Shown: positions 1 to 64,000 of the stretch, piece after piece
How the letters are laid out: every line of letters begins with the position of its first letter
Numbering within the stretch: the stretch's first letter is position 1
Notes under the pieces: model-generated
Told to the model about the DNA's origin: nothing
Databases searched by the model: none
Seen by the model: only the letters and a program-made list of their open reading frames with translations
Translations under genes and position numbers: made by a program
DNA from: a virus
DNA length: 64,000 nucleotides
Virus record (IMG/VR): IMGVR_UViG_3300022213_000004
Strand: one strand, 5' to 3'

Positions 1-202
1 AAAAACTCAAACTCTGGATTTGATTGAAAGTATTGGTGATGCAGAACCATTCACTCGATCAAATGCTATCAAATACCTTTCTCGTTTTGGTAAGAAAAAT
101 GGAAAATCTAAACAGGATATTCTGAAAGCAATTCATTATTGTATTCTTCTGTATCATTTTGCTGGACTTCACAAGAACACAACTGGACAATATAACTATT
201 GA
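1..202 (+). CDS. DUF3310-like protein, 5'-truncated by the window edge
   Basis: Frame is open to the window start; NAIKYLSRFGKKNG...DILKAIHY motif. Confidence 0.6.
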   Translation, partial: KTQTLDLIESIGDAEPFTRSNAIKYLSRFGKKNGKSKQDILKAIHYCILLYHFAGLHKNTTGQYNY

Positions 203-215
203 TTATTATGAAAGA

Positions 216-252
216 TAATATTCTTCTAAATAATAATAGTTGAAGAATATTA
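216..252 (+). promoter_or_regulatory. Hairpin with late promoter TAAATA in its loop, abutting the HNH start codon
   Basis: taatattcttc (216-226) pairs with gaagaatatta (242-252); TAAATA at 227-232; ATG at 253. Confidence 0.65.
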
Positions 253-711
253 ATGCCAAAAAATCAATACAAAGATAAAACAACAAAAGAATATCAGCAG
301 GAATGGAAAGCCAAAAATAGAGAAAAACAGAGGCAACTTCAAAGAGACCATTATAATAAGAAAAAAGAGTATTTGCTTGAAAATGTTGGAAGTGTCTGTG
401 TATCTTGTGGTTCAACATCAAATATTGAATTTGATCACATTAGACCAAGAACATCTTCCGAAAAAGAGAAGCAAACTCGTCTCAGAACTGATAACACGGG
501 AGGAAACATAGTATGGAATAAAAGACCATCTGCTATGAGTTGGGAATGTATTAAAAAAGAAATTCCTGATTTACAACCTCTTTGTAGAGATTGTCACCGA
601 AAAAAATCCAACGCACAACTTGCTGCTGCTTGGGAACTTTTTTGCTCCTTAACTCTTAAGGAACAAACCAAACTTACAAATTTACAATATGGAAAAAATG
701 AAATTCTCTGA
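253..711 (+). CDS. HNH endonuclease (putative homing endonuclease)
   Basis: CxxC...EFDHIRP...LQPLCRDCH motifs. Confidence 0.85.
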   Translation: MPKNQYKDKTTKEYQQEWKAKNREKQRQLQRDHYNKKKEYLLENVGSVCVSCGSTSNIEFDHIRPRTSSEKEKQTRLRTDNTGGNIVWNKRPSAMSWECIKKEIPDLQPLCRDCHRKKSNAQLAAAWELFCSLTLKEQTKLTNLQYGKNEIL

Positions 712-1363
712 CAAAACACTTACGCTTCTGAAGAATTTTTCTTCTATTAATCAAAGTATTCTATTCAAAAAAGGAAATCACTTGCGTAGTATTAGTGTTA
801 TGAAAAACATTCTTGCAGAAGCGACTATTGAAGAAGAACTGCCTAAGGATTTTGGTATCTATGATTTGAACCAGTTTCTGAATGGTCTTAATCTTCATCA
901 AAATGCTGAACTGGATTTTCGGAATGATGGTTATGTAGTTATTAAAGAAGGTCGGTCTCGTTCCAAATACTTCTTCGCAGATCCAAATGTAATCGTTACT
1001 CCTCCAGATAAATCCATCTCGCTTCCTTCTGAAGACGTTTGTTTCATCCTTGATACCAAGGAACTTGATAAACTCCTTAAGGCTGCTGCTGTTTATCAAC
1101 TTCCTGACCTGTCTGTGGTTGGTGAAGCAGGTGTGGTGAAACTGGTGGTTCGTGATAAGAAGAATGATACATCGAACGATTTTTCTGTGGTAGTTGGTGA
1201 GACTGATGAAGTATTCACTTTTAACTTCAAGGTGGAGAACATCAAGATTATTCCTGGCAACTATGAGGTAGTGATCTCTTCTAAACTTTTGTCACGATTT
1301 AAGAATACTGGGTTTGACGTTACGTACTATATCGCGTTGGAACCGGACAGCACTTTTGGATGA
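689..1363 (+). CDS. gp45: Sliding clamp gp45 (start may be 698)
   Basis: MKFSDKTLTLLKNFSSINQSI...FGIYDLNQFL...YYIALEPDSTFG; position next to clamp loader genes. Confidence 0.95.
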   Translation: MEKMKFSDKTLTLLKNFSSINQSILFKKGNHLRSISVMKNILAEATIEEELPKDFGIYDLNQFLNGLNLHQNAELDFRNDGYVVIKEGRSRSKYFFADPNVIVTPPDKSISLPSEDVCFILDTKELDKLLKAAAVYQLPDLSVVGEAGVVKLVVRDKKNDTSNDFSVVVGETDEVFTFNFKVENIKIIPGNYEVVISSKLLSRFKNTGFDVTYYIALEPDSTFG

Positions 1364-1392
1364 TAAAATACTATTGAGTTGAGGAACCTCCC

Positions 1393-1908
1393 ATCAATAT
1401 CTTCGTTACTTCTCCCTTTCCTGCTGAGAGTGCCATCTGCCTCCCAGACAAGCACGTTGTCAAGATGCCCTTAGAGTGCTGTCAGATGCTCTCTATCGTG
1501 GCATCAGACAAGTGGGGACACGGGTACGGCACCCTCCCTAAGGCAGATGGAACCCCCTACAAGACCGAGAAAGGAGCATTCCGCAATCATCCCTGCACCA
1601 AGTGGGCACTGGAGAGTATCCATAATGCCTATTGGTTAATCAAGTGGGGATTGAACTTGTCTGATGAATACTGCCTGCGGTATAATAAAACTCACTCCTG
1701 TTATAAGACCCTTGTGGATGCATACTATTTGTTTCCCAAGGGTAAGATTACAGAAGTGACTCCATTTGCTCGTGCTATGCCTGAGGAATGGAAGTTTGAC
1801 GATACTATTGACACATTTGAAGCATACAAACGATACATTGCATCCAAACCCTGGGTTGCTGATAATTATCTTCGTATGCCGTCAAGACGACCCTCTTGGA
1901 TAATATAA
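1393..1908 (+). CDS. Pyrimidine-dimer DNA glycosylase-like protein; probable ATC start at 1393 (first ATG at 1465)
   Basis: In-frame NIFVTSPFPAESAICLPDKHVVKMPLECCQMLS...NHPCTKW; GAGG at 1381-1384; in-frame stop at 1375-1377. Confidence 0.7.
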   Translation: MNIFVTSPFPAESAICLPDKHVVKMPLECCQMLSIVASDKWGHGYGTLPKADGTPYKTEKGAFRNHPCTKWALESIHNAYWLIKWGLNLSDEYCLRYNKTHSCYKTLVDAYYLFPKGKITEVTPFARAMPEEWKFDDTIDTFEAYKRYIASKPWVADNYLRMPSRRPSWII

Positions 1909-1988
1909 ATAATGATGCCTGGTTTGTTCGCACTTTTCAGGTGGGAGAGTAGAAATGCTCTCCCTTATAAATACTAATGCGAACAAAC
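1904..1988 (+). promoter_or_regulatory. Endonuclease control cassette 1: late promoter, small hairpin RNA, terminator-like hairpin, late promoter, complementary leader
   Basis: TATAAATA at 1904 and 1966; gtttgttcgca (1922-1932) is complementary to tgcgaacaaac (1978-1988); hairpin 1943-1964. Confidence 0.7.
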
Positions 1989-2000
1989 AACAGAGCAGAG

Positions 2001-2579
2001 ATGTATTACACTTACGCCTATTTGCGTGAAGATGGAACTCCTTACTATATTGGTAAAGGTAAAGGAGACCGTGCATATAGAAAAGTTGGAAAACCTTGTG
2101 CTACTCCAAAAGATAAAAATAAAATAATACAACTCAAAACAAATCTTACAGAAGAAGAAGCATTCAATCACGAAAGATATATGATTTTTATCCTTGGTAG
2201 GAAAGATTTGGGAACTGGTATTTTATTAAACAAATCTGATGGTGGCGAAGGTAGAAGTGGATATGTTCCAACAGAAGAACTAAAAAGAAATCAAAGTAAG
2301 AGGATGAGTGGTGAAAATAATCCTATGTACGGTAAAAAAGGTGTTGAATGTCCTTGGTATGGGAGAAAACATAGTGAAGAAACAAAAAATAAAATTAGTA
2401 AATCTTTAACTGGCGAAAACCATAATTTTTATGGAAAAAAACATAAGCAAGAAACAAAAGAAAAAATGAGTGAAATTAAAAAAGGAGAAAAAAATAGTTT
2501 TTATGGAAGAAAACATACAGAAGAAAGTAGGAGAAAAATGAGGGAAGCAGCAAAACGAAGAAAAGAAAAAAGTTCTTGA
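2001..2579 (+). CDS. GIY-YIG-like homing endonuclease with NUMOD3 repeats
   Basis: YYTYAYLREDGTPYYIGKG; repeated GxKH(S/K/T)xE(T/S)(K/R)xK motifs. Confidence 0.85.
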   Translation: MYYTYAYLREDGTPYYIGKGKGDRAYRKVGKPCATPKDKNKIIQLKTNLTEEEAFNHERYMIFILGRKDLGTGILLNKSDGGEGRSGYVPTEELKRNQSKRMSGENNPMYGKKGVECPWYGRKHSEETKNKISKSLTGENHNFYGKKHKQETKEKMSEIKKGEKNSFYGRKHTEESRRKMREAAKRRKEKSS

Positions 2580-2624
2580 TTTTTGTTGATTGCCGTGATA
2601 AACTAAACACGATTACATTTTATT

Positions 2625-3242
2625 ATGAAAGACGTTGAAATTTTAAATGAAATTTTCACTGAAATGAATATTCTTCAGGAAGAATATAAACAAATAACAT
2701 ATTATTATGTTTATGCAATTTTTTTTCCAAATTGTAAATTTTACATAGGTTCTCGTCAATGTAACTGCATCCCCATTGAAGATAAAAAATACACTGGTTC
2801 TTATACGGATAAAAGTAATGGTGATGGTATAAAGGTCATTTTAAAAATTTTTTCCAATGAAAATGAAATGACTTTTTATGAGACAAATTTAATTCAAAAA
2901 TTTAAATCTTATTCAAATTGTATTAATGTAAATTCGTCCCCACGAGTTTGTAATAATAATAAGTTGAATAGTAAAGTTTTTAAAACAACGGATTTAATGC
3001 AAATATATGGGTATTCAAGTTCAACAACACTGTCTAATTGGTGTATAATTGCCGAAATTGATAGATTTAGACAAGGAAAATACTTTTATGTGAGTAATGA
3101 AGATAAATTAAAACTTGATGAGGTATCCAATTTTATTAAATCTGGATATACTTATGAGGATTACCTTAAAACTAAAGGTAAATCAAAGGAAGAAATTAAA
3201 AGCATTATTTCAAAGGTGAAAGGACTTAATTATGACAAGTGA
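2625..3242 (+). CDS. GIY-YIG-like endonuclease with C-terminal HTH-like region
   Basis: YYVYAIFFPNCKFYIGSR...YTGS...E...N. Confidence 0.6.
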   Translation: MKDVEILNEIFTEMNILQEEYKQITYYYVYAIFFPNCKFYIGSRQCNCIPIEDKKYTGSYTDKSNGDGIKVILKIFSNENEMTFYETNLIQKFKSYSNCINVNSSPRVCNNNKLNSKVFKTTDLMQIYGYSSSTTLSNWCIIAEIDRFRQGKYFYVSNEDKLKLDEVSNFIKSGYTYEDYLKTKGKSKEEIKSIISKVKGLNYDK

Positions 3243-3459
3243 ATTTCTTTTAAAGGCACAATTAGTTTGGGATGAGTTTTGTGGAGGACTTAAACAAGAA
3301 CCAACAGAGGATATGAAAGAAGCACTTTGCGAAAGTATCACAGAGATTATGGTTCAACTTACGCAATATCCAAATCCGCAAGATTCATATTATTCTATTA
3401 TTGATGTAAAGGAACTTTCTAAATTGAGAGATGAATTGGAGAAACTGGTGGATGAGTAA
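3232..3459 (+). CDS. Hypothetical protein; starts MTSEFL, like a cyanophage gp44 N-terminus
   Basis: ORF track; AAGGA upstream. Confidence 0.55.
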   Translation: MTSEFLLKAQLVWDEFCGGLKQEPTEDMKEALCESITEIMVQLTQYPNPQDSYYSIIDVKELSKLRDELEKLVDE

Positions 3460-3477
3460 TCTTGAATAAGTGTAAAT

Positions 3478-3525
3478 AACTCATTTACTAAATAGTATTA
3501 TACTACGAGGTTTAGTAAATGAGTT
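3478..3525 (+). promoter_or_regulatory. 15-bp hairpin occluding the endonuclease start codon, with TAAATA at the arm/loop junction
   Basis: aactcatttactaaa (3478-3492) pairs with tttagtaaatgagtt (3511-3525); ATG at 3519. Confidence 0.8.
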
Positions 3526-4052
3526 GCGTTTATCAAATAAGAAACAAAATAACAGGAGAAAATTACATAGGTTCTACTGAAAAGAATTATATGCTTAGGT
3601 TTGCTAAACATATAACTATGTGTAATAGTAATAAAATGGATTGTCCTAAACTTTATGAAAATTTTTTAAAGTATGGGTATCATAATTTTACTATTGAAGT
3701 CGTAAAGTGGATACACGAAGACGAAGACCTCAAAAAAGTAGAACAAGAATATTGTGAATGGTTAAACCCTTCTTTAAATTCTTTATGGGGAACAAAACAT
3801 ACCAAAGATTCTATTGATAAAATGCGTAAGTCGCAAAGAGAATATTGGTCTAAAAATTCTCATCCAAGAAAAGGAGTTCCTTTTACTGAGGAACATAAAA
3901 ATAATCTTTCAAAATCTATGGGTAAAAAGTGTTATGTTGATGGAGTAGTTTATGAATCTGTGAAAGAATGTGCTAAAATACTTGGTATCCATAGGGATAC
4001 TGCAAGTTGGAGAATGAGAAGTAAATCATTTCCAAATTACTATTACCTTTGA
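3519..4052 (+). CDS. GIY-YIG homing endonuclease (Seg-like, NUMOD3)
   Basis: CVYQIRNKITGENYIGST...R...H...E...N; GTKHTKDS and GVPFTEEHK motifs. Confidence 0.88.
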   Translation: MSCVYQIRNKITGENYIGSTEKNYMLRFAKHITMCNSNKMDCPKLYENFLKYGYHNFTIEVVKWIHEDEDLKKVEQEYCEWLNPSLNSLWGTKHTKDSIDKMRKSQREYWSKNSHPRKGVPFTEEHKNNLSKSMGKKCYVDGVVYESVKECAKILGIHRDTASWRMRSKSFPNYYYL

Positions 4053-4067
4053 TTTTTATTTTTTGAT

Positions 4068-5027
4068 ATGGAAATTACTGATACTAAACCATTCTTGTGG
4101 GTGGAAAAGTGGGCACCAGAATCTGTTGATGATTTGATTCTTACTAAAAGTGTAAAGGAGTTTTTCACTAATGTAGTAAGTGAAGGGCAACTGAATCAAA
4201 ATCTTATCTTACAAGGTTCTCAGGGTTGTGGTAAAACTCAAACTATTAAAACTCTCTGTAAGATTACAAAACAGGATGTTTTGTTTTTGAATGGTTCTTC
4301 TGAGGGTAGATATTTGGATACTATTCGCAATCAAGTCATTAATTTTGGAACTACTGTTTCTATGTTTAATGATAAGAAAAAGGTAGTGTTCTTTGATGAG
4401 TTTGATGGGACAACTAATGATGTAATGCTTTGTCTTCGTGGAGTAATTGAGCAACTTCACAATAATGTATGCTTCATTTTTACTTGTAATAATCTTAATA
4501 AAATTATTGAACCAATTCAATCAAGGTGTGTTGTTCTTAAATATACTCCCATTCCAAAGAATGAAAAACCTGAGTTGATGGTATCCATTTTCAATAGAAT
4601 GTCTCACATTCTTGACGAGGAAAATATTGAATATGATAAAAAAGTTGTAGCAGAACTCATCAAAAACTATTTTCCAGATACAAGGCAACTCCTCAATACT
4701 CTTCAACGATATTCTACAGGGGGAAAAATTGACACGGGCATTCTTGCATCTTTCTCAGACATCTCTGTAAATGAACTCATTAAAAATCTCAAGGATAAAA
4801 ACTTTCCTGAAGTCCGAAAGTGGGTGGTCTCCAACTTGGACAACGATGCTAGCAGTCTACTTCGCAGGATTTATGACGCCTGTTATGATTGCCTTTCACC
4901 CCAATCTATCCCCGCTGCCGTTCTTGTTATTGCTAAGTATCAATACCAATGTGCGTTCGTGGCTGACCAAGAAATAAATCTTCTTGCTGCTCTTACAGAA
5001 ATAATGATAGAATGTGAGTTTCGTTGA
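4068..5027 (+). CDS. gp44: Clamp loader large subunit gp44
   Basis: LWVEKW; Walker A GSQGCGKT; Walker B FFDEFD; SRC; ADQEINLLAALTEIM. Confidence 0.93.
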   Translation: MEITDTKPFLWVEKWAPESVDDLILTKSVKEFFTNVVSEGQLNQNLILQGSQGCGKTQTIKTLCKITKQDVLFLNGSSEGRYLDTIRNQVINFGTTVSMFNDKKKVVFFDEFDGTTNDVMLCLRGVIEQLHNNVCFIFTCNNLNKIIEPIQSRCVVLKYTPIPKNEKPELMVSIFNRMSHILDEENIEYDKKVVAELIKNYFPDTRQLLNTLQRYSTGGKIDTGILASFSDISVNELIKNLKDKNFPEVRKWVVSNLDNDASSLLRRIYDACYDCLSPQSIPAAVLVIAKYQYQCAFVADQEINLLAALTEIMIECEFR

Positions 5028-5038
5028 GGTAATTTAAA

Positions 5039-5332
5039 ATGAATGTAAAACTTATTCGTATGTGGTCTGGTGAAGATGTAATTGCCGACCTTGTTGGAGA
5101 TCTTACTGATAACATTGTAATCCGTAATCCTATTGTTGCCATTCCTACTGGAAATGGACAGATGGGATTTGCTCCTTGGTCTCCTCTTTTGAAGGAGAAA
5201 GGTGTGGATATAGAAGTAACTAAAAAATATGTTGTTTATATTTCTGAAGCACAAGAGCAGATTGTTGAACAATATGAGCAAATGTTTTCAGTAATTCAAA
5301 AACCATCTAAAAAGTTGATTGTATCGCAGTGA
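5039..5332 (+). CDS. Conserved T4-like cyanophage hypothetical protein
   Basis: MNVKLIRMWSGEDVIAD; GAGG ribosome-binding site. Confidence 0.75.
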   Translation: MNVKLIRMWSGEDVIADLVGDLTDNIVIRNPIVAIPTGNGQMGFAPWSPLLKEKGVDIEVTKKYVVYISEAQEQIVEQYEQMFSVIQKPSKKLIVSQ

Positions 5333-6177
5333 AATCACTAAAAACTGCCTTGCGCTACCCTGGAGGCAAGTCCCGTGCTTGCGCCAAGATGGACCCATAT
5401 TTTCCCGACCTTCGAAACTATGATGAGTTTCGTGAACCGTTTCTTGGTGGTGGAAGTGTTGCAATTCATATCACTAAGAAATATCCTTACCTAGATATTT
5501 GGGTGAATGATCTTTATGAACCTCTTGTGAACTTCTGGCAGCAGCTCCAGATGCTTGGTCCTGATCTAAAGGATAAACTGGTAGATCTTAAATCAATACA
5601 CAATAATCCAGCATCTGCAAAGGAACTGTTTCTCGCAAGTAAGGAGAAGGTCAATGACCAAAGTTTGCCCAGTCTTGATCGTGCTGTGGCTTTCTATGTT
5701 GTTAATAAGTGTTCTTTCAGTGGTCTCACAGAGAGTTCATCATTTTCAGAACAAGCATCCAATTCCAACTTCAGTTTGCGAGGGATCGAAAAACTGTCTG
5801 CGTATTCTGAATTAATCTCTAAGTGGCGCATAACTAATTATTCCTATGACTATCTAATGGATGGAAACAAAGGTGCTTTTATGTATCTCGATCCTCCTTA
5901 TGACATTAAGGATAATCTCTATGGGAATAGGGGATCAATGCACAAAGGATTTGATCACGATAAGTTTGCTGCTGACTGCGATGCTAACGATATGGATCAG
6001 TTAGTAAGTTATAACTCTAATCAACTTGTAAAAGATCGCTTTAAGAACTGGAACGCCGCTGAGTTTGATTTGACTTATACGATGCGTTCTGTGGGCGAAT
6101 ATATGCGTGAGCAAAAACAACGTAAAGAACTGCTACTGTTTAATTATGGAATTGAAGGATTGGTTGAACTCAATTAA
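5329..6177 (+). CDS. Dam-like DNA adenine methyltransferase
   Basis: LRYPGGKS, EPFLGGGS and YLDPPY motifs. Confidence 0.92.
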   Translation: MKSLKTALRYPGGKSRACAKMDPYFPDLRNYDEFREPFLGGGSVAIHITKKYPYLDIWVNDLYEPLVNFWQQLQMLGPDLKDKLVDLKSIHNNPASAKELFLASKEKVNDQSLPSLDRAVAFYVVNKCSFSGLTESSSFSEQASNSNFSLRGIEKLSAYSELISKWRITNYSYDYLMDGNKGAFMYLDPPYDIKDNLYGNRGSMHKGFDHDKFAADCDANDMDQLVSYNSNQLVKDRFKNWNAAEFDLTYTMRSVGEYMREQKQRKELLLFNYGIEGLVELN

Positions 6178-6514
6178 CTTTACAAAAGAAGATTTATCAG
6201 AAAATATAAAAAATTATTCTCCATATATTATAAATCGTTGTCTTTCGGGGCACATTGACTGCATTATGTATGCCAATGAAATGAATATTAATCATCACCT
6301 CGATAAAGATATGCAATATTCTTTTTTTCTAAATACTATAAGAAAAAGGAAGAGATTTTCTCCCTGGCTCCGTAAAGATGAAATCAAAGACTTAGAGTGT
6401 GTAAAACAATACTATGGTTATAGTAATGAAAAAGCATCTCAAGCACTTAAAATTTTGTCAAAAGAGCAAATCAACTTTATTAAAAAACGACTTGAAATTG
6501 GCGGAACAAAATGA
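6146..6514 (+). CDS. gp62: Clamp loader small subunit gp62
   Basis: LKDWLNSIN...YIINRCLS...RKRKRFSPW...YYGYSNEKA. Confidence 0.92.
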   Translation: MELKDWLNSINFTKEDLSENIKNYSPYIINRCLSGHIDCIMYANEMNINHHLDKDMQYSFFLNTIRKRKRFSPWLRKDEIKDLECVKQYYGYSNEKASQALKILSKEQINFIKKRLEIGGTK

Positions 6515-6951
6515 CAACTCAAACAATTGAACCTCAGGTAAATTGGTCGCAAGATCAAATGGTAGAAGTTATTCTCAACGAACCCGATGACTTCCTTAAA
6601 GTTCGAGAAACTCTAACTCGTATCGGGGTTGCATCCAGAAAGGAGAAAAAACTCTATCAGTCTTGCCATATTTTGCATAAGCAAGGTAGATACTACATTG
6701 TTCACTTTAAGGAACTATTTGCTTTGGATGGCAAACACGCTAATCTGACTGTGAATGATGTTCAACGCCGTAACCGTATTGTTCGTCTTCTTGCTGATTG
6801 GGGACTTATTACTGTAGTCAATCAAGATAAGGTTGCAGATATTGCTCCACTGAATCAAATCAAAGTTCTTGCATATAAGGATAAAGGTGATTGGATTTTG
6901 GAACAAAAATATAATATTGGTAAAAAAGGAAGAAATGTAGAGACTGAATAA
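6511..6951 (+). CDS. regA: Translational repressor RegA
   Basis: DDFLKVRETLTRIGVAS...LYQSCHILHKQGRYYIVHFKELFALDG. Confidence 0.97.
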   Translation: MTTQTIEPQVNWSQDQMVEVILNEPDDFLKVRETLTRIGVASRKEKKLYQSCHILHKQGRYYIVHFKELFALDGKHANLTVNDVQRRNRIVRLLADWGLITVVNQDKVADIAPLNQIKVLAYKDKGDWILEQKYNIGKKGRNVETE

Positions 6952-7109
6952 ATAGTTTTGTGCCATTCGTGCGGCACTCTACAAAAGTCGGAACACCCTA
7001 AAGAGAAGTTCGGTTTTTACCTTGCTTCTCTTTTTGCTTTATGGTTAAATAATAATGGATGCCTTCGGGATCCACACAAAACAAACTCGCTTTAAAAGGA
7101 GCTACTATA

Positions 7110-7544
7110 ATGACTAACCTAATGCGTTATACTGCTGCGGATCTTCCTGCTTTGATGGATAAGATCACAAAGAACAGTATCGGGATGGATGAATATTTTG
7201 ATCGACTGTTTAATCTTCACGAAACTTCAACAAATTATCCACCTTATAATCTTATTCATGTAAATAATGTTGAATCTCATTTAGAGATTGCATTGGCTGG
7301 ATTTAAAAAAGGAGAGGTTAATGTTTTCACCGAGTATGGAAAACTTTTTGTCGAAGGACAACGGGCAGATACCGAGACGGACAGGACGTTTATCCACAAG
7401 GGAGTGGCTAGCAGAAGTTTTAAACGAGCGTGGACTCTATCCGACGACACAGAAGTCAGGGATGTTGTATTCGAAGACGGACTTCTACGGATCGTACTTG
7501 GGAAAATAGTACCAGAGCATCATGCCCGTAAGGATTATCTTTAA
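7110..7544 (+). CDS. hsp20: Small heat shock protein Hsp20/IbpA
   Basis: NYPPYNL...EIALAGF...HKGVASRSF...EDGLLRI; AAGGAG ribosome-binding site. Confidence 0.93.
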   Translation: MTNLMRYTAADLPALMDKITKNSIGMDEYFDRLFNLHETSTNYPPYNLIHVNNVESHLEIALAGFKKGEVNVFTEYGKLFVEGQRADTETDRTFIHKGVASRSFKRAWTLSDDTEVRDVVFEDGLLRIVLGKIVPEHHARKDYL

Positions 7545-7557
7545 ATAAAAATAAAAA

Positions 7558-7734
7558 ATGAAATCTTTCGACGAGTTCAAAACAATTGCATATAGGGAAG
7601 CAATCCCACATACTGTTTATTCTCAAGGAAAACAAAAGCAAGTTCCAAAAGGAAAAGCAGTTCCCGTAAGAAGTCGTTCAAGTGCTGGTGGTAATGGAAA
7701 TGGTGATGGTGGTGGAGGAGACGGTGGAGAATAA
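7558..7734 (+). CDS. 58-aa protein with glycine-rich tail, not in the ORF track
   Basis: MKSFDEFKTIAYRE...AGGNGNGDGGGGDGGE; TAAATA upstream. Confidence 0.6.
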   Translation: MKSFDEFKTIAYREAIPHTVYSQGKQKQVPKGKAVPVRSRSSAGGNGNGDGGGGDGGE

Positions 7735-7839
7735 ATAGATTTGAATATCGTCGGTGTTATGCCATAGAGGAGTTCTGGCAAAATCCAGGTTGACTCCTCC
7801 TTTTTTTGTACTATAATAATAAGAGGTATGGAGTAAAAA

Positions 7840-8217
7840 ATGACTATTAAATTAATGCTTTTTAAATCTGGAGAAGATTTAATCGCGGATGTTGCAGAAA
7901 TGGTTGTTGGTGAAGATGAAGAAAGTAAAAGAACAGTCGGATATTTTCTCACTAAACCTTGTATAGTAAAGATGAGAAATCCAACCCAAGTTGAAGATGC
8001 TGAGAATAAAAAAACTGGATTTGAAGTTTCTCTTTTTCCTTGGATTCCCCTTTCTGCCGACGAAAAAATTCCAGTTCCTGCAGATTGGTTAGTTACTATG
8101 GTAGAGCCAACTGCAAAATTAAAAGAAATGTACGTTAAAGATGTTTTAGACTATGGAAAAGAAAACAATAAAGATCATAGCGTTGATGAACAACCTGATT
8201 CTGATAAGCAAGATTGA
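7840..8217 (+). CDS. Conserved cyanophage hypothetical protein
   Basis: MTIKLMLFKSGEDLIADV...PWIPLS; related to 5039-5332. Confidence 0.75.
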   Translation: MTIKLMLFKSGEDLIADVAEMVVGEDEESKRTVGYFLTKPCIVKMRNPTQVEDAENKKTGFEVSLFPWIPLSADEKIPVPADWLVTMVEPTAKLKEMYVKDVLDYGKENNKDHSVDEQPDSDKQD

Positions 8218-8416
8218 AGAGATTGGTGCCGATATTGGAGAACCTGACTGTAAGTTGGTTGATCCATTTGTGGTGAAAAGTGATCAAACTTTGGAACCAT
8301 TTCTTTGTGGGTACACGAAAGAAAAAACTTTTATGATGAGTTCGGATAAGATTCTGACACTTGCAGATCCAACTCCAACTCTACTTGAAAAATATGAGGA
8401 CCTGATTAAAGAATGA
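8153..8416 (+). CDS. Conserved cyanophage hypothetical protein
   Basis: ADIGEPDCKL...SSDKILTLADP; found upstream of gp43. Confidence 0.7.
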   Translation: MEKKTIKIIALMNNLILISKIEEIGADIGEPDCKLVDPFVVKSDQTLEPFLCGYTKEKTFMMSSDKILTLADPTPTLLEKYEDLIKE

Positions 8417-8417
8417 C

Positions 8418-8951
8418 CTAAACATTTTTTTTCTTTTTGTACCTAACATACCATCCCGTGTATCTTCCGGTCTTATAATTTCCATTATTTTCGCCAGATA
8501 CATCTGAGTAATCTCTTTGTTTGCGAGTTCCATTCTCATAAGATTTTTTTAAACTTTCACTTCTTTTTATATTGCTTTCTATTGAATTGGTTTTTCCTTT
8601 TCTGTTTGAAGTTTTTCCCTTTTTTGCAAGTGACATTTTTTCTTTAGTTTCTTTTGAGAATTCTTTAGCAGTTTCTCCACCGCTTGTTAAATTGTATCCT
8701 TCAATCATAGTGTTATAAAAACTTATCCAATATGATTCTCTTTCATCTAAAATATCAGGTGAACACTCTTCTAGAATTTCGATTCTAAAATCTTCTCTTG
8801 CGTATTTTCTCATCGCTTTGTATAATGGTCTCGTAAGATTAACATTTTTAGATGATATGAAGTGTTGAGATATTCTTTTTGATAATCTTTGTTTGGTTTG
8901 TCCTATGTATTTTTTTCCACTAGGACTTTCTATGGAATAAATTATCGCCAT
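8418..8951 (-). CDS. GIY-YIG homing endonuclease, antisense orientation
   Basis: IIYSIESPSGKKYIGQT...R...H...E...GYNLTSGG; minus-strand TAAATA overlaps the gp43 ATG. Confidence 0.9.
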   Translation of the reverse strand: MAIIYSIESPSGKKYIGQTKQRLSKRISQHFISSKNVNLTRPLYKAMRKYAREDFRIEILEECSPDILDERESYWISFYNTMIEGYNLTSGGETAKEFSKETKEKMSLAKKGKTSNRKGKTNSIESNIKRSESLKKSYENGTRKQRDYSDVSGENNGNYKTGRYTGWYVRYKKKKNV

Positions 8952-8983
8952 ACTAATAAAATTTTTCCTTTATACTTTTATTT

Positions 8984-10261
8984 ATGTCTTTAAGGTTTTA
9001 TACTAATGTTCAGTTGATTGGAAATCAATTTTTGGTTCGTGGAGTAGATAATGGAAAAAGATTTGAAACTAGAGATGAGTTCTTCCCAACTCTCTTTGTA
9101 AAAACTAAAAAAGATTCTAAGTATGGAACATTAAGTGGAGAAGCAGTAGAACCAATTAATCCTGGAACAGTAAAAGATTGTCGAGAGTTCTACAAAAAGT
9201 ATGATGAAATTGATGGATTTGAGATCTATGGAAATGATCGATATATCTATCAATATATTTCAGAAAAATATCCAGAGGATGAAATCAAGTTTGACATTAG
9301 TAAAATTAAACTTGTAACTTTGGATATTGAGGTTGCTTCTGAAGCAGGATTCCCTGATGTAGAATCTTGTTCTGAAGAAATTCTTGCAATCACCATCCAA
9401 GACTATACAACTAAGAAAATTGTTACTTGGGGAGTAAAACCTTTTAATCATAATCGTAAGGACTTGACTTATCACCATTGTCCTTCTGAATATGAACTTC
9501 TTAATCATTTCATCAACTATTGGATGTTCAATGTTCCAGATGTAATTACTGGATGGAACATTCAGATGTATGATGTTCCTTATATTTGCAAACGTCTGAA
9601 TCGTGTGCTTGGTGAAAAATTGATGAAACGTTTTTCCAACTGGGGATTAGTTACGGAGGGAGAAGTATTCATTAATGGTCGTAAGCACACTGTGTTTGAT
9701 GTTGGTGGATTGACTCAACTTGATTATCTTGACCTTTATAAGAAGTTTACTTATAAGGCACAAGAATCTTATCGTCTTGATTACATTGCTGAAGTGGAAC
9801 TTGGGCAGAAAAAACTTGACCACTCCGAGTTTGACACCTTCAAGGATTTTTATACTCAAGGATGGCAGAAGTTTATTGAGTATAACATTGTTGACGTGGA
9901 ACTTGTTGACCGATTGGAAGACAAGATGAAACTCATTGAGTTAGCACTCACCATGGCTTATGATGCTAAGGTAAATTATGCTGACGTTTTCTATCAAGTG
10001 AGGATGTGGGATAATATTATCTACAATTATCTTAAGAAACGTAACATCGTTATCCCCCCGAGGAATAAATCCCAGAAGAACGAAAAATATGCGGGGGCAT
10101 ATGTCAAGGAACCAATTCCGGGAAAGTATGACTACGTGGTAAGTTTTGACTTGAATTCACTTTATCCGCACTTGATTATGCAATATTCAATTTCGCCCGA
10201 AACTCTTGTGAGTATGGATGATATTAATAATCGTATTGCGGAATTAGAAAAAATGTTGTAG
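8984..10261 (+). CDS. gp43: Family B DNA polymerase gp43, N-terminal fragment (exonuclease plus motif A)
   Basis: LDIEV, ITGWN, YNIVDV, GAYVKEP and SFDLNSLYP motifs; stops shortly after ISPETL. Confidence 0.93.
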   Translation: MSLRFYTNVQLIGNQFLVRGVDNGKRFETRDEFFPTLFVKTKKDSKYGTLSGEAVEPINPGTVKDCREFYKKYDEIDGFEIYGNDRYIYQYISEKYPEDEIKFDISKIKLVTLDIEVASEAGFPDVESCSEEILAITIQDYTTKKIVTWGVKPFNHNRKDLTYHHCPSEYELLNHFINYWMFNVPDVITGWNIQMYDVPYICKRLNRVLGEKLMKRFSNWGLVTEGEVFINGRKHTVFDVGGLTQLDYLDLYKKFTYKAQESYRLDYIAEVELGQKKLDHSEFDTFKDFYTQGWQKFIEYNIVDVELVDRLEDKMKLIELALTMAYDAKVNYADVFYQVRMWDNIIYNYLKKRNIVIPPRNKSQKNEKYAGAYVKEPIPGKYDYVVSFDLNSLYPHLIMQYSISPETLVSMDDINNRIAELEKML

Positions 10262-10263
10262 AA

Positions 10264-10296
10264 TATCCACACATTATAAATAATAAAGTGTGGATA
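10264..10296 (+). promoter_or_regulatory. Hairpin with TATAAATA late promoter in its loop, before the HNH gene
   Basis: tatccacac pairs with gtgtggata around attataaataataaa. Confidence 0.7.
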
Positions 10297-10303
10297 AAAC
10301 TAA

Positions 10304-10864
10304 ATGCAACCAAAATTCAATATAACAAAAGAACAGTTAAAACAACTTTATATTGTTGATAACAAAAGTAGAAAAGAGTGTGCTGAATTTTTTGGTTGTT
10401 CTGACCCACTTATTAAGCAAAAAATACAAAAATATGGGTTGCAAAAACCTAAACATTTGGAGAACAAAAATAAAGAAAGAAAAGAAACTCTTTTTTGTGA
10501 AAATTGTGGTTCTCCATTCACTGTAAGTAGATTTAGAGCAACAAGTGAAAAATGGAAACTTCGGTTTTGTTCTCATTCTTGTTCTTCTAAATTTAGATAT
10601 TTGGGTGAAGAGCATAAAAGAGCGGTTTTGAATTCTATTTCTGCTCGCAGAAGATGTAGAATGAGAGATGCTTTTGATGAAACTTCAAACCAACAAAAAA
10701 TAAATGAAATATATTGCGAAGCAAAAAGATTAACTGAAGAAACTGGTATTCCTCACGAAGTAGACCATATTATTCCAATTTCAAAAGGAGGAAAACATCA
10801 CGAAGATAATTTACAAATTATCACGATGAGTGAAAATCGTAAAAAACATAGTAAAATTATCTAA
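10304..10864 (+). CDS. HNH endonuclease lying between the gp43 fragments
   Basis: HEVDHIIPISKGGKHHEDNLQIITMSENRKK; CENC...FCSHSC zinc finger. Confidence 0.92.
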   Translation: MQPKFNITKEQLKQLYIVDNKSRKECAEFFGCSDPLIKQKIQKYGLQKPKHLENKNKERKETLFCENCGSPFTVSRFRATSEKWKLRFCSHSCSSKFRYLGEEHKRAVLNSISARRRCRMRDAFDETSNQQKINEIYCEAKRLTEETGIPHEVDHIIPISKGGKHHEDNLQIITMSENRKKHSKII

Positions 10865-10865
10865 A

Positions 10866-11030
10866 ATGACTTACGAAGAAGAATACCAACCAAGAAATAG
10901 AGAAAAATCAAAACAAGCAAAATATGGAATGATATGGTGTGCTTATTGTGATAGAGATATGGTAGGAGATATTGGTAAATGTTCTTACTGTGGAAGATTT
11001 AATAACAGAAAGAAAATTCGCTATGAGTAA
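10866..11030 (+). CDS. Small zinc-ribbon protein
   Basis: WCAYC...KCSYC; overlaps the start of the gp43 C-terminal fragment. Confidence 0.6.
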   Translation: MTYEEEYQPRNREKSKQAKYGMIWCAYCDRDMVGDIGKCSYCGRFNNRKKIRYE

Positions 11031-12381
11031 TAATATGTGGAAAGATGTTCGTAAAATGTCTTCTAAAGAAATTAAAGAAGAGTTGGAGGCACTTAAGAAA
11101 GTAAGAGAACTTTCTAATAAAGCAAATGTAGATAAACTCCTAAAACAAGAGTTAGATTTAGAACCTTTACAAAAGGTAAATCTTACTATGACTGCTAATG
11201 GAGCACTTTATCGCAGAGTAAAAGGTATGCTTCCCGAACTAATGGAAAAAATGTATCAAGACCGAGTAATCTTCAAGAAGAAAATGATTGAAGCGAAAAA
11301 AGAATATGAGAAAACCAAGAACAAAGAACTTGTAAAAGAAATTGCCCGTTGTAATAATATTCAGATGGCAAAGAAGATTTCTCTGAATTCTGCTTATGGT
11401 GCTATTGGGAACCAGTATTTCCGTTATTATAAACTTGAGAATGCTGAAGCAATTACTCTTTCAGGTCAAGTCGCAATTCGTTGGATTGAAGGTAAGTTAA
11501 ATCAATATCTCAATAAACTTCTTAAAACTCAGGACGTTGATTATGTTATTGCTTCAGATACTGATTCCGTTTATCTTAATATGGGTCCTGTGGTTGAAAC
11601 TGTATTCAAAGGAAGAGAGAAAACTACTCAAAGCATTGTTTCGTTCCTTGATAAGGTCGCTTCAATGGAACTTGAAAAATATATTGAAAGTTCTTACCAA
11701 GAACTGGCTGACTATGTGAATGCGTATGACCAGAAGATGCAGATGAAGCGTGAGAACATTGCTGATCGTGGAATATGGACTGCTAAGAAGCGTTATATTC
11801 TCAATGTATGGGATAGTGAAGGTGTTCGCTATGAAGAACCTAAACTGAAGATGATGGGTATTGAAGCAGTTAAGTCTTCAACCCCTGCCCCTTGTCGAAA
11901 GATGATTAAAGATGCTCTTAAGTTGATGATGAGTGGAACTGAAGATGAAGTGATTGAATTTATTGATAAGTGTCGTGAAGAATTTAAAAAACTTCCACCT
12001 GAACAAATATCATTTCCACGTTCAGCATCTGATGTTCAAAAATATAAATCTTCTGCAGACATTTATATCAAAGGCACTCCCATTCATGTTCGTGGGGCAT
12101 TATTGTTTAATCACTATATTAATATGAATAAACTTACAAATAAGTATTCTCTTATTCAGAATGGAGAAAAAATCAAGTTTATCTATTTAAAAAAACCAAA
12201 TATTATTCATGAGAATGTAATTTCTTTCATTCAAGAGTTTCCAAAAGAACTCAACCTTGACAAATACATAGATTATGAATTACAATTTGAGAAAGCATTT
12301 CTAGAACCACTCAAGATTATTCTTGATTCGATTGGGTGGAGTGTAGAAAGGACTAATAGTTTAGAATTATTTTTTGTATAA
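11023..12381 (+). CDS. gp43: DNA polymerase gp43, C-terminal fragment (motifs B and C, thumb)
   Basis: QMAKKISLNSAYG, ASDTDS and KKRY motifs; C-terminal clamp-binding peptide SLELFF. Confidence 0.93.
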   Translation: MSNNMWKDVRKMSSKEIKEELEALKKVRELSNKANVDKLLKQELDLEPLQKVNLTMTANGALYRRVKGMLPELMEKMYQDRVIFKKKMIEAKKEYEKTKNKELVKEIARCNNIQMAKKISLNSAYGAIGNQYFRYYKLENAEAITLSGQVAIRWIEGKLNQYLNKLLKTQDVDYVIASDTDSVYLNMGPVVETVFKGREKTTQSIVSFLDKVASMELEKYIESSYQELADYVNAYDQKMQMKRENIADRGIWTAKKRYILNVWDSEGVRYEEPKLKMMGIEAVKSSTPAPCRKMIKDALKLMMSGTEDEVIEFIDKCREEFKKLPPEQISFPRSASDVQKYKSSADIYIKGTPIHVRGALLFNHYINMNKLTNKYSLIQNGEKIKFIYLKKPNIIHENVISFIQEFPKELNLDKYIDYELQFEKAFLEPLKIILDSIGWSVERTNSLELFFV

Positions 12382-12389
12382 GAAGTATT

Positions 12390-13391
12390 ATGGATTTTCT
12401 TGCTGATATTGTAAAAGAAATCGGTGGCGAGTATACGCAACTTGCAACAGATATTGATGAGACTGAGACTTATGTTGACACAGGTTCGTATATTTTTAAT
12501 GCACTGGTTTCAGGTAGCATATTTGGTGGTGTATCTGGGAATAAGATTACTGCTATTGCTGGAGAGTCTAGTACTGGAAAAACTTTTTTCAGCCTCGCCG
12601 TTGTTAAGAATTTTCTTGATACCAATCCCGATGGTTATTGTCTCTACTTTGATACTGAAGCTGCTATAACTAAATCTCTTCTAGAGAGTCGTGGTGTAGA
12701 TACTCAACGCCTTGTAGTTGTGAATGTTGTAACTGTTGAAGAGTTTCGTAGTAAGGCACTTAAGGCAGTTGATATTTACCTGAAGAAAAAAGAGGATGAA
12801 AGAAAACCTTGTATGTTTGTTCTTGATTCTCTTGGAATGCTTTCAACCAATAAAGAAATTGGAGATGCTCTTGCCGAAAAAGACTCAAGAGATATGACAA
12901 AGGCACAACTGATTAAAGGTGCTTTTCGTATGTTGACTCTCAAGTTGGGGCAGGCAAGCATTCCAATGATCGTGACAAATCACACTTATGAAAGTATGAG
13001 TTTATATGGTGGCAAACAAATGAGCGGTGGATCAGGAATTCAATATGCTGCCTCTACAATCATTTATCTTTCCAAATCAAAAGAGAAAGAAGGAACAGAG
13101 GTTATTGGAAACATTATTCGCGCCAAAACACAAAAATCACGTTTGAGTAAAGAAAATCAAGAAGTTCAAATTCGTTTATATTATGATGAACGCGGTCTGG
13201 ATCGATATTACGGACTACTTGAACTCGGTGAGATTGGAGGTCTGTGGAAAAATGTCGCAGGTCGTTATGAGATTGATGATAAGAAACTTTATGCCAAGCA
13301 AATTCTTAAAGAACCCGAAGTGTATTTTACTGAAGAAGTGATGCAAAAGTTGGACGAAATCGCACGTAACGAATTTAGTTACGGGTCATAA
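12390..13391 (+). CDS. uvsX: RecA-like recombinase UvsX
   Basis: AGESSTGKT, YFDTE, VLDSLG and VTNHTY motifs. Confidence 0.95.
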   Translation: MDFLADIVKEIGGEYTQLATDIDETETYVDTGSYIFNALVSGSIFGGVSGNKITAIAGESSTGKTFFSLAVVKNFLDTNPDGYCLYFDTEAAITKSLLESRGVDTQRLVVVNVVTVEEFRSKALKAVDIYLKKKEDERKPCMFVLDSLGMLSTNKEIGDALAEKDSRDMTKAQLIKGAFRMLTLKLGQASIPMIVTNHTYESMSLYGGKQMSGGSGIQYAASTIIYLSKSKEKEGTEVIGNIIRAKTQKSRLSKENQEVQIRLYYDERGLDRYYGLLELGEIGGLWKNVAGRYEIDDKKLYAKQILKEPEVYFTEEVMQKLDEIARNEFSYGS

Positions 13392-13405
13392 TCAATTTCT
13401 ATCTG

Positions 13406-13948
13406 ATGATAAAGATTCTAAAAACAGGCATTAATGTATTTAAAGTTGTAAATCAACTTAAAAAATATCCACAGGATTGGGATCATCAGAAACATCTGAA
13501 GAATTCTCAGTCCTTAGTTGATAGAGGATTTGCTGACTTGCCAGTGAGTGCTCTTCAACTTATAATGGGTGGGGTTAAAAGTAAAAAAGACTTTGTTGGA
13601 GATTCTGAAATCAACATCAAAACTCCAGCATACGAACATCACAGTGAAATCAGAAAGATTATACGCAAGCACTTTGGGAATAGAGAACTACATCGTTGTG
13701 GATTTCTTTCTCTTCCTGTTGATGAAATCGTTGGTGCTCACATTGATGAAGGTACTTATTACTTAACAAGAGACAGATATCATCTTTCCATTGTTGGAAG
13801 ATATCAATATTTCTGTGGAACTGATAGCGTGATTATAGAACCTGGAACTCTTTTGTGGTTTAATAATAAGATACCTCATGGAGCCGTAAATATCGGTGAT
13901 GAAACAAGAATAACCTTTGTATTTGATATGCCACATGGACCAAGTTGA
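13406..13948 (+). CDS. 2OG-Fe(II) oxygenase, Asp/Asn beta-hydroxylase-like
   Basis: HID...RYH...WFNNKIPH...RITFVFD. Confidence 0.8.
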   Translation: MIKILKTGINVFKVVNQLKKYPQDWDHQKHLKNSQSLVDRGFADLPVSALQLIMGGVKSKKDFVGDSEINIKTPAYEHHSEIRKIIRKHFGNRELHRCGFLSLPVDEIVGAHIDEGTYYLTRDRYHLSIVGRYQYFCGTDSVIIEPGTLLWFNNKIPHGAVNIGDETRITFVFDMPHGPS

Positions 13949-14573
13949 ATTTCTTATTCTCCGTAATCTTTTACATAATGAGCAATATATTAGAAAAGTA
14001 ATACCTTTCATCAAATCTGAATATTTTGAAGATCAAAATCAAAAGATTGTATTTGAAGAAATACTTTCTTTTGTTCAAGAATATAATCAACCAGCAACAA
14101 AAGAAGTTCTCTGCATTGAGGTTGAGAAAAGAGCAGATATTAATGAGCAATCTTTCAAAGAAATCATTCAAATAATTTCTTGCCTAGAAGATGTTCCAGC
14201 AGAATTTAATTGGTTAGTTGATACTACTGAAAAATGGTGTCGTGATCGTGCCATTTACTTGGCACTTATGGAATCTATTCATATTGCTGATGGAAAGGAC
14301 GAAAAAAAGAATCGTGATAGCATTCCTTCTATTCTCTCTGATGCTCTTGCTGTAAGTTTTGATAATCATATCGGACACGATTACTTACAGGATTATGAAC
14401 AAAGATATGAGTCTTATCATAAAAAGGAGGATAAAATTGAATTTGATCTTGAGTACTTTAACAAAATCACGAAAGGTGGTCTTCCTAACAAGACTCTCAA
14501 TATTGCTCTCGCTGGTTGTGTTCATCCAGAAACCAAAGTTAAAATTAGGTTTAGGAAACGTAGTGCCATTTAG
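13935..14573 (+). CDS. gp41: Replicative helicase gp41 N-extein fused to an 18-aa N-intein
   Basis: EKWCRDRAIY...IGHDY...GGLPNKTLNIALAG, then CVHPETKVKIRFRKRSAI-stop. Confidence 0.9.
   Translation: MDQVEFLILRNLLHNEQYIRKVIPFIKSEYFEDQNQKIVFEEILSFVQEYNQPATKEVLCIEVEKRADINEQSFKEIIQIISCLEDVPAEFNWLVDTTEKWCRDRAIYLALMESIHIADGKDEKKNRDSIPSILSDALAVSFDNHIGHDYLQDYEQRYESYHKKEDKIEFDLEYFNKITKGGLPNKTLNIALAGCVHPETKVKIRFRKRSAI
14517..14570 (+). mobile_element. Split intein N-fragment (IntN, 18 aa)
   Basis: Cys1 and block-A-like CVHPETKV inserted within Walker A (AG|TGVGKS). Confidence 0.88.
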
Positions 14574-15225
14574 ATTTTTTTGATTTACATCTTTGAACCA
14601 TTGCTCCAACTGTGATATTATTTTTTAATGCCGCATCAGTAATAGAATCATAAATGTTTATTCCATCACTAACTTTTCTTCTTCTTGATGATGGTTTATT
14701 TGTTTTTATTCCTTTATTTGGACTCTCTATTGGTGACCCAAAAATGTATCCTTTTTCTAAATAAAAATCAATATCTTTCGGACTTACTCTTATAAAAGTA
14801 GTGTCTCCTGGTCTGTGCATAACTTTTTTACCTTTGTGTGATTTTCCACCAAGAGATGCCCATTCTTTGTGAAGTTCTTTATTATTTTTATATTGATGAA
14901 ATCCTAATCCAAGTTCTGCTTGCTTTTTTCCTCCAATTTTTCCTTTTTTAGATGCTTGAGTTTTTCTTATCTCTTTTGGAATATAAAATTTTTTTCTTAA
15001 AAATTGAGCAGACCATAAATCATTTACATTGTGATTTATTTTCCATAGCAAATAATGAACTATGAAATGTTCTCTTTCAGTTAAGTATGAAAAATTTTCT
15101 TCATTATCACCACCCCCAGAATGTTTTGGTATAATATGGTGTTTATGCAGACCACTTTTTTCCTTATACTCTAGTTTTCTTTTACATCCTGCTTCTATTA
15201 TGTTATGATGTATTTGATTAAACAT
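14551..15225 (-). CDS. HNH endonuclease between the intein halves, antisense
   Basis: HKHHIIPKHSGGGDNEENFSYLTEREHFIVH; minus-strand TATAAATA near 15247-15254. Confidence 0.9.
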   Translation of the reverse strand: MFNQIHHNIIEAGCKRKLEYKEKSGLHKHHIIPKHSGGGDNEENFSYLTEREHFIVHYLLWKINHNVNDLWSAQFLRKKFYIPKEIRKTQASKKGKIGGKKQAELGLGFHQYKNNKELHKEWASLGGKSHKGKKVMHRPGDTTFIRVSPKDIDFYLEKGYIFGSPIESPNKGIKTNKPSSRRRKVSDGINIYDSITDAALKNNITVGAMVQRCKSKKSKWHYVS

Positions 15226-15258
15226 TATACTCCCTGCTAATACTATTATTTATATAAA

Positions 15259-15633
15259 ATGTGGATTGAAAAAGAAACATCAATTGCTGAAATCAAAACA
15301 TTACTTGATAATGGATATGAAGTAGAAGTTGATTCACCTGATGGATATGTTCCTGTTAATTTTTTTATTAATAAGGGAATGTATGATGAATATGTTTTAA
15401 AGGTTGATGGATATGAACCAATCAAATGTAATGCAGATCATTTATTTGAAACATCTTTTGGATGGATGAAAGCATCTCATCTTTATGAAAAATACCAGAT
15501 AATGCATTTTCTAACAGAAAATGGTTATAAACTTGGTAGTGTCTTTAAAACGGGAAATCAAATACCTATTGTAGATATTAATGTAAATCATCCAAATCAT
15601 AGGTATTATACTAATGGTATTTCCTCTCATAAT
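15259..15633 (+). mobile_element. Split intein C-fragment (IntC, 125 aa)
   Basis: Block B CNADH; block F IVDINV...HRYYTNG; terminal SHN followed by +1 Thr. Confidence 0.9.
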
Positions 15634-16428
15634 ACTGGAGTTGGAAAATCTTTGTTTATGTGTCACGTAGCAGCATCAGTTCTTCTACAAGGACGGAACG
15701 TTCTGTACATTACGCTGGAAATGGCAGAAGAACGCATTGCTGAAAGAATTGACGCAAACCTCCTAAATGTACCTATTCAAGATATTGTTGATCTTCCAAA
15801 GCAAATGTTTGAAACTAAGGTTACAAATCTTGCTAAGAAAACTCAAGGTACTCTTATAATTAAAGAATATCCAACAGCATCCGCACATGCAGGTCACTTT
15901 AAGTCACTTCTTAACGAACTTTCACTTAAGAAGTCATTTAGACCTGATATTATTTTCATTGATTACCTTAATATTTGTGCTTCCAGCAGGTATAAAGGAA
16001 ATAGCAATATCAATTCTTATACATTTGTCAAAGCAATTGCTGAAGAACTTAGGGGACTTGCAGTGGAGTTTAATGTCCCTATCGTCAGTGCGACACAGAC
16101 GACAAGAAGTGGATTTGGTTCATCTGATCCAGAATTGACCGATACAAGTGAGTCCTTTGGTCTTCCTGCTACTGCCGATCTTATGTTTGCCCTTATTAGT
16201 ACAGAAGAACTTGAAGGTCTTGGACAGATTCTTGTAAAACAACTTAAGAATCGTTATAATGATCCTACCATTCATAAAAGATTTGTGATTGGTATTGACC
16301 GTGCAAAAATGCGTCTTTATGATTGCGAACAATCTGCTCAACAAGATATCCTTGACAATGGAAAGGATGAAGAGTATGATTATGAAGAAAGAAAACCTAA
16401 AAAATCATTTGAAGGATTTAAATTCTAA
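15259..16428 (+). CDS. gp41: C-intein fused to the gp41 helicase C-extein
   Basis: After SHN comes TGVGKSLFMCH...YITLEM...IFIDYL...ATQTTRSG...SESFGLPATAD. Confidence 0.92.
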   Translation: MWIEKETSIAEIKTLLDNGYEVEVDSPDGYVPVNFFINKGMYDEYVLKVDGYEPIKCNADHLFETSFGWMKASHLYEKYQIMHFLTENGYKLGSVFKTGNQIPIVDINVNHPNHRYYTNGISSHNTGVGKSLFMCHVAASVLLQGRNVLYITLEMAEERIAERIDANLLNVPIQDIVDLPKQMFETKVTNLAKKTQGTLIIKEYPTASAHAGHFKSLLNELSLKKSFRPDIIFIDYLNICASSRYKGNSNINSYTFVKAIAEELRGLAVEFNVPIVSATQTTRSGFGSSDPELTDTSESFGLPATADLMFALISTEELEGLGQILVKQLKNRYNDPTIHKRFVIGIDRAKMRLYDCEQSAQQDILDNGKDEEYDYEERKPKKSFEGFKF

Positions 16429-16429
16429 T

Positions 16430-16843
16430 ATGACTCAAGTTATTGATACAAACAAATATATTGAATTCGTTCGTCAAACTACAAGTCCAGCAAGCAGTGA
16501 TTTTGCTCAACTACTTGCTCGTATGACTGAACTTGAAGCAACTAATGATGCTGATGTTCCTCGTCTTCTTACTGCTGCCCTTGGTATGAGTGCAGAGTGT
16601 GGAGAACTGGTAGAAATTATCAAGAAAATTCTACTGCAGGGAAAATCTTATAATGAAGATAATGTTATTCATATGAAAAAAGAAGCAGGTGATGTGCTTT
16701 GGTATATGTCTCAACTTTGTATTGCTTTAAACACTACATTTGAGGAATTGATGGAAATTAATTATCAAAAACTATCAGCAAGATATCCGGAAGGAACTTT
16801 CTCTGTCTATAAATCAGAAAATAGGGCAGAAGGAGATATTTGA
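16430..16843 (+). CDS. mazG: MazG-like NTP pyrophosphohydrolase
   Basis: LGMSAECGELVEIIKK...KKEAGDVLWY...N.QKLSARY. Confidence 0.9.
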   Translation: MTQVIDTNKYIEFVRQTTSPASSDFAQLLARMTELEATNDADVPRLLTAALGMSAECGELVEIIKKILLQGKSYNEDNVIHMKKEAGDVLWYMSQLCIALNTTFEELMEINYQKLSARYPEGTFSVYKSENRAEGDI

Positions 16844-16848
16844 TTTAT

Positions 16849-16872
16849 GGAGGTTGAAAAACCTCCTTTTTT
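16849..16872 (+). terminator. Intrinsic terminator after mazG
   Basis: ggaggt/acctcc stem followed by a T-run. Confidence 0.75.
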
Positions 16873-16925
16873 GTTATTTCTGTAATCTCTATAATTTATA
16901 AATAATAATAGAGTTAAAGGTAATT

Positions 16926-17654
16926 ATGAATTATATTGTATATGCATATTGTAATGAATTTGGAAAATTTTATTATATTGGTAGAGGAAGAGTAGGTAGA
17001 GAAATAGAAAATCATAAAAGGATAAAAGTTCCTCCAAGAGAAAGAATTTCAATACTACATAAAAATCTAACTAAACAAGAAAGTGTTGATTATGAAAAAG
17101 GTTTAATTAAATTTTATGGAAGAAAAATTGATGGTGGAATATTAGAAAATTTAAGTATAGGTGGGCATTGCGGTTCTGAAGGAGTTCCTCCTTGGAATAA
17201 AGGTAAAAGGTGTGGATATATTTCAGAATCAAATAGTAAAAGAATTGGAGAATTACATCCACTTTATGGTAAATCTTTATCAAGAGAGATAAGAGATAAG
17301 ATTAGTCAATCTAATAAAGGAAAAAAACATACCGAAGAATCAAAAAATAAAATTAGTGAGAGTAATCTTGGAGTTAAAAAAACAGAGGAGCATAAAAAAA
17401 ATATAAGTAAAGGTAAAAAAGGTATGAAGCAATCTGAAACTCATAGACAAAATAATTCTAAAAGTAAGTGTAAGTTTTTATATAAAATTGAAACGCCCAC
17501 TGGAGAAATTGTTGAAACTGAAAATATGAGGAAATTTAGTATTGAAAATAATCTACCTCCAGCATCTATGCATAGGTTATCTACTGGTCAGTATATTGAA
17601 TATCGTGGATATAAATTAGTTGATAAAATTGAGTTAATAGTAAAACCAACTTGA
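16926..17654 (+). CDS. GIY-YIG-like homing endonuclease with NUMOD3 repeats
   Basis: YIVYAY...FYYIGRG; GKKHTEESKNKIS-type repeats; TATAAATA in an upstream ctctat/atagag hairpin. Confidence 0.85.
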   Translation: MNYIVYAYCNEFGKFYYIGRGRVGREIENHKRIKVPPRERISILHKNLTKQESVDYEKGLIKFYGRKIDGGILENLSIGGHCGSEGVPPWNKGKRCGYISESNSKRIGELHPLYGKSLSREIRDKISQSNKGKKHTEESKNKISESNLGVKKTEEHKKNISKGKKGMKQSETHRQNNSKSKCKFLYKIETPTGEIVETENMRKFSIENNLPPASMHRLSTGQYIEYRGYKLVDKIELIVKPT

Positions 17655-17698
17655 CTTTATTTTTTTGTGTGGTATAATCAAATAGAAAAGGAGAAAAT

Positions 17699-17887
17699 AT
17701 GAAAACACTAACATCTTTTATTGCTCCAGAAAAAGCAAAGTTTATGTTTCAAAGCACATCACAAGGACCTGTAATGTGGGTTGTATCAGATGAAGGAAAC
17801 CAAAAACTTTTTAGGTTTCGTGGAAAAACAATTCGTGATAAAGATAAGAAGTTTTCGCATATGAAGTATTATCTGGAGGAAGTATGA
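17699..17887 (+). CDS. Hypothetical protein
   Basis: AAGGAG ribosome-binding site; TTGACT...TATAAT sigma70-like promoter upstream. Confidence 0.6.
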   Translation: MKTLTSFIAPEKAKFMFQSTSQGPVMWVVSDEGNQKLFRFRGKTIRDKDKKFSHMKYYLEEV

Positions 17888-18072
17888 CTAAAGAAAAGCA
17901 AGTAACTATTAAAATAGATGTGCGTTCTGCAGCAGCGGTTCGTCAAGTTCTCTTTGATGCACAAAAGGGATATACTTATGATGAAGTATGTGTTCCTTCA
18001 CGGATTACTGATATTCGCAAAGTAATTCAAGACCTTGATGATAATATTGGTGCTGCTCTTGGCACAGAATAA
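17884..18072 (+). CDS. Hypothetical protein
   Basis: GGAGG ribosome-binding site; translationally coupled to the previous ORF. Confidence 0.65.
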   Translation: MTKEKQVTIKIDVRSAAAVRQVLFDAQKGYTYDEVCVPSRITDIRKVIQDLDDNIGAALGTE

Positions 18073-18084
18073 ATAAAAACAAAA

Positions 18085-18483
18085 ATGTCTTTAATTGGAA
18101 AAAGAAAAGGAAGACCAACTACAAAGTATCAATTTGAATCAATTCTCAAAAGGTTTTTGGTATTTCTAAAAAGAGAAATTAAATTCTATTATGATGTTCC
18201 AATTATTCTTGTGGATGACGTAGATTTTTGTAAAAACAATAAAACTTTTGGGTTAATGTACCCGGATAAAATTGTGATTAGTGTTGTTAATCGTCATCCA
18301 ATAGACATTTTAAGAACAGTAGCGCACGAATATATTCATCATAAGCAGCAAAGTGAAGGCAAAAAACTAAATGGAAATGCGGGAAGTTCCAGTGAGAACG
18401 AAGCAAATGCGAAAGCAGGGGAAATACTTAGAAAATATGGAAACTTGCATCCTGAATTATTTGACCTAATACCTATTAGATAA
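18085..18483 (+). CDS. Zincin-like (HExxH) protein
   Basis: DILRTVAHEYIHHKQ...ENEANA. Confidence 0.7.
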   Translation: MSLIGKRKGRPTTKYQFESILKRFLVFLKREIKFYYDVPIILVDDVDFCKNNKTFGLMYPDKIVISVVNRHPIDILRTVAHEYIHHKQQSEGKKLNGNAGSSSENEANAKAGEILRKYGNLHPELFDLIPIR

Positions 18484-18522
18484 TTTGTTTTTATAAATAA
18501 CTAAAAAAAGTATTTGTAAAAG

Positions 18523-20151
18523 ATGTCTAGACTTACTGGAAATGATGCCTACGATTTGATGGAAGCATATTCTGCTGTTTATCAACCTAGAGTAGAACTT
18601 ACTGAAGAGCAAGTTTGGGAAGAAGTTGAGAACTGGGTCAATTCTCTTATTGAAGAAGGTTATGATCTGAGTGAGTATACCTGGGAAGATATGTATGAAG
18701 AGTATTTGAGTGAAATTCCCACATCAGGGCAAATGAGTGGTGCAACCGCACGTCAAAGACAAGCACAAGTACAATCTGCTAGAAATGCTCAAAGAGGACA
18801 AATTGAAGTCGGTACAAATTTTCTGGGACTTGGAGGTGAACGAGCACAATTTCAAAGAACACGTCAAGGTAATTTGCAATTAACTGGAAATAGACCTTAT
18901 CGTGGTCAGGGTCTTGAAAGAAGTATTACATATGGTGGTCAAGCATATGATAGATTAACGCAGGGAAATAGAGTCACATACGTAAGAAGAGGAGGTAATA
19001 CAGGAGGTAATACAGGAGGTAATACAGGAGGTAATACAAGACCCGCAGAACAAACTCCCGCTAAACCATCCGCCGCTCCAGCAAGACCTGCTGCAGCGCC
19101 TGCAAGACCCGCAGAACAAACTCCCGCTAAACCATCCGCCGCTCCAGCAAGACCTGCTGCAGCGCCTGCAAGACCAGCAGCAGCATCTGCACCAACTGCA
19201 GAAAGAAGAACTCCAACATCTGCTGAATTGAGAGCAGCACAAGGAGCAAGATCTACTGCACTTGCTGCAGGAAAGACTAGACCAGAAGCAGAAAAAGCAG
19301 CAGTTCAAGCTGGAATTGATAGAGGAACTAAATTAATGGGAGGTCCTTCGGGTCCTGGTAAAATTGATACGAGTAGTGTTTCTAGAGATCTTGCTAGAGC
19401 AAATACTCCTCCTCCTTCTTCTTCATCAACACCAGCAGCAAAACCAACACCAACTACACAGAGAAGACCTATGGGATCAGTAAAACCAGGAAGCCTTGTT
19501 TCCAGCTTTGATATGTTCGACATTGTGAAAGGATATTTAATTGACGAAGGATATGCTGACACGGAAGATGCAGCAATCGCTATTATGGCGAGTATGAGCG
19601 AAGATTGGAAAACTGCTATTATTTCTGAAGCAAGAGCAGAAGGAGTAAAACCATATAAGCCAGGTCCAACTCAAGCAGAAGTGAGAGCAGATGCAAGAAG
19701 AGCCCGCGAAAATCACGTAGAGAAATCAAAAGGTCAGAAAGGTTATGGTGATGAAGAAAAGTTTAAGGATTGGAAAGACAGATCAACCCCAGGATCAACG
19801 CTCAAGAGAAAGGGTGGAGAAGAAGAGACTGTTTCCCAAAGAATGAACCGTGAAAAGCCTTATGCTAAGAGAATGACTGGCCAGATGGCAAGAGAGTATG
19901 GAAGCCGTCATGCTGCTGAAGTTACCCGTGTTGTAAAAGGTGCTGGTGAACCACAAGCAGTCACTTATCCAAGAAAGGGCAGAGACGAGAAGAAAAAAGT
20001 CTCTAAGGAAATCATTCGCAGGGAAGAACTAGAACTTTATAATTATATTCTTTCTCATCTCCTTGACGAAGGTTATGCTAGTGATGTGGAAACTGCAGAA
20101 GGAATTATTGAAAATATGAGTGATGAGTGGATTCTAAGCATCCTTGGGTGA
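18523..20151 (+). CDS. Low-complexity probable virion/internal-head protein with repeated L(I/L)(D/E)EGY modules
   Basis: Three EGY-type modules; Pro/Ala repeats; TATAAATA upstream. Confidence 0.65.
   Translation: MSRLTGNDAYDLMEAYSAVYQPRVELTEEQVWEEVENWVNSLIEEGYDLSEYTWEDMYEEYLSEIPTSGQMSGATARQRQAQVQSARNAQRGQIEVGTNFLGLGGERAQFQRTRQGNLQLTGNRPYRGQGLERSITYGGQAYDRLTQGNRVTYVRRGGNTGGNTGGNTGGNTRPAEQTPAKPSAAPARPAAAPARPAEQTPAKPSAAPARPAAAPARPAAASAPTAERRTPTSAELRAAQGARSTALAAGKTRPEAEKAAVQAGIDRGTKLMGGPSGPGKIDTSSVSRDLARANTPPPSSSSTPAAKPTPTTQRRPMGSVKPGSLVSSFDMFDIVKGYLIDEGYADTEDAAIAIMASMSEDWKTAIISEARAEGVKPYKPGPTQAEVRADARRARENHVEKSKGQKGYGDEEKFKDWKDRSTPGSTLKRKGGEEETVSQRMNREKPYAKRMTGQMAREYGSRHAAEVTRVVKGAGEPQAVTYPRKGRDEKKKVSKEIIRREELELYNYILSHLLDEGYASDVETAEGIIENMSDEWILSILG
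18991..19038 (+). repeat. Four tandem copies of a 12-bp unit (GGNT)
   Basis: ggaggtaataca x4. Confidence 0.95.
19039..19170 (+). repeat. Two perfect tandem copies of a 66-bp unit (RPAEQTPAKPSAAPARPAAAPA)
   Basis: 19039-19104 is identical to 19105-19170. Confidence 0.95.
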
Positions 20152-20213
20152 GTTAATTTTATAACCTCAAATTGATACCCCTCTTTCTAAATAAAAGAAA
20201 GGGGGGCATTTTA

Positions 20214-21341
20214 ATGGCAATTATTAATAGCAGTAGTTATAGAATTTTAGATGCAAAAACTGTTATTAGTATTTTGAATTCTAAGTCCGTACAAATAACA
20301 TCATATCCGCACGTAAGAACAAGATTTTATGATCTTAAAAAAATGTCAGAAAGTAAGATTTTACTTTTAGTAAAATCTTCATTTTCATCAAATACCGAAA
20401 AAATATATGATGATATTGCAAAATTATTTTCAGTTGATGTTCTATTGGGAGGTCAAAAAGTATTTACAACAGGATCTAAAACAAATCTTCTGGGTGCAGA
20501 CTTTGCGCTTACTTTACAAAGAGGAACTAAAAAGGTAGAAATATATTTTAGAAAACAAAAACAAGATAAAAAAGCAGAGATAATGAGACCGGGAATTTTG
20601 AATGAAGAATATTTTGTTTCTAAGATTAATGATGAGATACAAAAAATTAATGAGGCAAGATCTTCTATAAACTTAAAAAATATTTTTGATCCTAATTTAA
20701 ATATAATTTTAACCGAAAACAACACTGAAAAATCTACGATTTATAAAGTTTCTTCAATAGAAAGAACGGGGCAAGATAATAATAAACAGGATGCAAAAAT
20801 AAAAACAAAAAACAATACGGATGTTCTTATTTCTTTAAAAAAAGAAAATTTTGGTTTTTGGAGTAGTGCTTCGGAATATGACCCAGCAAAAAAAATTCTA
20901 GACTACTTAGTGAATAATAAACTTGTGAATTATTCTTATAATACTAGGGGTATATTAACCGATGCATCGAACAATCCTATAAATGGAATTAGAATTAATG
21001 CAACTGTTGGGGAAATAAAAAAATATTGTTTTGGTGAAGGTAATGGAGAAATTGATTATATTCTAATACGTTCTTTTGATAGAGGGTATTTTAAAGAAAT
21101 TAGAAAAGCAACAGGAGGTCTTGATTATACAATGAAAATTAATTGTGCAAAAGTATATGAAAAAAGTGCTAGAGATATTATAAGAATGAAAAAAGATGTA
21201 TATCTAACCATTGTTCCTAGCTCTAAAAATGCATCTGGACTTGGTTCCTATAAGGGACTTATAATACAGTTTGAAACAAATAACCATTCCAGTGGGTATT
21301 ATGAGCCTAATCTCCCAAGCACTTCTTTCGGAAGATTATAA
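20214..21341 (+). CDS. Hypothetical protein, possible PD-(D/E)xK nuclease-like fold
   Basis: NEEYF...KQDAKI...ISLKKE pattern; very AT-rich. Confidence 0.5.
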   Translation: MAIINSSSYRILDAKTVISILNSKSVQITSYPHVRTRFYDLKKMSESKILLLVKSSFSSNTEKIYDDIAKLFSVDVLLGGQKVFTTGSKTNLLGADFALTLQRGTKKVEIYFRKQKQDKKAEIMRPGILNEEYFVSKINDEIQKINEARSSINLKNIFDPNLNIILTENNTEKSTIYKVSSIERTGQDNNKQDAKIKTKNNTDVLISLKKENFGFWSSASEYDPAKKILDYLVNNKLVNYSYNTRGILTDASNNPINGIRINATVGEIKKYCFGEGNGEIDYILIRSFDRGYFKEIRKATGGLDYTMKINCAKVYEKSARDIIRMKKDVYLTIVPSSKNASGLGSYKGLIIQFETNNHSSGYYEPNLPSTSFGRL

Positions 21342-21369
21342 CTAATAAATACATATAAAACCCTATAAG

Positions 21370-22668
21370 ATGAAGAAGTTTTCCCAATTTATATTAGAAG
21401 CAAAAGAAACAAGAGCATCCGAACAAGCTAAAAAACTTGGATTGGTTGGTGATGGGCACGGAGATTGGTATAATACTCAAGGAGAATTTGTTGCGAAAAC
21501 TGTAGATGGGCAATTAAAGTTTTTTGATAAGGGACAGAGAGTAGGTCAAAGAGATATTCCACCAAAAGCTGGTCGCACACAAGCAGCACCAGCGACTGCA
21601 CAACAACAAATTTCTCCACAACAAACACAGGGGCAGCAAATTCTTCCTCAACAAATTCCTGTTGGGCAGGAACAAGAAATGCCCGCTGATGGTGAGTTTT
21701 TAACAGTGGTTCTTGCTAAATTTAATCCACCTTCAAAGGAACACAAAAAATTATTTACTACAGCAAAAAGAGTTTCTTTGGGCGGAGAAATAAGAATATA
21801 TCCATCTAGAATACAGGATACTAAAAAAAATCCATTAACTGCAAATAGAAAAATATATTATTTAAAAACAATGTTCCCTGAGTTTAAAGATAACATTGTA
21901 AATAACCCAGAGATTAAAACTATTTTTGATGTATTAATTGCGGCAAATGAAGATGGATATACAAATGTAAATATTGTTGTTGGTTCAGAACGTCAATCTG
22001 AAGTTCAAAACCTAGCAAATAAACATAATGGTAAATTCTACCAGTTTAATGAGATAAAAGTAATTCCTACGGGAACATTCGATGCAGAAAAAGATATTTC
22101 TGGCATTTCTTCTGGTATGATGAGAAAGACTGCTGCAGATAATAATTTTAGAGAATTTAAAAGAGCAGTGCCTAAAAATATTGATGAAAATGATACAAGA
22201 AAATTGTTTAATGAACTTAGAAAGGCGATGGGGTTCAAGGAAAATGTTAAAGAAAGTTATAATCTTTGGGAGATTGCTCCAGAATTAGATTTTAAAAATT
22301 TAAGAGAAAATTATATTCAGAATAAAATATTTAAGATCGGAGATATTGTAGAAAATATGAATACTGGATTGGTTGGTAAAGTTATACGCAGAGGAACAAA
22401 TTATTTAATTTGTGTGACTGAAAATGACGTTATGTTTAAGTCTTGGATAAAAGATCTTGTTGAATATACTGAAGTAAAGATGGATAGTCCAATGAGAGAC
22501 AAAACTCATCCAAATACTCTTGTCGGAACGTTGGGGGCATTTAAACATTATGCAAAAATGACACCAGGAGTAATTGGAACGAATAGTCAATATCTTCAAA
22601 AAGGTGGTAAAGCGTATGGGGTTAATTTTATAAATAAGTATAAGGCAAAAAAAGCAAGTATTCGTTAA
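21370..22668 (+). CDS. Cytidyltransferase-like protein with degenerate motif
   Basis: KFNPPSKEHKKL, KKNPL, IVVGSER and ISSGMMR motifs. Confidence 0.75.
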   Translation: MKKFSQFILEAKETRASEQAKKLGLVGDGHGDWYNTQGEFVAKTVDGQLKFFDKGQRVGQRDIPPKAGRTQAAPATAQQQISPQQTQGQQILPQQIPVGQEQEMPADGEFLTVVLAKFNPPSKEHKKLFTTAKRVSLGGEIRIYPSRIQDTKKNPLTANRKIYYLKTMFPEFKDNIVNNPEIKTIFDVLIAANEDGYTNVNIVVGSERQSEVQNLANKHNGKFYQFNEIKVIPTGTFDAEKDISGISSGMMRKTAADNNFREFKRAVPKNIDENDTRKLFNELRKAMGFKENVKESYNLWEIAPELDFKNLRENYIQNKIFKIGDIVENMNTGLVGKVIRRGTNYLICVTENDVMFKSWIKDLVEYTEVKMDSPMRDKTHPNTLVGTLGAFKHYAKMTPGVIGTNSQYLQKGGKAYGVNFINKYKAKKASIR

Positions 22669-22669
22669 G

Positions 22670-25465
22670 ATGAACTCTAATAATTTAAAAGATATTTCAA
22701 AAATTTATTTGGAGCAAGTTTCATTGCAACTTGATGAAAAGAAAAAGGAAAAACCAAAGTTTTGGTGGAATGATGATGGCGACAATATTGGTTATGAAAA
22801 GGGCGAAGTATCTGGTAAGTTTAAAAGAAAAAGAAAATCAGTAAAGGAAGCATTGATTGGTAGACAATCTGAAATTGATGCGAATAGAAATGATAAAATT
22901 GACGCCCAAGATTTTAAAATTCTTCGCTCAACTAAAAAGAAAAAGTCTGTAAAAGAGGGATTTTCAAATTGGAGAGAAGATCTTATTGAAGTTGCAGATA
23001 AAATTCCATCAAAAGATAAAGATCAAAAAATAGTAGAAAAGCAAGTTGATAATAAAATTGATATTAATCCAAAACTTGATCTTGGGGAAAGAGTTGAAAA
23101 ACTTGGTGGAACTCTTCTTGAGATGAATGAAATCGAAGAGTTTGATCAAATTTTTGATGATTTAACTGAATCTGAAATTTTCTTACTTTCTGATAGTTTA
23201 ATTGAAGAAGTAGTAGAAGAGTTTTTCTATGAGTGCATTGAAGAGGGATATGACCTTCAAGAAATAGAAAATACTTTACTTGAGTCAATTGAGTTATCAA
23301 ATGCTCTTCTTACTGAGGCAGAAGTAACTTATGGGCACGATACTGATATAAAAAAAGATAGACTTGAAAAAGTAAAATCTGCAGTTAAAAAAGTAGGAAG
23401 AGGACTTGTTCGTGGTGCAGGGTATGCTGCTGGACTTGCGGTAAGAGGAGCAAAAGCAGTTGGAAGAGAACTTGGAAAAGGATATCAAAGAGGTAGATAT
23501 GGTGCTTCTGGAGGATCTGGATCTTCCCAAACAACCTCTTCAAGAGAAACTCAAACTACTTCTGGAGATGGTGGAGAATCTGAAGATAAAAAACCAGGAC
23601 TTCTTTCGAGGATTGGGGCAAAATTAAAAAGAGGTCTTGTAAAAGTTGCAAGATCTGTTTCTAGAGGAGCAAGAAATGTTGCTCGTAGATTGGATGATAA
23701 AGGTAAAAAAGTAGAAGCACCAAAAGCAGAACCCAAAAAAGCAGAAAAACCTACACCAAAACCTCAAGCAAAAACTACAAGTTCTTCTAGTAGTGTTAAT
23801 TTGGATAATCCACAAGGATCTGCAACTTATCGCGGAACTGGTTATGAACAAGGTAGTGTATCTTTGAAGGGACCACAAAAAACAAGTTCTCAAACAAAAC
23901 CTCAAGCAAAGACAACAACTGTTTCATCTAAACCATTAAGTAAAGAACAAAGGAACGCAGTTAAAAGAGCTCAACGTAGAAATCAGAATCTTTCTGCTGA
24001 AGACGCAAGAAGAATTGCTTCTTCAGTTTCAAGTAAAGAGGAAAAAGGAAGAGAACTGCAAGCAAGAATGGCAGCAGCTGCTGCTAAAAGAGGAATATCT
24101 GAAGATTATTATGATCTTGCATCAAAGACAGTTAAATCGGGAAAACCAGGAAAAAAGCAAAAAAGCACAATTGAAACGTTAGCAAAAACTGCAACGACAA
24201 AGAAAAAAACAAGAACCCCAGTAGGAACTGCTAGAAGAGGAAGTTCTACTTTTAAACCATCCTCGCCAGAAGAAGCAGAATCAAATATGAAGTCTTGGGA
24301 TGATTATTGGAGTTCTGCTGCTAAAGGATATAAAGAGCAGTATGAAATATTCGAGAAAGCAGAAAGCGAACAGCAACAAAAAATCTTTGGACTTGCTCTT
24401 TCCGTTAAAAGAGGCGATACTCCAAGATCTGAAGTAAGTGATAGAGTTCTTAAAATTGTTGATAATATGAGTGAAAAAGAAATTCGTAAGTTTGCTAAAA
24501 CAAAACACGAAGGACTTCCCCACAAAGTTGAGACAAAAGAAGAAGTAATAAGGCAGGAACTTATTGCTAGAATGATTGGCAAAATTGAAGAACAAAGTGA
24601 AGTGTATGTTGATGAAGCAAAACTTCCAAGTTCAATGAAGAAGGGTAAAAAAAAAGTAGAAAGTAAAACTCAAGTCATCCACGATGTAGATGATAATCTT
24701 GCAGATCAGAGACACCCTGATGCTGCTAAAATTGATGTGATGAGAAAAAAATCTGGCAAATGGGAAAAGGTTCAATCACTAACACCTAGTCAGTTTGCCC
24801 ATCATAAACTCAGAAAACCAGGAGAACCTGTGAAGGAAGAAAATGATCCTGGTGATAAGTATGGATTTGACCAGTTTAGAAGTACTGAAAAATTCAAAAA
24901 AACAACAAAAGCAAATAAACCAGTAGTCAGATTGGGAGATAGTCCAAGAAGACCTGCTAAAAAGTCTGTTGTTACTGCTCGGGGTGGATCTGAATTTGGA
25001 AGCAAAAAACCAAGCACTCCTATGGATAAACCAGGTGAGTTTGCTAAAGATTTAAAAAATAGAATTGGTGTAAAAAACCTTGAAAGAAAGAATGTTCATT
25101 TCACTGGCGGAATGCGTAGTGGATCTGGTCCCGAAAAGAAAGGAGAAGTGGTTAAGAAGATTGTAAAACCTGATGCTAAGAAAGTTATTGCAACCGATGA
25201 TCATCTACAAAATGTAAGGCATATGGCAGCATCTGCATCTTCTGCAGCACCTAAGGCAAAAGTTAGAGCATACCAATCAAAACCTGCTACAAAAGAAAAG
25301 GGAAAGGTAAAAATCGGAGATATTGTTCCTGTGAGAGTTGGTAAGGAGAAAGACTTGGCGGATAAAAACATTGGTATTCGTTCAAATACGTCTCCTTCCA
25401 AATCGCCAAAAGAAACTCAGCGTAGGAAAAAGCAACAAAAAATGAGAGAAGAATTTGATATTTGA
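22670..25465 (+). CDS. Large multidomain probable virion protein (EF-hand-like loop, DUF3008-like domain, C-terminal HAD-like domain)
   Basis: DANRNDKIDAQDF; AESEQQQKIFGLAL...RKFAKTKHEGLP; HDVDDNL...VVTAR...K...TDDH. Confidence 0.6.
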   Translation: MNSNNLKDISKIYLEQVSLQLDEKKKEKPKFWWNDDGDNIGYEKGEVSGKFKRKRKSVKEALIGRQSEIDANRNDKIDAQDFKILRSTKKKKSVKEGFSNWREDLIEVADKIPSKDKDQKIVEKQVDNKIDINPKLDLGERVEKLGGTLLEMNEIEEFDQIFDDLTESEIFLLSDSLIEEVVEEFFYECIEEGYDLQEIENTLLESIELSNALLTEAEVTYGHDTDIKKDRLEKVKSAVKKVGRGLVRGAGYAAGLAVRGAKAVGRELGKGYQRGRYGASGGSGSSQTTSSRETQTTSGDGGESEDKKPGLLSRIGAKLKRGLVKVARSVSRGARNVARRLDDKGKKVEAPKAEPKKAEKPTPKPQAKTTSSSSSVNLDNPQGSATYRGTGYEQGSVSLKGPQKTSSQTKPQAKTTTVSSKPLSKEQRNAVKRAQRRNQNLSAEDARRIASSVSSKEEKGRELQARMAAAAAKRGISEDYYDLASKTVKSGKPGKKQKSTIETLAKTATTKKKTRTPVGTARRGSSTFKPSSPEEAESNMKSWDDYWSSAAKGYKEQYEIFEKAESEQQQKIFGLALSVKRGDTPRSEVSDRVLKIVDNMSEKEIRKFAKTKHEGLPHKVETKEEVIRQELIARMIGKIEEQSEVYVDEAKLPSSMKKGKKKVESKTQVIHDVDDNLADQRHPDAAKIDVMRKKSGKWEKVQSLTPSQFAHHKLRKPGEPVKEENDPGDKYGFDQFRSTEKFKKTTKANKPVVRLGDSPRRPAKKSVVTARGGSEFGSKKPSTPMDKPGEFAKDLKNRIGVKNLERKNVHFTGGMRSGSGPEKKGEVVKKIVKPDAKKVIATDDHLQNVRHMAASASSAAPKAKVRAYQSKPATKEKGKVKIGDIVPVRVGKEKDLADKNIGIRSNTSPSKSPKETQRRKKQQKMREEFDI

Positions 25466-25512
25466 TATATTTTTTTCTAAATAGAAAAGGATACCTTTTA
25501 TAGGAGGACATC

Positions 25513-25683
25513 ATGGGAGCAGTAGTCGCAGTGGTAAAACCACTTGTAATTTCAATTGCAACTCATCCAGCAGTGAAAAATCTTGTTATTGAGCTTCTTG
25601 AGAAATATGTAAAGACGACTGATAATACCGTTGATGATGTTGTTGTTGCTTTAGTTAAAGAAAAACTCTTTACTCCACAATGA
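25513..25683 (+). CDS. Small hypothetical protein (56 aa)
   Basis: AGGAGG ribosome-binding site; MGAVVAVVKPLV...TDNTVDD. Confidence 0.7.
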   Translation: MGAVVAVVKPLVISIATHPAVKNLVIELLEKYVKTTDNTVDDVVVALVKEKLFTPQ

Positions 25684-25844
25684 TTACTTGTTTTGTCACT
25701 AATTGGGGAGTAACCATTTTTCTTGGATTACTTTTGACTTTATCTGAATGGTTGGCAAAAACAAAAAAATTCGAAGAAAATGGATTACTTGATTTAACAA
25801 CTAACTTTTTAAGAGTTGTTTTACGCAAAGGAGACCAAAAGTAG
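25680..25844 (+). CDS. Small membrane protein (54 aa)
   Basis: MITCFVTNWGVTIFLGLLLTLSEWL; ATGA overlap; terminator hairpin follows. Confidence 0.55.
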   Translation: MITCFVTNWGVTIFLGLLLTLSEWLAKTKKFEENGLLDLTTNFLRVVLRKGDQK

Positions 25845-25898
25845 GGTCTCCTTTTTTTATAAATAATTTTTAGCAAATAACTTTTTAAGGTAAAGAGA

Positions 25899-26411
25899 AT
25901 GGCACTCTGGGGTAATAACGATTCTGTTTATTCTGCTGGTACAGTTGCAGTAAATTACAACACTCTTGTTGTTACTGGAACTGCAACTACTTTTGATACC
26001 AATGGTGTTGCCGTTGGTGATGTAATTCAAATTGGTGCTGGGTCTACTTTTGGCGAAGCTGTAATTGTTGGAGTTGGAAGTACAACTTTATCAATCGCAT
26101 CAACTCAATTCTTAAGTGGCGCTGCTATTTCTGGTGCAACTTATAATATTAACCAACAACCAAAGTATGCTCTTGGAGTTGGAAATACCTATAGAGGTAG
26201 CACTAATCCATCTTTGATATATGGAGTTGATGCAAATGAAGTCAGTACTGCTTCAACAACCGCATATGCAGTAACTCATAGTGGTTGGGTTGCAGTTGGA
26301 GCTACCTACATTGACGCTGAAGGCAATCTAAGAGTTAAGCATGAGGTTCTTGTAGCGGGTGGAATTAATACAACCTCTGATGCTAACGACGACGCAATCT
26401 TCCTTCCTTGA
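25899..26411 (+). CDS. Probable structural protein
   Basis: MALWGNND...HSGWV...GNLRVKHEVLVA; Gly/Thr/Val-rich; TATAAATA upstream. Confidence 0.6.
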   Translation: MALWGNNDSVYSAGTVAVNYNTLVVTGTATTFDTNGVAVGDVIQIGAGSTFGEAVIVGVGSTTLSIASTQFLSGAAISGATYNINQQPKYALGVGNTYRGSTNPSLIYGVDANEVSTASTTAYAVTHSGWVAVGATYIDAEGNLRVKHEVLVAGGINTTSDANDDAIFLP

Positions 26412-26421
26412 TGGATAATAT

Positions 26422-26835
26422 ATGATTTTCAATGAATTGACTGAGGATAATTTTTTATTATTTGCTATTAAAAATTATGAAAATCCTCAAGCAGTAACTA
26501 GAGAAGATTTTGAGCGAGATTTGAATCACTTTAAATACATAAAAAGATTATTGAAAAGGTATAAAAATACCGGACAATTAAAAATTCATCTTCTTCTCAA
26601 TCATTTTATTATTCTTTATAATATTTTTGGTGAGGCAGCAACTCCAATGCTTTTTTATAAAATTGAGAGGGAGTTATGGTCTACTATGAAAACCTTTATC
26701 ATCTTTCTCAATAGACTACCTGATTATCCAAAATGTTATATTCATGATATTCAAGTCGATATAAATTGTCTTTCTAAACTCTATAAAATCTACAATGGAA
26801 AAGAAGAAACTGGATTGGATAATTCAAATAATTAG
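26422..26835 (+). CDS. Conserved T4-like phage protein
   Basis: FNELTEDNFLLFAIKNYENPQ...FKYIKRLL...LLNHFIILYNIFG. Confidence 0.8.
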   Translation: MIFNELTEDNFLLFAIKNYENPQAVTREDFERDLNHFKYIKRLLKRYKNTGQLKIHLLLNHFIILYNIFGEAATPMLFYKIERELWSTMKTFIIFLNRLPDYPKCYIHDIQVDINCLSKLYKIYNGKEETGLDNSNN

Positions 26836-27019
26836 AGAGCAGATGGTGACTGGATCTACTGCTGGTGCTCCTGGATTTAGTGAAAAGTCTCCTGTGGAAG
26901 GTCCAACGGCAGGAATGTCTCCTGTCGTGAATTTTGATGGTAGGAGCAGAGTTGCTAGAAGACTTCCTTCTCCATATCGTGTAGATTTAATCAAAAAGAA
27001 AAAGAAATCAACTCCATAA
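26795..27019 (+). CDS. Hypothetical protein
   Basis: ORF track; overlapping operon arrangement. Confidence 0.55.
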   Translation: MEKKKLDWIIQIIREQMVTGSTAGAPGFSEKSPVEGPTAGMSPVVNFDGRSRVARRLPSPYRVDLIKKKKKSTP

Positions 27020-27023
27020 AGCC

Positions 27024-27371
27024 ATGTTCGGTCAAGACTCAAAAATTAAAGTTGCAGTTCTTGAAGAAAGAGTAAAAATCCATGAGGAAATGGTTGAACG
27101 TGTAGACGCTGCCATTCAGACTTTAAGTGAAACAAATCAAAATATTTGTAAGATGCTTGCGGTACATGATGAAAGAATTTTTAACTGTTCTAAAAGTGAT
27201 GAAAGTATAAATGAAAAGATTGGAAAAATAGAAGTAAAGGTTGATGAGTTGTCAAAGTTTAGATGGATGGTTGCTGGTGTAGTTGCACTTGCTTTATTAT
27301 TTTTTCCAGTTGCTACCAATTTTATATCATCATCAATAAATTCATTCATGGGTTATTCAAAAAATAAATAA
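27024..27371 (+). CDS. Coiled-coil protein with C-terminal transmembrane helix
   Basis: KMLAVHDERI...FRWMVAGVVALALLFF. Confidence 0.65.
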   Translation: MFGQDSKIKVAVLEERVKIHEEMVERVDAAIQTLSETNQNICKMLAVHDERIFNCSKSDESINEKIGKIEVKVDELSKFRWMVAGVVALALLFFPVATNFISSSINSFMGYSKNK

Positions 27372-27447
27372 TTGAGTGTTGGTACAAGATGCCCTTGACA
27401 AAACCAGATAGTTTGATAGAATAGATAGACTAATAAAGTATTTGATT

Positions 27448-28416
27448 ATGGATTTTATTGATGTAAAATACATCAATTTGGTTTCTTCCAGATTTCAAAA
27501 GTTTAAAAAGGTAAAGCATAACCTTTATAATTTTCGTTGTCCCATTTGTGGAGACTCCCAAAAGAATAAAAATAAGGCAAGGGGATATTTGTACCAAGTA
27601 AAAAATAATACTAATTTTAAATGTCACAATTGTGGAGTTAATATATCTTTTAATAATTTCTTAAAGCAAATTGATCCAGTAATCTATAAGCAATATACCT
27701 TTGAAAAATTTAAAGAAGGTCATACTGGAAAAAACTTCACAGTAGAAGAACCAGTATTTAATTTCGAAGCACCAAAATTTAAACAAAAAGTAAATTTACC
27801 AAAAGCATCTACAAATCCTGACGCAAAAAGTTATCTGGAAAGTAGAAAATTAAATCCACATAACTATTATTACACCGAAAAATTTAAGGAATGGACTAAC
27901 TCTCTTCGTCCAACATTCGACAGCATTGATAAAGATGAACCAAGGATTATAATTCCTTTGTTTTATCAAAATAATCTAGTTGGGTTTCAGGGAAGAGCAC
28001 TTGGTCCCAGTAAGGTTAAATACATTACTATAATGCTTGACGATGACGCACCAAAAATCTATGGTCTCGATGAAGTCCAAAAAAGTGAAACTGTCTACAT
28101 TACGGAAGGTCCATTCGACTCAACTTTCATTCGCAACTCGATTGCTCTTTGTGGAGCTGATGGTGATGTTGCTAAGTGGGGTATTTGCGATTGTGTTTGG
28201 ATATACGATAACGAACCACGTAATGCAGAAATCCACTCAAGAATCTCCCGCATTATTGATGGGGGTGAAAAAGTCGTAATTTGGCCTTCTTCTATTAGAA
28301 ATAAGGACATTAACGACATGATTTTATCTGGACTTGATGTTCAGTCTGTGATAGAATTAAATACTTACTCTGGATTAGAAGCAAAACTTAAATTTACTAC
28401 CTGGAAGAAAATATGA
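27448..28416 (+). CDS. gp61: DNA primase gp61
   Basis: CPICGDS...CHNC zinc finger; TEGPFDS; YDNEPRN; KDINDM. Confidence 0.95.
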   Translation: MDFIDVKYINLVSSRFQKFKKVKHNLYNFRCPICGDSQKNKNKARGYLYQVKNNTNFKCHNCGVNISFNNFLKQIDPVIYKQYTFEKFKEGHTGKNFTVEEPVFNFEAPKFKQKVNLPKASTNPDAKSYLESRKLNPHNYYYTEKFKEWTNSLRPTFDSIDKDEPRIIIPLFYQNNLVGFQGRALGPSKVKYITIMLDDDAPKIYGLDEVQKSETVYITEGPFDSTFIRNSIALCGADGDVAKWGICDCVWIYDNEPRNAEIHSRISRIIDGGEKVVIWPSSIRNKDINDMILSGLDVQSVIELNTYSGLEAKLKFTTWKKI

Positions 28417-30713
28417 GCAACGGTACAAAAGTTAAAAAGCGTGATGGTCGAATTGAGTCTCTTGACTTGGAAAAGATGCATTTGATGGTCGAAGAGGCAT
28501 GTAGGGGTCTTGCAGGAGTCTCTGCTAGTCAAGTTGAGATGACTTCTGGTATTCAATTTTATGATGGAATTACAACAGCAGAGATTCAAGAAATTCTTAT
28601 TCGTTCCGCTAGCGATTTGATTGATTTGGATCATCCAAATTATCAGTATGTTGCTGCTCGTCTTCTTTTATTTGCTGTACGTAAGCAACTTTATGGTAAA
28701 ATGAAAGAACTTCCCACTCTAGAACAACACATTTATCAATGTGTTAATCATGAAGTCTATGATAATGATATCTTTAACGAATATTCAAAAGAAGAGATTG
28801 GTAAAGCCGATTCGTATATTGATCATGACCGCGACTATCTGTTCACTTATGCGGGTTTACGTCAGGTCGTTGACAAGTACCTTGTGCAAGACAGGAGTTC
28901 TGGTGGAGTATATGAAACACCACAATTCATGTATATGATGATTGCTCTGACTATCTTTGCAGAGTATCCAAAAGAAACACGAATGTCATATGTAAAGAGG
29001 TATTATGACGCAATCTCCAAGCACAAAATCAACATCCCCACTCCCATCATGGCGGGAGTTAGAACGCCACTTAGACAATTTGCTAGTTGTGTTCTTGTTG
29101 ATGTTGATGACACCCTCGATTCTATCTTTAGCAGTGATATGGCTATTGGTAGATACGTTGCACAGAGGGCGGGAATCGGCATCAACGCTGGTAGAATCCG
29201 TGGCATCAACAGCAAAATCCGAGGGGGAGAAGTTCAACACACGGGTGTTGTACCATTTCTCAAAAAGTTTGAAGCAACTGTCCGATGCTGTACTCAAAAT
29301 GGCATACGCGGTGGATCCGCCACCGTCCACTTCCCAATCTGGCACCAAGAAATAGAAGATATTTTGGTTCTTAAAAACAACAAGGGAACGGAAGATAATC
29401 GTGTCCGTAAACTTGATTATTCCATTCAAATTAGCAAGTTGTTCTATGAAAGATTTATTCAAGATGGTGAGATCACGCTTTTCTCTCCGCATGATGTCCC
29501 TGGACTTTATGATAGCTTTGGACTCCCTGAGTTTGATGCTCTCTACGTACAATATGAAAAAGATCCGTCCATTACGAAAAAAACTATTAAAGCGCAAGAA
29601 CTCATCCTTAACTTACTTAAGGAACGTGCGGAAACGGGTCGAATCTACATTATGAATATTGATCATTGTAATTCTCATTCTTCTTTTAAAGACAAAGTAA
29701 ATATGTCAAACCTTTGTCAAGAGATTACTCTACCTACAGATCCTATCCAACATATTGATGATAAAATGGGGGAGATTGCACTTTGTATTCTTTCCGCTAT
29801 CAATGTTGGAAAGGTAAAATCTGATGAAGAACTTGAAGAACTTTGTGACCTTTCTGTTCGCGGTTTAGATGAGTTGATTGACTATCAAAAATATCCCGTA
29901 GCGGCGGCAGAAATCGCTACCAAGGCACGTCGTTCTCTTGGTATAGGGTTTATTGGTTTAGCACATTATCTAGCAAAACTTGGATATAACTATGCTTCTC
30001 AAGAGGCATGGGATGCAGTTCATGGTCTTTCCGAATCTTTCCAGTATTATCTTCTGAAGGCATCTAATCAACTTGCAAAAGAAAAAGGTTATTGTGAATA
30101 TTTTGGCCGCACAAAGTATGCTGATGGCATTCTTCCGATTGATACATACAAAAAAGAAGTTGATGAAGTTTCTTCTATTCCTTTAGATCATGACTGGGAA
30201 TCTCTTAGAGCGTCTATCCTGGAATATGGTCTCAGGCACTCAACACTGTCCGCACAGATGCCATCGGAGAGCAGTTCCGTTGTGTCAAACGCAACCAACG
30301 GAATTGAACCACCTCGCGGATTCCTGTCCGTTAAAAAGAGTAAGAAAGGACCACTTAAGCAGATTGTTCCCCAGTATCATACACTTAAGAACAATTACAC
30401 GCTCCTCTGGGATATGCCTAGCAATACTGGTTATATTAATATTGTTGCTGTTATGCAAAAGTTTTTTGATCAAGCAATTTCTGGTAATTGGTCTTATAAT
30501 CCAGAGAACTATGATGATAATGAAGTACCTGTTTCAGTGATGGCACATGATATGCTTTACTCATATTCGATGGGATGGAAAACGAGTTATTATCAAAACA
30601 CATATGATATTAAAACTGATGAAGTAGTGGAAGAACCAAAACAAGACCTTCAATCACTTCTTCAAGAACTTTCTGGTGCTGATGAAGAACTTTGTGACAG
30701 TTGTGCAGTTTGA
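28413..30713 (+). CDS. nrdA: Class Ia ribonucleotide reductase alpha subunit
   Basis: ATP cone VKKRDG; PTPIM; ASCV; SNLCQEI; MPSESSS; terminal CDSC. Confidence 0.97.
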   Translation: MSNGTKVKKRDGRIESLDLEKMHLMVEEACRGLAGVSASQVEMTSGIQFYDGITTAEIQEILIRSASDLIDLDHPNYQYVAARLLLFAVRKQLYGKMKELPTLEQHIYQCVNHEVYDNDIFNEYSKEEIGKADSYIDHDRDYLFTYAGLRQVVDKYLVQDRSSGGVYETPQFMYMMIALTIFAEYPKETRMSYVKRYYDAISKHKINIPTPIMAGVRTPLRQFASCVLVDVDDTLDSIFSSDMAIGRYVAQRAGIGINAGRIRGINSKIRGGEVQHTGVVPFLKKFEATVRCCTQNGIRGGSATVHFPIWHQEIEDILVLKNNKGTEDNRVRKLDYSIQISKLFYERFIQDGEITLFSPHDVPGLYDSFGLPEFDALYVQYEKDPSITKKTIKAQELILNLLKERAETGRIYIMNIDHCNSHSSFKDKVNMSNLCQEITLPTDPIQHIDDKMGEIALCILSAINVGKVKSDEELEELCDLSVRGLDELIDYQKYPVAAAEIATKARRSLGIGFIGLAHYLAKLGYNYASQEAWDAVHGLSESFQYYLLKASNQLAKEKGYCEYFGRTKYADGILPIDTYKKEVDEVSSIPLDHDWESLRASILEYGLRHSTLSAQMPSESSSVVSNATNGIEPPRGFLSVKKSKKGPLKQIVPQYHTLKNNYTLLWDMPSNTGYINIVAVMQKFFDQAISGNWSYNPENYDDNEVPVSVMAHDMLYSYSMGWKTSYYQNTYDIKTDEVVEEPKQDLQSLLQELSGADEELCDSCAV

Positions 30714-30748
30714 AAATCTATTAAATAAACTATGTGAAGGGAGCAAGT

Positions 30749-31930
30749 ATGGAGTTTAAAATTTCTTCAATAGAAGAACCTCAAACAAATATCAAAGGAA
30801 TGACTGTTTTTAATACCGAAAAGGTTGATACCAAAAAACAACCAATGTTTTTTGGAAAACCACTTGGAGTTCAGCGATACGATTCATACAAATACCCAAT
30901 CTTTGATAAATTAACTCAGCAACAATTAAGTTATTTTTGGAGACCAGAAGAAATTTCTCTTCAAAAAGATCGTGGAGATTATCAAACATTACGTCCAGAA
31001 CAAAAACATATTTTTACTTCTAATTTGAAGTATCAAATTATGTTAGATTCTATTCAAGGTCGTGGTCCTGGTATTGCATTCATTCCATACTGCTCACTTC
31101 CTGAGTTGGAAGCATGTATGGAAGTGTGGGGATTTATGGAGATGATCCATAGTCGCTCATATACCTATATCATTAAAAACGTTTATTCAGACCCATCTGA
31201 AGTGTTTGATACTATCATTGGGGATGAACGTATTCTGGAACGTGCTAAGAGCGTTACAGAGTCATATGATGACTTTATTCAATCAGCGCAACAATATGGT
31301 GTATCTGATGCTTGGATGCATAACCTTGAAGGAGTCACATACGCAAAGGAAACGATTAATGACGTTAAACGAAAACTGTACAGAGCAGTCGCAAACGTTA
31401 ATATTCTTGAAGGTATTCGCTTCTACGTTAGTTTTGCTTGTAGTTTCGCCTTTGGTGAACTTAAGCTTATGGAAGGATCCGCTAAAATCATCTCTCTCAT
31501 TGCAAGAGACGAAAACCAACATCTAGTCATTACACAAAATATTCTGAACAAATGGCGAGATGGTGATGATCCTGAAATGAAGCAAATTGCTAAGGAAGAA
31601 GAGGAGTGGGTTTATGCAATGTTTGATCGTGCGGTAAATGAAGAAAAAAAATGGGCAGATTATCTGTTCAAAGATGGGAGCATGATTGGACTGAATGATA
31701 AACTTCTTCAGCAGTATGTTGAATGGATTGCAAACAGAAGACTTAAAGCAATTGGATTAAAACCTCAATATGATATATCGGCAAATAATAATCCACTTCC
31801 TTGGACTGATCATTGGTTAAATTCTAAATCTTTGCAAAATGCACCACAAGAAGTGGAAATTGAGCAATATTTAATCGGAGGTATTAAACAAGATGTTACC
31901 AAAGATACTTTCTCAGGATTCAAATTATGA
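30749..31930 (+). CDS. nrdB: Ribonucleotide reductase beta subunit
   Basis: FWRPEE, DSIQG, EMIHSRSY, LEGIRFYVSF and RDENQH motifs. Confidence 0.97.
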   Translation: MEFKISSIEEPQTNIKGMTVFNTEKVDTKKQPMFFGKPLGVQRYDSYKYPIFDKLTQQQLSYFWRPEEISLQKDRGDYQTLRPEQKHIFTSNLKYQIMLDSIQGRGPGIAFIPYCSLPELEACMEVWGFMEMIHSRSYTYIIKNVYSDPSEVFDTIIGDERILERAKSVTESYDDFIQSAQQYGVSDAWMHNLEGVTYAKETINDVKRKLYRAVANVNILEGIRFYVSFACSFAFGELKLMEGSAKIISLIARDENQHLVITQNILNKWRDGDDPEMKQIAKEEEEWVYAMFDRAVNEEKKWADYLFKDGSMIGLNDKLLQQYVEWIANRRLKAIGLKPQYDISANNNPLPWTDHWLNSKSLQNAPQEVEIEQYLIGGIKQDVTKDTFSGFKL

Positions 31931-32080
31931 TGAATGGTGTGAACAAGAAATCATAAGTGCCTATATTGAGGCAGCAGAATGTGATGAGTATTTGTTTGGT
32001 GATTATGATTATTGTAAAGAATGGTTAGGTACAAATACTGATAATGTTGTATAGATAGAGGAGGTAAACCCTCCTTTTTT

Positions 32081-32239
32081 ATGTCTAAAAATAATTTTAA
32101 CAAAGATGAATTTAGAGTTAGAGTGCTAAAGTTAAAAAACGAACTATATCACGATTCAAATTGGTACTCAAATCCCAAGAACCTGGCGGATAAATACCTG
32201 AATAAGGTTCTTGAAATTATTGATGAGTACAGATATTAA
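32081..32239 (+). CDS. Small hypothetical protein (52 aa)
   Basis: MSKNNFNKDEFRVRVLKLK...YLNKVLEIIDEYRY. Confidence 0.55.
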   Translation: MSKNNFNKDEFRVRVLKLKNELYHDSNWYSNPKNLADKYLNKVLEIIDEYRY

Positions 32240-32666
32240 CTATGAAAACCCTTGGATCTATAATGGAAATCCTTTCACGAGTGCAGATATTGGAGACCAT
32301 TATGGATTTGTCTATTTGATAGAAAATAAATTGAATGGTAGAAAATATATTGGCAGAAAATATCTTTGGCAGTTTAGAACCCCCAAAGGTAAAAAAAGAA
32401 AAGTAAAATCTGAGTCTAATTGGAAAGAATACTATGGGTCTTGTCCGGAACTTAAAGAAGACATTGATAAATTGGGCAGAGAAAATTTTAGTAGAACTAT
32501 CTTATCATTACATAAAACAAAGGGCAAAACAAACTTTGGGGAGACCAGTCAACTCTTCAAGCACGATGTCCTCACAGAAGCCCTTGACAACGGAGACCCT
32601 GCGTTCTACAATAGCAACATCTTGGGACGGTTCTACCGAAAAGATTATTATGAACGCAACAACTGA
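32223..32666 (+). CDS. GIY-YIG family nuclease (short cyanophage type)
   Basis: GFVYLIENKLNGRKYIGRK...YYGS...E...YNSNI. Confidence 0.85.
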   Translation: MSTDINYENPWIYNGNPFTSADIGDHYGFVYLIENKLNGRKYIGRKYLWQFRTPKGKKRKVKSESNWKEYYGSCPELKEDIDKLGRENFSRTILSLHKTKGKTNFGETSQLFKHDVLTEALDNGDPAFYNSNILGRFYRKDYYERNN

Positions 32667-32823
32667 AGATATTGTCGCACATGTGAGGAGTTGGTCTCTT
32701 GATCGTGCATCAGACAAAAGTATTCATAAAGAGGATGCTCGTGCTATTCTTGCTGAATTCTATGAGTGGATTGAACCAGAAAATGATGAACTGGAAATCG
32801 TCTCCTTAGAGCCAGAATCTTGA
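32650..32823 (+). CDS. Small hypothetical protein
   Basis: MNATTEDIVAHVRSWSL...EFYEWIEPE. Confidence 0.55.
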   Translation: MNATTEDIVAHVRSWSLDRASDKSIHKEDARAILAEFYEWIEPENDELEIVSLEPES

Positions 32824-32977
32824 CAGAATCTAAATAAAAACTTATGATGCTAAAATCCTTGTTATGAGCAAGGTTTTTTGTTATGAGACTTTGAGTGACA
32901 TTTAGAGCCGTGGAAAGTGCCCTTTGAAAAAAGGGTGTACCCCCTTTCTATACGGATGTAGAGTTCAATTAATTTTA

Positions 32978-33604
32978 ATGCAAAACTGCTTTACTGTAGC
33001 CCTCTTGCCTCTGTTGGCAACGGTTACAACCACAACGGCAACACTGCCATCATCTGCTATTGCTCCTTCATATTCTATTATTAAGGAGTTTGAAACAGAG
33101 AAGACAGCAATCCGCGAGGTTGCTCCCGAAAAGCCAAAAGAGAAAAGGCTAATTTGTAAAGGGTGTAATGAACATGAAAATACTGCCCTGGCATTTTTCC
33201 AGGATCGCGGTATTAAAGACAGAAACGCCCTTGCTACCATCATGGGTAATATTCGTCAGGAATCAACTTTTGTTCCTAACATTTGTGAAGGTGGTAGCAG
33301 AACCTCATACTATAATTGTGGAAGAGGTTATGGTTTGATACAATTTACTTCTGCTTCTCGTTATTATGGACTGGGTGCTTTTGCTAAAAAAATAGGAGGT
33401 AATCCTTCTACTGCTGATACTCAACTTCGGTATATTACTACTGAACCACAATGGAAGAGTATTGAAAACAGAATGAGAGTTTCTGGAAAATCTATTGATA
33501 GGTATATGAATTATGCCTACGAATGGATTGGATGGGGACACCATGGAGCAAGAACACAATATGCTTATGACTATGCTAAACGATTGGTTCTTGCTGATGT
33601 CTAA
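32978..33604 (+). CDS. Phage tail lysozyme-like protein with signal peptide
   Basis: ALATIMGNIRQES...GYGLIQFT...TQLRY. Confidence 0.8.
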   Translation: MQNCFTVALLPLLATVTTTTATLPSSAIAPSYSIIKEFETEKTAIREVAPEKPKEKRLICKGCNEHENTALAFFQDRGIKDRNALATIMGNIRQESTFVPNICEGGSRTSYYNCGRGYGLIQFTSASRYYGLGAFAKKIGGNPSTADTQLRYITTEPQWKSIENRMRVSGKSIDRYMNYAYEWIGWGHHGARTQYAYDYAKRLVLADV

Positions 33605-33692
33605 ATAACTTTACCTGACTTGCTGACACTTTTCAGGTGAGATTGGAGTGCTTCGGCACTCCTTTCTTGTATAAATAGTAATGTCAGCAAGT
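33602..33692 (+). promoter_or_regulatory. Endonuclease control cassette 2
   Basis: TAAATA at 33602; acttgctgaca (33618-33628) is complementary to tgtcagcaagt (33682-33692); UUCG hairpin 33645-33662; TATAAATA at 33670. Confidence 0.7.
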
Positions 33693-33701
33693 TAGAGTAG
33701 T

Positions 33702-34352
33702 ATGAAACACTTTTATGTGTATTATTCCTATGAGGAATATGGAAGGGGATATATTGGAAAAAGAGAATGTAAATGTCTTCCAGAAGAAGATGTAAGTTAT
33801 TTTGGAAGTTTCAAAGATAAAACTTTCAATCCAACTCAAAAAATAATATTAGAAACTTTTGGGAGTGTTGAAGAAGCACTTGAAGCAGAATGTGCTCTCC
33901 ACGATTTTTATGAAGTAGATAAAAATCCACACTTTGCTAATAGGGCAAAACAAACTTCTACTGGATTTTATTGTAATAAAGGTGCTGGTGAAGAAGCAAA
34001 CAAGAAAAGAAGTGAGTTGATGAAAACAGAATACAATCCTATGAGTAATCCAAAACTCAAAGAGAAAGCAAGAAAAAACTTGATTAGAACTTTGAGTAAT
34101 CCAGAAATGAGAAAACTAAAAAGTAGAGTTGGAAAGAAAGCACACAATCGTCCAGAAGTAGTTGAGAACCATAGACAGGCAGCACTCAAATCTCATCAAA
34201 ATCCAGAAACAAAAAGAAAACATATTGAGGCAAAACTTGGTGAGAAAAATCCTTGTTATGGTAAAAAGTGGATTACAAATGGAAATGAAAACAAATACAT
34301 AAACTCTATTGATGAAGTTCCAAGTGGTTTTTGGTATGGTAGAGTTGTTTGA
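33702..34352 (+). CDS. GIY-YIG (Seg-like) homing endonuclease
   Basis: FYVYYSYEEYGRGYIGKR...YFGS...E...HFAN; KWITNG...GRV tail. Confidence 0.85.
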   Translation: MKHFYVYYSYEEYGRGYIGKRECKCLPEEDVSYFGSFKDKTFNPTQKIILETFGSVEEALEAECALHDFYEVDKNPHFANRAKQTSTGFYCNKGAGEEANKKRSELMKTEYNPMSNPKLKEKARKNLIRTLSNPEMRKLKSRVGKKAHNRPEVVENHRQAALKSHQNPETKRKHIEAKLGEKNPCYGKKWITNGNENKYINSIDEVPSGFWYGRVV

Positions 34353-34431
34353 GGACACTTGAAGAACTGGCACAGGGACACTCCAAATGCCCCTGTGATG
34401 CCTTATAATACTCTCATAAGCAACCAAACCG

Positions 34432-34641
34432 ATGACTAACGAACAAATCCTAAAACTTGCTAAAACCTGTGGTGCTGATAGACATATAAGTAAAATAACA
34501 AACGATATTTACTGGGAGTGTGATGAAGACGACCTCTTAAAGTTTGCTGCTTTAATCTACACAGAAGGTTTCAAAGTGGGTTATGATGAAGGTTGGGAAA
34601 GAAGTAATGTAAGCACCAAATGGAGTTCTGATGATGAATAA
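34432..34641 (+). CDS. Hypothetical protein
   Basis: ORF downstream of an aactggcaca...TATAAT early-type promoter. Confidence 0.55.
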   Translation: MTNEQILKLAKTCGADRHISKITNDIYWECDEDDLLKFAALIYTEGFKVGYDEGWERSNVSTKWSSDDE

Positions 34642-34834
34642 ACTCACAGCACTTGATTTGATGGTAATTTCAGATACTTTGTATAGAACTCTTTCTATCG
34701 CAGGATTTGAGGGAACTCTTGGTGGATATACAAAAGAAGCAAGAGAAAATGTTGCGAATAAGGTTCAAACAATTTTGAGTAATATGGAAGTAGAACTAAC
34801 TGTGGAGAAAACTGATGCCCAAGATGACTTATGA
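34631..34834 (+). CDS. Hypothetical protein (KLTALDL family)
   Basis: N-terminus is paralogous to the fragment at 35134. Confidence 0.55.
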   Translation: MMNKLTALDLMVISDTLYRTLSIAGFEGTLGGYTKEARENVANKVQTILSNMEVELTVEKTDAQDDL

Positions 34835-35195
34835 AGAATGGTGTGAAAAAAATCCAATTGATTGGGATGAGATTGAAAAAAATGATAATCCAGATATGTT
34901 GATTACTAAAACAGGTGTAGAAATGATGCATTATCACCTATACTTGTGGGAATGTAAAAAAGAAGAAGAAACAAATGACTGACAAACAACCAACTTGGGA
35001 TGGGATTTACAAATCTCTTAATGTAGGTATTGTGAATGTTTATGAACTCACCGAACACTTGGATACACTCTACACTAAAATTTCTGAACTTGAAGCACGA
35101 TTGGATAAAGAGGAAGAATACCGACAGGAGCAAAATGACTAAACTCACAGCACTTGACTTATACATTCTCACAGATACTGTGCTACACTCTATAA

Positions 35196-35234
35196 GTCAC
35201 GGTAGTATCACGGGTTCAAATCCCGTTAGGGTCG
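35196..35234 (+). pseudogene. 3' half of tRNA-Asp(GTC)
   Basis: gtc-ac-ggtag-tatc-acggg-ttcaaat-cccgt-tagggtc-g; no 5' acceptor strand or D-arm upstream. Confidence 0.65.
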
Positions 35235-35237
35235 CCT

Positions 35238-35309
35238 GGGAGATTAGCTCAGTGGTAGAGCAATGTGCTGATAACGCAGAGGTCGGTGGTTCAAATCCAC
35301 CATTTCCCA
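35238..35309 (+). tRNA. tRNA-Ile(GAT)
   Basis: Cloverleaf; acceptor gggagat/atttccc; anticodon loop ct-gat-aa. Confidence 0.92.
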
Positions 35310-35348
35310 CTTGACAACCATTTCCAAGTCTGGTATGATTGTCTTATT

Positions 35349-35421
35349 GGGGCAGCAGCATGACGGATCATGCACCATCCTTCTAAGATGTAAGATGGGG
35401 GTTCAAATCCCTCCTGCCCTG
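35349..35421 (+). tRNA. tRNA-Arg(TCT)
   Basis: Acceptor ggggcag/ctgccct; loop ct-tct-aa; C at position 8; TTGACA...TATGAT promoter upstream. Confidence 0.85.
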
Positions 35422-35518
35422 TTACCACTTGCGCTGGAAAGATAAACCAGAATGCCGTGGTAAGATAGAGGGTAAGCCTCTGTTATATCCTTGAGGTATG
35501 TCACGCTTACTCCATCTA

Positions 35519-35591
35519 GCCCTTGTATTCCAACGGTAGAGAAGGTGGACTTAGAATCCATACAGTGTAAGTTCGAATCTTACCAGGGGCA
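35519..35591 (+). tRNA. tRNA-Leu(TAG) with short variable loop
   Basis: Acceptor gcccttg/caggggc; gtgga-ct-tag-aa-tccat; 5-nt variable loop. Confidence 0.85.
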
Positions 35592-35610
35592 CTTAATTAC
35601 TCTAGATTAT

Positions 35611-36099
35611 ATGGAATGGAAAAAACATCCAATCTTTGATAATTATGAAGCATCTTTAAATGGTGAAGTAAGAAATCAAAGTAAAAAGATAATAAAAACT
35701 AAACCCTTACAAACATATCATTCTGTTGTCACATTATGGAAGAATGGTAAAAGAAAATTTATGGTAACTTCTAAATTTGTTTATGAGTGTTTTTATGGAT
35801 TAATTCCAAAAGAATTAGTAGTAATGCACCACGATGAATATTTACCTGAATTTTGTATTAACGCAACATTCAATTTATTTCTTGGCACTAGGTCTATAAA
35901 TCAAAAAGATGCTTATCAAAAAGGAAGAATGTTGCCAACTAGAGGAGAAAAAAGTGGCAGGTCATATCTTTCACAAGAACAAGTTGACAATATAAGAAAA
36001 ATGAGATATGATGGATGTACTTATGCACAAATAATAAGTGTATATAAAATACCAAAATCAACCTTGTCAAATATAATTAATCACAAAACCTGGGCTTGA
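35611..36099 (+). CDS. NUMOD4/HNH endonuclease with C-terminal HTH
   Basis: WKKHPIFDNYEASLNGEVRN...VMHHDE...N...NLFLGTRSIN. Confidence 0.8.
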   Translation: MEWKKHPIFDNYEASLNGEVRNQSKKIIKTKPLQTYHSVVTLWKNGKRKFMVTSKFVYECFYGLIPKELVVMHHDEYLPEFCINATFNLFLGTRSINQKDAYQKGRMLPTRGEKSGRSYLSQEQVDNIRKMRYDGCTYAQIISVYKIPKSTLSNIINHKTWA

Positions 36100-36135
36100 C
36101 ATTATGCCCACCTCTTGGTAAAATAATGTTTATAT

Positions 36136-36207
36136 GCGGGTATCGTCTAACGGCTAAGATGATTGCCTTCCAAGCAATAGATGGGGTTTCGATTACCCCT
36201 ACCCGCT
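36136..36207 (+). tRNA. tRNA-Gly(TCC)
   Basis: Acceptor gcgggta/tacccgc; attgc-ct-tcc-aa-gcaat; U73; TTGACA...TAAAAT promoter upstream. Confidence 0.92.
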
Positions 36208-36247
36208 CTTGGTAGTCGTTAGGCACATAGTCTAAAAAGACGCCAAA

Positions 36248-36317
36248 GGAAGTTAAGTCAAAGAATCGAGACAAGCAGACAATGCCCTTTGAACTGGTGT
36301 AAGTCCAGTAACTTCCT
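36248..36317 (+). ncRNA. tRNA-like RNA with degenerate anticodon arm
   Basis: ggaagtt/aacttcc acceptor-like stem; actgg-tgtaagt-ccagt T-arm; gtc/gac D-like arm; gca-gacaa-tgc mini arm. Confidence 0.5.
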
Positions 36318-36321
36318 TTAT

Positions 36322-36393
36322 TCCCCTGTGGCGCAGCGGTAGCGCGAGAAACTGTTAATTTCCAGGTCACAAGTTCGAATCTTGTCGGGGGAG
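36322..36393 (+). tRNA. tRNA-Asn(GTT)
   Basis: Acceptor tcccctg/cggggga; loop ct-gtt-aa; G73. Confidence 0.92.
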
Positions 36394-36493
36394 TTGGAAG
36401 GACTTCGGTTCCTCCATAAGAATCGGGATCATCATATCCGATTCACTAAGACCTAAGTTCGCTTAGGCCAGGGGGATGGCCTCCCCTGCTAAT

Positions 36494-36566
36494 GGGCGAT
36501 TAACTCAGCGGTCAGAGTGTCTGCTTTACACGCAGAAAGTCCACGGTTCAAATCCGTGATTGCCCA
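36494..36566 (+). tRNA. tRNA-Val(TAC)
   Basis: Acceptor gggcgat/attgccc; tctgc-tt-tac-ac-gcaga. Confidence 0.93.
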
Positions 36567-36594
36567 CTTGATAAATAAAAATAAAAAGAGTATA

Positions 36595-37029
36595 ATGGAA
36601 AAACTTTATAAACTACTAAGTGATGCTCAGTCATCGCTTTTTGTTTTATTCCATAAAACTTGGGCATTTCACTGGAATGTAGTTGGTGAAGATTTCACTC
36701 AACTCCACCAACTTTTTGGTGGTCAGTATGAAACTATGTTTGAGGAGATTGATCGTCTCTCAGAACATATGCGTTATCTAAATGTAAAACCTCTCAGCTC
36801 TCTTTCAAGAATGCTTGAGGTAACTCAAATCAAAGAGGCAGCAAGTTCAACGGGAGCAAAAGAAATGCTTCAGGAACTGCTTGAGAACAACGAAAAGTTT
36901 TGTGAGTTGATGGCAGAAATTTCGGAGGAATCCGAAGCACAAAAGCAATATGCAACTGCTAATCTAGTTCAAGATTTAATGGAATCTCATGGTAAGTTTG
37001 TTTGGCAGTTAAGAGCGCACCTGCAATGA
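36595..37029 (+). CDS. dps: Dps/ferritin-like protein
   Basis: HWNVVGEDFTQLHQLF...EIDRLSEH...HGKFVWQL. Confidence 0.9.
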   Translation: MEKLYKLLSDAQSSLFVLFHKTWAFHWNVVGEDFTQLHQLFGGQYETMFEEIDRLSEHMRYLNVKPLSSLSRMLEVTQIKEAASSTGAKEMLQELLENNEKFCELMAEISEESEAQKQYATANLVQDLMESHGKFVWQLRAHLQ

Positions 37030-37044
37030 TTAGGATGAAGAACA

Positions 37045-37296
37045 ATGATTTCAATAAGATGTAAAGATTGTAATAAAGAGTTATTTGGGCACCCATCAAA
37101 AACAGTAACTTGTGGTTGTCCAAATATGGCAACAATTCGTGGAGATAAGATTTCAGCACTTGACTTATCTCGTGTTGTTATGTTAAACTCTATTCAGAAA
37201 GAACAAAAATCAAATGTTCTGACTTCACAAGATCTTGCTTTTCAAGAAGCAAGACGCCAACGCAAAGTAAAGCGTTTGGATTTTGAGGTCCGTTGA
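37045..37296 (+). CDS. Zinc-ribbon hypothetical protein
   Basis: CKDC...CGCPN. Confidence 0.7.
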   Translation: MISIRCKDCNKELFGHPSKTVTCGCPNMATIRGDKISALDLSRVVMLNSIQKEQKSNVLTSQDLAFQEARRQRKVKRLDFEVR

Positions 37297-37305
37297 GGAC
37301 TTTTT

Positions 37306-37392
37306 GGAAGGTCAATCCGATTGGCGACGGAACCGCTCTTGAAAAGCGTTGAGGTGTTAAAGCCCTTGGGAGTTCGACTCTCCCACCTTCCG
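37306..37392 (+). tRNA. tRNA-Ser(TGA)
   Basis: Acceptor ggaaggt/accttcc; loop ct-tga-aa; long variable arm; G73. Confidence 0.88.
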
Positions 37393-37465
37393 TTTTTATA
37401 TCAATATATTATAATCCTTAAGAAATGATATAATGTCTACATATTAAATATATCAAAATACAAAA

Positions 37466-37681
37466 ATGACAGGGTTTTATCTTCTAATGCTGACATTTAT
37501 TGCATTAGTAGTATACGCGGGTTATGATGAAACCATGAGACTTTTTCAATATGCAGACCTACAAGTTAGGTATGCTGTAGTAAGAGTTCAGATGAAATGG
37601 ATGGGTTGGAACCTTAAAAGACAACTGATTAAGGATACAACTAATTTTGAAAAGTTCCTTAAGGAGTACACGGATGACTGA
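37466..37681 (+). CDS. Small membrane-anchored protein
   Basis: N-terminal hydrophobic helix. Confidence 0.6.
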   Translation: MTGFYLLMLTFIALVVYAGYDETMRLFQYADLQVRYAVVRVQMKWMGWNLKRQLIKDTTNFEKFLKEYTDD

Positions 37682-37922
37682 TAAAGAGATGTCCGATCTT
37701 TCACTGGAAAGAAAGGAATGCCCAAAGTGTGGTGCTGTTTGGATTAACGGAGAGCACTACTGGTCTGGAACAGGAAAAAAAGGAAATGAATTAGATCTTG
37801 CTGGATTAGTTTGTAATAAACATGGAGATGATACTTGTATTAACTCAAGTAGAGGAAAAGAAGGTGGTGTTACTTGGGAAAAGAGATTGACTGAACTGGA
37901 ACAAGATCATCCAAACCAATGA
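37674..37922 (+). CDS. Zinc-binding hypothetical protein
   Basis: ECPKCGAVWING...DLAGLVC...CIN; AAGGAG ribosome-binding site. Confidence 0.65.
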   Translation: MTDKEMSDLSLERKECPKCGAVWINGEHYWSGTGKKGNELDLAGLVCNKHGDDTCINSSRGKEGGVTWEKRLTELEQDHPNQ

Positions 37923-38122
37923 TGCACGAACAAGAAGAGTTTATTACACGCTCAGAAGTTCAGGAGATGATTGATGCAGCAATACGACAACACAACCGTA
38001 ATGCTTCTATCATTAGTATGTGCGTCGGTTGGGTGGTTCTTGCTTTATTTGCTGAAGGACTTTTGAGACTTGTAGGAGTTATTCCTCCATTACTTCCATG
38101 GCTCAAAATCACTCTGAACTAA
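37919..38122 (+). CDS. Conserved cyanophage membrane protein
   Basis: EVQEMIDAAIRQHNRNASIISMCVGWVVLALFAEGLLRL. Confidence 0.7.
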   Translation: MMHEQEEFITRSEVQEMIDAAIRQHNRNASIISMCVGWVVLALFAEGLLRLVGVIPPLLPWLKITLN

Positions 38123-38388
38123 TATTCTTAGTTCCTTGGTTTGTTCTTGTGGTGATTGCACTGACAATGTTTGTGCAAGGTTGGATGATTATGAATGCTC
38201 GTCATGGGTATTCAAAAAGTCCAAAAGTAAAACATCCAGAATTAAACGACGTTAAAGCAGGAGATCCTCTACTAGTGGTTAGATTCACCGAAGAAGATTT
38301 GCAAGAATTGCAACAGAAAATTTTACAACAAAAAATGAATGAACTTTTTGAAGAACCATCAACTTATGAGGACGAGGAAGATGAGTAA
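38098..38388 (+). CDS. Small membrane protein (DUF2973-like)
   Basis: Transmembrane helix, then KHPELNDV...LLVVRF. Confidence 0.55.
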   Translation: MAQNHSELIFLVPWFVLVVIALTMFVQGWMIMNARHGYSKSPKVKHPELNDVKAGDPLLVVRFTEEDLQELQQKILQQKMNELFEEPSTYEDEEDE

Positions 38389-38456
38389 AACACTTTTGGC
38401 ACTAACACTCATTTATGGGTCAACTATTGGTCTGTGGATTTATTGGGGATTGACTC

Positions 38457-38657
38457 ATGCATATCCCCAATAAACAGAAGTATCACTTTGCAATGTCTGC
38501 TTTTGTAAGAATGCACGGATACGCTATTATGAACAATATAGATATTAAACAGTTTTGTGAAGAATGGTCTACTTGGGAAGTTACTGCTCCGTTACAGGGA
38601 CTTGACGAAGTGGACCAATACATGTATTATGAATATAAGAACTGGAGGGGAAGATGA
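38457..38657 (+). CDS. Hypothetical protein
   Basis: ORF track. Confidence 0.5.
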   Translation: MHIPNKQKYHFAMSAFVRMHGYAIMNNIDIKQFCEEWSTWEVTAPLQGLDEVDQYMYYEYKNWRGR

Positions 38658-38770
38658 TTTTTCAACTAGTTGAAGCACTAGCATCAAATCCTTTCTTTCT
38701 TTTTCTTTGTGGATGTGGGTTGACAGTCGTACCATTTGCTGGTATTATGTTTATACACAGAAACAAATAA

Positions 38771-38846
38771 CGGAGTATCGCCTAACTTGGTCATGGCACC
38801 TGCTTTGGGAGCAGGAATAATTTCGGTTCAAATCCGAATACTCCGA
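38771..38846 (+). tRNA. tRNA-Pro(TGG)
   Basis: Acceptor cggagta/tactccg; cctgc-tt-tgg-ga-gcagg. Confidence 0.92.
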
Positions 38847-38863
38847 TCATAAAACTTTACTTT

Positions 38864-39103
38864 ATGAAAATGTATCCAGAACATCCAGAACATCCAGAAC
38901 TTCAGACATTTACAGTAGAAGAGTTTCAAGCAGATTTTGATAACTTAATGAAAAGAGTAGAAAATGGAGAGTCTTTTATTATTAAAGATGGAGGAAGAAG
39001 TGCAGTGATAGTTCCATATAATGAAACTATAAAGTATGCGATAGATTCAGTTGTGGACGACGATGTGATACGAATACACACCGACCACGAAGAAGGTTCG
39101 TGA
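38864..39103 (+). CDS. Phd/YefM-like antitoxin-fold protein
   Basis: TFTVEEFQADFDNLMKRVENGESFIIKDGGRSAVIVP. Confidence 0.6.
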   Translation: MKMYPEHPEHPELQTFTVEEFQADFDNLMKRVENGESFIIKDGGRSAVIVPYNETIKYAIDSVVDDDVIRIHTDHEEGS

Positions 39104-39110
39104 TTTTTGT

Positions 39111-39201
39111 GGGGGCATAGTTCAACGGTAGAACAGCGGTCTTATACTCCGTATTAGCGCCAGATTAGCGCGAGGTCTTGGTTCGAATCCAAGTGTCCCT
39201 A
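39111..39201 (+). tRNA. tRNA with TAT anticodon (Ile-UAU) and long variable arm
   Basis: Acceptor gggggca/tgtccct; loop ct-tat-ac; variable arm gcgc-cagatta-gcgc; canonical T-arm. Confidence 0.75.
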
Positions 39202-39221
39202 TTCCACTTAATGTGGATTTT

Positions 39222-39292
39222 GGGCGGGTACTTTAATGGTAAAAGAGGCTCCTTATAAGGGCTCATTCGGGGTTCAATTCCCCGTCCGCCTA
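39222..39292 (+). tRNA. tRNA-Ile(TAT)
   Basis: Acceptor gggcggg/tccgcct; ggctc-ct-tat-aa-gggct; A73. Confidence 0.85.
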
Positions 39293-39339
39293 TTTTTAAT
39301 AAAACTCATATAAATAAATAGAACTGTTCTATTATAAGT

Positions 39340-39960
39340 ATGAGTTGTAAAAAACAAGGATTATTTGATAGGCATCATATTATCCCAAGATATATGGGGG
39401 GGTCTGATGAGTTTGAAAATATTGTTACGGTTTCAAGAACCTGCCACACTATGTTTCATTATTGTAATTGGTGTCTATGGAATAATAAAGAAGATTATAT
39501 TGCTTATAAAGGATTGTCATCTCAAATAACAAAACAAGACATTATCAAAGAAACTGCTAGTATTGCTGGTAAAAAATCATACGAAAATAAAACTGGTTTG
39601 TTTTCTCTTTCTATTGAAGAAAAGAAAAAATATTCCTCAATAGGAGGTAAAAAGGCAGGAAAATATATGTCCCAATCTATGTGGATTAATAATGCAGAAC
39701 AAAATAAAAGAATATTAAAAACTCAACAAATACCTGATGGGTGGATTAAAGGTAAAGTCAAAAAGAAAAAAAGAAAAAAATATGGAAGAAGTTGGGAAGA
39801 GTATATGAATACATTTTCAAATCAAACTGAAGAAAGATTGAAATATCTTAAACATATTGACTTGACAAAACGGGGGATTAAAACTAAAATTGCTAATGAT
39901 TGGGGCGTGTCTAGAACTCAAGTAAATAGATTTTTAGACAAGCATCAACTTCAACCATAG
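39340..39960 (+). CDS. HNH endonuclease
   Basis: DRHHIIPRYMGGSDEFENIVTVSRTCHTMFH; TATAAATA upstream. Confidence 0.9.
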   Translation: MSCKKQGLFDRHHIIPRYMGGSDEFENIVTVSRTCHTMFHYCNWCLWNNKEDYIAYKGLSSQITKQDIIKETASIAGKKSYENKTGLFSLSIEEKKKYSSIGGKKAGKYMSQSMWINNAEQNKRILKTQQIPDGWIKGKVKKKKRKKYGRSWEEYMNTFSNQTEERLKYLKHIDLTKRGIKTKIANDWGVSRTQVNRFLDKHQLQP

Positions 39961-40033
39961 GACAGAAACTCTACTGTCCATCTTGACTTCTCCAGGTCAA
40001 ACCTTTATAATACTAAGGTCAACATTCAAAACA

Positions 40034-40249
40034 ATGACTCTCACAGCAAAATTCAAGAAAGACGTTCAAACCCTTCGTGGTGCAGCAAATGGTGAATTCT
40101 ACCTTGATGTAAAGAATCCGAAACTCTACAAAAAGGTTCGCCGTTTCTACGAGAATGAAGGTGTAGTGTTCTCTGGTGATCCTCTGGATGATTATGAGAT
40201 GCTTATGGAATATGTTCTTGCTGATCTCGAATCCGTTGAAGTTGCTTGA
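40034..40249 (+). CDS. Conserved cyanobacterial/cyanophage hypothetical protein
   Basis: LDVKNPKLYKKVRRFYENEGVVFSGDPLDDY. Confidence 0.7.
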   Translation: MTLTAKFKKDVQTLRGAANGEFYLDVKNPKLYKKVRRFYENEGVVFSGDPLDDYEMLMEYVLADLESVEVA

Positions 40250-40303
40250 TTAAATAGTCTCGGGATGACTATAAAAGCGCACTGGTCGGGAGCAAAACCC
40301 CTT

Positions 40304-40540
40304 ATGTCTAAATCTGATTTGCTTCGGTGGATTGGAAACATTCTCCTTATAATTGGTTATCAAACTATGCTATGGGGAGAATTTAAATATGGTTTAATGA
40401 TAAAAGTTGTTGGGGGATTACTCACAATACCTTTTGCTGTTAAACTTAAACTTTGGGACGTACTATTCTTATGTGCTTTCTTTGGTATTACCGAGATATC
40501 AAAGTTAACCCAACTTTTCTTTAGTCCTGGAACGACTTAA
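40304..40540 (+). CDS. Small multi-pass membrane protein
   Basis: About three hydrophobic segments: LRWIGNILLIIGY...KLWDVLFLCAFF. Confidence 0.65.
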   Translation: MSKSDLLRWIGNILLIIGYQTMLWGEFKYGLMIKVVGGLLTIPFAVKLKLWDVLFLCAFFGITEISKLTQLFFSPGTT

Positions 40541-40599
40541 AACTTATACTGGTGGAGTCAAAATGACCCTATTATGAGTTTATTGCCTCTCTCAAGGGC

Positions 40600-40670
40600 A
40601 ATTGGTGCGGATGGGACTCTCTCCCGCCTGGTTTCCAATTTCCAGTCAAAGAATTGGTGGCGAGCCTGAA
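40600..40670 (+). ncRNA. wcaG-like cyanophage RNA motif
   Basis: gcggatggga/tcccgc hairpin; ctgg/ccag stem whose loop ccaatt pairs with downstream aattgg; upstream of a nucleotide-sugar dehydratase; family name from recall. Confidence 0.65.
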
Positions 40671-40675
40671 TTTTC

Positions 40676-40706
40676 AAAGAGGGGTTTACATAATCCCTCT
40701 TTTTTT
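40676..40706 (+). terminator. Intrinsic terminator
   Basis: aaagagggg/tccctcttt stem followed by a T-run. Confidence 0.7.
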
Positions 40707-40738
40707 GTATAATATTATAAAAGAGTAATTTTATCTTT

Positions 40739-41788
40739 ATGAGAATCGCACTAATAACTGGTATAACCGGACAAGATGGTTCGTATTTAGCCGAACTTCT
40801 TTTGGAAAAAGGTTATAAAGTTCATGGAATCATTCGTAGAAATTCTACATCTGATCCTACTGATAGAATTAAACAACTTCTAGATAATCCAAATATTACT
40901 CTTCATTATGGGGATTTATCTGATTTTTCTAATGTAACTTCTTTAATTCAAGAAACAAAACCAGATGAGATTTATAATCTTGCAGCACAAAGTCATGTAA
41001 AGGTTTCTTTTTCAAACTCTTTGTATACCACTGATATCAATGCAGTCGGTGTGACTAGAATATTGGAAGCTATTAGGGTTCTTGGGTTGGAAGGTAAAAC
41101 TAAATTTTATCAAGCTTCAACTTCTGAAATGTTTGGTAAAGTTCAAGAAGTTCCTCAAAAAGAAACTACTCCATTTTATCCTAGGTCTCCGTATGGAGTA
41201 GCAAAACTATATGCTTACTGGTTAGTTAGAAACTATAGAGAATCATATAATTTATTTGCATGTAATGGAATTCTTTTTAATCACGAGTCTCCTAGAAGAG
41301 GAGAATTATTTGTAACAAGAAAAATTACAAAAACTCTTGCGGAAATTAAAACGGGAATTAAAAAAGGACCTCTTGAACTTGGAAACCTTGATGCAAAACG
41401 TGATTGGGGACATGCCAAAGATTATGTTAGGGGTATGTGGATGATGTTGCAAGAAAAAGTTTCTGATGATTATATTTTAAGTATGGAAGAACAACATTCT
41501 GTTAGGGATTTTGTTAACATTTCTTGTAAAAATTTGGGATTTGATATAGAGTGGATTGGAAGTAATATAAATGAAGTTGGTGTAGATAAAAATACTGGAA
41601 AAACAATCATTCAGATTAATCCTGATTATTATCGTCCAGCTGAAGTAGAAACTCTTATTGGAGACTGTACAAAGGCAAAAACAACACTTGGGTGGAAACC
41701 AGAATACACATTTACAAATTTAGTAGAAGAAATGTGTGAATATGATCTTAAAAAAGCATTGGAGAAAAAAAATGAGTATGTATACTGA
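40739..41788 (+). CDS. gmd: GDP-mannose 4,6-dehydratase
   Basis: [41 protein letters not shown] and FNHESPRRG motifs. Confidence 0.97.
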
Positions 41789-43007
41789 AATTCAATCATG
41801 CAGAGTTAGTAAGACGCAAGATCTTGTAACATTTTTGAACCTGGGAAATCAAAAATTAACAGGAGTCTTTCCAAAACCAGAAGAAAATTTAGAATCTGGT
41901 CCGCTGGAATTGGTGTGGAGTCCTTCTAGTTATCTGGTTCAATTAAAACACACTTTTGAACCTACAGAAATGTATGGCGATAACTATGGATATCGTTCTG
42001 GATTAAATAATTCAATGGTTCAACACCTTGTCAATAAAGCAAAATATTTAATTGAATTGTCTGAATTGAAACCTGGTGATGTTGTTGTTGATATTGGATC
42101 TAATGATTGTACAACATTAAAGGCATTTCCTTCTGATGTAAAAAGAATAGGAATCGATCCTACTATTAAAAAGTTTTCACAATATTATCCAGATGATATT
42201 CCATACGTTGCAGACTTCTTTTCGGAAGATTCTTATCGTTCTATTGAAAAAAATAAGAATGCAAAATTGGTAATGTCTATTGCCTGTTTTTATGATCTTG
42301 AAGATCCTATTTCTTTCGTTAAGGATATTCGGTCTATCCTTTCTGATGATGGTCTTTGGCATTTTGAGCAGGCTTATCTTCCATCTACATTGAGATCTCT
42401 TTCTTACGATACTGCTTGTCATGAGCATATTGAATATTATTCAATGTTATCAATTGAAAATATTCTTAAACAAGCGGGGATGAAAATCGTTGATGTGACA
42501 TTAAATGATATTAATGGTGGTAGTTTTGCTGTTACTGCATGTAAAGATACTAATACATCAATTAAAGTCAATCACGCTGTTATTAATTGGTTGATTGATG
42601 AAGAGTATAAAATGGGTCTTCATACTGTGAAACCTTATTTTGAGTTTGCTCAAAGAACCTATGAGCATCGGGATTCTCTAATCAGTCTTGTTCGTTCTTT
42701 GCGAGCAGATGGCAAAACAATTTATGGATATGGTGCTTCAACTAAAGGTAACGTTCTTCTTCAGTGGTGTGGATTTACTTCAGATGATATTACTGCAATT
42801 GGTGAAGTAAATTCTGATAAATTTGGATGTGTAACTCCGGGTACAAATATTCCTATTGTTTCAGAAGAAGAAGTTAAGAGTAATAATCCAGATTATTTGA
42901 TTGTCTTGCCTTGGCATTTTAAAAATGGAATCGTTCAGCGAGAAAAGGAATATATGAATTCTGGTGGTAAGTTTATCTTTCCTCTTCCTTATATTCAAAT
43001 TATTTGA
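41772..43007 (+). CDS. NDP-hexose C-methyltransferase
   Basis: [27 protein letters not shown] and LIVLPWHF motifs. Confidence 0.85.
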
Positions 43008-43008
43008 T

Positions 43009-43944
43009 ATGAATATTTTAGTTATTAATCACTCAGAAAAACAATGTGGTGTTTATCAATACGGGAAAAGAGTTGCGGAGATTCTAAAAAATTCAAAAAA
43101 TCATAATTTTGTTTATTTGGAAATAGATTCTCATGCAGAACTAGATCTTGAAATAGAAAAACATTCTCCAAATTTTATAATCTATAACTGGACTGGGGGA
43201 ACCATGCCGTGGGTTACGCCCGAAACAGTTCAAAACCTAAGACAAAATCAAATAAAACAATTTTTATTAGTTCATAATACATGGAATTATTCCAAGTTCT
43301 TTGATGGATATTTACATCAACATCCTTATTGGAACAATGTTGATAATGTAAATTTTGCAATTCCTAGACCACTTCCTTTCTTTCATAAAGAAAAAGAAAA
43401 TAATTCTTCTGACGTTATTCGTATAGGATCTTTTGGTTTTGGATTAGTTAATAAGTATTTTGATGAGGTTTGTAGAATCGTTAATGAACAATTTGATGAC
43501 GATTTAGTTGAACTTAGGTTGCATTTAACATCGGGGGCTTTTGCTGGTTCAAACCAAAATATTTCACATGTAAAACATTCATGCTACAATAATATTACTA
43601 AACCTACTATCAAATTAAATATAACTACTGATTTTATAAGTGATGTTGAATTGCTTAATTTTTTGTATGGGAATAATTTAAATATATTTTTCTACCAAGA
43701 TTATCCAGACTATAATGGGATATCATCCGTAATTGACTATGCCCTTGCTGTTGAAAAACCAATAGCAATTAATAAAAGTTCTATGTATTCTCATATTTTA
43801 GATACTGAACCTTCAATCTGTGTTGAAGATATGGATCTAAGAGGTATTATTTCTAATGGATTTGCTCCATTACAAGAAAGAAAAAATTCTTGGTCTCATG
43901 AAAACTTTATATATACTTTTGAAAAAATAATTGAAAACTTTTGA
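43009..43944 (+). CDS. Putative glycosyltransferase
   Basis: CGVYQYG...IGSFGFG...GISSVIDYALAVEKP. Confidence 0.6.
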   Translation: MNILVINHSEKQCGVYQYGKRVAEILKNSKNHNFVYLEIDSHAELDLEIEKHSPNFIIYNWTGGTMPWVTPETVQNLRQNQIKQFLLVHNTWNYSKFFDGYLHQHPYWNNVDNVNFAIPRPLPFFHKEKENNSSDVIRIGSFGFGLVNKYFDEVCRIVNEQFDDDLVELRLHLTSGAFAGSNQNISHVKHSCYNNITKPTIKLNITTDFISDVELLNFLYGNNLNIFFYQDYPDYNGISSVIDYALAVEKPIAINKSSMYSHILDTEPSICVEDMDLRGIISNGFAPLQERKNSWSHENFIYTFEKIIENF

Positions 43945-44561
43945 GTGAAAATATGCAGTTTTATTCTGACGCTAAACAAGATGAGTTTGTTGCAAATCTT
44001 TTAGAATTTAAGAGAGATGGGTATTGTGTGGATATTGGATCATGCCATTCCATATATTCAAACAATACTTTTGCTTTTCAAGAATTAGGTTGGACTTCAA
44101 TAAGTGTTGAAATTCAAAGCAGTTATAACTCTAGTTACTCTTCTACAAGAAAACTGGGTGTTCATTTGAATGAAAGTGCTCTAGAAGTAAATTATAAAGA
44201 AGTTTTTGAGGAATGTGAATTTCCAAAAAATATAGACTACTTATCTATTGATATCGATACTTTATCTTGCGATGTTCTAAAAATAATTCCATTTGATGAA
44301 TATTCTTTTAAAGTAATTACTATTGAGCATGATGGATATCTTTATGGTGATCAATATAGAAAAATTCAAAGAGATTTTTTGAAAGAGAAAGGATATCTTA
44401 TATTATGTTCTAATGTTTATGTTGAACAAGATAAATATTATGGTAAAGAATATCCATTTGAAGATTGGTGGATTAATCCAAGTGATTTTTCTACAGAGTT
44501 GATTGAAAAAATCAAATCAGATTCTTTGCTTCCATCGCAGATTATAGAAAAATTTAATTGA
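43941..44561 (+). CDS. FkbM-like methyltransferase
   Basis: YSDAKQD...VDIGS...NNT...IDYLSIDID...FKVITIEHD. Confidence 0.75.
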   Translation: MSENMQFYSDAKQDEFVANLLEFKRDGYCVDIGSCHSIYSNNTFAFQELGWTSISVEIQSSYNSSYSSTRKLGVHLNESALEVNYKEVFEECEFPKNIDYLSIDIDTLSCDVLKIIPFDEYSFKVITIEHDGYLYGDQYRKIQRDFLKEKGYLILCSNVYVEQDKYYGKEYPFEDWWINPSDFSTELIEKIKSDSLLPSQIIEKFN

Positions 44562-44770
44562 TTAAAATTAATAAAAAACAAAAAATTAAAGATAAAATTA
44601 TAGAAATATCCAAACTTGGGTTAACGGATAAAGCAACATATCATTCTTATGAAGATGTTTATCCACATTTTTATGATGATTATTTGAAAGATGGTAGATT
44701 CGAGGTTATTGATCTTAGAAAAAACAAAGGAAGAGGTGATGATATAATAGATGTTTATTATAAGAAGTAA
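44558..44770 (+). pseudogene. Internally deleted methyltransferase-like ORF
   Basis: TDKATYHSYEDVY (N-terminal motif) joined directly to IDLRKNKGRGDD (C-terminal motif). Confidence 0.45.
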
Positions 44771-44776
44771 TAAATT

Positions 44777-45742
44777 ATGAAATATTCAAAGGTCATTATT
44801 TGGGGTCATCCTTTATATTCTCATACTCATTCTTACGTACATTCTTCATACTATAAAGCTTTTAAGTATCTTGGGTATGATGTCTATTGGTTTCATGATG
44901 ATGATTACCCAGTTGATTTTGATTATACGAATACTTTGTTTATTGGAGAGGGATTTGCAGATTCTAAAATACCATTAAATGATAGTAGTTGTTATATGAT
45001 TATGTACTGTCCATCACCAAAAAAATATGAAGGCGTTGGTAGATATATTGATATTCGTATGGCAGCAGTAGATTTTAAAGATCATATTCAAGAGTACTCC
45101 CTTGACAAAAATACTGCGAAAAAAATAGGTCCAGCTTGTTACTTTGTTCCGAAAACTTCTGAAAAAGTTAGGATAAAAAATGATTATCATGATTATGAGA
45201 TGGGTGATTTTGACAAGGTTTATATTAGCTGGGCTACAAACCTTTTACCTCATGAAATAGATTATGATGATATGTATATTCCCAGAGAACCAAATATTTA
45301 TTTCTGTGGGACTATATCGGGTTCTGGTCTTGGAGAAAATTTTTCAAATTGGGGTCCTTTTATTGGAGAAGTAAAGAAATCTGGATATGGATTTATTCCA
45401 AATGATCCATGGCAAAATCCATTATCGGATGAAGAAGTCATAAGAAGAATGAGAGAGTCTCTTTTGGGAGTTGACATACGTGGACCTTTGCACATTAAGC
45501 AAAGATTGCTTACTTGTAGAGTGTTTAAAAATATTAGTTACGGGCATCTTGGAGTTACAAATTCCGAAGAAATTTATAATGAGATGGAAGGAAACTGCGT
45601 TTATAATTCCAATACCGCAGAACTTTTTCATGATGCTATGACAAAACGGGAAGATGCTGATATGATAGAAAGGGGTATGAAACTAGTTAAGGAAAAACAT
45701 ACTTATATCAATAGAATTGAATCATTACTTTCTATTTTGTGA
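44777..45742 (+). CDS. Putative glycosyltransferase (YkvP/CgeB-like C-terminus)
   Basis: CRVFKNISYG...KEKHTYINRI. Confidence 0.65.
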   Translation: MKYSKVIIWGHPLYSHTHSYVHSSYYKAFKYLGYDVYWFHDDDYPVDFDYTNTLFIGEGFADSKIPLNDSSCYMIMYCPSPKKYEGVGRYIDIRMAAVDFKDHIQEYSLDKNTAKKIGPACYFVPKTSEKVRIKNDYHDYEMGDFDKVYISWATNLLPHEIDYDDMYIPREPNIYFCGTISGSGLGENFSNWGPFIGEVKKSGYGFIPNDPWQNPLSDEEVIRRMRESLLGVDIRGPLHIKQRLLTCRVFKNISYGHLGVTNSEEIYNEMEGNCVYNSNTAELFHDAMTKREDADMIERGMKLVKEKHTYINRIESLLSIL

Positions 45743-45745
45743 TTT

Positions 45746-46501
45746 ATGAAACTTGGATTTTTTTATACCGTTTTTAAAGAAAAAAGGGCAACAGAATATT
45801 CTATTCAACAATTAAGAAATATCTATCCGGATTCTTCAATATACTTAGTATCTGATGGTGGTTTAGATTTTTCATATCTGGAAGATGAATATGAAAATTT
45901 AAAAACCTCATTAGAGGAAGATACTATGGGAGATACATTTAATATTACTGCAGGTTCAACGGGATGTGATTATAACGTTGGTAACTATAGAGAAGAATTT
46001 TACCAAAAAGCAATAAAAAAATGTGCATATACTGTTTTAGATAGAATTGTAAGATCTATTGAATATTGCAATTATCCAGATTGGATGGTAATGTGTGATC
46101 CAGACTGTTTGATACGGGGGGAGTTAAATTTTTCTGAAAATGCAAAAATACTAGGTAGTAGAGTAAATTGTTGTTTACCTCAAGGATATCAAAACTTACT
46201 AAGGAGCATTCCTGGAGCAGTTCCAATATCTAACTGGGGAGCATCTCCTTGTGTTTTTGAAGTAAAAACTTTTTTAAAAGCATTAGAAAAGTTTAGGTAT
46301 CTTGACACTACAGAAAATCTTTTGGATAAGTTGTGTTTAGAATTTTATGCGATGTATGCTCATGATGTTTTATTTCCAACAATATTTGCATTAGTTGGAG
46401 AAGAAGAGGTTTTTAATCATGATGTAGTAGAATGTACAAGAAATGCAAATTGGAAAAACACTTCCCATCCATTAGTTCATCAGTTTAGAGAATATTATTA
46501 A
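45746..46501 (+). CDS. Putative GT-A fold glycosyltransferase
   Basis: LVSDGG; DPD (DxD) motif; position within the glycosylation island. Confidence 0.55.
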   Translation: MKLGFFYTVFKEKRATEYSIQQLRNIYPDSSIYLVSDGGLDFSYLEDEYENLKTSLEEDTMGDTFNITAGSTGCDYNVGNYREEFYQKAIKKCAYTVLDRIVRSIEYCNYPDWMVMCDPDCLIRGELNFSENAKILGSRVNCCLPQGYQNLLRSIPGAVPISNWGASPCVFEVKTFLKALEKFRYLDTTENLLDKLCLEFYAMYAHDVLFPTIFALVGEEEVFNHDVVECTRNANWKNTSHPLVHQFREYY

Positions 46502-46503
46502 AA

Positions 46504-47322
46504 ATGATAGGTTTTAATCATCTTGGGCAAATGGGTAGACTTGGAAATCAAATGTTCCAGTGTGCCGGTTTAGTTGGAATTGCCGAAAAGAGAGGATTTG
46601 AGTATTGCATTCCTGACCATTCAATGTACCATGATTATGGTAGATATCGATATCATGAACTTCAATCTTGCTTTAAAATGAAAGATTTTGAAGGTAGATA
46701 TGGATATGTTGATGGTAATATAGTTCAATTAGATCAATATCATTTTTGCGAAGAACTTTTAGAGGAATGTCCAGATGATTGCACTTTAATTGGATATTTT
46801 GAATCTGAAAAATATTTCAAACATATTGAAGATAAAATTAGAAAAAACTATCAGTTTCTGGATTCTATAGTAGAAATATGCTATAATTACGGTAGAGATT
46901 ATTTAAAAGATAATCCTGTAGGTCTTGTTGTTCGTAGGGGTGATTTCCTTGCAGAACATAATAAAAATAGACATAGTGTTTGTAGTGTTGAATACTATCA
47001 GAAAGCTTTAGAAAAATTTAAAGATAGAATGATTTTAGTTTTCTCTGACGATATTCCTTGGTGCAAAGACCAAGAAGTATTTCAAAATAAAAATACTTTT
47101 TTTGTTGAGGGTGAAAACAAAATATTCAAAGGGCATTTTGATTTGTGTTTGCTCAGTATGTGCTCAGATTTTATTATTGCTAATAGTACTTTTAGTTGGT
47201 GGGGTGCTTGGTTATCCTCTAATAAAGACAAAAAAGTTATTGCACCTAAAAAGTGGTATGGTCCAGAGCTAGAACATTTAATATTAAAAGATCAATTGCC
47301 TGATAACTGGGAAAGAATTTAG
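46504..47322 (+). CDS. Alpha-1,2-fucosyltransferase (GT11)
   Basis: GRLGNQMFQ, VRRGDF, FSDD and IANSTFSWWGAWL motifs. Confidence 0.9.
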   Translation: MIGFNHLGQMGRLGNQMFQCAGLVGIAEKRGFEYCIPDHSMYHDYGRYRYHELQSCFKMKDFEGRYGYVDGNIVQLDQYHFCEELLEECPDDCTLIGYFESEKYFKHIEDKIRKNYQFLDSIVEICYNYGRDYLKDNPVGLVVRRGDFLAEHNKNRHSVCSVEYYQKALEKFKDRMILVFSDDIPWCKDQEVFQNKNTFFVEGENKIFKGHFDLCLLSMCSDFIIANSTFSWWGAWLSSNKDKKVIAPKKWYGPELEHLILKDQLPDNWERI

Positions 47323-47324
47323 TC

Positions 47325-48128
47325 ATGAAAAACATTACAGTTGTTACTGCTCTTTACAATATTCAACGGCAGGATATGGATGGAAGAAAGTGGGATGAAT
47401 ATCTTCAGTGGTTTAGCCAAACTCTAAAGTTAAATTGCCCTATGGTAATATTTGTTGAAGAAGAACTTCTTGACTTTGTAAATCAATATAGAAATTCTTA
47501 TAATACTCAGATTATTGTGCAAAAAATCGAAGATATTCCATACTACTATTTGAAGGAAGAAATGGATGCAATCCTTCAATCAAAAGAGTATAAAGAAAAA
47601 ATAGGATGTCCTGATAGGATTGAGTGTAATTATTCTTTATACTCAATAATACAGTATTCAAAATTTAAATGGATTGAAGAAGCGATTTATGGCAATTACT
47701 TCGACAGTGACTATTATTTTTGGTTGGATGCTGGTGCCTCCAGATTCTTTGAAAATTTTGATTTGAAATCAAGTTTTCCTGGAAATGCTGCTTTAGAAGC
47801 ATTATATGATATTGGAGAAAAATTTTTGATTCAGTTAAATACCGAAACCTATCATGATCTTGTATATTCTGAAGAGTTGAGTAAAGAATATTTTTATGAT
47901 CCACGATCATTTGTTTGTGGTACTTTTTTTGGTATGCACAGAAATATTCATTCCACTATATTAAATCTCATTGAAAAAATATTCATAAATGATATGATAA
48001 AAAATAAAAATGTAAATAATGAACAAATTGCTTTAGCCTATTTGGTTAAAAATAATCCAGAACTTTTTGAAATTTTTTATAGGGATAACTGGAAGCAGAT
48101 TGCTTTATTTGAGGAGATGGTAAAATGA
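47325..48128 (+). CDS. HtrL/YibB-like glycosyltransferase
   Basis: TVVTALYNI...YSKFKWI...FWLDAG...NNEQ. Confidence 0.75.
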   Translation: MKNITVVTALYNIQRQDMDGRKWDEYLQWFSQTLKLNCPMVIFVEEELLDFVNQYRNSYNTQIIVQKIEDIPYYYLKEEMDAILQSKEYKEKIGCPDRIECNYSLYSIIQYSKFKWIEEAIYGNYFDSDYYFWLDAGASRFFENFDLKSSFPGNAALEALYDIGEKFLIQLNTETYHDLVYSEELSKEYFYDPRSFVCGTFFGMHRNIHSTILNLIEKIFINDMIKNKNVNNEQIALAYLVKNNPELFEIFYRDNWKQIALFEEMVK

Positions 48129-49155
48129 AAATCTGTTTAGTTGGTCCTGGTATTATGCCCATTCCTCCTACAGGATGGGGTGCTGTTGAATCTATTATTT
48201 GGGAGTGTGCTAATGAGTTATCTGAGTTAGGTCACGATGGTATGATATTGAATACTCCAGATAAGAATGAGATTGTATCAACAATTAAAGAGGAGCAATT
48301 TGATTTTATTCATATTCATTATGATGTCTTTTGTGACATGATACCTGAAATCAAAAAAGTGTCTCCTAACTCTATAATTGCATTATCATCTCATTATCCA
48401 TATATCAACCAGTTTGATAAACATAGACTTGATGGGTATGATAAAATTTTTGATTGGATGATATCTAATAGTAACAATTATTATAACTTTTGTGTTTCTG
48501 ATAAAGATTTGGAAGTCTTTGCATCTAGAGGAATTTTAAAAAATCAGTTACATTTGTTTAAAACTGGAGCGCAGCATAAAGATATAAAACAGATTTTAAC
48601 ACCGAAATATATTGAACGGTCAATATGTGTGGGTAAAATTGATAGAAGAAAAATGCAATATTTTTATCAATCTATAGACACTATTGATTTTGTTGGTCCT
48701 ATTGGTGATCCCTATAATTTCGATGTTAATAAAAATTATTTGGGGGAGTGGACAAGAAAAGAAATATGCGATAAAATAGGAGAATATTCTAATATTGTTT
48801 TGCTTTCTGTTGGGGAAAATGGAACACCCTTAGTTATTAAAGAATCTTTAATGGCTGGTCTTGGTGTTGTGACTTCTGAATATTGTGCGTATGAATTAGA
48901 CACAACTTTGCCTTTCATTACTGTTATTCCTTCAGATAAACTAGAAGATTTGGATTATATCAATTCTTCTATAATTGAAAATAGGAAAATATCTCTTTCT
49001 ATGAGAAAAGAAATTATTGAATATGGAGTTGAAAATTTTTCTTGGAAAAAACTAGTTGAAATTTATTCTAAAAATATTATTAATCTAAAATGAAAATCTG
49101 TTTAGTTGGTCCTGGTATTATGCCCATTCCTCCTACAGGATGGGGTGCTGTTGAA
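48121..49155 (+). repeat. 70-bp exact direct repeat at the starts of the two GT4 genes
   Basis: 48121-48190 is identical to 49086-49155. Confidence 0.9.
48125..49093 (+). CDS. GT4-like glycosyltransferase
   Basis: IMPIPPTGWGAVE...ENGTPLVIKESLMAG. Confidence 0.8.
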   Translation: MKICLVGPGIMPIPPTGWGAVESIIWECANELSELGHDGMILNTPDKNEIVSTIKEEQFDFIHIHYDVFCDMIPEIKKVSPNSIIALSSHYPYINQFDKHRLDGYDKIFDWMISNSNNYYNFCVSDKDLEVFASRGILKNQLHLFKTGAQHKDIKQILTPKYIERSICVGKIDRRKMQYFYQSIDTIDFVGPIGDPYNFDVNKNYLGEWTRKEICDKIGEYSNIVLLSVGENGTPLVIKESLMAGLGVVTSEYCAYELDTTLPFITVIPSDKLEDLDYINSSIIENRKISLSMRKEIIEYGVENFSWKKLVEIYSKNIINLK

Positions 49156-50088
49156 ATCTTAATTTGGGATTATAAGATAATCCTAGAAAAAATGGGACAC
49201 GAAGTTCAAATTGTAAATACCTCCGATTTAAATGATATACTAAGACAAATAACTTTATTTAATCCAGATTTTGTTCATATTCAGTATGATGACTTTGTTT
49301 GTTTATATCCATATATTAAATATCCTTGTGCAGTAACAACTCACTTTGCTTATATTGAAAGACCTGAAATGATGGGTCCATATAAGCAAAGAGTTTTTGA
49401 TATCTTTTCCCAAATTAAACCAAATATACTTGGTTTGTCTGAATCTATCAATAACGTTTATAATAAAGTATGTAATATTCCAAATGATAGATTATTTTTA
49501 AATCCTAACGGTGTTAATCTTAAAAATTTTAGATATTCTAGTACTCCAAAATTTCCAGATAAATCAATTTATCTTGCAACTATAGATCATAGAAAAAGAC
49601 AGTTCTTATTTCAAGATATAAAATCTCTTTGGTATGCTGGCAATATTAGAGATGATAGGTTTGACGAATCTAAAAATTATCTTGGAGAATGGAATAAAGA
49701 TTACCTATATAAAAATCTAACAGAATATGGAAATCTTGTTTTACTTTCTGATGGTGAAGCTCATCCATTAGTTTGTATGGAAGCTTTTGCGTCCGGTCTT
49801 GGTGTGGTTGTTTGTGAGTGGGGAAAAGCAAATCTTGACCTTAATAAGAAATTTATTTCTGTAATTCCGGAAAATAAAATAAATGATATTAATTTTATTG
49901 AAGATATGATCAATGAAAATAGAGAGTATTCTATTCTTCACAGAGAAGAAATTTTAGATTATGCAAAACAATTTGAATGGGAAAGAGTTGTTGAAGAATC
50001 CTATCTTCCCAATATACAAAAAATAATCTCCAATTATGAGAAATTATCTTTGCAATATTATTCAAAAGTTTTAGTCGGAATTTTTTAA
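49090..50088 (+). CDS. GT4-like glycosyltransferase, paralog of the previous gene
   Basis: IMPIPPTGWGAVE...EAHPLVCMEAFASG. Confidence 0.8.
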   Translation: MKICLVGPGIMPIPPTGWGAVEILIWDYKIILEKMGHEVQIVNTSDLNDILRQITLFNPDFVHIQYDDFVCLYPYIKYPCAVTTHFAYIERPEMMGPYKQRVFDIFSQIKPNILGLSESINNVYNKVCNIPNDRLFLNPNGVNLKNFRYSSTPKFPDKSIYLATIDHRKRQFLFQDIKSLWYAGNIRDDRFDESKNYLGEWNKDYLYKNLTEYGNLVLLSDGEAHPLVCMEAFASGLGVVVCEWGKANLDLNKKFISVIPENKINDINFIEDMINENREYSILHREEILDYAKQFEWERVVEESYLPNIQKIISNYEKLSLQYYSKVLVGIF

Positions 50089-50877
50089 ATGAAAATAGCT
50101 ATTAATTTTATAGGAACAGGAAATTACTTGAAGTTTTTTCCAAAATATTATGATACTTTTATGGAATATTTTATTCCAGAATGTGAAAAAGATTTTTTTG
50201 TATTTACTGACGGTGAATTGGGTGACGATATCCCAGAAAATATTAAAATTATTCCTGTGTCTGAAGAAAGTGATATACGAAAAGAAGACTATGATAATTG
50301 GGAATCCATAACTATTAAAAGTATGGGTGGACTGAAAAGATTTGAACAAATAAAAAAAATAAAACAACAACTCTCATCTTATGATTGGTATGTTTATCTA
50401 GATGCTGATATGTACTGTTGTCCCAAAACAATTTCTTATAACGATTTTTTTGATGATACAAAAAACTTTTTTGCCGTTCAGCATCCATGTCAAAATTTAA
50501 ATATGTGTAAATTTACATCATTAAGTAAAAAGGATCTTCCTTTTGAAAGAGATAAAGAATCTCTTTCTTATGTTGGGTATGAAGATCAAGAAGATGATGT
50601 TTATGTTCAAGGTTGCCTATGGGGAGGAAAAATTCCAAAGGTATTTGATCTTATAGATACTCTCTCTGATAGAGTTGTTAATGATTTGAGTCGTGGTATA
50701 ATAGCTGTTGCTAGGGATGAAAGTCATTTAAACAAGTATAGAATAGAACACATTAATGATTTTCATATTCTACATCCATCATTTGCAAAACCAGGTGATT
50801 ATCCCGCAGAACAATTCACCTTTGACGCAAAAATTATACATTCTCCATCTGACAAGAAAAAAGTTTTAAATTCATAA
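50089..50877 (+). CDS. GT6 family glycosyltransferase
   Basis: IGTGNY, FVFTD, YLDAD, WGG and DESHLNKY motifs. Confidence 0.88.
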   Translation: MKIAINFIGTGNYLKFFPKYYDTFMEYFIPECEKDFFVFTDGELGDDIPENIKIIPVSEESDIRKEDYDNWESITIKSMGGLKRFEQIKKIKQQLSSYDWYVYLDADMYCCPKTISYNDFFDDTKNFFAVQHPCQNLNMCKFTSLSKKDLPFERDKESLSYVGYEDQEDDVYVQGCLWGGKIPKVFDLIDTLSDRVVNDLSRGIIAVARDESHLNKYRIEHINDFHILHPSFAKPGDYPAEQFTFDAKIIHSPSDKKKVLNS

Positions 50878-50879
50878 TT

Positions 50880-51677
50880 ATGGATAAGAACAAATCTACA
50901 TATAAACTTAAGAACTTTGGTCCAATTTATTACTTAAATCTTGATGGGCAACCTGAAAGAAAGGGGTACATGGAATCTCAATTTAAGTATTGGGAGATTG
51001 AAAATTACACACGTATCTCTGCATATGATGGTAGAGAAGATGATCTAAGTGATATCATTGCTGGTCGTTATCCTGAAATGATGACTTCGGGAGAAATTGG
51101 TTGCGTAACATCCCATCTTAAAGCAATCAAACATTGGTATGAAACTTCTGATAGTCCATATGCAATCATTATGGAAGATGACTGCAATTTAGATCTTGTT
51201 AAGTATTGGAATTTTACCTGGACAGATTTTTATGCACACATCCCTTATGATTGGGATATTGTGCAGATTGCAATTATTTGTACAGGGGATATTCACGTAA
51301 AACTCCATAAGAGATTTGTCAATGATTTTTCAACTGCTTGCTATCTGATCACTAGACATCATGCAGAAAAATTGCTCAAGTTTCATGTGAAGGGTGATAA
51401 GTATCGTCTTGACAATGGTGTTAAACCACGTCCTGTTGCCGATGATTTGATTTATAATTCAGGTAATACTTATTCTATTCCACTTCTTCTTTACCGGACA
51501 GAACTTGGATCTAGTATTCATCCAGAACATGTAGATGCCTTTCATAAAGGAAATTATCAAGCACAGTCTCAATTCTGGGAGCAAAATGGTGCTAATATTG
51601 ATATTAAAGATTATATGAACTATGATCCATATCTTGGTCGGATAACCGAAAATTCTGCGGCACAACAGAGCACTTGA
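50880..51677 (+). CDS. GT25 family glycosyltransferase
   Basis: YLNLD...ERK...GEIGCVTSH...IMEDD. Confidence 0.88.
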   Translation: MDKNKSTYKLKNFGPIYYLNLDGQPERKGYMESQFKYWEIENYTRISAYDGREDDLSDIIAGRYPEMMTSGEIGCVTSHLKAIKHWYETSDSPYAIIMEDDCNLDLVKYWNFTWTDFYAHIPYDWDIVQIAIICTGDIHVKLHKRFVNDFSTACYLITRHHAEKLLKFHVKGDKYRLDNGVKPRPVADDLIYNSGNTYSIPLLLYRTELGSSIHPEHVDAFHKGNYQAQSQFWEQNGANIDIKDYMNYDPYLGRITENSAAQQST

Positions 51678-51815
51678 CATGATCCCAAAGAGAATGTTAA
51701 AATAAATAAGTTCGTGATAAAAGCCTCAACTACTCGCTACAATCACTGAAAACAGAGACACGTCGAGTCTCTTTACATCCGCAGGTAAACTCTGCGAGAA
51801 AATATAGAGGTACTT

Positions 51816-53273
51816 ATGTTTAAATCCGCTTTCGCAGCAACCCTTGCTGCAACTCCACTAATCGCTGGTGCTGCGCTTGCAGAACCTTCTAGTGTTTACG
51901 GACCTTATGTAGAAATGCAGGTCACTAGCATTAGCCAACTTTCTGATGTGCAACCCACTGATTGGGCATATCAGGCACTTAGCAACCTTGTAGAGCGTTA
52001 TGGTTGCGTTGCTGGTTATGGAAACGGCACCTTTGGTGGTGGTCGTGCAATGACCCGTTATGAGGCAGCAGCACTTCTGAATGCTTGCCTTGATCGTGTA
52101 ACTGAAAACACTGACGAACTCAAGCGTCTTGCTAACGAATTCCGTGATGAACTCACTGTGATTCAAGGTAAAGTTGCATCTCTTGAAACCCAAGTTGGTA
52201 CACTTGAAGCACAACAGTTCTCCACCACCACTAAACTGCGTGGTGAAGCAAACTTTGTTCTTGGTGGAGTAGATGACTATCAGACCAAGACTGGTGATGT
52301 AACCCATACTGCATTCAACTATGATGTTCGTCTGAATCTTGATACATCTTTCACTGGTAAAGATCTGCTCAAGACTCGTCTGCGTTCTGCTAACTTTAGC
52401 AATGATCCTTTTGGTTCCAGTTCGTCACTTTTCAAACTGGATAAAGCAGACAATATGACCAGTGAGGTTGGTAACAATGTAGTTATTGACCGTCTGTATT
52501 ATCAGTTCCCTACACTTAATGATAAGGCAACTGTAACTGCTGGTGCTATTGTTCGTAATACCGAAATGGCTTGGATGCCTACTGCATATAAGTCTGGTAT
52601 TCTTGACTTCTTTGCCGTTGCTGGTACTCCTGGTGTTTATAACAAGGCAACTGGTGCTGGTTTCGGTGTTCAGTATGGTAACAAAGGTCTTGTTGCTGGT
52701 GTAAACTATGTGGCACAAAATGGTTCTAATAGTTCCACTGGTGAGTTTGATGAGTCTGGTGCTCTGAATACTCTTGCACAAGTCGGTTATCGTGGTACTA
52801 ACTGGGGTGCTGCATTCGGTTATCGTTATGGTACTGAAGGCACTCGTGTTCGTACCTATAACGGTCTGAATGGTGCTTCTGGCACTCTGGTTCCTGGTCA
52901 AACCTCCAATGGTTATGCTCTGAACGCATACTGGCAACCTACCCAATCTGGTTGGGTTCCTTCTATCTCGGCAGGTTATGGTTGGAACACTGTAAGTGGT
53001 ACTCAAAGTGCTGCTACCGATAGTCAGTCTTGGTTTGCTGGTCTGACTTGGGATGATGTGTTTGTTGATGGTAACTCTGCTGGTGTTGCTATCGGTCAGG
53101 CACCTACTGGCGAAGACCTTGAAGATGCAACGATGCTTGAGATCTTCTACAAGTATCAAGTGTCTGACAACATCAGCGTTACTCCTGCTATCATCTATTC
53201 AAGTGATAATCAGCGTCTTGCTAACAACTCCTCTAATTGGGGTGGTGTAATCCAGACTACCTTCAAGTTCTGA
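51816..53273 (+). CDS. Cyanobacterial outer-membrane porin (SLH domain plus OprB-like barrel, SomA/B type)
   Basis: SDVQPTDWAYQALSNLVERYGCVAGY...TRYEAAALLNACLD...QFSTTTKLRGE...TTFKF. Confidence 0.93.
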   Translation: MFKSAFAATLAATPLIAGAALAEPSSVYGPYVEMQVTSISQLSDVQPTDWAYQALSNLVERYGCVAGYGNGTFGGGRAMTRYEAAALLNACLDRVTENTDELKRLANEFRDELTVIQGKVASLETQVGTLEAQQFSTTTKLRGEANFVLGGVDDYQTKTGDVTHTAFNYDVRLNLDTSFTGKDLLKTRLRSANFSNDPFGSSSSLFKLDKADNMTSEVGNNVVIDRLYYQFPTLNDKATVTAGAIVRNTEMAWMPTAYKSGILDFFAVAGTPGVYNKATGAGFGVQYGNKGLVAGVNYVAQNGSNSSTGEFDESGALNTLAQVGYRGTNWGAAFGYRYGTEGTRVRTYNGLNGASGTLVPGQTSNGYALNAYWQPTQSGWVPSISAGYGWNTVSGTQSAATDSQSWFAGLTWDDVFVDGNSAGVAIGQAPTGEDLEDATMLEIFYKYQVSDNISVTPAIIYSSDNQRLANNSSNWGGVIQTTFKF

Positions 53274-53295
53274 TAATCAACTCATAAGTTGAGTT

Positions 53296-53326
53296 AGGTC
53301 ACTCCAAAATGGGGTGACCTTTTTTA
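53296..53326 (+). terminator. Intrinsic terminator after the porin gene
   Basis: aggtcact/ggtgacct stem followed by a T-run. Confidence 0.75.
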
Positions 53327-53341
53327 TTTGGTAGTGGGTAT

Positions 53342-53371
53342 CTTAACCTTCTCTTAGTTGACTTTTATTTT
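53342..53371 (+). promoter_or_regulatory. Pho-box-like direct repeats upstream of pstS
   Basis: cttaacct, cttagttg and tttatttt at 11-bp period. Confidence 0.5.
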
Positions 53372-53409
53372 TATTTCTTTTAGACTTTCTTCGTAGTTAT
53401 TCACTTTTT

Positions 53410-53691
53410 ATGAAACTCAAAAACTTTATTACTGTTGGTCTGGTTGCTGCTCCTGCTGCTGCACTTGCTGGACCTACTTTGAATAGTGCTGGTGCATATC
53501 CAATCTCTACTCTGACTTGGGTTCTTGCTTATAAGACGGGTAATGGTGCCAAGGCAGATGATATTCGTGGTGCTCTGAACTATGCTCTGAGCACAAAGGC
53601 ACAGATGATTGCTGATGATCTTGGATATGTTCCTCTTGCAGGTTCGGTTCTCAACAAATCACGCATTGCTGTTGCCCGTATTGGGAAGTAA
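53410..53691 (+). pseudogene. pstS: pstS with a large in-frame internal deletion
   Basis: Signal peptide ...AGPTLN fused to the C-terminal AGAYPISTLTWVLAY...LGYVPL; only 93 aa. Confidence 0.8.
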
Positions 53692-53741
53692 ATAATAAGT
53701 ATTAATACTTATTATTGTTAGGAAATCATAACAGGAGGTGC

Positions 53742-53791
53742 TTGACACCTCCTTCTTTTTGCTATATAATTCTGTTATAAATCTTTACAAA
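53742..53791 (+). promoter_or_regulatory. Consensus sigma70 promoter plus HLR1-like (RpaB) repeat upstream of hli
   Basis: TTGACA-17-TATAAT (53742-53770); gttataaa-tc-tttacaaa (53774-53791). Confidence 0.7.
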
Positions 53792-53797
53792 AAGACA

Positions 53798-54007
53798 ATG
53801 ACTGTAACAAAAAATGAATTTGGACAAATGAATATGTTTGCCAAAGAACCTTCAATGTATATGACCAAGGAAGACCTTGAGCGTTATGGTATTGAACCTT
53901 ATGCAGTAAAAGCGGAGCGTTTGAATGGACGTACCGCGATGATTGGATTTATGTGTGCGATTCTTTCATATGCTCTTACTGGCAAATTGTTCTTCGGGGT
54001 CTTCTGA
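53798..54007 (+). CDS. hli: High-light-inducible protein
   Basis: AERLNGRTAMIGF chlorophyll-binding motif. Confidence 0.9.
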   Translation: MTVTKNEFGQMNMFAKEPSMYMTKEDLERYGIEPYAVKAERLNGRTAMIGFMCAILSYALTGKLFFGVF

Positions 54008-54013
54008 AGAAAA

Positions 54014-54328
54014 ATGAAACTAACTTATATTGGTGTTCCTGCCCCTGAAGTATTGGAAGATGATCCTTGGTTTGGTCCTGCTCCTTTAACAGAAAAATCA
54101 GTTGCTGCGAAAGCTTTGAAAGAAGCAAGAGAGCAAGCAGAGGCAGATTTACAATTGATTCCTGAGTATGATGAACCTCAACCCAAGGAACCAGAAAATA
54201 TCCATGAGGTTATGTATCAGATTGCAACAAAGAATGTTGCTACAACTATAGCACTTGATCCTCTACCTTCTTTGGGGGGTTCTGAAAACTTCCAAGAGGG
54301 TTGGATGTCTGGTGCTGGTTTTCACTAG
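54014..54328 (+). CDS. Hypothetical protein
   Basis: EDDPWFGPAP...GGSENFQ. Confidence 0.6.
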   Translation: MKLTYIGVPAPEVLEDDPWFGPAPLTEKSVAAKALKEAREQAEADLQLIPEYDEPQPKEPENIHEVMYQIATKNVATTIALDPLPSLGGSENFQEGWMSGAGFH

Positions 54329-54432
54329 TATTCCAGGAGACAAAAAATGCCCGAAATAATCTTTACAATCACAAGTGTTGCCTTCTTTGTTTTGTTGGCA
54401 CACTCCGTCAATCAACTATCTGAAACTTACTG

Positions 54433-54723
54433 ATGACTTATTCTATTACTCTTCAATCCCCTGATGGCACTGAAAACACTTTTGAATGCGCCAAAGATCA
54501 GTACATTCTTGAAGCAGCTGAAGAAGCTGGCATTGATCTACCTTCCAGTTGCCGTGCTGGTGCTTGCTCTTCTTGTGCTGGCAAACTCATTAGCGGCACA
54601 GTAGATAATGAAGAGCAGTCGTTCCTTGATGATGACCAGATTGCTGATGGGTTTATTCTAACTTGTGTTGCATATCCAACCAGCGATTGTGTAATCCTTA
54701 CTGAGCAGGAAGAGAACCTGTGA
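54433..54723 (+). CDS. petF: Plant-type [2Fe-2S] ferredoxin
   Basis: [15 protein letters not shown]...LTCVAYP. Confidence 0.96.
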
Positions 54724-54917
54724 GTGCTGGAATGCTGGGGCAACTTGGAGTTGCCCTCCAAAGTCTCGATTGGAATGATCTAGAACTTGAGGTAAAGGTG
54801 GCAGGCACCCTAAAGAATGACAAGTTTATTGTCATCAAACCTGTAAAAGAAAAACTGGTATGTAATCCAGACCCTAATCTTAAACAACAACACCTTTATC
54901 AAGGAGAAAATAAATGA
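54720..54917 (+). CDS. Hypothetical protein
   Basis: GTG start overlapping the petF stop. Confidence 0.5.
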
Positions 54918-55033
54918 AAAATCTTTTTAACGAGCGCAGTGAGCGTATTAATGGTTGGGCAGCAATGATTGGAATTGTATCTGCTATGGGATCATACCTT
55001 GTTACCGGTCAAATTATTCCCGGTGTATTTTGA
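54914..55033 (+). CDS. hli: High-light-inducible protein (39 aa), not in the ORF track
   Basis: [39 protein letters not shown]; AAGGAG ribosome-binding site. Confidence 0.9.
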   Translation: MKNLFNERSERINGWAAMIGIVSAMGSYLVTGQIIPGVF

Positions 55034-55572
55034 TGGAGGTTAAAATGCGTAAAGAACAATATGAAGTTCCACAAGTACAGTTTGTGCTTCGTGAATCTGG
55101 CGAGTTTGTAAATAAAACATCTGCAGAACTTTTCAATGGAAAGCGTGTGGTCCTGTTTAGCTTGCCTGGCGCTTTCACTCCTACTTGCAGTGCCTATCAG
55201 TTACCTGGATTCGAAGAGAAATACGACGACTTTATTGGTCTTGGCATCAACGATATTTACTGCATCTCTGTTAATGATGGGTTTGTGATGAATGCCTGGG
55301 CCCAAGACCAGAACATCAAGAATGTAAAACTCATTCCAGATGGTAATGCATATTTTACACGTTCTATGGGTATGCTTGTTAATAAGTCCAATCTTGGTTT
55401 TGGTGATCGCTCTTGGCGTTATGCTGCGGTTGTGGATAATGGAGTCATCGAAAAACTGTTTGTTGAACCAGGACAGCGCGATAATGCCCCCGAAGATCCT
55501 TATGTTGAGACTACTCCAGAAAATGTTTTTGAATATGTAAAAACTACAGTGAAAGAAACTATTGCTGCTTGA
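55033..55572 (+). CDS. Peroxiredoxin (Prx5/type II); start may be 55045
   Basis: LPGAFTPTCS...SVNDGFVM...GDRSWRYA. Confidence 0.93.
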   Translation: MEVKMRKEQYEVPQVQFVLRESGEFVNKTSAELFNGKRVVLFSLPGAFTPTCSAYQLPGFEEKYDDFIGLGINDIYCISVNDGFVMNAWAQDQNIKNVKLIPDGNAYFTRSMGMLVNKSNLGFGDRSWRYAAVVDNGVIEKLFVEPGQRDNAPEDPYVETTPENVFEYVKTTVKETIAA

Positions 55573-55638
55573 AGATAATCAAAGCGTCCAAAAGGGCGCT
55601 TTTTTTATAAATATCTTCAGTGTTTTAGGTAATATTCA

Positions 55639-56310
55639 ATGACCCTAGATCTTCATAACTTTTTTAAGTTTTATGATGATGGTAATGAGAATCATGTTGC
55701 AGCGGTTCAATGGTTAGAGGATAATCTTCCTTCTCAGTTTTTAGATGATGCAGAAACAGATTGGATTGGTATTTACAGAACTAAGCCCCCTACACCCGCA
55801 GTTCTTTCAGTTCCTTACTTTAATCAAGTAGACAACTACAGAGATGCACATAGAACTTGTAACAGTTCATCGTGTGCTATGTGCCTCGCTTTCCTCAAGC
55901 CAGGAAGCATTAAAGGCGATGATGAGTATGTCAAGAAAGTATTTGCGATTGGCGATACTACTGACCATGCGGTACAAACGAAAGTTCTGGCAGGTTATGG
56001 AGTTAAGTCACACTTTAGTTACAATCTTTCTTTTGCTGATATTGATAAGAGTCTTGATGCTGGAAAGCCTGTTGTTATTGGTATCCTGCACAGGGGTCCT
56101 CTATCTGCACCTACTGGCGGGCACATGGTTGTAGTCATTGGTAAGACACCAGACGGTAAAGGTTATTATGTGAATGACCCATATGGTTCGTGTAATGATA
56201 ACTACACTGGTCCAGTAACAAATGGTAAGAAGACTATTTACGCCAAAGCAATGCTCAAGCACCGCTGGGCACCTAATGGAGGGGACGGATGGGGACGCAT
56301 TTTTGATTAA
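55639..56310 (+). CDS. C39-like cysteine peptidase
   Basis: VPYFNQ...TCNSSSCAM...GGHMVVVIG...VNDPYG. Confidence 0.85.
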   Translation: MTLDLHNFFKFYDDGNENHVAAVQWLEDNLPSQFLDDAETDWIGIYRTKPPTPAVLSVPYFNQVDNYRDAHRTCNSSSCAMCLAFLKPGSIKGDDEYVKKVFAIGDTTDHAVQTKVLAGYGVKSHFSYNLSFADIDKSLDAGKPVVIGILHRGPLSAPTGGHMVVVIGKTPDGKGYYVNDPYGSCNDNYTGPVTNGKKTIYAKAMLKHRWAPNGGDGWGRIFD

Positions 56311-56401
56311 TAAATAATAATGCTCTAATGAGTTCGCATCCATAAGAGTGGAAAAGGTGTCTTCGGGCACCTTTTCTTGTATAAATAGTATTGCGAACTC
56401 A
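56311..56401 (+). promoter_or_regulatory. Endonuclease control cassette 3
   Basis: TAAATA at 56311; tgagttcgca (56329-56338) is complementary to tgcgaactca (56392-56401); cUUCGg hairpin; TATAAATA at 56380. Confidence 0.7.
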
Positions 56402-56415
56402 ATTTGGAAGCAGTT

Positions 56416-57048
56416 ATGGTAAATCCTAACAGATTTTATACCTATGCATATTTGCGTAAGGATAGAACTCCTTATTACATAGGTAAAGGAACGAGATACA
56501 GATTATTTGAAGGTAATGGAAAACCTTGTCCTGTTCCATCAAAAGATAGAATTTTAATACTTAAAAATAATCTAACAGAAGAAGAAGCATTTAAACACGA
56601 AACTTATATGATAAATGTGTTTGGTAGGAAGATTGATGGTGGAATTCTTTTGAATAAAACTTTTGGTGGAGAGGGTGCTTCTGGTAGAATTGTAAACGAA
56701 GAGGTTAGAGAAAAAATAAGATTATCTTTATTAGGCAGAAAGCAAAGTTTAAATACTAGAAGGAAAAAAAGTATTTCTTTACTGTGTAAAAATAGAAATC
56801 CACTTACAGAAGAACAGAAACTTAAGATAAGTAATACTCTAAAAGGTAGAAAATTATCAAAAGAGGTGGTAGATAAAAGAACTCAATCTGTATGTAAAAA
56901 TACTTATATTGTAATATCACCTGATGGAATTGAATATAATATTAATAATTTGAAAGAATTTCAAAGACAAAATAATTTAAAACATCTTTATGATGTGGTT
57001 TCAGGTAAAAGAAAACAAGATAAAGGTTGGATTGCTTTCAAATTATAA
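56416..57048 (+). CDS. GIY-YIG-like homing endonuclease with NUMOD3 repeats
   Basis: FYTYAYLRKDRTPYYIGKG...LTEEEAFKHE...GGEG; paralog of 2001-2579. Confidence 0.85.
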   Translation: MVNPNRFYTYAYLRKDRTPYYIGKGTRYRLFEGNGKPCPVPSKDRILILKNNLTEEEAFKHETYMINVFGRKIDGGILLNKTFGGEGASGRIVNEEVREKIRLSLLGRKQSLNTRRKKSISLLCKNRNPLTEEQKLKISNTLKGRKLSKEVVDKRTQSVCKNTYIVISPDGIEYNINNLKEFQRQNNLKHLYDVVSGKRKQDKGWIAFKL

Positions 57049-57070
57049 ATAACTAAAAAGTATTCGTAAG

Positions 57071-57571
57071 ATGGACGCACAAGATTTTCGTAGTCTTCAA
57101 GAAGCATATATGGAAGTTATTGAAAATCAACAGCAACTTGATGAAGCAGAAAGACCCATTTACGGAAGAGGTGGTAAGTTAAGAAGAACAGAAACTCCTC
57201 TTCAAGTTCTTGGAAAACACGCAACTGCAAGAGATAAAAAAACGAAGCATAATATCCCAAGAGGAGGAAGAACTTTTCCGGCAGGAAGACCTAATGAGGG
57301 AAACCCTTCATCATTAATGTCTGGTGAATATGACAGAGGAAAGGGAAGTGCAGCAGCAAGAAAAGAAGCAGCATTAAAAAAACCAGAACCTAAAAAATCA
57401 TTTCCAAATCGTTTAAGAAGAAGTGACGGACAGGGTATTCATGATAGTTACGATTATTATGATATTATCCTTTCACACTTACTTGATGAAGGATATGCTG
57501 AAACTGTTAAAGCAGCAGAAGTTATTATGGTGAATATGAGTGAAGAATGGAGAAACTCTATTTTTGGTTAA
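57071..57571 (+). CDS. Probable internal-head protein with LLDEGYA module
   Basis: YDIILSHLLDEGYAETVKAAEVIMVNMSEEW, shared with 18523-20151; TATAAATA upstream. Confidence 0.6.
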   Translation: MDAQDFRSLQEAYMEVIENQQQLDEAERPIYGRGGKLRRTETPLQVLGKHATARDKKTKHNIPRGGRTFPAGRPNEGNPSSLMSGEYDRGKGSAAARKEAALKKPEPKKSFPNRLRRSDGQGIHDSYDYYDIILSHLLDEGYAETVKAAEVIMVNMSEEWRNSIFG

Positions 57572-57577
57572 ATACTG

Positions 57578-57724
57578 ATGGAGAACGAAAACTCTTCAAA
57601 CAATTTCAAAAGAAAGATGCTTAAAGTTATTAAAGAACTTACAAATAACGGACGGCATGTAGAAGCAAACGAACTTTATCAACGGTATTTCGGAGACAAC
57701 AATGGCAAGAATCGATCTACATAA
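57578..57724 (+). CDS. Small hypothetical protein (48 aa)
   Basis: MENENSSNNFKRKMLKVIKELTNNGRHVEANELYQRYFG. Confidence 0.5.
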   Translation: MENENSSNNFKRKMLKVIKELTNNGRHVEANELYQRYFGDNNGKNRST

Positions 57725-58379
57725 CTTCTTCAAGTTTTATGACGAGAAGAACCCCAACCACGTCAAAGCAGTTCAGTGGTTGGAAGATAACCTCCCAGTC
57801 AAGTATCTAGAAGATAATATTGATTGGGCAGAGATTTATAGAGGAAAAAAGACTAGTGCTGCACCAGCATCTGCTCCCGCTGCTGCAGCTCCTGCTCCCG
57901 TAGTTGGTGGTGATGATGTTCCACAAATGGGCATCAAACTCATTAAAGAGTTTGAAGGATGCAGATTAAATGCATACCCAGATCCACTTACCGGTAATCT
58001 TCCAATCACGATTGGTTGGGGATGCACCCGCAAGAAAGATGGTTCTGCATTTAAGATGGGAGATTCAATCACTCAAGCAGAAGCAGATGAACTTTTGATT
58101 GATGAGTGTAAGCACAACTTCCTTCCATCACTTAGAAAAATCCCACATTGGAGTGAAATGTCAGATGGACAAAGAGGCGCTCTGCTCAGCTTTGCTTATA
58201 ATCTTGGTGCCGGTTTTTACGGTGGCAATGACTTTAATACTATTACTAAACGCTTGAAGAATAAAGAGTGGGACTTAGTTCCCGATGCGCTTTATCTATA
58301 TCGCAATCCTGGTTCAAATGTAGAAGCAGGTCTTGCTCGTAGAAGAAAAGCAGAAGGTGAATCTTGGAAAAAAGGTTAA
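57702..58379 (+). CDS. GH24 lysozyme (endolysin)
   Basis: LIKEFEGCRLNAYPDP...TIGWG...ALLSFAYNLG...GLARRRKAE. Confidence 0.9.
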   Translation: MARIDLHNFFKFYDEKNPNHVKAVQWLEDNLPVKYLEDNIDWAEIYRGKKTSAAPASAPAAAAPAPVVGGDDVPQMGIKLIKEFEGCRLNAYPDPLTGNLPITIGWGCTRKKDGSAFKMGDSITQAEADELLIDECKHNFLPSLRKIPHWSEMSDGQRGALLSFAYNLGAGFYGGNDFNTITKRLKNKEWDLVPDALYLYRNPGSNVEAGLARRRKAEGESWKKG

Positions 58380-58397
58380 CCTATTACGCAAACTAAA

Positions 58398-58742
58398 ATG
58401 GACAACAAAGAAAAGGGTAAATGTATGAGTACTGTTATTCGTGTTGCTATTTTGAGTTGGTCTGCTGCTCTTCTAACAGCATCATATGCGGGTCTTCTTT
58501 CTAAGATGGACCCAACATTCATTGCTACTGTTTTCACAGCATCTGCTGCTACATTTGGTATTAATACAATGAAGAAAGGTGGAGATGATGATGAGAAAAA
58601 GGAAGAAGAACCACGCAGAGAGGTAGTTGTGGAAACCCTCCCAGAACCACCAGCACCAGAAGTTGCTGTTGGAGAACAAACTCTAGAAGAAAGAGTTGAA
58701 GTTTTAGAAGGACAAGTACAACCTCGCACAGGTGGAATCTAA
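58398..58742 (+). CDS. Two-TM membrane protein, holin candidate
   Basis: Two hydrophobic helices and a charged tail; directly follows the lysozyme. Confidence 0.55.
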   Translation: MDNKEKGKCMSTVIRVAILSWSAALLTASYAGLLSKMDPTFIATVFTASAATFGINTMKKGGDDDEKKEEEPRREVVVETLPEPPAPEVAVGEQTLEERVEVLEGQVQPRTGGI

Positions 58743-58984
58743 TGGCAAAGTCAGCAAACAAAGGTAAAAAGGGTTCTGCTGGAGGAAAACAATCCAAGCA
58801 AAATCAAGGTAATGCAACTGCCAAAAAGGCAAAGAATGGTGGCAAGAAAAAGTGATTGAACTATTATTAGTTCTTTTAGTAGGTAATATAGTCACGAATG
58901 TCAAAATTGCCAATTTTAATTGCAATTCAGATTATGTTGGTGATCAATCAGATGGAGACATAGGAATACTTTACATGTGCAATT

Positions 58985-59185
58985 ATGCCAAGAGAATGGA
59001 ACACTCCAAAGAGGGAGTGTTGGAACGCTCCGATACATCAAATATTGAAAGCAATAGATAATCACACCCGTCTTCACATGGAGACGGGTGATTTTTGGCA
59101 TGAAGAACAGGCCCAGATCTTGAGAAAATATGTCAAAGATTTGAAAATCTGGATTCATAGACAAGAAGGATGGTGGGATGAATGA
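58985..59185 (+). CDS. Conserved cyanophage hypothetical protein
   Basis: RECWNAPIHQILKAIDNH. Confidence 0.65.
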   Translation: MPREWNTPKRECWNAPIHQILKAIDNHTRLHMETGDFWHEEQAQILRKYVKDLKIWIHRQEGWWDE

Positions 59186-59928
59186 AAAAAATCATCGCAG
59201 CAATCGGTTTATCTTTAAGTTTAACTTTTCCAGTAGTAGCAGAATCAATAGTTAAAACACAACCAACAGTAAAACCATATAGTTTATCTGCAATGGGTTG
59301 TATGATACTTTTAGAATGTACGGAAGGTGTTGAAAAACTTTCAGTAGATTCTGATCTATTAAAGAATCCAGACTTTGATCCTTTTAGAGAGGAACTAAAA
59401 GCAATCATTGCAGGACTTGATAAACTTGGAGTTCCTGTTTATGTTGCACCAGAAAGATATTTTACTCCAAGAACAGTTGGTCTATATAAACCAGAGTACA
59501 ATAGGTTCTTTGTAAATGAACAACTCATTAAAGACCCAAGAGAGTTTCTTGGAACGATGAGACACGAAGGGTGGCATACAGTTCAGGACTGTATGGGTGG
59601 TGGATTACAAACATCTTTTATGGCACAAGTTCATCAAGATAGTGAGATTCCTGCTTGGGTAATGAAAACTACAAAATTGACTTATGAAACGATGGGTCAA
59701 GGTCGTGCAGTTCCTTGGGAATCAGATGCTAACTGGGCAGAAGAACAGTCAAATGTAACTGCAGAAAAGTTAGAAATGTGTGCGAAAGGACCACTGTGGG
59801 AACAGATAAGACCAACACCATTAACGATGGATTGGTTGATTGGGTGTGGATGGATGAAACCACAAGAAGGAAAGTATCCTTATTATCCAAATAAAAAGGC
59901 AGAGATGTGTGTGGAAGGTAAGTTTTGA
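59182..59928 (+). CDS. Secreted zincin-like protein
   Basis: Signal peptide; MRHEGWHTVQDC. Confidence 0.7.
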   Translation: MKKIIAAIGLSLSLTFPVVAESIVKTQPTVKPYSLSAMGCMILLECTEGVEKLSVDSDLLKNPDFDPFREELKAIIAGLDKLGVPVYVAPERYFTPRTVGLYKPEYNRFFVNEQLIKDPREFLGTMRHEGWHTVQDCMGGGLQTSFMAQVHQDSEIPAWVMKTTKLTYETMGQGRAVPWESDANWAEEQSNVTAEKLEMCAKGPLWEQIRPTPLTMDWLIGCGWMKPQEGKYPYYPNKKAEMCVEGKF

Positions 59929-60033
59929 TGAGTGAGTTTCCTTGGGGAGTAATTATAATATTAGGATCTGGACTTATCTTTACACTCTATGTAATTTACT
60001 ACATATTACGATTAGCACACGAGGAAATGAAAA

Positions 60034-60246
60034 ATGAAGAACCTAGCAATCATTCTGTCAACGACAAGTCTTCTCATTAGTGGAGCACTTTGCTATGGTG
60101 CTTATGTGACTTATAAAAAAGCAGAAGCAATCCTCAACAACCCAGAACAGTTTGTTGGTATGGTTGTAGAGAACCAAGTTAACAAAGCATTTGAAAAATT
60201 ACCTATTCCAAAACTAAATAGTGAGAAGTTTAAGTTGCCATTCTAA
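60034..60246 (+). CDS. Small membrane-anchored protein
   Basis: N-terminal hydrophobic helix. Confidence 0.6.
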   Translation: MKNLAIILSTTSLLISGALCYGAYVTYKKAEAILNNPEQFVGMVVENQVNKAFEKLPIPKLNSEKFKLPF

Positions 60247-60677
60247 TGGATAAAGACCCATACATTTATAGGATTAAATCGGTCCTTAAAGTTGTAGATG
60301 GTGATACGATAGATGCGTCAATAGATTTAGGGTTCTCTATAAGTTTAGAAAAAAGAATTCGTCTTGCTGGTGTAGATACTCCTGAAAGTCGCACTACTGA
60401 TGCAAAAGAAAAAGCATTAGGACTTGAAGTTAAGGAATGGCTAAAGAAAAAGTTAGAGGGACAAACTGACATTGTTGTTAAAACAGAACTACCAGATTCT
60501 ACCGAAAAATATGGTAGGATTCTGGGACATTTGTTTATCGGAGATAAAGAAGTTTCCGCAGTTAATAAAAAGAAATCCATTAATCAACAAATGATTGATG
60601 AAGGACTATGTTGGGAATATGATGGTGGAACGAAGAAGAAAGATTTTGCTTTACTTGAATCGAGGAGACAAAAATGA
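60246..60677 (+). CDS. Thermonuclease (SNase-like)
   Basis: KVVDGDTID...RIRLAGVDTPES...KYGRILG. Confidence 0.9.
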   Translation: MDKDPYIYRIKSVLKVVDGDTIDASIDLGFSISLEKRIRLAGVDTPESRTTDAKEKALGLEVKEWLKKKLEGQTDIVVKTELPDSTEKYGRILGHLFIGDKEVSAVNKKKSINQQMIDEGLCWEYDGGTKKKDFALLESRRQK

Positions 60678-60934
60678 TTTACTTTAATATTGTTAGATTG
60701 TTTATTATTGTTTGGTCAGCACTTATGATTTCTGCTGTTGAATCTGTTGCTATTCGTAGTGAAGGATTAGTAGAACTGGAAAGTACAAATAGAGATGCAT
60801 ATGCCAAGGTGCTTACTCTTGCTGTTGGTTCATTTCTTGGCGATGCCGCATTTAAGTTGAGGAAATCCAATGACACAGACCGTTCAAAAGCAGCAAGAGG
60901 AAACGCAAAAGAAGAAGAATCAATCGAGGTTTGA
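60674..60934 (+). CDS. Small membrane protein
   Basis: GAGGAG ribosome-binding site; hydrophobic segments. Confidence 0.5.
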   Translation: MIYFNIVRLFIIVWSALMISAVESVAIRSEGLVELESTNRDAYAKVLTLAVGSFLGDAAFKLRKSNDTDRSKAARGNAKEEESIEV

Positions 60935-61016
60935 TAACTTCTTTTTTGATGCTTTGTATAATGTGATTACTTATATACCAGTTATGGTTATATCTTGGGT
61001 TGTATCAACCTTGGAT

Positions 61017-61859
61017 TTAGAATGATAATCTAGCAGAAAGTTTTTTCGCAATCTTTTTCGCAGGGGCAAAGAGAGGTTTAAATCTTTCTTTGCCTTCTTT
61101 TGTAAACTTATCTGCTATGACATCATCAATAATGATTTTATTATCAATCTCATAGAGAGCATTGATTTCAACTTGGTCACGAATGTATTGCTCTACATTA
61201 TCAATCTGTTCTACAAGTCTTGTTCCATCAGCAGAGTATTCAAATATATTAATGTGTCCTTCTTCTGCTAGAACATAATGGAGAACAGGTTTGACGTGTT
61301 TGATTTTGATTTTAAACTTGTTCTTGGTTGCTTCTTTAATGATTGGTTCAGCAGCATTTTTAAGAGCATTCAGAACTGTTGTAGATACAATCGTAGCAGC
61401 AGTTGTGACTACTGCGACAGCACCAGCCGTAGCAACAAGAGAAGGGTCAGGTAGATTAACATCGACTCCATAAACAGAAAAGGTGGGTTGTGGTTTAGTT
61501 TCTGCTGGTATTTCTGCAACTTGTGTGGAAGTTTGAGATGGGGGGGTTTGAACAATCTGAGGCAGTTGAGGAGGATGGGTAGTATCTGGTAATCCCCTTG
61601 TTTTATCTTGCTGTTCTTGTGTTTGCTTTTCTTTCTCTGCTTTTACTGCAGCATCAAACTCTTCCTGTGTAGGGACATTAATCACTGGATACTTGATGGA
61701 AGTATCTGGCATATCAAATACTGGTAGTGCAATTCCACGAACAACAGGAACTTGTGTTTGCTGCACTACTGGTGGATCAATAGTTGGAATAATACTTGGT
61801 CCACCTATTCTTATATCTTTTGACTGTAGTTCAATTGGTTTTATTTCCATTGACAACAT
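61017..61859 (-). CDS. Hypothetical protein (Pro-rich region plus TM), last gene of a minus-strand operon
   Basis: ORF track; overlapping operon. Confidence 0.7.
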   Translation of the reverse strand: MLSMEIKPIELQSKDIRIGGPSIIPTIDPPVVQQTQVPVVRGIALPVFDMPDTSIKYPVINVPTQEEFDAAVKAEKEKQTQEQQDKTRGLPDTTHPPQLPQIVQTPPSQTSTQVAEIPAETKPQPTFSVYGVDVNLPDPSLVATAGAVAVVTTAATIVSTTVLNALKNAAEPIIKEATKNKFKIKIKHVKPVLHYVLAEEGHINIFEYSADGTRLVEQIDNVEQYIRDQVEINALYEIDNKIIIDDVIADKFTKEGKERFKPLFAPAKKIAKKLSARLSF

Positions 61860-62340
61860 CCTGTACTCTTGGGTATTTCACAACTACATCAGCACAGATT
61901 TTGTAATAGGGACTGTCTGGATGAAATGATATACCTGCTTTGTATGCTTCACCGCATTTCAATAACCTGACTAGTTCAAAATCAAGTCTGGCTTTATCTG
62001 CTTCTGCTTGTTGTCTTGCGATTTCAACTCTTGCTCTTGATTTGCAGATCTCTGTAAGACTTCCATCAAGAGGAAAGTTAAAACCCATTGAGATTCCAGC
62101 ATTTCCATTATGAGTTTGATACGACATTGGATCTTTATCACCATTCAAACTTCCCATTGCAAATGGAGAAATACTCATTGTCGGTCCTTGACAACTTACT
62201 CCAGAACCATAAGTATTAACAGCATACGGACCTTGAAGAACCTGAACTGCTTGGTTTGTTACATTACCAGTCGCAGATGCAGAAGGTCCTGCAATGTTAG
62301 TGTTTGATGGAGCCTGCTGTGCAAAAGCAGGAAGCATCAT
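61831..62340 (-). CDS. Secreted hypothetical protein
   Basis: MMLPAFAQQ...GVSCQGPT...DFELVRLLKCGE. Confidence 0.7.
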   Translation of the reverse strand: MMLPAFAQQAPSNTNIAGPSASATGNVTNQAVQVLQGPYAVNTYGSGVSCQGPTMSISPFAMGSLNGDKDPMSYQTHNGNAGISMGFNFPLDGSLTEICKSRARVEIARQQAEADKARLDFELVRLLKCGEAYKAGISFHPDSPYYKICADVVVKYPRVQDVVNGNKTN

Positions 62341-62702
62341 TGCGTAAAGACAGATACTGAGTTTGTAGTAGATTGAGTTTCTGTGGTGCGATCTATCCAT
62401 GTTTCTTTTGCCACTCCAGGACCAAGAGTTGTTTCACTGAACTGGAATGGAGCACCCTGAGTCATGATACTATAATTAGAATCCTGAGTTGGACGCCCAG
62501 GAATATTAATGTTAGTTCCAGTCACAGTGTATGATGTGCCAGTTGTATATTCAACTTGACGAATCGTTTCTATGATTTTGGTTGTTGATTCTGTGGTTGC
62601 CGTAATCGTACCTCTGGTAAAATTAGGCACCACGCTTTCAGCATAAACAGGAGTACAAATGACTCCCGTTGCCAAAAGCAAAACGGGAGTTAAATGTCTC
62701 AT
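62337..62702 (-). CDS. Secreted hypothetical protein
   Basis: Signal peptide; VVPNFTRG...GAPFQFSET...SVFTQ. Confidence 0.72.
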   Translation of the reverse strand: MRHLTPVLLLATGVICTPVYAESVVPNFTRGTITATTESTTKIIETIRQVEYTTGTSYTVTGTNINIPGRPTQDSNYSIMTQGAPFQFSETTLGPGVAKETWIDRTTETQSTTNSVSVFTQ

Positions 62703-63160
62703 TTGAATACGCTTAACTCAATAGATCTTTGACCAGTAGCAGTAGTACCAGGACCACCAGCGGTAACAGTAGGAACGCCTATAGGTGATAATGTACCAGC
62801 GAGAGAACCTTTGTCTCCTGCTAACTGAGTAACACTATCCCCATAAAGGTTGGGAGCAGCAATTGCTCCAGCACTAACCGACTGAGTGGTGACAGGGGTA
62901 TCAGCAGCATTGAAACTTTCTGAGAAAGTAAATGCTTGACCTGCTGTATTAATATCATAAGTTCCAGCACCACCTACACCACCAAATGAAGTTGCTTGAA
63001 TATTTGTTCCCGATGCTGAATAAGAAGCACCGATTCTTGTTGATTGTACCGCAGCACCCTGAACTGATAATTGTACGGAGTCAGTTATTTTTGATGTAAT
63101 TTCAGCTGCACTTACAGGAGTAACTAAGAATAACGAAAAGATAAATGCTAATCTTTTCAT
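62699..63160 (-). CDS. Secreted hypothetical protein
   Basis: Signal peptide; SVQLSV...GQAFTFSES...TAGGPGT; minus-strand TAAATA upstream. Confidence 0.72.
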   Translation of the reverse strand: MKRLAFIFSLFLVTPVSAAEITSKITDSVQLSVQGAAVQSTRIGASYSASGTNIQATSFGGVGGAGTYDINTAGQAFTFSESFNAADTPVTTQSVSAGAIAAPNLYGDSVTQLAGDKGSLAGTLSPIGVPTVTAGGPGTTATGQRSIELSVFK

Positions 63161-63217
63161 TTTTCTTATTGTGAATAAACACTATTGTTATTTAGCATCG
63201 TGTCCCCATTTGGGGGC

Positions 63218-63246
63218 TTGACGGATTCGGGAAACCGTAGTATGAT
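63218..63246 (+). promoter_or_regulatory. Sigma70 promoter of psbA
   Basis: TTGACG-17-TATGAT; a TAAATA overlaps its 3' end. Confidence 0.8.
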
Positions 63247-63294
63247 AAATAGGTAAACAAATGTTACGGAACTTAAACATTCCTTTAACATTGT

Positions 63295-63410
63295 CTTTCC
63301 TGCCGTTTGACCGAGACTAGGCAGGGTTATCAATCCGTCTCTCATATCCAGTCTTAGGGTGACTGGAGCATAGTATCTCCACCATTTCCCTGATGGTCTT
63401 ACTAACTGCT
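63295..63410 (+). ncRNA. Structured psbA 5' leader (PhotoRC-II-like)
   Basis: cctgcc/ggcagg stem whose loop gagac can pair with gtctc; tccagtc/gactgga and accat/atggt hairpins. Confidence 0.6.
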
Positions 63411-63417
63411 TAAAAAA

Positions 63418-64000
63418 ATGACTGCTACAATTTCACAACAAAAACAACTGAATAATTGGAAACAATTCTGCAACTGGGTTACATCAACCGATAATCGTCT
63501 TTATGTCGGTTGGTTTGGAGTTCTTATGATTCCTTGCCTGCTTGCTGCTACGACTTGTTTCATCATCGCCTTTATTGGCGCACCTCCCGTAGACATTAAC
63601 TAATCGGTGTCCCTTACTCGTAAGAGTATTGACGAAACTGGGTGAATTGCTGGAAACCGAAAGGCAATCAGCATCCAAGCCTCAAGTACACTTGAGGAAG
63701 GTTCAGAGACTACCTGAGGGGTTTAGTCCCCTTAATAACAGGTTTAAGTGCCCAGCCCCTTCAATAAAAATGAAGGGTGAAGATATAGTCCAAACTTCAC
63801 AGAGTAATCTGCAATAACCTAAGTCTTATGATATGGTTGTTTATATGAAGTTGCGACGGGATTCGTGAACCAGTTGCTGGTTCTCTAATGTATGGAAATA
63901 ACATCATCTCTGGTGCTGTTATTCCTAGTTCAAATGCTATCGGACTGCATTTCTACCCAATTTGGGAAGCCGCAAGTCTGGATGAGTGGCTTTATAAATA
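63418..64000 (+). CDS. psbA: Photosystem II D1, partial; exon 1 63418-63596, exon 2 from 63854
   Basis: [20 protein letters not shown]...[28 protein letters not shown]...[16 protein letters not shown]. Confidence 0.96.
63597..63853 (+). mobile_element. ORF-less group I intron in psbA (257 nt)
   Basis: Exon gacat pairs with IGS gtgtc through a U.G pair; P aattgctggaa, Q aatcagca, R cagagactac, S aagatatagtcc; terminal G; splicing restores GAC-ATC-GAC. Confidence 0.92.

Follow-up and report, generated by a model that had tools for sequence, protein, structure and literature searches.

A two-promoter cassette with a putative antisense RNA upstream of phage nuclease genes

The cassette described here, identified upstream of three endonuclease genes of a T4-like cyanophage, is a real, widespread and apparently undescribed RNA module. 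It consists, in order, of a late promoter (P1), a stem-loop, a terminator-like hairpin, a second late promoter (P2), a leader of 17–25 nt and a nuclease gene, and its stem-loop begins exactly at the predicted +1 of P1. Comparison of approximately 200 distinct cassettes, recovered from viral contigs and cultured phages, shows that pairing between the predicted small RNA and the leader is under selection. We favour, at a probability of about 0.65, a reading in which the cassette specifies a tandem, separately transcribed antisense RNA that blocks translation of the nuclease and, in cis, masks read-through RNA as well. Support for the pairing is good; that the short transcript exists is inferred, as is its action in trans, which we regard as probable but unproven.

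The cassette in a freshwater cyanophage

The window, the whole 64,000-nucleotide stretch analysed here (IMG/VR record IMGVR_UViG_3300022213_000004), belongs to a freshwater T4-like cyanophage with 35% G+C, and contains the gp45 sliding clamp, denV, tRNAs and the wcaG and PhotoRC-II RNAs. Among cultured phages it is closest to Synechococcus myophages such as DSL-LC02/03 and S-SRM01, and the RNA runs that contain window sequence are of riverine or freshwater origin. The three copies and the genes around them are laid out as follows.

1465..1908, +, denV-like pyrimidine dimer glycosylase (Pfam PF03013), host gene upstream of copy 1; its stop codon overlaps P1
1904..1911, +, late promoter P1 of copy 1 (TATAAATA), from sequence
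1917..1966, 3′ end approximate, +, predicted small RNA of copy 1 (folding z −3.8; covariation)
1917–1922/1937–1942, +, stem of small RNA 1, with guide 1917–1931 and terminator-like hairpin 1943–1964 (weak U-tail)
1966..1973, +, late promoter P2 of copy 1, from sequence
1979..2000, +, mRNA leader of copy 1 from the predicted +1; small-RNA target 1979–1996
2001..2579, +, endonuclease 1, free-standing GIY-YIG/NUMOD3 type, 192 aa (NUMOD3, TIGR01453)
32924..33604, +, phage lysozyme (Pfam PF18013), host gene upstream of copy 2; its stop codon overlaps P1
33601..33607, +, P1 of copy 2 (CTAAATA variant), from sequence
33613..33669, +, predicted small RNA of copy 2 (folding z −4.9)
33613–33618/33633–33638, +, stem of small RNA 2, with guide 33613–33627 and UUCG hairpin 33639–33668 (U-tract present)
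33670..33677, +, late promoter P2 of copy 2, from sequence
33683..33701, +, mRNA leader of copy 2 from the predicted +1; target 33683–33698
33702..34352, +, endonuclease 2, of a GIY-YIG-like subfamily differing from that of endonuclease 1, 216 aa (PHROG 314 homing endonuclease; weak NUMOD3)
55639..56310, +, C39-like peptidase/endolysin (Pfam PF13529), host gene upstream of copy 3
56309..56316, +, P1 of copy 3 (AATAAATA), from sequence
56322..56379, +, predicted small RNA of copy 3 (folding z −5.0)
56322–56326/56345–56349, +, stem of small RNA 3, with guide 56322–56337 and UUCG hairpin 56350–56377 (U-tract present)
56380..56387, +, late promoter P2 of copy 3, from sequence
56393..56415, +, mRNA leader of copy 3 from the predicted +1; target 56393–56411
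56416..57048, +, endonuclease 3, 210 aa, of the GIY-YIG subfamily of endonuclease 1 (47% identical to it)

The original prediction, made from the letters of the window alone, had described this shared order before three endonucleases, and every element lies where it was placed. A pattern that ignores complementarity finds exactly three matches in the 64 kb, against 0.04 expected from shuffles, and a covariance model search of the window returned no copy beyond these. Late promoters of T4 span −13 to −6 (PMC1524935), and the late promoter sequence in cyanophages is NATAAATA (PMC2984593). With the T4 spacing applied, the P1 RNAs would start at the first base of the stem (1917, 33613 and 56322) and the P2 mRNAs at 1979, 33683 and 56393; P2 lies between the arm and the leader in all copies. 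Each window small RNA is predicted to fold into two hairpins. The terminator U-tract is good in copies 2 and 3 and poor in copy 1, whose hairpin was not called a terminator by a consensus promoter/terminator scanner. Across homologues the tail is U-rich in most copies (median 6 of 8), and the weakest tails are those of copy 1 and its denV-type relatives, located inside the replication operon.

Endonuclease 1 starts at 2001 and not at 1977, the position given by the ORF finder. Its GIY-YIG-type Y/G/R/E/N residues are invariant, and the predicted fold, with middling Z of 5.5–7.8, has only GIY-YIG domains or nucleases in its top rows. By catalytic residues, predicted fold and NUMOD3 DNA-binding tail, it meets the description of a putative GIY-YIG homing endonuclease; at denV, the pattern of presence and absence is consistent with homing but does not show activity. 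The C-terminal tail of endonuclease 3 differs from that of endonuclease 1.

Several other features of the window adjoin or resemble these loci. Endonuclease 3 is flanked by tandem endolysin genes, the peptidase at 55639 and a stretch at 57711–57848 whose N-terminal 47 aa are 68% identical to the start of that peptidase. At copy 2, RNA-run contigs and the window disagree over the 5′ portion of the lysozyme gene (32924–33604), but near-identity sets in at about 33300 and continues through the nuclease, which suggests that the mobile unit takes in the 3′ portion of that gene; no orphan half of a lysozyme gene turned up in the window. Two more nuclease paralogues, at 2625–3242 and 16926–17654, have no cassette, and the second of them has a terminator-like hairpin and a single late promoter, with no guide. 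The RNAs known to Rfam lie at 40574–40671, 63286–63381 and 63587–63814 (wcaG, PhotoRC-II, group I intron). Two tandem tRNAs with a UAU anticodon, Ile by ARAGORN, occupy 39110–39293, and a structured RNA candidate with z of −3.3 and no Rfam match lies between tRNA-Gly and tRNA-Asn at 36215–36320.

Guide–leader pairing across homologues

The predicted duplex between small RNA and leader is 15–16 bp long, runs from mRNA +1 into the purine-rich ribosome-binding site (RBS), and uses the 5′ arm of the short stem. A perfect complement of 10–11 nt, directed at the very 5′ end of the mRNA, had been reported for each copy. Complement and location both hold, but the pairing is longer, including the 5′ stem arm and reaching the RBS, and the mRNA starts at a G one base inside the reported target; the A:T pair flanking that target falls outside the predicted transcript and shows no covariation. 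Since the stem and the guide–leader duplex share the 5′ arm, they are alternatives, and the pseudoknot switch that had been offered as one interpretation is rejected.

Searches blind to pairing recover the pairing. Among the matches listed for the pairing-blind pattern in viral contigs, 104 of 112 unique hits have a cognate duplex of −15 kcal/mol or stronger, a level reached by 5% of non-cognate pairs. In the bacterial-genome control the same pattern gives 1/118, and that one is a true cassette on a 1.8-kb contig. With selection on the scaffold only, at least seven of nine Watson–Crick pairs at +1 to +9 are present in 204 of 209 candidates, against 11.5% with shuffled partners. In an alignment built on a model that does not encode the guide–leader helix, guide–leader pairs are nevertheless among the strongest covarying columns, so that the loop/leader covariation anticipated among homologues is found. 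The helix between the 5′ arm and the RBS is 90% paired, with double changes at all six pairs; the competing stem (80% paired) and the terminator hairpin (92%) covary as well.

The pairing starts at P2 +1, with 98% against 67% expected there, 81% against 74% at −1 and 22% against 33% at −2; upstream of P2 +1 (alignment pairs 36–150 and 37–148) there is none beyond composition. Exposure in the free RNA is greatest (0.84–0.99) at the bases opposite +1 to +4, and in the duplex these are among the most strictly paired; nearer the RBS, bulges are tolerated. The median net binding energy comes to −14.5 kcal/mol, with the duplex ending 2–9 nt before the AUG. Mismatches at +1 to +9 are G–U in 37 cases versus A–C in 7 (symmetric scoring; nominal p 5e-6, sequences related), which points to pairing of plus-strand RNA and against a DNA repeat; the GAAA and UUCG loops also fit the plus strand. 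The homologues are related, and counts of this kind overstate independence.

P1 is present in 172 cassettes that were detected without using it. Its spacing to the stem is exactly 5 nt in 167 of these, matching the −13 to −6 rule of T4, and a purine stands at its +1 in 167/172, against a background of 62%. Among denV alleles, 78 of 80 have neither cassette nor P1, and P1 is therefore part of the mobile unit. The idea that P1 is a captured host promoter or a target-site duplication was rejected on two grounds: these empty alleles lack P1, and TAAATA stands near the gene end in only 27 of 149 nuclease genes. At five loci (L017, L020, L154, L190 and L200) an extra TATAAT-like box lies just upstream of P2, which might permit early transcription by host sigma-70.

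Loci found via the three window nucleases mostly have the cassette. With the covariance model that lacks the guide–leader helix, S-SRM01 yields six copies, B3 three and S-B68 one; seven large metagenomic contigs have between one and five apiece. The downstream genes form 17 clusters, mostly nucleases of 130–400 aa, comprising several GIY-YIG-like subfamilies, HNH, EndoVII-like proteins, a weak PD-(D/E)XK-like match and one TnpB-like protein, and 89 different gene clusters precede the cassettes. The TnpB-like case (L365:3847–5154) is a cassette heading a 398-aa TnpB/IS605 OrfB-like gene (Pfam PF07282, PF01385, PF12323).

The leaders have at least 83 distinct 9-mers, hereafter barcodes, 17 of which are common to more than one protein cluster. 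All six copies in S-SRM01 carry different barcodes, and for the S-SRM01 and window copies the cognate duplex is the strongest in each row of the comparison. In the window, the targets of copies 1 and 3 begin with the same six bases, and cross-binding of RNA 3 to leader 1 is predicted at −17.6 kcal/mol, versus −21.5 for the cognate pair. Co-resident copies cross-pair in 1 of 46 cases, versus 4.8% for random pairs, a difference that does not establish extra orthogonality, and one genome has two copies of the same barcode. Of 13 protein pairs with at least 90% identity, 6 have leaders that differ at three or more of the nine positions, as do a third of the pairs with 80–90% identity. The variable loop and leader would act as a barcode, with control largely specific to each nuclease gene.

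A second scaffold, unrelated to the first, is a single hairpin with a conserved internal loop and a variable loop of about 20 nt. It precedes a late promoter and nucleases of the same kinds, and occurs in 94 stretches as well as in the cultured phage Sf-CH5:

Loci L045, L046, L059, L061, L226 and L371–L463, second scaffold

All 50 unique copies pair with their leader; the non-cognate control, at 32%, is a weaker one. An upstream late promoter is present in 13 of the 50, and a sigma-70-like −10 box in 10. The scaffold is absent from the window, where one partial match lies in another RNA. Three further loci (L060, L064 and L073) have a third conserved leader type, one promoter and a hairpin, before related nucleases. 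A search of Rfam, at both gathering and E-value levels, gave no match for the cassette or for the second scaffold, in keeping with the novelty originally suggested. The two-promoter architecture is not described in the literature that we found, in which most subscription journals were not covered, and the S-SRM01 paper does not mention the cassette.

A separate antisense RNA and its alternatives

Under the reading we favour, the cassette would give selfish phage nucleases a portable control unit with two promoters. The late RNA polymerase (gp55) is inferred to start at P1, giving a 50–60-nt RNA that would fold and end at the hairpin, and P2 is inferred to yield the nuclease mRNA with an open leader of 17–25 nt. 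The exposed 4–5-nt loop would capture +1 to +4 of this mRNA, the stem would unzip, and the resulting 15–16-bp duplex would cover the purine-rich RBS and, by inference, block translation. Transcripts reading through the hairpin would form the same helix in cis and be silenced too. As P1 and P2 are both late promoters, their class cannot account for timing. Because P1 looks weaker than P2 and its product is structured, the nuclease would probably be made in a brief burst soon after the late phase begins and then be shut off with the build-up of genome copies and small RNA. The late-promoter consensus is perfect in 164 of 172 cassettes for P2 and in 28 for P1, which, by analogy with multicopy inhibition in IS10 (PMC5006887), suggests delayed shut-off by a stable RNA.

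This separate RNA with a cis back-up is preferred because P1 is held at fixed spacing, pairing begins at +1, the exposed loop faces +1 to +4 and the tails are U-rich. We also count in its support the second scaffold, with the same logic, and the orphan loci described below, in which the nuclease is deleted and the RNA unit intact. The original proposal that each nuclease travels with its own antisense RNA of about 55 nt gains support, across some 200 homologues, from covariation, G–U bias, promoter spacing, loop accessibility and the empty alleles. For copy 2, the RNA-run data are assembled contigs only; some bridge lysozyme, cassette and nuclease, and they give no RNA ends or strand.

A mask acting only in cis is the main rival, possible if unlikely in our estimate. 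The upstream arm would fold on the leader only in read-through RNA, and P2 transcripts would be translated; such a mask would follow the T-even design of I-TevI, segB and mobE, except that its loop would contain a terminator, and any short RNA would be a by-product. T-even homing endonuclease genes (I-TevI, I-TevII, I-TevIII, segB and Aeh1 mobE) indeed carry RBS-sequestering hairpins with a nested late promoter, an established design (PMC2988022), and a cis mask has also been proposed for metagenomic phage nucleases (PMC2677866). Read-through RNA from the cassette folds into the same helix at −35 to −40 kcal/mol, near-equal in energy, so covariation alone cannot separate cis from trans, and the copy in the replication operon has a leaky-looking terminator.

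The likeness to the T-even hairpins extends to the kind of target gene, the masking of the RBS by an upstream arm, the late promoter between the arms and the negative sign of the control. Two features of the T-even mask are present, as read-through RNA is predicted to sequester the RBS and the P2 mRNA lacks the masking arm. A third is not, namely an arm confined to longer upstream transcripts without a transcription unit of its own: the cassette arm has its own promoter, a competing stem-loop and a terminator, as judged by sequence and without RNA data. Unlike the T-even hairpins, the cassette pairs from the first base of the mRNA, is common to unrelated nuclease folds and comes in its many barcodes (at least 83). 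A cis-only mask also leaves unexplained a P1 at fixed spacing on a mobile element, a covarying stem that forms first and hides the arm, and pairing that is most strict at +1 to +4, opposite an exposed loop and distant from the RBS.

It is improbable that the cassette acts at another level, through P1 polymerase terminating over P2 and occluding it, or through a duplex that alters elongation or mRNA decay. The U-tract does end at the P2 box and the duplex does start at the first transcribed base, but compensatory changes keep the helix conserved across the RBS region, which points to translation, and promoter occlusion requires no complementarity. We give very little credence to autorepression by a nuclease bound to an inverted-repeat operator or cruciform in the DNA, the other alternative raised at the outset; I-TevI autorepresses at its own late promoter (PMC2988022), but the idea fails on the G–U bias and on the occurrence of one barcode before unrelated proteins, with close protein relatives carrying different ones. 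A role for the RNA as a nuclease-bound guide or cofactor is scarcely tenable: a fixed scaffold with a variable segment adjoins a nuclease, and one partner is TnpB-like, but the variable segment matches the element's own leader and one scaffold precedes GIY-YIG, HNH, EndoVII-like and TnpB-like folds, which argues against a protein-specific guide.

Related systems and orphan units

The cassette fails a defining feature of each of the closest known systems, which are, in setting, the T-even cis hairpins and the hairpins of Dassa et al. 2009 (as far as that partly available source allows) and, in mechanism, IS10 RNA-OUT and C4. Known control of phage homing endonucleases comprises cis hairpins, terminators and protein autorepression. 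Dassa et al. describe 5′ UTR hairpins of free-standing nucleases in fractured-gene loci, in the portion of the paper we could consult (PMC2677866). As in the cassette, the loci are aquatic and T4-like, TATAAATA occurs with two complementary motifs, and several nuclease types are involved. That portion presents each as a single hairpin acting in cis and describes neither a second promoter nor a small RNA nor a variable barcode; on this partial view, some overlap between the cassette and that hairpin family cannot be excluded.

The loop of IS10 RNA-OUT captures the 5′ end of its mRNA. RNA-OUT is an antisense RNA of about 70 nt directed against the translation-initiation region of the mRNA for the element's own enzyme, with copy-number-dependent repression (PMC5006887). 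By comparative prediction, the cassette RNA likewise pairs with the translation-initiation region of its own element's enzyme mRNA. However, RNA-OUT comes from the opposite strand of the same DNA, whereas the cassette RNA and its target are separate sequences on the same strand, which must co-evolve and contain bulges and G–U pairs. C4 RNA lies on the same strand as its target and upstream of it. In phages P1 and P7 its loops pair with the target mRNA and occlude the RBS (PMC5320573; Rfam C4 family), and in the cassette, too, loop variation sets target specificity, as judged from the predicted duplexes. Unlike C4, the cassette has no Rfam match, has one targeting loop and a terminator hairpin in place of three stem-loops, two of them targeting, is predicted to give a primary transcript and not an RNase P product, and resides in lytic phages with a selfish nuclease as target.

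Type I toxin–antitoxin systems feature a small membrane toxin. The resemblance to a type I antitoxin noted in the original prediction survives as an analogy only, since the partners here are mostly nucleases of 130–400 aa and not small membrane toxins. CfrI, an antisense RNA of cyanophage S-PM2, is linked to a homing endonuclease (PMC2984593); unlike the cassette RNA, it is about 225 nt long, lies on the opposite strand, overlaps psbA and the nuclease gene, and is not portable. SviR differs in being a satellite RNA with other targets.

Some RNA units have outlived their nuclease. At two loci (L436 and L362) a deletion took P2, the leader and the nuclease except its last codons, with the RNA unit intact; four others (L356, L426, L458 and L314) keep the RNA unit with no nuclease detected within the available flanking DNA (up to 1 kb), and the orphan guides match leaders of intact elements elsewhere at −22 to −26 kcal/mol. 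Because orphan units persist after nuclease loss and barcodes turn over, the barcoded RNAs could conceivably form an RNA-based immunity and incompatibility system among lytic phages, a reading we consider doubtful. In mixed infection the RNA would silence nuclease genes of the same barcode, also on a co-infecting genome, nucleases would escape by barcode change, and in phages that delete the nuclease the retained RNA gene would guard against its return (about six loci). At present, neutral drift, recent loss or retention of a useful terminator explains the orphan and turnover data equally well.

If the separate-RNA reading is true, the control of phage nucleases would gain a new layer, a same-strand antisense RNA with its own transcription that passes between unrelated nuclease folds and has a counterpart in the second scaffold; the cassette RNAs would constitute a new family of small RNAs in lytic phages. 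The finding supplies dozens of natural, compact, near-orthogonal pairs of RNA repressor and leader, and it bears on how one phage tolerates many nucleases.

Follow-up and report, generated by a model that had tools for sequence, protein, structure and literature searches.

A polymerase gene in two pieces

The window, that is, the whole stretch of 64,000 nucleotides of viral DNA analysed here, holds only one copy of gp43, the T4-type family B DNA polymerase, and this copy is divided over two open reading frames. gp43A (8984–10261, + strand, 425 aa) comprises the N-terminal and exonuclease domains and the beginning of the palm, including motif A (DLNSLYPH). The remaining palm, the fingers and the thumb, with motifs B (KISLNSAYG) and C (DTDS), are found in gp43B (11035–12381, + strand, 448 aa), so that the catalytic motifs are shared between two chains in the way the original prediction, made from the sequence alone, had described. 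Assignment to the T4-type polymerases is based on Pfam (DNA_pol_B_exo1, E 1.6e-20, and DNA_pol_B, E 1.2e-12, in gp43A; DNA_pol_B, E 1.6e-15, in gp43B), on PHROG (phrog_262, E 6e-170 and E 2.6e-178, respectively), on alignment, and on the fold of a natural fused relative, which matches RB69 gp43 overall (TM 0.9). For gp43B, an alternative start at ATG 11023 (MSNNMWKDV...) would give 452 aa; the conserved ATG 11035 (MWKDV...) is, however, more likely to be used, because the MWKDV start is common to relatives with differing upstream sequence.

Two further genes lie between the fragments, as predicted. The first encodes a free-standing HNH homing endonuclease (10304–10864, + strand, 186 aa; Pfam HNH, E 4.9e-9; phrog_1271 HNH endonuclease, E 4e-13). 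A helix-turn-helix lies at its N-terminus (Pfam HTH_28, E 0.003) and the HNH motif at its C-terminus, with a zinc-finger-like section between the two. The second encodes a zinc-ribbon protein (10866–11030, + strand, 54 aa, CxxC...CxxC). Open reading frames and sequence thus confirm the order gp43A, HNH gene, zinc-ribbon gene, gp43B. Upstream of the HNH start codon, positions 10264–10296 (+ strand) can fold into an RNA hairpin, UAUCCACAC...GUGUGGAUA (−14.1 kcal/mol, z −4.5, equalled by 0 of 200 shuffles), whose loop contains a sequence match to the T4-type late-promoter box, TATAAATA (10275–10282, + strand). An equivalent hairpin with TATAAATA is present in a GIY-type and an HNH-only cassette from other phages (L009 and L030). 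No terminator-like site was found between gp43A and gp43B.

Alignment with five cultured unsplit relatives locates the break precisely. Their homology to the window polymerase ends at ISPETL and restarts at (N/S/T)VDK(I/L)L, and they bridge these two points with a linker of only 7–8 residues (DERHPTA type); the window instead carries tails of 16 + 30 residues there. gp43A is collinear with unsplit gp43 over residues 1–409 and ends ...LYPHLIMQYSISPETLV-SMDDINNRIAELEKML-TAG; the tail that follows ISPETLV and the one that precedes the resumed polymerase sequence in gp43B both stand where they had been predicted. On RB69 gp43 the split site maps after residue 430 (residues 431–455), in a loop that is hypervariable among T4-like gp43 (30–93 aa). 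Hence, a gene that is contiguous in relatives occurs here as two ORFs with an autonomous endonuclease ORF between them, and we consider it likely that the window gp43 is a "genes-in-pieces" polymerase, in which a mobile nuclease cassette occupies a palm loop and the two chains are rejoined by a hairpin of their tails.

Alternatively, a degenerate intron or a split intein might take out the intervening 0.8 kb, from the RNA or from the protein, and so yield a single-chain polymerase. Split inteins are known from fractured phage genes (PMC2677866), and next to gp43 in the window, gp41 seems to be broken by a split intein together with an HNH gene. At the gp43 split, however, Rfam, searched up to E ≤ 10, gives no match to a group I or II intron, and Pfam none to a Hint or intein domain, which bears out the original prediction of a split without intein or group I core. 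An intron was rejected on the Rfam result and because selection acts on the flanking tails as translated protein. A split intein was rejected since a Hint domain is missing, the tails of 16 and 30 aa (only 46 aa in total) are helical, their first residue varies (S/E/G/T), and no C-terminal HN followed by Cys/Ser/Thr occurs. Structure models moreover suggest that unsplit alleles retain the tails within the mature fold (see below), and we regard removal of the intervening segment as very improbable.

The bicistronic gp43 of phages 44RR, 25, 31, 65 and 133 (Petrov 2006, 2010; PMC3061061, PMC2988022) likewise consists of T4-type 43A and 43B, separated in phage 25 by a GIY-YIG (seg-like) gene; the bicistronic gp43 subunits co-purify and are active (PMC3061061, PMC2988022). 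That break, however, is in the finger tip, about 50–90 residues further downstream according to the boundaries of phrog_2062 and phrog_1918, whereas the window polymerase is broken in the palm loop directly after motif A (RB69 ~431) and not just before motif B. Assignment of the window to the finger-tip type was therefore rejected. The finger-tip split is present in some cyanophage contigs (for example L091), not in the window.

Terminal tails and the helices of unsplit alleles

The A tail (10211–10258, + strand) consists of the 16 residues SMDDINNRIAELEKML after ISPETLV, and the B tail (11035–11124, + strand) of the 30 residues MWKDVRKMSSKEIKEELEALKKVRELSNKA; A-tail residues 1–14 and B-tail residues 15–30 correspond to helices 1 and 2 of the predicted hairpin described below. 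Both tails are absent from all 66 DERHPTA-type unsplit alleles sampled. In metagenomes, the A tail is kept in 76 clusters with an invariant R-I-x-E-L-E core, and the B tail in at least 119 distinct protein clusters (119 of the 120 best), in which M1, W2, D4, M8, E12, I13, E16, L17, L20 and L26 are invariant. Codon comparison gives dN/dS values of 0.17 (A tail) and 0.25 (B tail), against 0.07 in the polymerase core, and indicates that both tails evolve under purifying selection. dS is lower within the cassette, and the low dS of the tails could partly reflect constraint at the nucleotide level, e.g. from a promoter or translation start.

At least 10 distinct unsplit alleles, some of them very divergent in sequence, carry both helices contiguously, joined by a short turn of 4–7 residues (e.g. 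SGEN, NGKN, TADGE, DVSRDQ). These fused alleles are collinear with A(...ELE)+B(S9...); in P0121, for instance, residues 1–420 correspond to window positions 8990–10249 and residues 421–859 to 11059–12375. AlphaFold2 models of two of them, P0121 and P0125 (pLDDT 96.1 and 94.4), show the insertion as a helix-turn-helix with a local pLDDT of 91–98, although the alignment at that position contains only two sequences. The A-tail part forms helix 409–422 in P0121 and 411–424 in P0125, and the B-tail part helix 426–441 and 430–444, respectively, with 3–5 residues of turn between the two modelled helices. The two helices of fused alleles are thus predicted to pack as an antiparallel hairpin, and in the split enzyme the two tail helices probably pair as a short hairpin as well.

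These data modify the original prediction, according to which both broken ends carry new amphipathic helices that form a heptad-patterned coiled coil in place of the covalent link. The tails are indeed conserved, amphipathic and absent from DERHPTA-type alleles, yet their novelty is doubtful, given that both helices occur in the unsplit alleles, an observation that the prediction itself had named as contrary to it. Likewise, the predicted antiparallel packing agrees with a pairing of the two ends, but in the form of a short 14/16-residue hairpin. A parallel or long coiled-coil zipper was rejected, as the predicted helices are 14 and 15–16 residues long, antiparallel and without multiple heptads. 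Also rejected were a charge complementarity of the tails like that in Aeh1, which is weak (means −1.3 and +0.35), and an origin of the A tail as a target duplication. MAFFT had first placed this tail on the native SVDKILNQE segment, but only 4 of 16 residues are identical, and in the fused alleles the A tail stands out as a helix of its own.

We thus propose that the homing endonuclease cassette sits in the hypervariable surface loop of the palm, between motif A and the fingers, with the consequence that the polymerase is translated as two chains. gp43A and gp43B would then reassociate non-covalently: the helix of 14 residues that ends gp43A and that of 16 residues close to the gp43B start would pack as an antiparallel α-hairpin that may tie the broken ends together beside the shared palm sheet. 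Both the purifying selection on the tails and the predicted hairpin would fit a need for the tails in assembly or activity. Several observations count against this explanation, among them the weak charge complementarity of the tails. The segment MWKDVRKM (B-tail residues 1–8) is restricted to split alleles, where it is invariant, and is missing from fused alleles. Furthermore, the finger-tip-split gp43 of Aeromonas phages is functional, and we know of no zipper described for it. Finally, the a and b fragments of Aeh1 NrdA associate without their tails (PMC3045599). The same enzyme also offers a precedent in favour, as these tails, which flank the mobE insertion, are essential for the split Aeh1 NrdA (PMC3045599).

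One could also regard the tails as tolerated leftovers of the insertion without a role in assembly, the fragments associating via the native palm/exonuclease/thumb interface alone. The break does fall in a hypervariable surface loop, other natural and engineered splits of family B polymerases reassemble without dedicated zippers (PMC3061061), and the Aeh1 NrdA heterodimer also forms in the absence of its tails (PMC3045599). Leftovers of this kind are, however, difficult to reconcile with a dN/dS of 0.17–0.25 in the tail codons, with a hydrophobic stripe that is invariant in the 76 and 119 clusters, and with the retention of the helices in every cassette type and in the fused alleles. We consider this alternative unlikely.

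A mobile cassette with a changing nuclease

Downstream of the B tail lies a native polymerase segment of 35 codons (11125–11229, + strand; NVDKLL...ANGALYRRVKGM), whose residues separate all hairpin-bearing from DERHPTA-type alleles. Diagnostic positions specific to split alleles are confined to this segment and two weak positions upstream, and DNA similarity to unsplit relatives returns only at about 11230. In a tree of the segment, the split and fused alleles all fall into a single clade (SH-aLRT 100), whereas in the backbone tree split alleles are scattered, with at least 7 forced changes, or at least 8 for split and fused hairpin alleles together. The window illustrates this mosaic: its backbone is 93% identical to that of the unsplit allele L013, but its segment only 78%, while the same segment is 80–96% identical to 11 of the 12 other split alleles (78% to the twelfth, L045).

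Sequence comparison thus shows the tails, the nuclease gene and ~35 downstream codons to move as one cassette among otherwise unrelated polymerase backbones, and this unit combines the A and B tails with the nuclease gene, the late-promoter hairpin and the ~35 altered codons. Many unrelated cyanomyovirus backbones have been entered in this way, most likely through endonuclease-driven homing with co-conversion. Since both tails travel with the endonuclease into unrelated backbones, the invader does bring both helices in present-day transfers. To this extent the idea that it supplies its own zipper stands; as a statement on origin it is weakened, because the hairpin may predate the split.

The nuclease itself is exchangeable. 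In other phages the same gp43 junction is occupied by a 175-aa GIY-YIG-like ORF, the C-terminus of which is homologous to the N-terminal 50 aa of the HNH ORF (E 3e-12); judging by this homology, the two nucleases at the site share one DNA-binding domain (HTH). Junctions contain the 175-aa ORF, the HNH ORF, the HNH ORF with a zinc ribbon, or an HNH remnant, and in L028, L038 and P0299 the nuclease has decayed in place. The nuclease module therefore turns over, and the split and its tails persist across all states, GIY-YIG-like, HNH and decayed. The zinc-ribbon ORF is present only in the cassettes of the window, L011 and L012, and is 65% identical to a hypothetical protein of S-SRM01 (QPX48054.1) that is encoded at an unrelated locus; it is a passenger of one cassette sub-type.

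The split occurs in hundreds of environmental (metagenomic) lineages. Among 50,697 phage genomes, no split relative was detected in sequenced isolates by tblastn with the tail, for which the low-complexity filter of BLAST may hide the tail itself, by blastn with the whole cassette, or by tblastn with the 175-aa ORF. In the literature searched, this split of cyanophage gp43 is not described.

Origin of the split and comparison with known systems

Given the presence of both helices in at least 10 unsplit alleles, the hairpin may be older than the split and need not be the invader's creation. We hypothesize that it first arose as an in-frame insertion and that a nuclease gene then landed in its turn, and this order of events is probably the correct one. 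Conversely, the endonuclease may have entered a DERHPTA-type loop, bringing or creating both tails, in which case the rare unsplit hairpin alleles would be re-fusions after nuclease loss. Such an origin was also proposed for Aeh1 mobE. It agrees with the rarity of fused junctions, of which a search returned only 5 clusters compared with thousands of split-chain matches and at least 119 confirmed clusters, with the exact collinearity of the fused alleles, as an in-frame deletion would yield, with the in-place decay of the nuclease, and with a backbone tree that puts fused L031 sister to split L006 and L029. However, the divergent unsplit hairpin alleles L095, P0356, P0367 and P0370 have helices that differ far more from the split tails than split tails differ among themselves, the turns of the fused alleles have no obvious derivation from split sequence, and two mutually fitting helices arising at insertion are less plausible than a landing in an existing hairpin. 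Three trees, of the cassette DNA, of the protein (rooted on an outgroup) and of the backbone including fused alleles, are interleaved or without resolution as to direction, and we take the re-fusion scenario as a serious possibility, somewhat short of even odds. The most far-reaching reading, to which we assign a probability of about 0.4, is that a pre-existing palm α-hairpin served as a landing pad that allowed a homing endonuclease to split the essential polymerase without loss of function. A self-contained "split-and-clip" cassette, in which the nuclease gene is accompanied by the two halves of the hairpin and by an immunised target, would now be spreading in aquatic cyanomyoviruses, turning single-chain polymerases into two-chain ones.

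The closest precedent is nrdA-a/mobE/nrdA-b of phage Aeh1 (Friedrich 2007; Crona et al. 2011, PMC3045599). There, too, a free-standing HNH endonuclease, with neither intron nor intein, breaks up an essential enzyme linked to replication, the nuclease gene stands behind a regulatory RNA hairpin, and both new termini bear tails absent from contiguous homologs, an absence that for gp43 is limited to DERHPTA-type homologs. In Aeh1, however, the split enzyme is a ribonucleotide reductase and the tails promote dimerisation of heterodimers, whereas the gp43 tails are helical and predicted to pair mutually; moreover, Aeh1 is a single, experimentally proven case, while the gp43 split is seen in hundreds of metagenomic lineages, with natural fused and nuclease-less alleles. 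The fractured genes that Dassa et al. (2009, PMC2677866) described for marine and aquatic phages share the order N part, hairpin, free-standing nuclease gene and C part, and include cyanophage-like replication genes from metagenomes; most of them contain split inteins and none is gp43. One intein-less case among them (SbcD-like) has extra residues at both break ends (PMC2677866), which in the window, also without intein, are predicted to form a helical pair. In the T4 topoisomerase gp39/mobA/gp60, a mob-type HNH endonuclease similarly splits a gene, and tail-like extensions are present (PMC3045599), though the enzyme is a different one.

In summary, this kind of arrangement is known from other phages, and what is new is the gp43 split site, its wide spread and the existence of natural unbroken versions. 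To our knowledge, Aeh1 NrdA is the sole dissected case of the reassembly of an enzyme fractured by a selfish nuclease, a process that for T4-like phages has been called an open structure-function question (PMC2988022). The gp43 locus adds a second, much richer system, in which an essential replicative polymerase is split at a new site and two unrelated nuclease domains occur on one DNA-binding domain at that same site. In practical terms, g43 serves as a marker for cyanophages, and both gene callers and pangenome software will list two "partial" polymerases; the helix pair could also inspire split-polymerase designs. Fused hairpin alleles, hairpin-less alleles and nuclease-less split alleles provide natural controls at this locus and, if a hairpin did serve as landing pad, the coexistence of split, fused and nuclease-less alleles would constitute a ready-made experimental series.

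The split gp43 locus

In the window, the T4-type family B DNA polymerase gp43 is encoded by two chains. The gp43A ORF (8984-10261, 425 aa) ends in ...DLNSLYPHLIMQYSISPETLV-SMDDINNRIAELEKML-TAG and is followed by a 42-nt spacer, whose inverted repeat (TATCCACAC/GTGTGGATA, with TATAAATA in the loop) folds at -14.1 kcal/mol (z -4.5), by an HNH endonuclease ORF with an N-terminal helix-turn-helix (10304-10864, 186 aa; Pfam HNH, E 4.9e-9) and by a zinc-ribbon ORF (10866-11030, 54 aa). gp43B ends at 12381; one ATG, at 11023, overlaps the preceding stop codon, but the likelier start is the ATG at 11035 (MWKDV...), which is common to relatives whose upstream sequence differs. Motif A lies on gp43A, motifs B and C on gp43B. 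Neither an intron (Rfam, even at E<=10) nor an intein (Pfam) was found at the split. Between gp43A and gp43B there is no terminator-like site, and gp43 occurs nowhere else in the window. The original prediction of an intein-less break around these two genes was right in every detail of the locus, as judged by ORFs, Rfam and Pfam.

The nearest sequenced phages (S-SRM01, P-SSM2, P-SSM5, P-TIM68 and SynMITS9220M01) each carry a single contiguous gp43 of ~830 aa, and in alignments with these, homology ends at ISPETL and restarts at (N/S/T)VDK(I/L)L. At the break, unsplit proteins have 7-8 DERHPTA-like residues, whereas the window has a 16-residue tail closing gp43A (A tail) and a 30-residue tail opening gp43B (B tail). 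Mapped onto RB69 gp43, the break lies between ISPETI (residues 425-430), which it follows directly, and SPNG (457-460); by the RB69 domain limits, this is a part of the palm that precedes the fingers in the chain. The loop at this position is hypervariable, with 30 to 93 aa between flanking motifs among 138 diverse T4-like gp43. Natural gp43 splits are known in T4-like phages at the finger tip (PMC3061061), and the two PHROG families that cover the resulting halves (phrog_2062, phrog_1918) put the finger-tip break ~50-90 residues further downstream; the window split site is therefore a different one.

Two further loci near gp43 carry homing-endonuclease-like genes. Directly upstream of gp43A, a 177-aa ORF on the minus strand (8418-8951), whose N-terminus is GIY-YIG-like (IIYSIESPSGKKYIGQT) and which has a NUMOD3 motif (E 3e-4), is a third such gene in this replication module. 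At 13917-15225, an HNH gene with an I-TevI-type DNA-binding domain (14551-15225) lies antisense to, and overlaps, the N part of the gp41 helicase (DnaB N-terminal domain, E 5e-5), which ends ...LNIALAGCVHPETKVKIRFRKRSAI.

Conserved tails and a predicted hairpin

Residues 1-140 of gp43B gave 2882 matches. Of the 120 best metagenome protein clusters, most of which are 448 or 452 aa long, 119 open with the same MW(K/R)D... tail, in which M1, W2, D4, M8, E12, I13, E16, L17, L20 and L26 are invariant. The end of gp43A gave 2959 matches; among the best 118, 83 proteins terminate 17-20 residues past SPETL, and the 76 ending exactly 17 residues past it share an invariant R-I-x-E-L-E core, with conservation of both tails somewhat inflated by the selection of best-scoring clusters. 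Across 12 split loci, pairwise Nei-Gojobori dN/dS is lowest in the upstream core (0.07) and rises to 0.13 in the linked segment, 0.17 in the A tail and 0.25 in the B tail; the tails are under purifying selection, weaker than that on the core. Both carry a conserved i/i+3/i+4 hydrophobic stripe, (L/I/V)6, I10, L13 and M16/L17 in the A tail (numbered from the Val/Ile after SPETL) and I13, L17, L20, V23 and L26 in the B tail, and their net charges are only mildly opposite (means -1.3 and +0.35).

Some metagenomic relatives join both helices by a short turn in an unsplit protein (fused alleles). Locus L031 encodes a contiguous 860-aa gp43, ...ISPETLV-EKDELNSRIAELES-SGEN-DDELKSLKKVKELSTKV-SVDKLL.... 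A targeted search for the fused junction returned five clusters only; others came from the A-tail matches and from scanning IMG/VR a second time. Fused alleles comprise an ELES-(S/N)G(E/K)N-DEL type (P0121, P0122, P0123, P0124, P0336), an ELEK-TADGE-NEEL type (P0125/L093) and far more divergent hairpins (L095, P0356, P0367, P0370; for example TAADLTQEINAIEN-DVSRDQ-DRLEHLIQARAISTKI), and all have the split-type signature in the next 35 residues. In P0121, residues 1-420 match 8990-10249 of the window and residues 421-859 match 11059-12375, leaving neither gap nor overlap; the split allele therefore corresponds to a fused allele with KML-stop, the nuclease gene(s) and MWKDVRKM in place of the turn.

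AlphaFold2 models of P0121 (pLDDT 96.1, pTM 0.92) and P0125 (94.4, 0.89), built on alignments of 138 and 91 diverse homologs that came from one homology search apart from the two queries themselves, place helices at 409-422 and 426-441, and at 411-424 and 430-444, respectively. Local pLDDT at the insertion, which only two alignment sequences cover, is 91-98 in both, and the whole model matches RB69 gp43 with a TM of 0.9. On these models, the A tail would form one arm of an antiparallel α-hairpin and the B tail the other.

The first eight gp43B codons (MWKDVRKM, 11035-11058) are near-invariant at protein and DNA level in all split alleles and missing from fused ones; they could be a hairpin-tip cap, a translation-initiation region or a nuclease-binding site. 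A second split, at the finger tip, accompanies the fused palm hairpin in L091 (699-3577; also L092, P0123, P0367 and P0370). Its N part (516-520 aa) ends in a new tail, e.g. ...EEKKKLEQIESEMRRRGIV; next come an TATAAATA box and a GIY-YIG homing endonuclease of 234 aa (phrog_314, E 7e-38), after which the C part restarts just before motif B, at the same site as the Aeromonas phage 25/44RR split.

Occupants and probable mobility of the cassette

The ISPETLV-to-NVDKLL distance, measured in 90 loci, falls into six classes: unsplit (21-24 nt; L090, at 69, is also of this type), a 175-aa ORF (714-716 nt; L006-L010, L016, L018, L029), a 188-aa HNH ORF (751-755 nt; L030, L045, L051, L076), HNH plus zinc ribbon (914 nt; window, L011, L012), a frameshifted HNH remnant with the split kept (312 nt; L028, L038) and fused (105 nt, in frame; L031). 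By sequence, the 175-aa ORF resembles GIY-YIG nucleases (Atlas score 0.95 to GIY-YIG/SegE clusters; Pfam LEM-3 GIY-YIG at E 0.0096, below threshold). Its C-terminus shares a ~50-aa helix-turn-helix with the HNH N-terminus (window 10304-10450 versus L006:3844-3996; 43% identity, E 3e-12), and nuclease domains appear to have been swapped on one DNA-binding module at the same gp43 site. Most 175-aa ORFs and 188-aa HNH-only genes end in KIME(N/I)-stop or KIMGN-stop, overlapping the gp43B Shine-Dalgarno (GGAG or GGGA); the window HNH gene ends in KII-stop. All cassette versions have the TATAAATA box and RNA hairpin directly after the gp43A stop, an arrangement familiar from the homing endonuclease genes of T-even phages (reviewed in PMC2988022).

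The split outlives the nuclease gene: L028 (3329-3501) and L038 retain a ~160-nt frameshifted HNH remnant between intact gp43A and gp43B, and in P0299, another decay product, the A tail is joined in frame to the last 20 HNH-protein residues. The zinc-ribbon ORF, confined to the cassettes of the window, L011 and L012, is a small gene that hitch-hiked in; it is 65% identical to the S-SRM01 hypothetical protein QPX48054.1, encoded at an unrelated locus.

The window polymerase is nearest to unsplit alleles such as L013 (92, 96, 94 and 87% identity in segments A1, A2, B2 and B3). The first 110 residues past the B tail are 78% identical to L013, yet 80-96% to 11 of 12 other split alleles (L045, 78%), including L006, though the L006 A1 segment is only 56% identical to the window. 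On the backbone tree (716 columns; 11 split and 66 unsplit alleles), the split alleles are dispersed: well-supported branches force at least seven changes, and L009 and L016 are sister to unsplit L027 and L071, respectively. Split plus fused alleles are likewise scattered (at least eight changes). The post-tail segment tree unites all split and fused alleles in one clade (support 100), recovered in a second tree. Residues specific to split alleles occur only in the ~20 codons before the break and the 34 that follow the B tail, the diagnostic segment reading NVDKLLNQELDLEPLKKVNLTMTANGALYRR-VKGM in split and TVDKILNQEINFELYK--DYAVCANGAMFRKDVRGF in unsplit alleles. dS is lower in the cassette (0.5-1.3) than in the upstream core (1.8), which fits more recent common ancestry; the downstream core is saturated and yields no estimate. 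We infer that the cassette (A tail, late-promoter hairpin, nuclease gene, B tail and ~35 altered codons) spreads horizontally, most simply via endonuclease-driven homing with co-conversion; the altered codons would then plausibly represent its target site in immunised form.

Origin of the hairpin and relation to known systems

Cassette trees are star-like, with fused and split alleles interleaved. We favor, at about 60:40, that the hairpin came first and was later split, because divergent unsplit hairpins differ more from split tails than split tails do among themselves, because the loop accepts insertions readily and because a break in the turn of a hairpin that is already there is an easy step mechanistically. 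The somewhat less probable reverse order, a split later re-fused into unsplit hairpin alleles, draws on the rarity of fused alleles, their exact collinearity with the split form, the visible in-place decay of nucleases and the backbone tree, where fused L031 has split alleles as its sister group. The original prediction that the invader supplied its own dimerisation helices holds only in part: some unsplit homologs carry the tails too, but in present-day transfers into backbones with the DERHPTA-type linker the cassette does bring both helices.

The split NrdA of phage Aeh1 depends on tails that arose when mobE inserted, and the authors of that work predicted similar tails elsewhere (PMC3045599). 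In Aeromonas phages, gp43 is split at the finger tip with a nuclease gene between the halves (PMC2988022, PMC3061061), and metagenomic fractured cyanophage-like genes with free-standing nucleases mostly have split inteins, one intein-less SbcD-like case having extra terminal residues (PMC2677866). We found no description of this cyanophage gp43 split or cassette in the literature, and BLAST searches found the cassette in none of 50,697 sequenced phage genomes. New with respect to the known systems are the position of the split, the predicted helical-hairpin character of its tails and the abundance of the arrangement, as well as the coexistence of fused, nuclease-less and nuclease-swapped alleles. 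The interest is real but moderate: both the assembly question and the source of such tails become directly testable at this locus.

Follow-up and report, generated by a model that had tools for sequence, protein, structure and literature searches.

A predicted VidaL-type split intein and an antisense HNH gene in the gp41 helicase gene of an uncultured T4-like cyanophage

Split inteins with a very short N-terminal piece (IntN) are prized for protein semisynthesis and for labelling in live cells, yet only a small number of natural examples are well described (PMC13014065, PMC10189870). VidaL is such a case, a natural split intein with a 16-aa IntN and structures 6vgv and 6vgw in the PDB, in which the break lies at the S1 site, in the loop directly past the first strands (PMC13014065; sequence in the supplement of PMC10264447). 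A second set of relevant systems are the fractured genes of Dassa et al. (2009), including the cyanophage-like gp41-1 to gp41-7, in which a free-standing homing endonuclease gene lies between the halves and the invading element provides the stop and start codons (PMC2677866). The gene-breaking model presented there (steps I-III; PMC2677866) fits the locus described here, which comes from an uncultured T4-like cyanophage with its replicative helicase gene, gp41, in two pieces. The window, that is the whole stretch of DNA analysed, is 64 kb long. We consider it highly probable that a VidaL-family intein in gp41 was split by an HNH cassette, that the helicase is rebuilt by protein trans-splicing, and that the cassette probably carries its own promoters and homes.

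The two halves of gp41 and of its intein

The first open reading frame (13935..14573, plus strand) encodes a 194-aa N-extein (13935..14516) with the Pfam DnaB N-terminal domain, and its C-terminus reads KTLNIALAG-CVHPETKVKIRFRKRSAI-stop. LNIALAG supplies the first half of the Walker A motif, and the 18 residues that follow are the IntN (14517..14573 with the stop codon, residues 14517-14570), which is homologous to the IntN of VidaL and to that of the UvsX intein of phage PA5oct. The second reading frame (15259..16428, plus strand) begins with 125 residues, MWIEKE...HRYYTNGISSHN, that form the IntC (15259..15633) with blocks B (CNADH), F and G (SSHN), and continues with TGVGKSLFMC, the rest of Walker A and the start of the C-extein (15634..16428, 264 aa and a stop codon; Pfam DnaB_C, E 3e-17). 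Cys1 at 14517-14519 as first nucleophile, Asn125 as terminal intein residue and Thr+1 as second nucleophile can be read directly. The two pieces have complementary net charges, +5 for the IntN and -7 for the IntC. Between the halves lies an HNH gene of 224 codons on the minus strand (14551..15225; Pfam HNH and I-TevI_DNA-bd), which overlaps the 3' end of the IntN reading frame by 23 nt (14551-14573), with its stop codon antisense to the F-R codons of the IntN. The lengths of both intein pieces and the overlapping minus-strand gene agree with the original prediction.

Also predicted was the restoration of an intact Walker A motif (AGTGVGKS), and this is borne out by comparison with Synechococcus phage S-SM2, whose gp41 of 458 aa is unbroken and colinear from end to end with the joined exteins (194 + 264 aa). 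The identity is 80% for the N-extein (S-SM2 residues 1-195) and 83% for the C-extein (residues 187-458), and the junction LNIALAG|TGVGKSLFMC is the same in both, so that removal of the intein restores the host motif. An assembly artefact is ruled out because an estuary metagenome independent of this one yielded a DNA contig that covers 14486-15723 with zero mismatches; the exact allele is present in 14 DNA runs from at least eight studies, dated 2016-2025. No second gp41 was found within the 64-kb window, and a relative with a genome of 234 kb (CheckV, 100% complete) has a single gp41, which is split. By analogy with this relative, a second copy would not be expected beyond the 64 kb either.

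The best match in the PDB was VidaL (6vgv), both by sequence (phmmer, E 1.3e-11) and by fold (Foldseek E 2.6e-12, TM 0.85/0.90, rmsd 1.5 Å), the latter in a comparison that used a model of a contiguous relative (L039, pLDDT 93.5). The top PDB matches of this model were all inteins with the HINT fold. The split point falls in the loop between strands 12-18 and 24-29 of the model, and in the fused VidaL chain the counterpart of IntC residue 4 is residue 23. The positions without variation in an alignment of 42 sequences include the His of block B, the Asp of block F and the His-Asn at the C-terminus; in the numbering of the aligned model, H83, D128, H136 and H146-N147 do not vary. Cys1, the C-terminal Asn and Thr at +1 are the residues of a class-1 intein, and blocks A, B, F and G of a class-1 HINT domain can be placed in the model. 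Likewise, two reading frames, a very short IntN and a long IntC with blocks B, F and G are what an S1 split comprises. Among the relatives, the IntN ranges from 14 to 23 aa with its core, CVHPETKVKIRF, retained. Judged from sequence and model, the gp41 intein is of the VidaL type, atypically split at S1 past the first strands, a kinship that had been proposed at the outset and that the match to VidaL supports.

The HNH cassette and the origin of the split

The HNH protein belongs to a family of homing endonucleases (PHROG 655, E 2e-12) and is of the free-standing type, with an I-TevI-like DNA-binding domain at its C-terminus. A full-length antisense HNH gene was found in the same loop, at the same position and on the same strand, in 57 of 70 loci, while the intein is contiguous in six and split without a nuclease gene in four (L037/38, L066, L069); these four indicate that the two-piece form persists on its own. 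Additional plus-strand reading frames in the gaps of 18 relatives had no match in Pfam. The contiguous alleles read ...RFRKISWWIEKE..., and the split alleles differ from them by a clean insertion of the cassette within one TGG codon, which supports the earlier suggestion that the HNH insertion caused the split. We envisage that a mobile cassette of approximately 690 bp was inserted antisense in the loop past the first strands of the intein (the S1 site). At its left end the cassette completes a stop codon, so that gp41N keeps a basic IntN of 18 residues, and at its right end it completes the ATG of a 125-residue acidic IntC heading gp41C.

The cassette also appears to carry expression signals. 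A sigma70-like promoter (TTTACA-17-TGnTATGAT; 15181..15209, plus strand) lies within the coding sequence of the minus-strand HNH gene and precedes the start of the IntC by about 49 nt; it is a candidate early promoter for IntC-gp41C. An equivalent pair of hexamers is located 47-59 nt upstream of the IntC in all 55 of 55 loci with a nuclease gene, even though their HNH proteins fall into two lineages of only about 37% identity, but as these promoters are consensus matches within coding sequence, in loci that are related to each other, their conservation is only suggestive. On the minus strand (15230..15254), the HNH gene is preceded by a motif resembling T4-like late promoters, TATAAATA (15254 to 15247), and a GGGAG Shine-Dalgarno sequence (15234 to 15230), followed by the ATG (15225 to 15223). 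In 59 relatives TATAAATA keeps the same spacing to the ATG of the IntC, two more have it at a different spacing, and by analogy with the T4-like promoters we infer that the nuclease is probably expressed late from this promoter of its own. Transcription of the gp41C half probably comes from read-through, from the cassette-borne sigma70-like promoter, or from both. Predicted RNA folding in the regions around both start codons, in the HNH leader and in the IntC leader, was no better than in shuffled sequences. The metatranscriptome contigs, which are of low depth and from mixed communities with possible DNA carry-over, are too sparse to inform on expression, strand or transcript ends.

One HNH lineage (94-96% identity) was found next to IntC sequences that are 92% and 69% identical, and an identical IntC was paired with an HNH protein of 36% identity. 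This mismatch indicates that the cassette has recently moved from allele to allele, and the nuclease probably spreads the cassette, perhaps together with the whole intein, to alleles without it. Alternatively, the intein splices but the HNH protein has lost its ability to cut DNA and its gene is carried along passively, the arrangement being a frozen accident and not an active mobile element. The decayed or lost HNH genes (L025, L031 and the four split loci without a nuclease gene) are what such a history might leave behind. We nevertheless consider it unlikely, given the proportion of loci with a full-length HNH reading frame and the recent movement of one lineage between differing IntC backgrounds.

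Returning to a mobile and active cassette, a more far-reaching hypothesis is that it represents a self-contained gene-splitting module equipped with all the signals that the survival of its host gene demands. It would bring the stop codon of the IntN, an early-type promoter and ATG for the IntC, and a late promoter and Shine-Dalgarno sequence for itself, which stand back to back with the start of the IntC. The module would home specifically to the S1 loop of this intein, nuclease lineages would be swapped between intein alleles, and one natural population would keep the full cycle from contiguous mini-intein to nuclease-split intein to split intein without nuclease. We give this hypothesis an even chance of being right; if it is, it would document the origin of atypical short-IntN split inteins.

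Probable trans-splicing of the helicase

We hypothesize that gp41, as the sole replicative helicase gene, carries a class-1 VidaL-family mini-intein between the Gly and the Thr of the Walker A P-loop. The two polypeptides would be expected to associate after translation, whereupon Cys1, Thr+1 and the terminal Asn would perform protein trans-splicing. The product would be a helicase of 458 aa whose AGTGVGKS loop is intact, recognizable by the junction peptide LNIALAGTGVGK. The sequence SSHN|TG at the C-terminal junction is invariant in 76 of 76 relatives, and the IntC is under purifying selection, with a median dN/dS of 0.26 versus 0.12 for the extein; between the window and one relative (L002), dN was 0 and dS 0.13. 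Together with the single split gp41 of the complete relative, these observations support the original proposal that the essential helicase depends on trans-splicing with Thr at +1, as far as conservation can tell. The split intein is real and probably works. It is less rare than was assumed at the outset, with 729 clusters of homologous proteins, most of them 388-393-aa forms in which an IntC is followed by gp41C.

It may also be asked whether a peptide bond is formed at all, or whether the helicase functions as two non-covalent subunits with the intein pieces serving only to tether the halves. This is highly unlikely because the break lies within the P-loop itself (AG|TGVGKS), so that about 140 intein residues would occupy the ATP site, and because association alone would need none of the strictly conserved residues Cys1, block B His, block F Asp, terminal His-Asn and Thr+1. 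Even less probable, in our opinion, is that the gene is dead: gp41 would then be disrupted for good in a phage that is defective or in decay, its intein-like flanks would be mere remnants, and they would yield no helicase. A selfish element does interrupt gp41, but both reading frames are intact across hundreds of independent contigs, all the catalytic residues are invariant with dN/dS values well below 1, the complete relative has no other gp41, and the identical allele has recurred over nine years. It is also very improbable that the interruption is removed from the RNA, through an intron or through bypassing, to give a continuous gp41 message. One contig from an RNA library does join 14516 to 15688, but it was rejected as RNA splicing and is taken as the diverged intein-less allele of a related phage, because it is about 9% diverged (24 other letters in 273) with 54 diverged letters at the joint, and because run X3 contains this intein-less junction in DNA form (loose end at 14515). 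RNA contigs from run X16 cross unbroken from the IntC to the extein (15526-15671). Moreover, the nuclease gene is on the opposite strand, in-frame intein motifs are encoded on both sides of it, and a scan of 13800-16500 on both strands found no Rfam family at E 0.1, neither an intron nor another RNA, and so no recognizable group I or group II intron structure around the nuclease reading frame.

We favor protein trans-splicing. Cyanophages that are abundant in fresh, estuarine and marine waters thus appear, from sequence, to depend on this process for an essential enzyme of their replication.

Comparison with known split inteins

The locus shares with VidaL its intein family, its fold, the position of the split past the first strands and a short basic IntN, CLPKEAVVQIRLTKKG in VidaL and CVHPETKVKIRFRKRSAI here; the published VidaL IntN resembles CVHPETKVKIRFRK. 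Furthermore, the C-terminal HPNHRYY...SHN is common to both, and both inteins start with Cys1 and are inserted at the Walker A motif of a P-loop NTPase. The host protein of VidaL is however UvsX (ESG|SGK), with Ser at +1 and an IntN of 16 residues, whereas here it is the gp41 helicase, with Thr and 18 residues, and the sequence identity is only about 30%. The family thus offers many natural variants with N-pieces of 14-23 residues, Cys1/Thr+1 chemistry and this low identity to VidaL, which makes them candidates for orthogonal pairs.

A search with the IntC (tblastn) identified no cyanophage isolate with this intein. Among the matches listed, most were TerL proteins of Klebsiella, Serratia and Escherichia phages, and the distant relatives also included UvsX of PA5oct-like Pseudomonas phages and a few hypothetical or unannotated reading frames (Salicola phage SCTP-2, an uncultured phage). 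The UvsX split intein of the Pseudomonas jumbo phages PA5oct and MIJ3 (L001) is a close homologue, 35% identical over the whole IntC, has a 17-aa IntN, CLPETAKVKIRLSKKQS, and its IntC likewise opens the next host reading frame. It differs in its host protein and in that the intervening reading frame, of 477 aa, is on the same strand. The intein is not annotated as such in the record. AceL-TerL and GOS-TerL (reviewed in PMC11766414, PMC13014065) are also natural phage split inteins in which the IntN is short (25-37 aa) and the host is an ATPase of packaging or replication, but they are split at S2, past the first helix and not past strand 2, reside in a terminase, and are more distant in sequence.

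As in the fractured genes of Dassa et al. (PMC2677866), split alleles without a homing endonuclease gene exist. The differences are that the three reading frames of those loci lie on one strand, with GIY-YIG or Vsr-like nucleases, whereas an antisense HNH gene is found here, and that gp41 is cut near residue 356 with an IntN of 88-105 residues, as compared to the P-loop and 18 residues. Some relatives hold both inteins, with gp41 in three pieces. With contiguous, nuclease-bearing and nuclease-free alleles side by side, the gp41 loci provide an unusually complete natural record of the 2009 gene-breaking model.

Both VidaL-type inteins and fractured genes have been published before, and the novelty of the present locus is modest. 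Thiel et al. (2014) reportedly also named 'VidaL T4Lh' inteins in T4-like helicases, and if so, the helicase as a host type is not new either. What the gp41 locus adds to the described systems are the antisense orientation of the nuclease gene and the cassette's own signals.

Anatomy of the interrupted helicase gene

The window derives from an uncultured cyanomyovirus of the T4-like group and encodes its gp41 helicase in two plus-strand ORFs. The first (13935-14573) ends in ...KTLNIALAG, followed by the N-terminal intein piece (IntN), CVHPETKVKIRFRKRSAI, and a stop codon. The second (15259-16428) opens with the 125 residues of the C-terminal piece (IntC), MWIEKETSIAEIK...NHPNHRYYTNGISSHN, followed by TGVGKSLFMCHVAA. 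Region 13400-16900 is best covered by two Synechococcus phages, SynMITS9220M01 and S-SM2 (nucleotide identity about 75%), in which the genes run uvsX, small ORF, gp41 and mazG, with gp41 unbroken. The two exteins (194 and 264 aa) align with the 458-aa S-SM2 gp41 (P-loop LNIALAGTGVGKS) without gap or overlap, which bears out the predicted restoration of Walker A by their joining. A 224-aa ORF on the minus strand (14551-15225), with Pfam HNH and I-TevI DNA-binding domains and matches to PHROG homing-endonuclease families, fills the gap, and its final seven codons and stop codon share 23 nt with the tail of IntN. The ORF anatomy and the colinearity with S-SM2 gp41 thus show that the original prediction, of a gene broken into IntN-ended and IntC-headed ORFs around an antisense HNH gene overlapping the IntN 3' end, was correct in every detail. 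No second gp41 copy was found within the 64-kb window.

The UvsX gene of the window (12390-13391, plus strand) is intact, with the P-loop IAGESSTGKTF, yet this is the exact site of the homologous intein family in VidaL and Pseudomonas phage PA5oct. Homing-endonuclease-like elements are numerous in this genome, including a free-standing 242-aa ORF (16926-17654, plus strand; PHROG 314/655) shortly downstream of the mazG-like gene, with an N-terminus GIY-YIG-like in look and repeated basic NUMOD-like motifs thereafter.

Type and function of the intein

The suggested resemblance to VidaL holds in both sequence and fold. Among solved structures, the IntC sequence best matches the VidaL intein (6vgv/6vgw; E 1.3e-11); the Spl DnaX mini-intein ranks next, and gp41-1 is a weaker match. 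For the contiguous relative L039 (IntC 88% identical), an AlphaFold model (pLDDT 93.5) also matches VidaL best (TM 0.85/0.90, rmsd 1.5 A), with DnaB, RecA, gp41-1 and NrdJ-1 inteins ranking lower. This model places the break in the loop that separates its first long strand (residues 12-18) from the following one (24-29), in agreement with the split of VidaL at the S1 site, the loop after the first strands of the intein (PMC13014065). A second close relative resides in the UvsX gene of PA5oct, where IntN (CLPETAKVKIRLSKKQS) is followed by a 477-aa ORF on the same strand and then by IntC-UvsX. The family occurs in UvsX, TerL and gp41, and thus favours the Walker A loops of phage ATPases. No cultured cyanophage with the intein of the window was found among the 50,697 records of a phage collection. 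PA5oct is itself a cultured jumbo phage whose UvsX is split by a VidaL-type intein (NC_071039.1, 134722-137728; IntN of 17 aa); its record labels the pieces only as "hypothetical protein" and "UvsX-like recombinase", and trans-splicing within this intein family could thus be studied in an isolate.

Several independent lines suggest that the split intein is functional in trans-splicing. The 76 IntC sequences compared show no variation at the SSHN/TG junction, in block B (CNxxHLF) or in most of block F, its Asp among them; the block B His, block F Asp and terminal His-Asn also stay invariant in a wider alignment of 42 sequences (down to about 35% identity). At the sequence level, IntC is under purifying selection, with a median pairwise dN/dS of 0.26 (adjoining extein, 0.12); between the window and its relative L002, dN is 0 and dS 0.13. 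Most of the 729 homologous protein clusters are IntC-gp41C proteins of 388-393 aa, and clustering at the 50% level gives 269 clusters for the wider intein family. In a related contig of 233,886 bp with a completeness rating of 100%, the only gp41 C-extein is the split one. Four split loci that lack any nuclease gene are broken at the same place, either as TGAttATG (L037, L038) or with overlapping stop and start codons (L066, L069), and their persistence implies that the two-piece state is sustained without the nuclease gene. The charges of IntN (+5, basic) and IntC (-7, acidic) are as would be expected for fragment capture.

It is very unlikely that mere association of the halves, without splicing, yields an active ATPase, because the break sits inside the P-loop. 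Alternatively, the interruption could be removed at the RNA level, and one RNA-library contig indeed joins 14516 to 15688. However, this contig is about 9% diverged, with 54 diverged letters at the joint, and run X3 contains the same intein-less junction in DNA; we therefore reject a spliced RNA and attribute the joint to the intein-free allele of a related phage. Rfam gave no family match at the locus. Low-depth RNA contigs of run X16 continue from IntC into the extein (15526-15671), which fits an unspliced message, although DNA carry-over could also be their source. An assembly artefact is ruled out by the exact stretch being present in 14 DNA runs from at least eight studies (75-98% of sampled words; metagenomes of estuarine, freshwater, aquatic and marine origin, 2016-2025) and by a contig from an independent estuary run that matches 14486-15723, including IntN, the HNH gene and all of IntC, with zero differences.

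Intein-free gp41 alleles (...GCTGG/AACGGGTGTTGGGAAA... at the 14515/14516 junction) were seen in runs X3 (DNA) and X17 (RNA library). They share an estuary sample with the intein-bearing allele, and thus represent potential homing targets in the same community.

The nuclease cassette and the origin of the split

The IntC was used to fetch 80 IMG/VR loci, of which 70, the window included, show both flanks. The antisense HNH gene is the sole occupant of the gap (about 685 nt) in 39 of these and is joined by a plus-strand ORF without assigned function in 18; three have another or decayed insert, four are split without a nuclease gene, and six carry a contiguous mini-intein with no insert. Contiguous alleles read AGA TTT AGG AAG ATT TCT TGG TGG ATT GAA (RFRKISWWIE), and the commonest split form reads ...ATT TCT TGA [cassette] ...AAA ATG TGG ATT GAA. 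The cassette thus interrupts a single TGG codon, with one end completing a stop codon and the other a start codon, which supports the proposal that HNH insertion caused the split. For the HNH lineage of the window, a 224-aa form shared with L009, L056 and L059-61, the left boundary lies 8 nt further upstream, giving a ...RKRSAI tail, and the right boundary is the common one. The gene-breaking order of Dassa et al. (2009) runs from mini-intein through nuclease invasion to nuclease loss, with the invader supplying the stop and start codons; judged by allele comparison, our series follows this order, with all three stages present for one intein.

The extra ORFs of the 18 relatives (100-280 aa; for example L015:2457-3230, L002:2825-3307, L025:1984-2820, L004:438-1004 and L007:2924-3295) separate the IntN stop from the antisense HNH gene and had no Pfam match; in several loci (e.g., L005, L007) a TATAAATA-like motif stands ahead of them, directly after the IntN stop. 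They may be cargo genes travelling with the cassette.

The HNH genes form two main lineages with a mutual identity of about 37%, and these are incongruent with the intein relationships. L002 has an IntC identical to that of the window beside an HNH only 36% identical, and HNH genes 94-96% identical to that of the window adjoin IntCs of 92% (L009) and 69% (L059-61) identity. Overall, 72 locus pairs have IntC identities of at least 90% yet HNH identities below 50%, and 23 have IntC below 75% yet HNH of at least 90%. These patterns argue for recent exchange of a cassette that moves independently of the intein, and hence the HNH enzyme is probably active.

The HNH start codon is preceded on the minus strand by the T4-type late promoter motif TATAAATA (15254 to 15247) and a GGGAG Shine-Dalgarno sequence. 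The spacing of the motif from the IntC ATG is the same in 59 relatives and different in two more; 15 relatives, cassette-less loci among them, lack the motif. A plus-strand sigma70-like pair, TTTACA-17-TGnTATGAT (15181-15209), is situated about 49 nt upstream of the IntC ATG. Equivalents, mostly TTGACT/TAGAAT with 10-11 of 12 matches, occur 47-59 nt upstream in all 55 nuclease-bearing loci tested, and in both HNH lineages despite differing amino acids encoded on the opposite strand. This conservation is only suggestive of a promoter for IntC-gp41C, given the relatedness of the loci and the position of the sites within coding sequence. Folding indicated no structure in the HNH or IntC leader. 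These signals can reasonably be read as early expression of gp41C, through read-through and/or the candidate promoter, and late expression of the nuclease; the antisense placement would then silence the nuclease for as long as the helicase is required.

Comparison with known split inteins

Taken together, the results confirm the observation and support its interpretation. Inteins from T4-like helicases, "VidaL T4Lh", were reportedly described by Thiel and colleagues in 2014, and gp41-type hosts of VidaL inteins may thus already be on record. The published VidaL pieces (VidN, CLPKEAVVQIRLTKKG after ESG; VidC, MIEKKVTVQELRELYLSGEYTI...HPNHRYYGDGIVSHN before SGK) resemble ours in length, pattern and position, whereas the host there is UvsX with a +1 Ser (the first C-extein residue), instead of gp41 with a +1 Thr, and identity is only about 30%. 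Published atypical natural split inteins have IntN lengths of 25 (AceL-TerL), 37 (GOS-TerL), 16 (VidaL) and 15 aa (PolB16). The last is the shortest characterised (PMC10189870), and two of our relatives, L007 and L050, have natural IntN pieces one residue shorter, at 14 aa (CVHPETKVKIRF[RK]K).

Some relatives outside the window (P0004, P0063 and P0090) have, besides the P-loop intein, another one that is canonically split, belongs to the gp41-1 type already published (CLDLKTQVQTQQG...) and follows TQTTRSG[FY]. Their helicase is thus encoded in three pieces with two different inteins; in P0090 the P-loop intein is contiguous and gp41-1 split. The window gp41 is intein-free at the gp41-1 site (TQTTRSGFGSSD).

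Two features deserve record: a self-equipped nuclease cassette in antisense orientation, and a series of alleles that covers gain and loss completely. Fractured cyanophage gp41 genes have been published (Dassa et al., 2009), but those are broken near residue 356, with an IntN of 88-105 residues and a co-oriented GIY-YIG or Vsr-like nuclease, whereas the gene in the window is broken at the P-loop, with an IntN of 18 residues and an antisense HNH nuclease.
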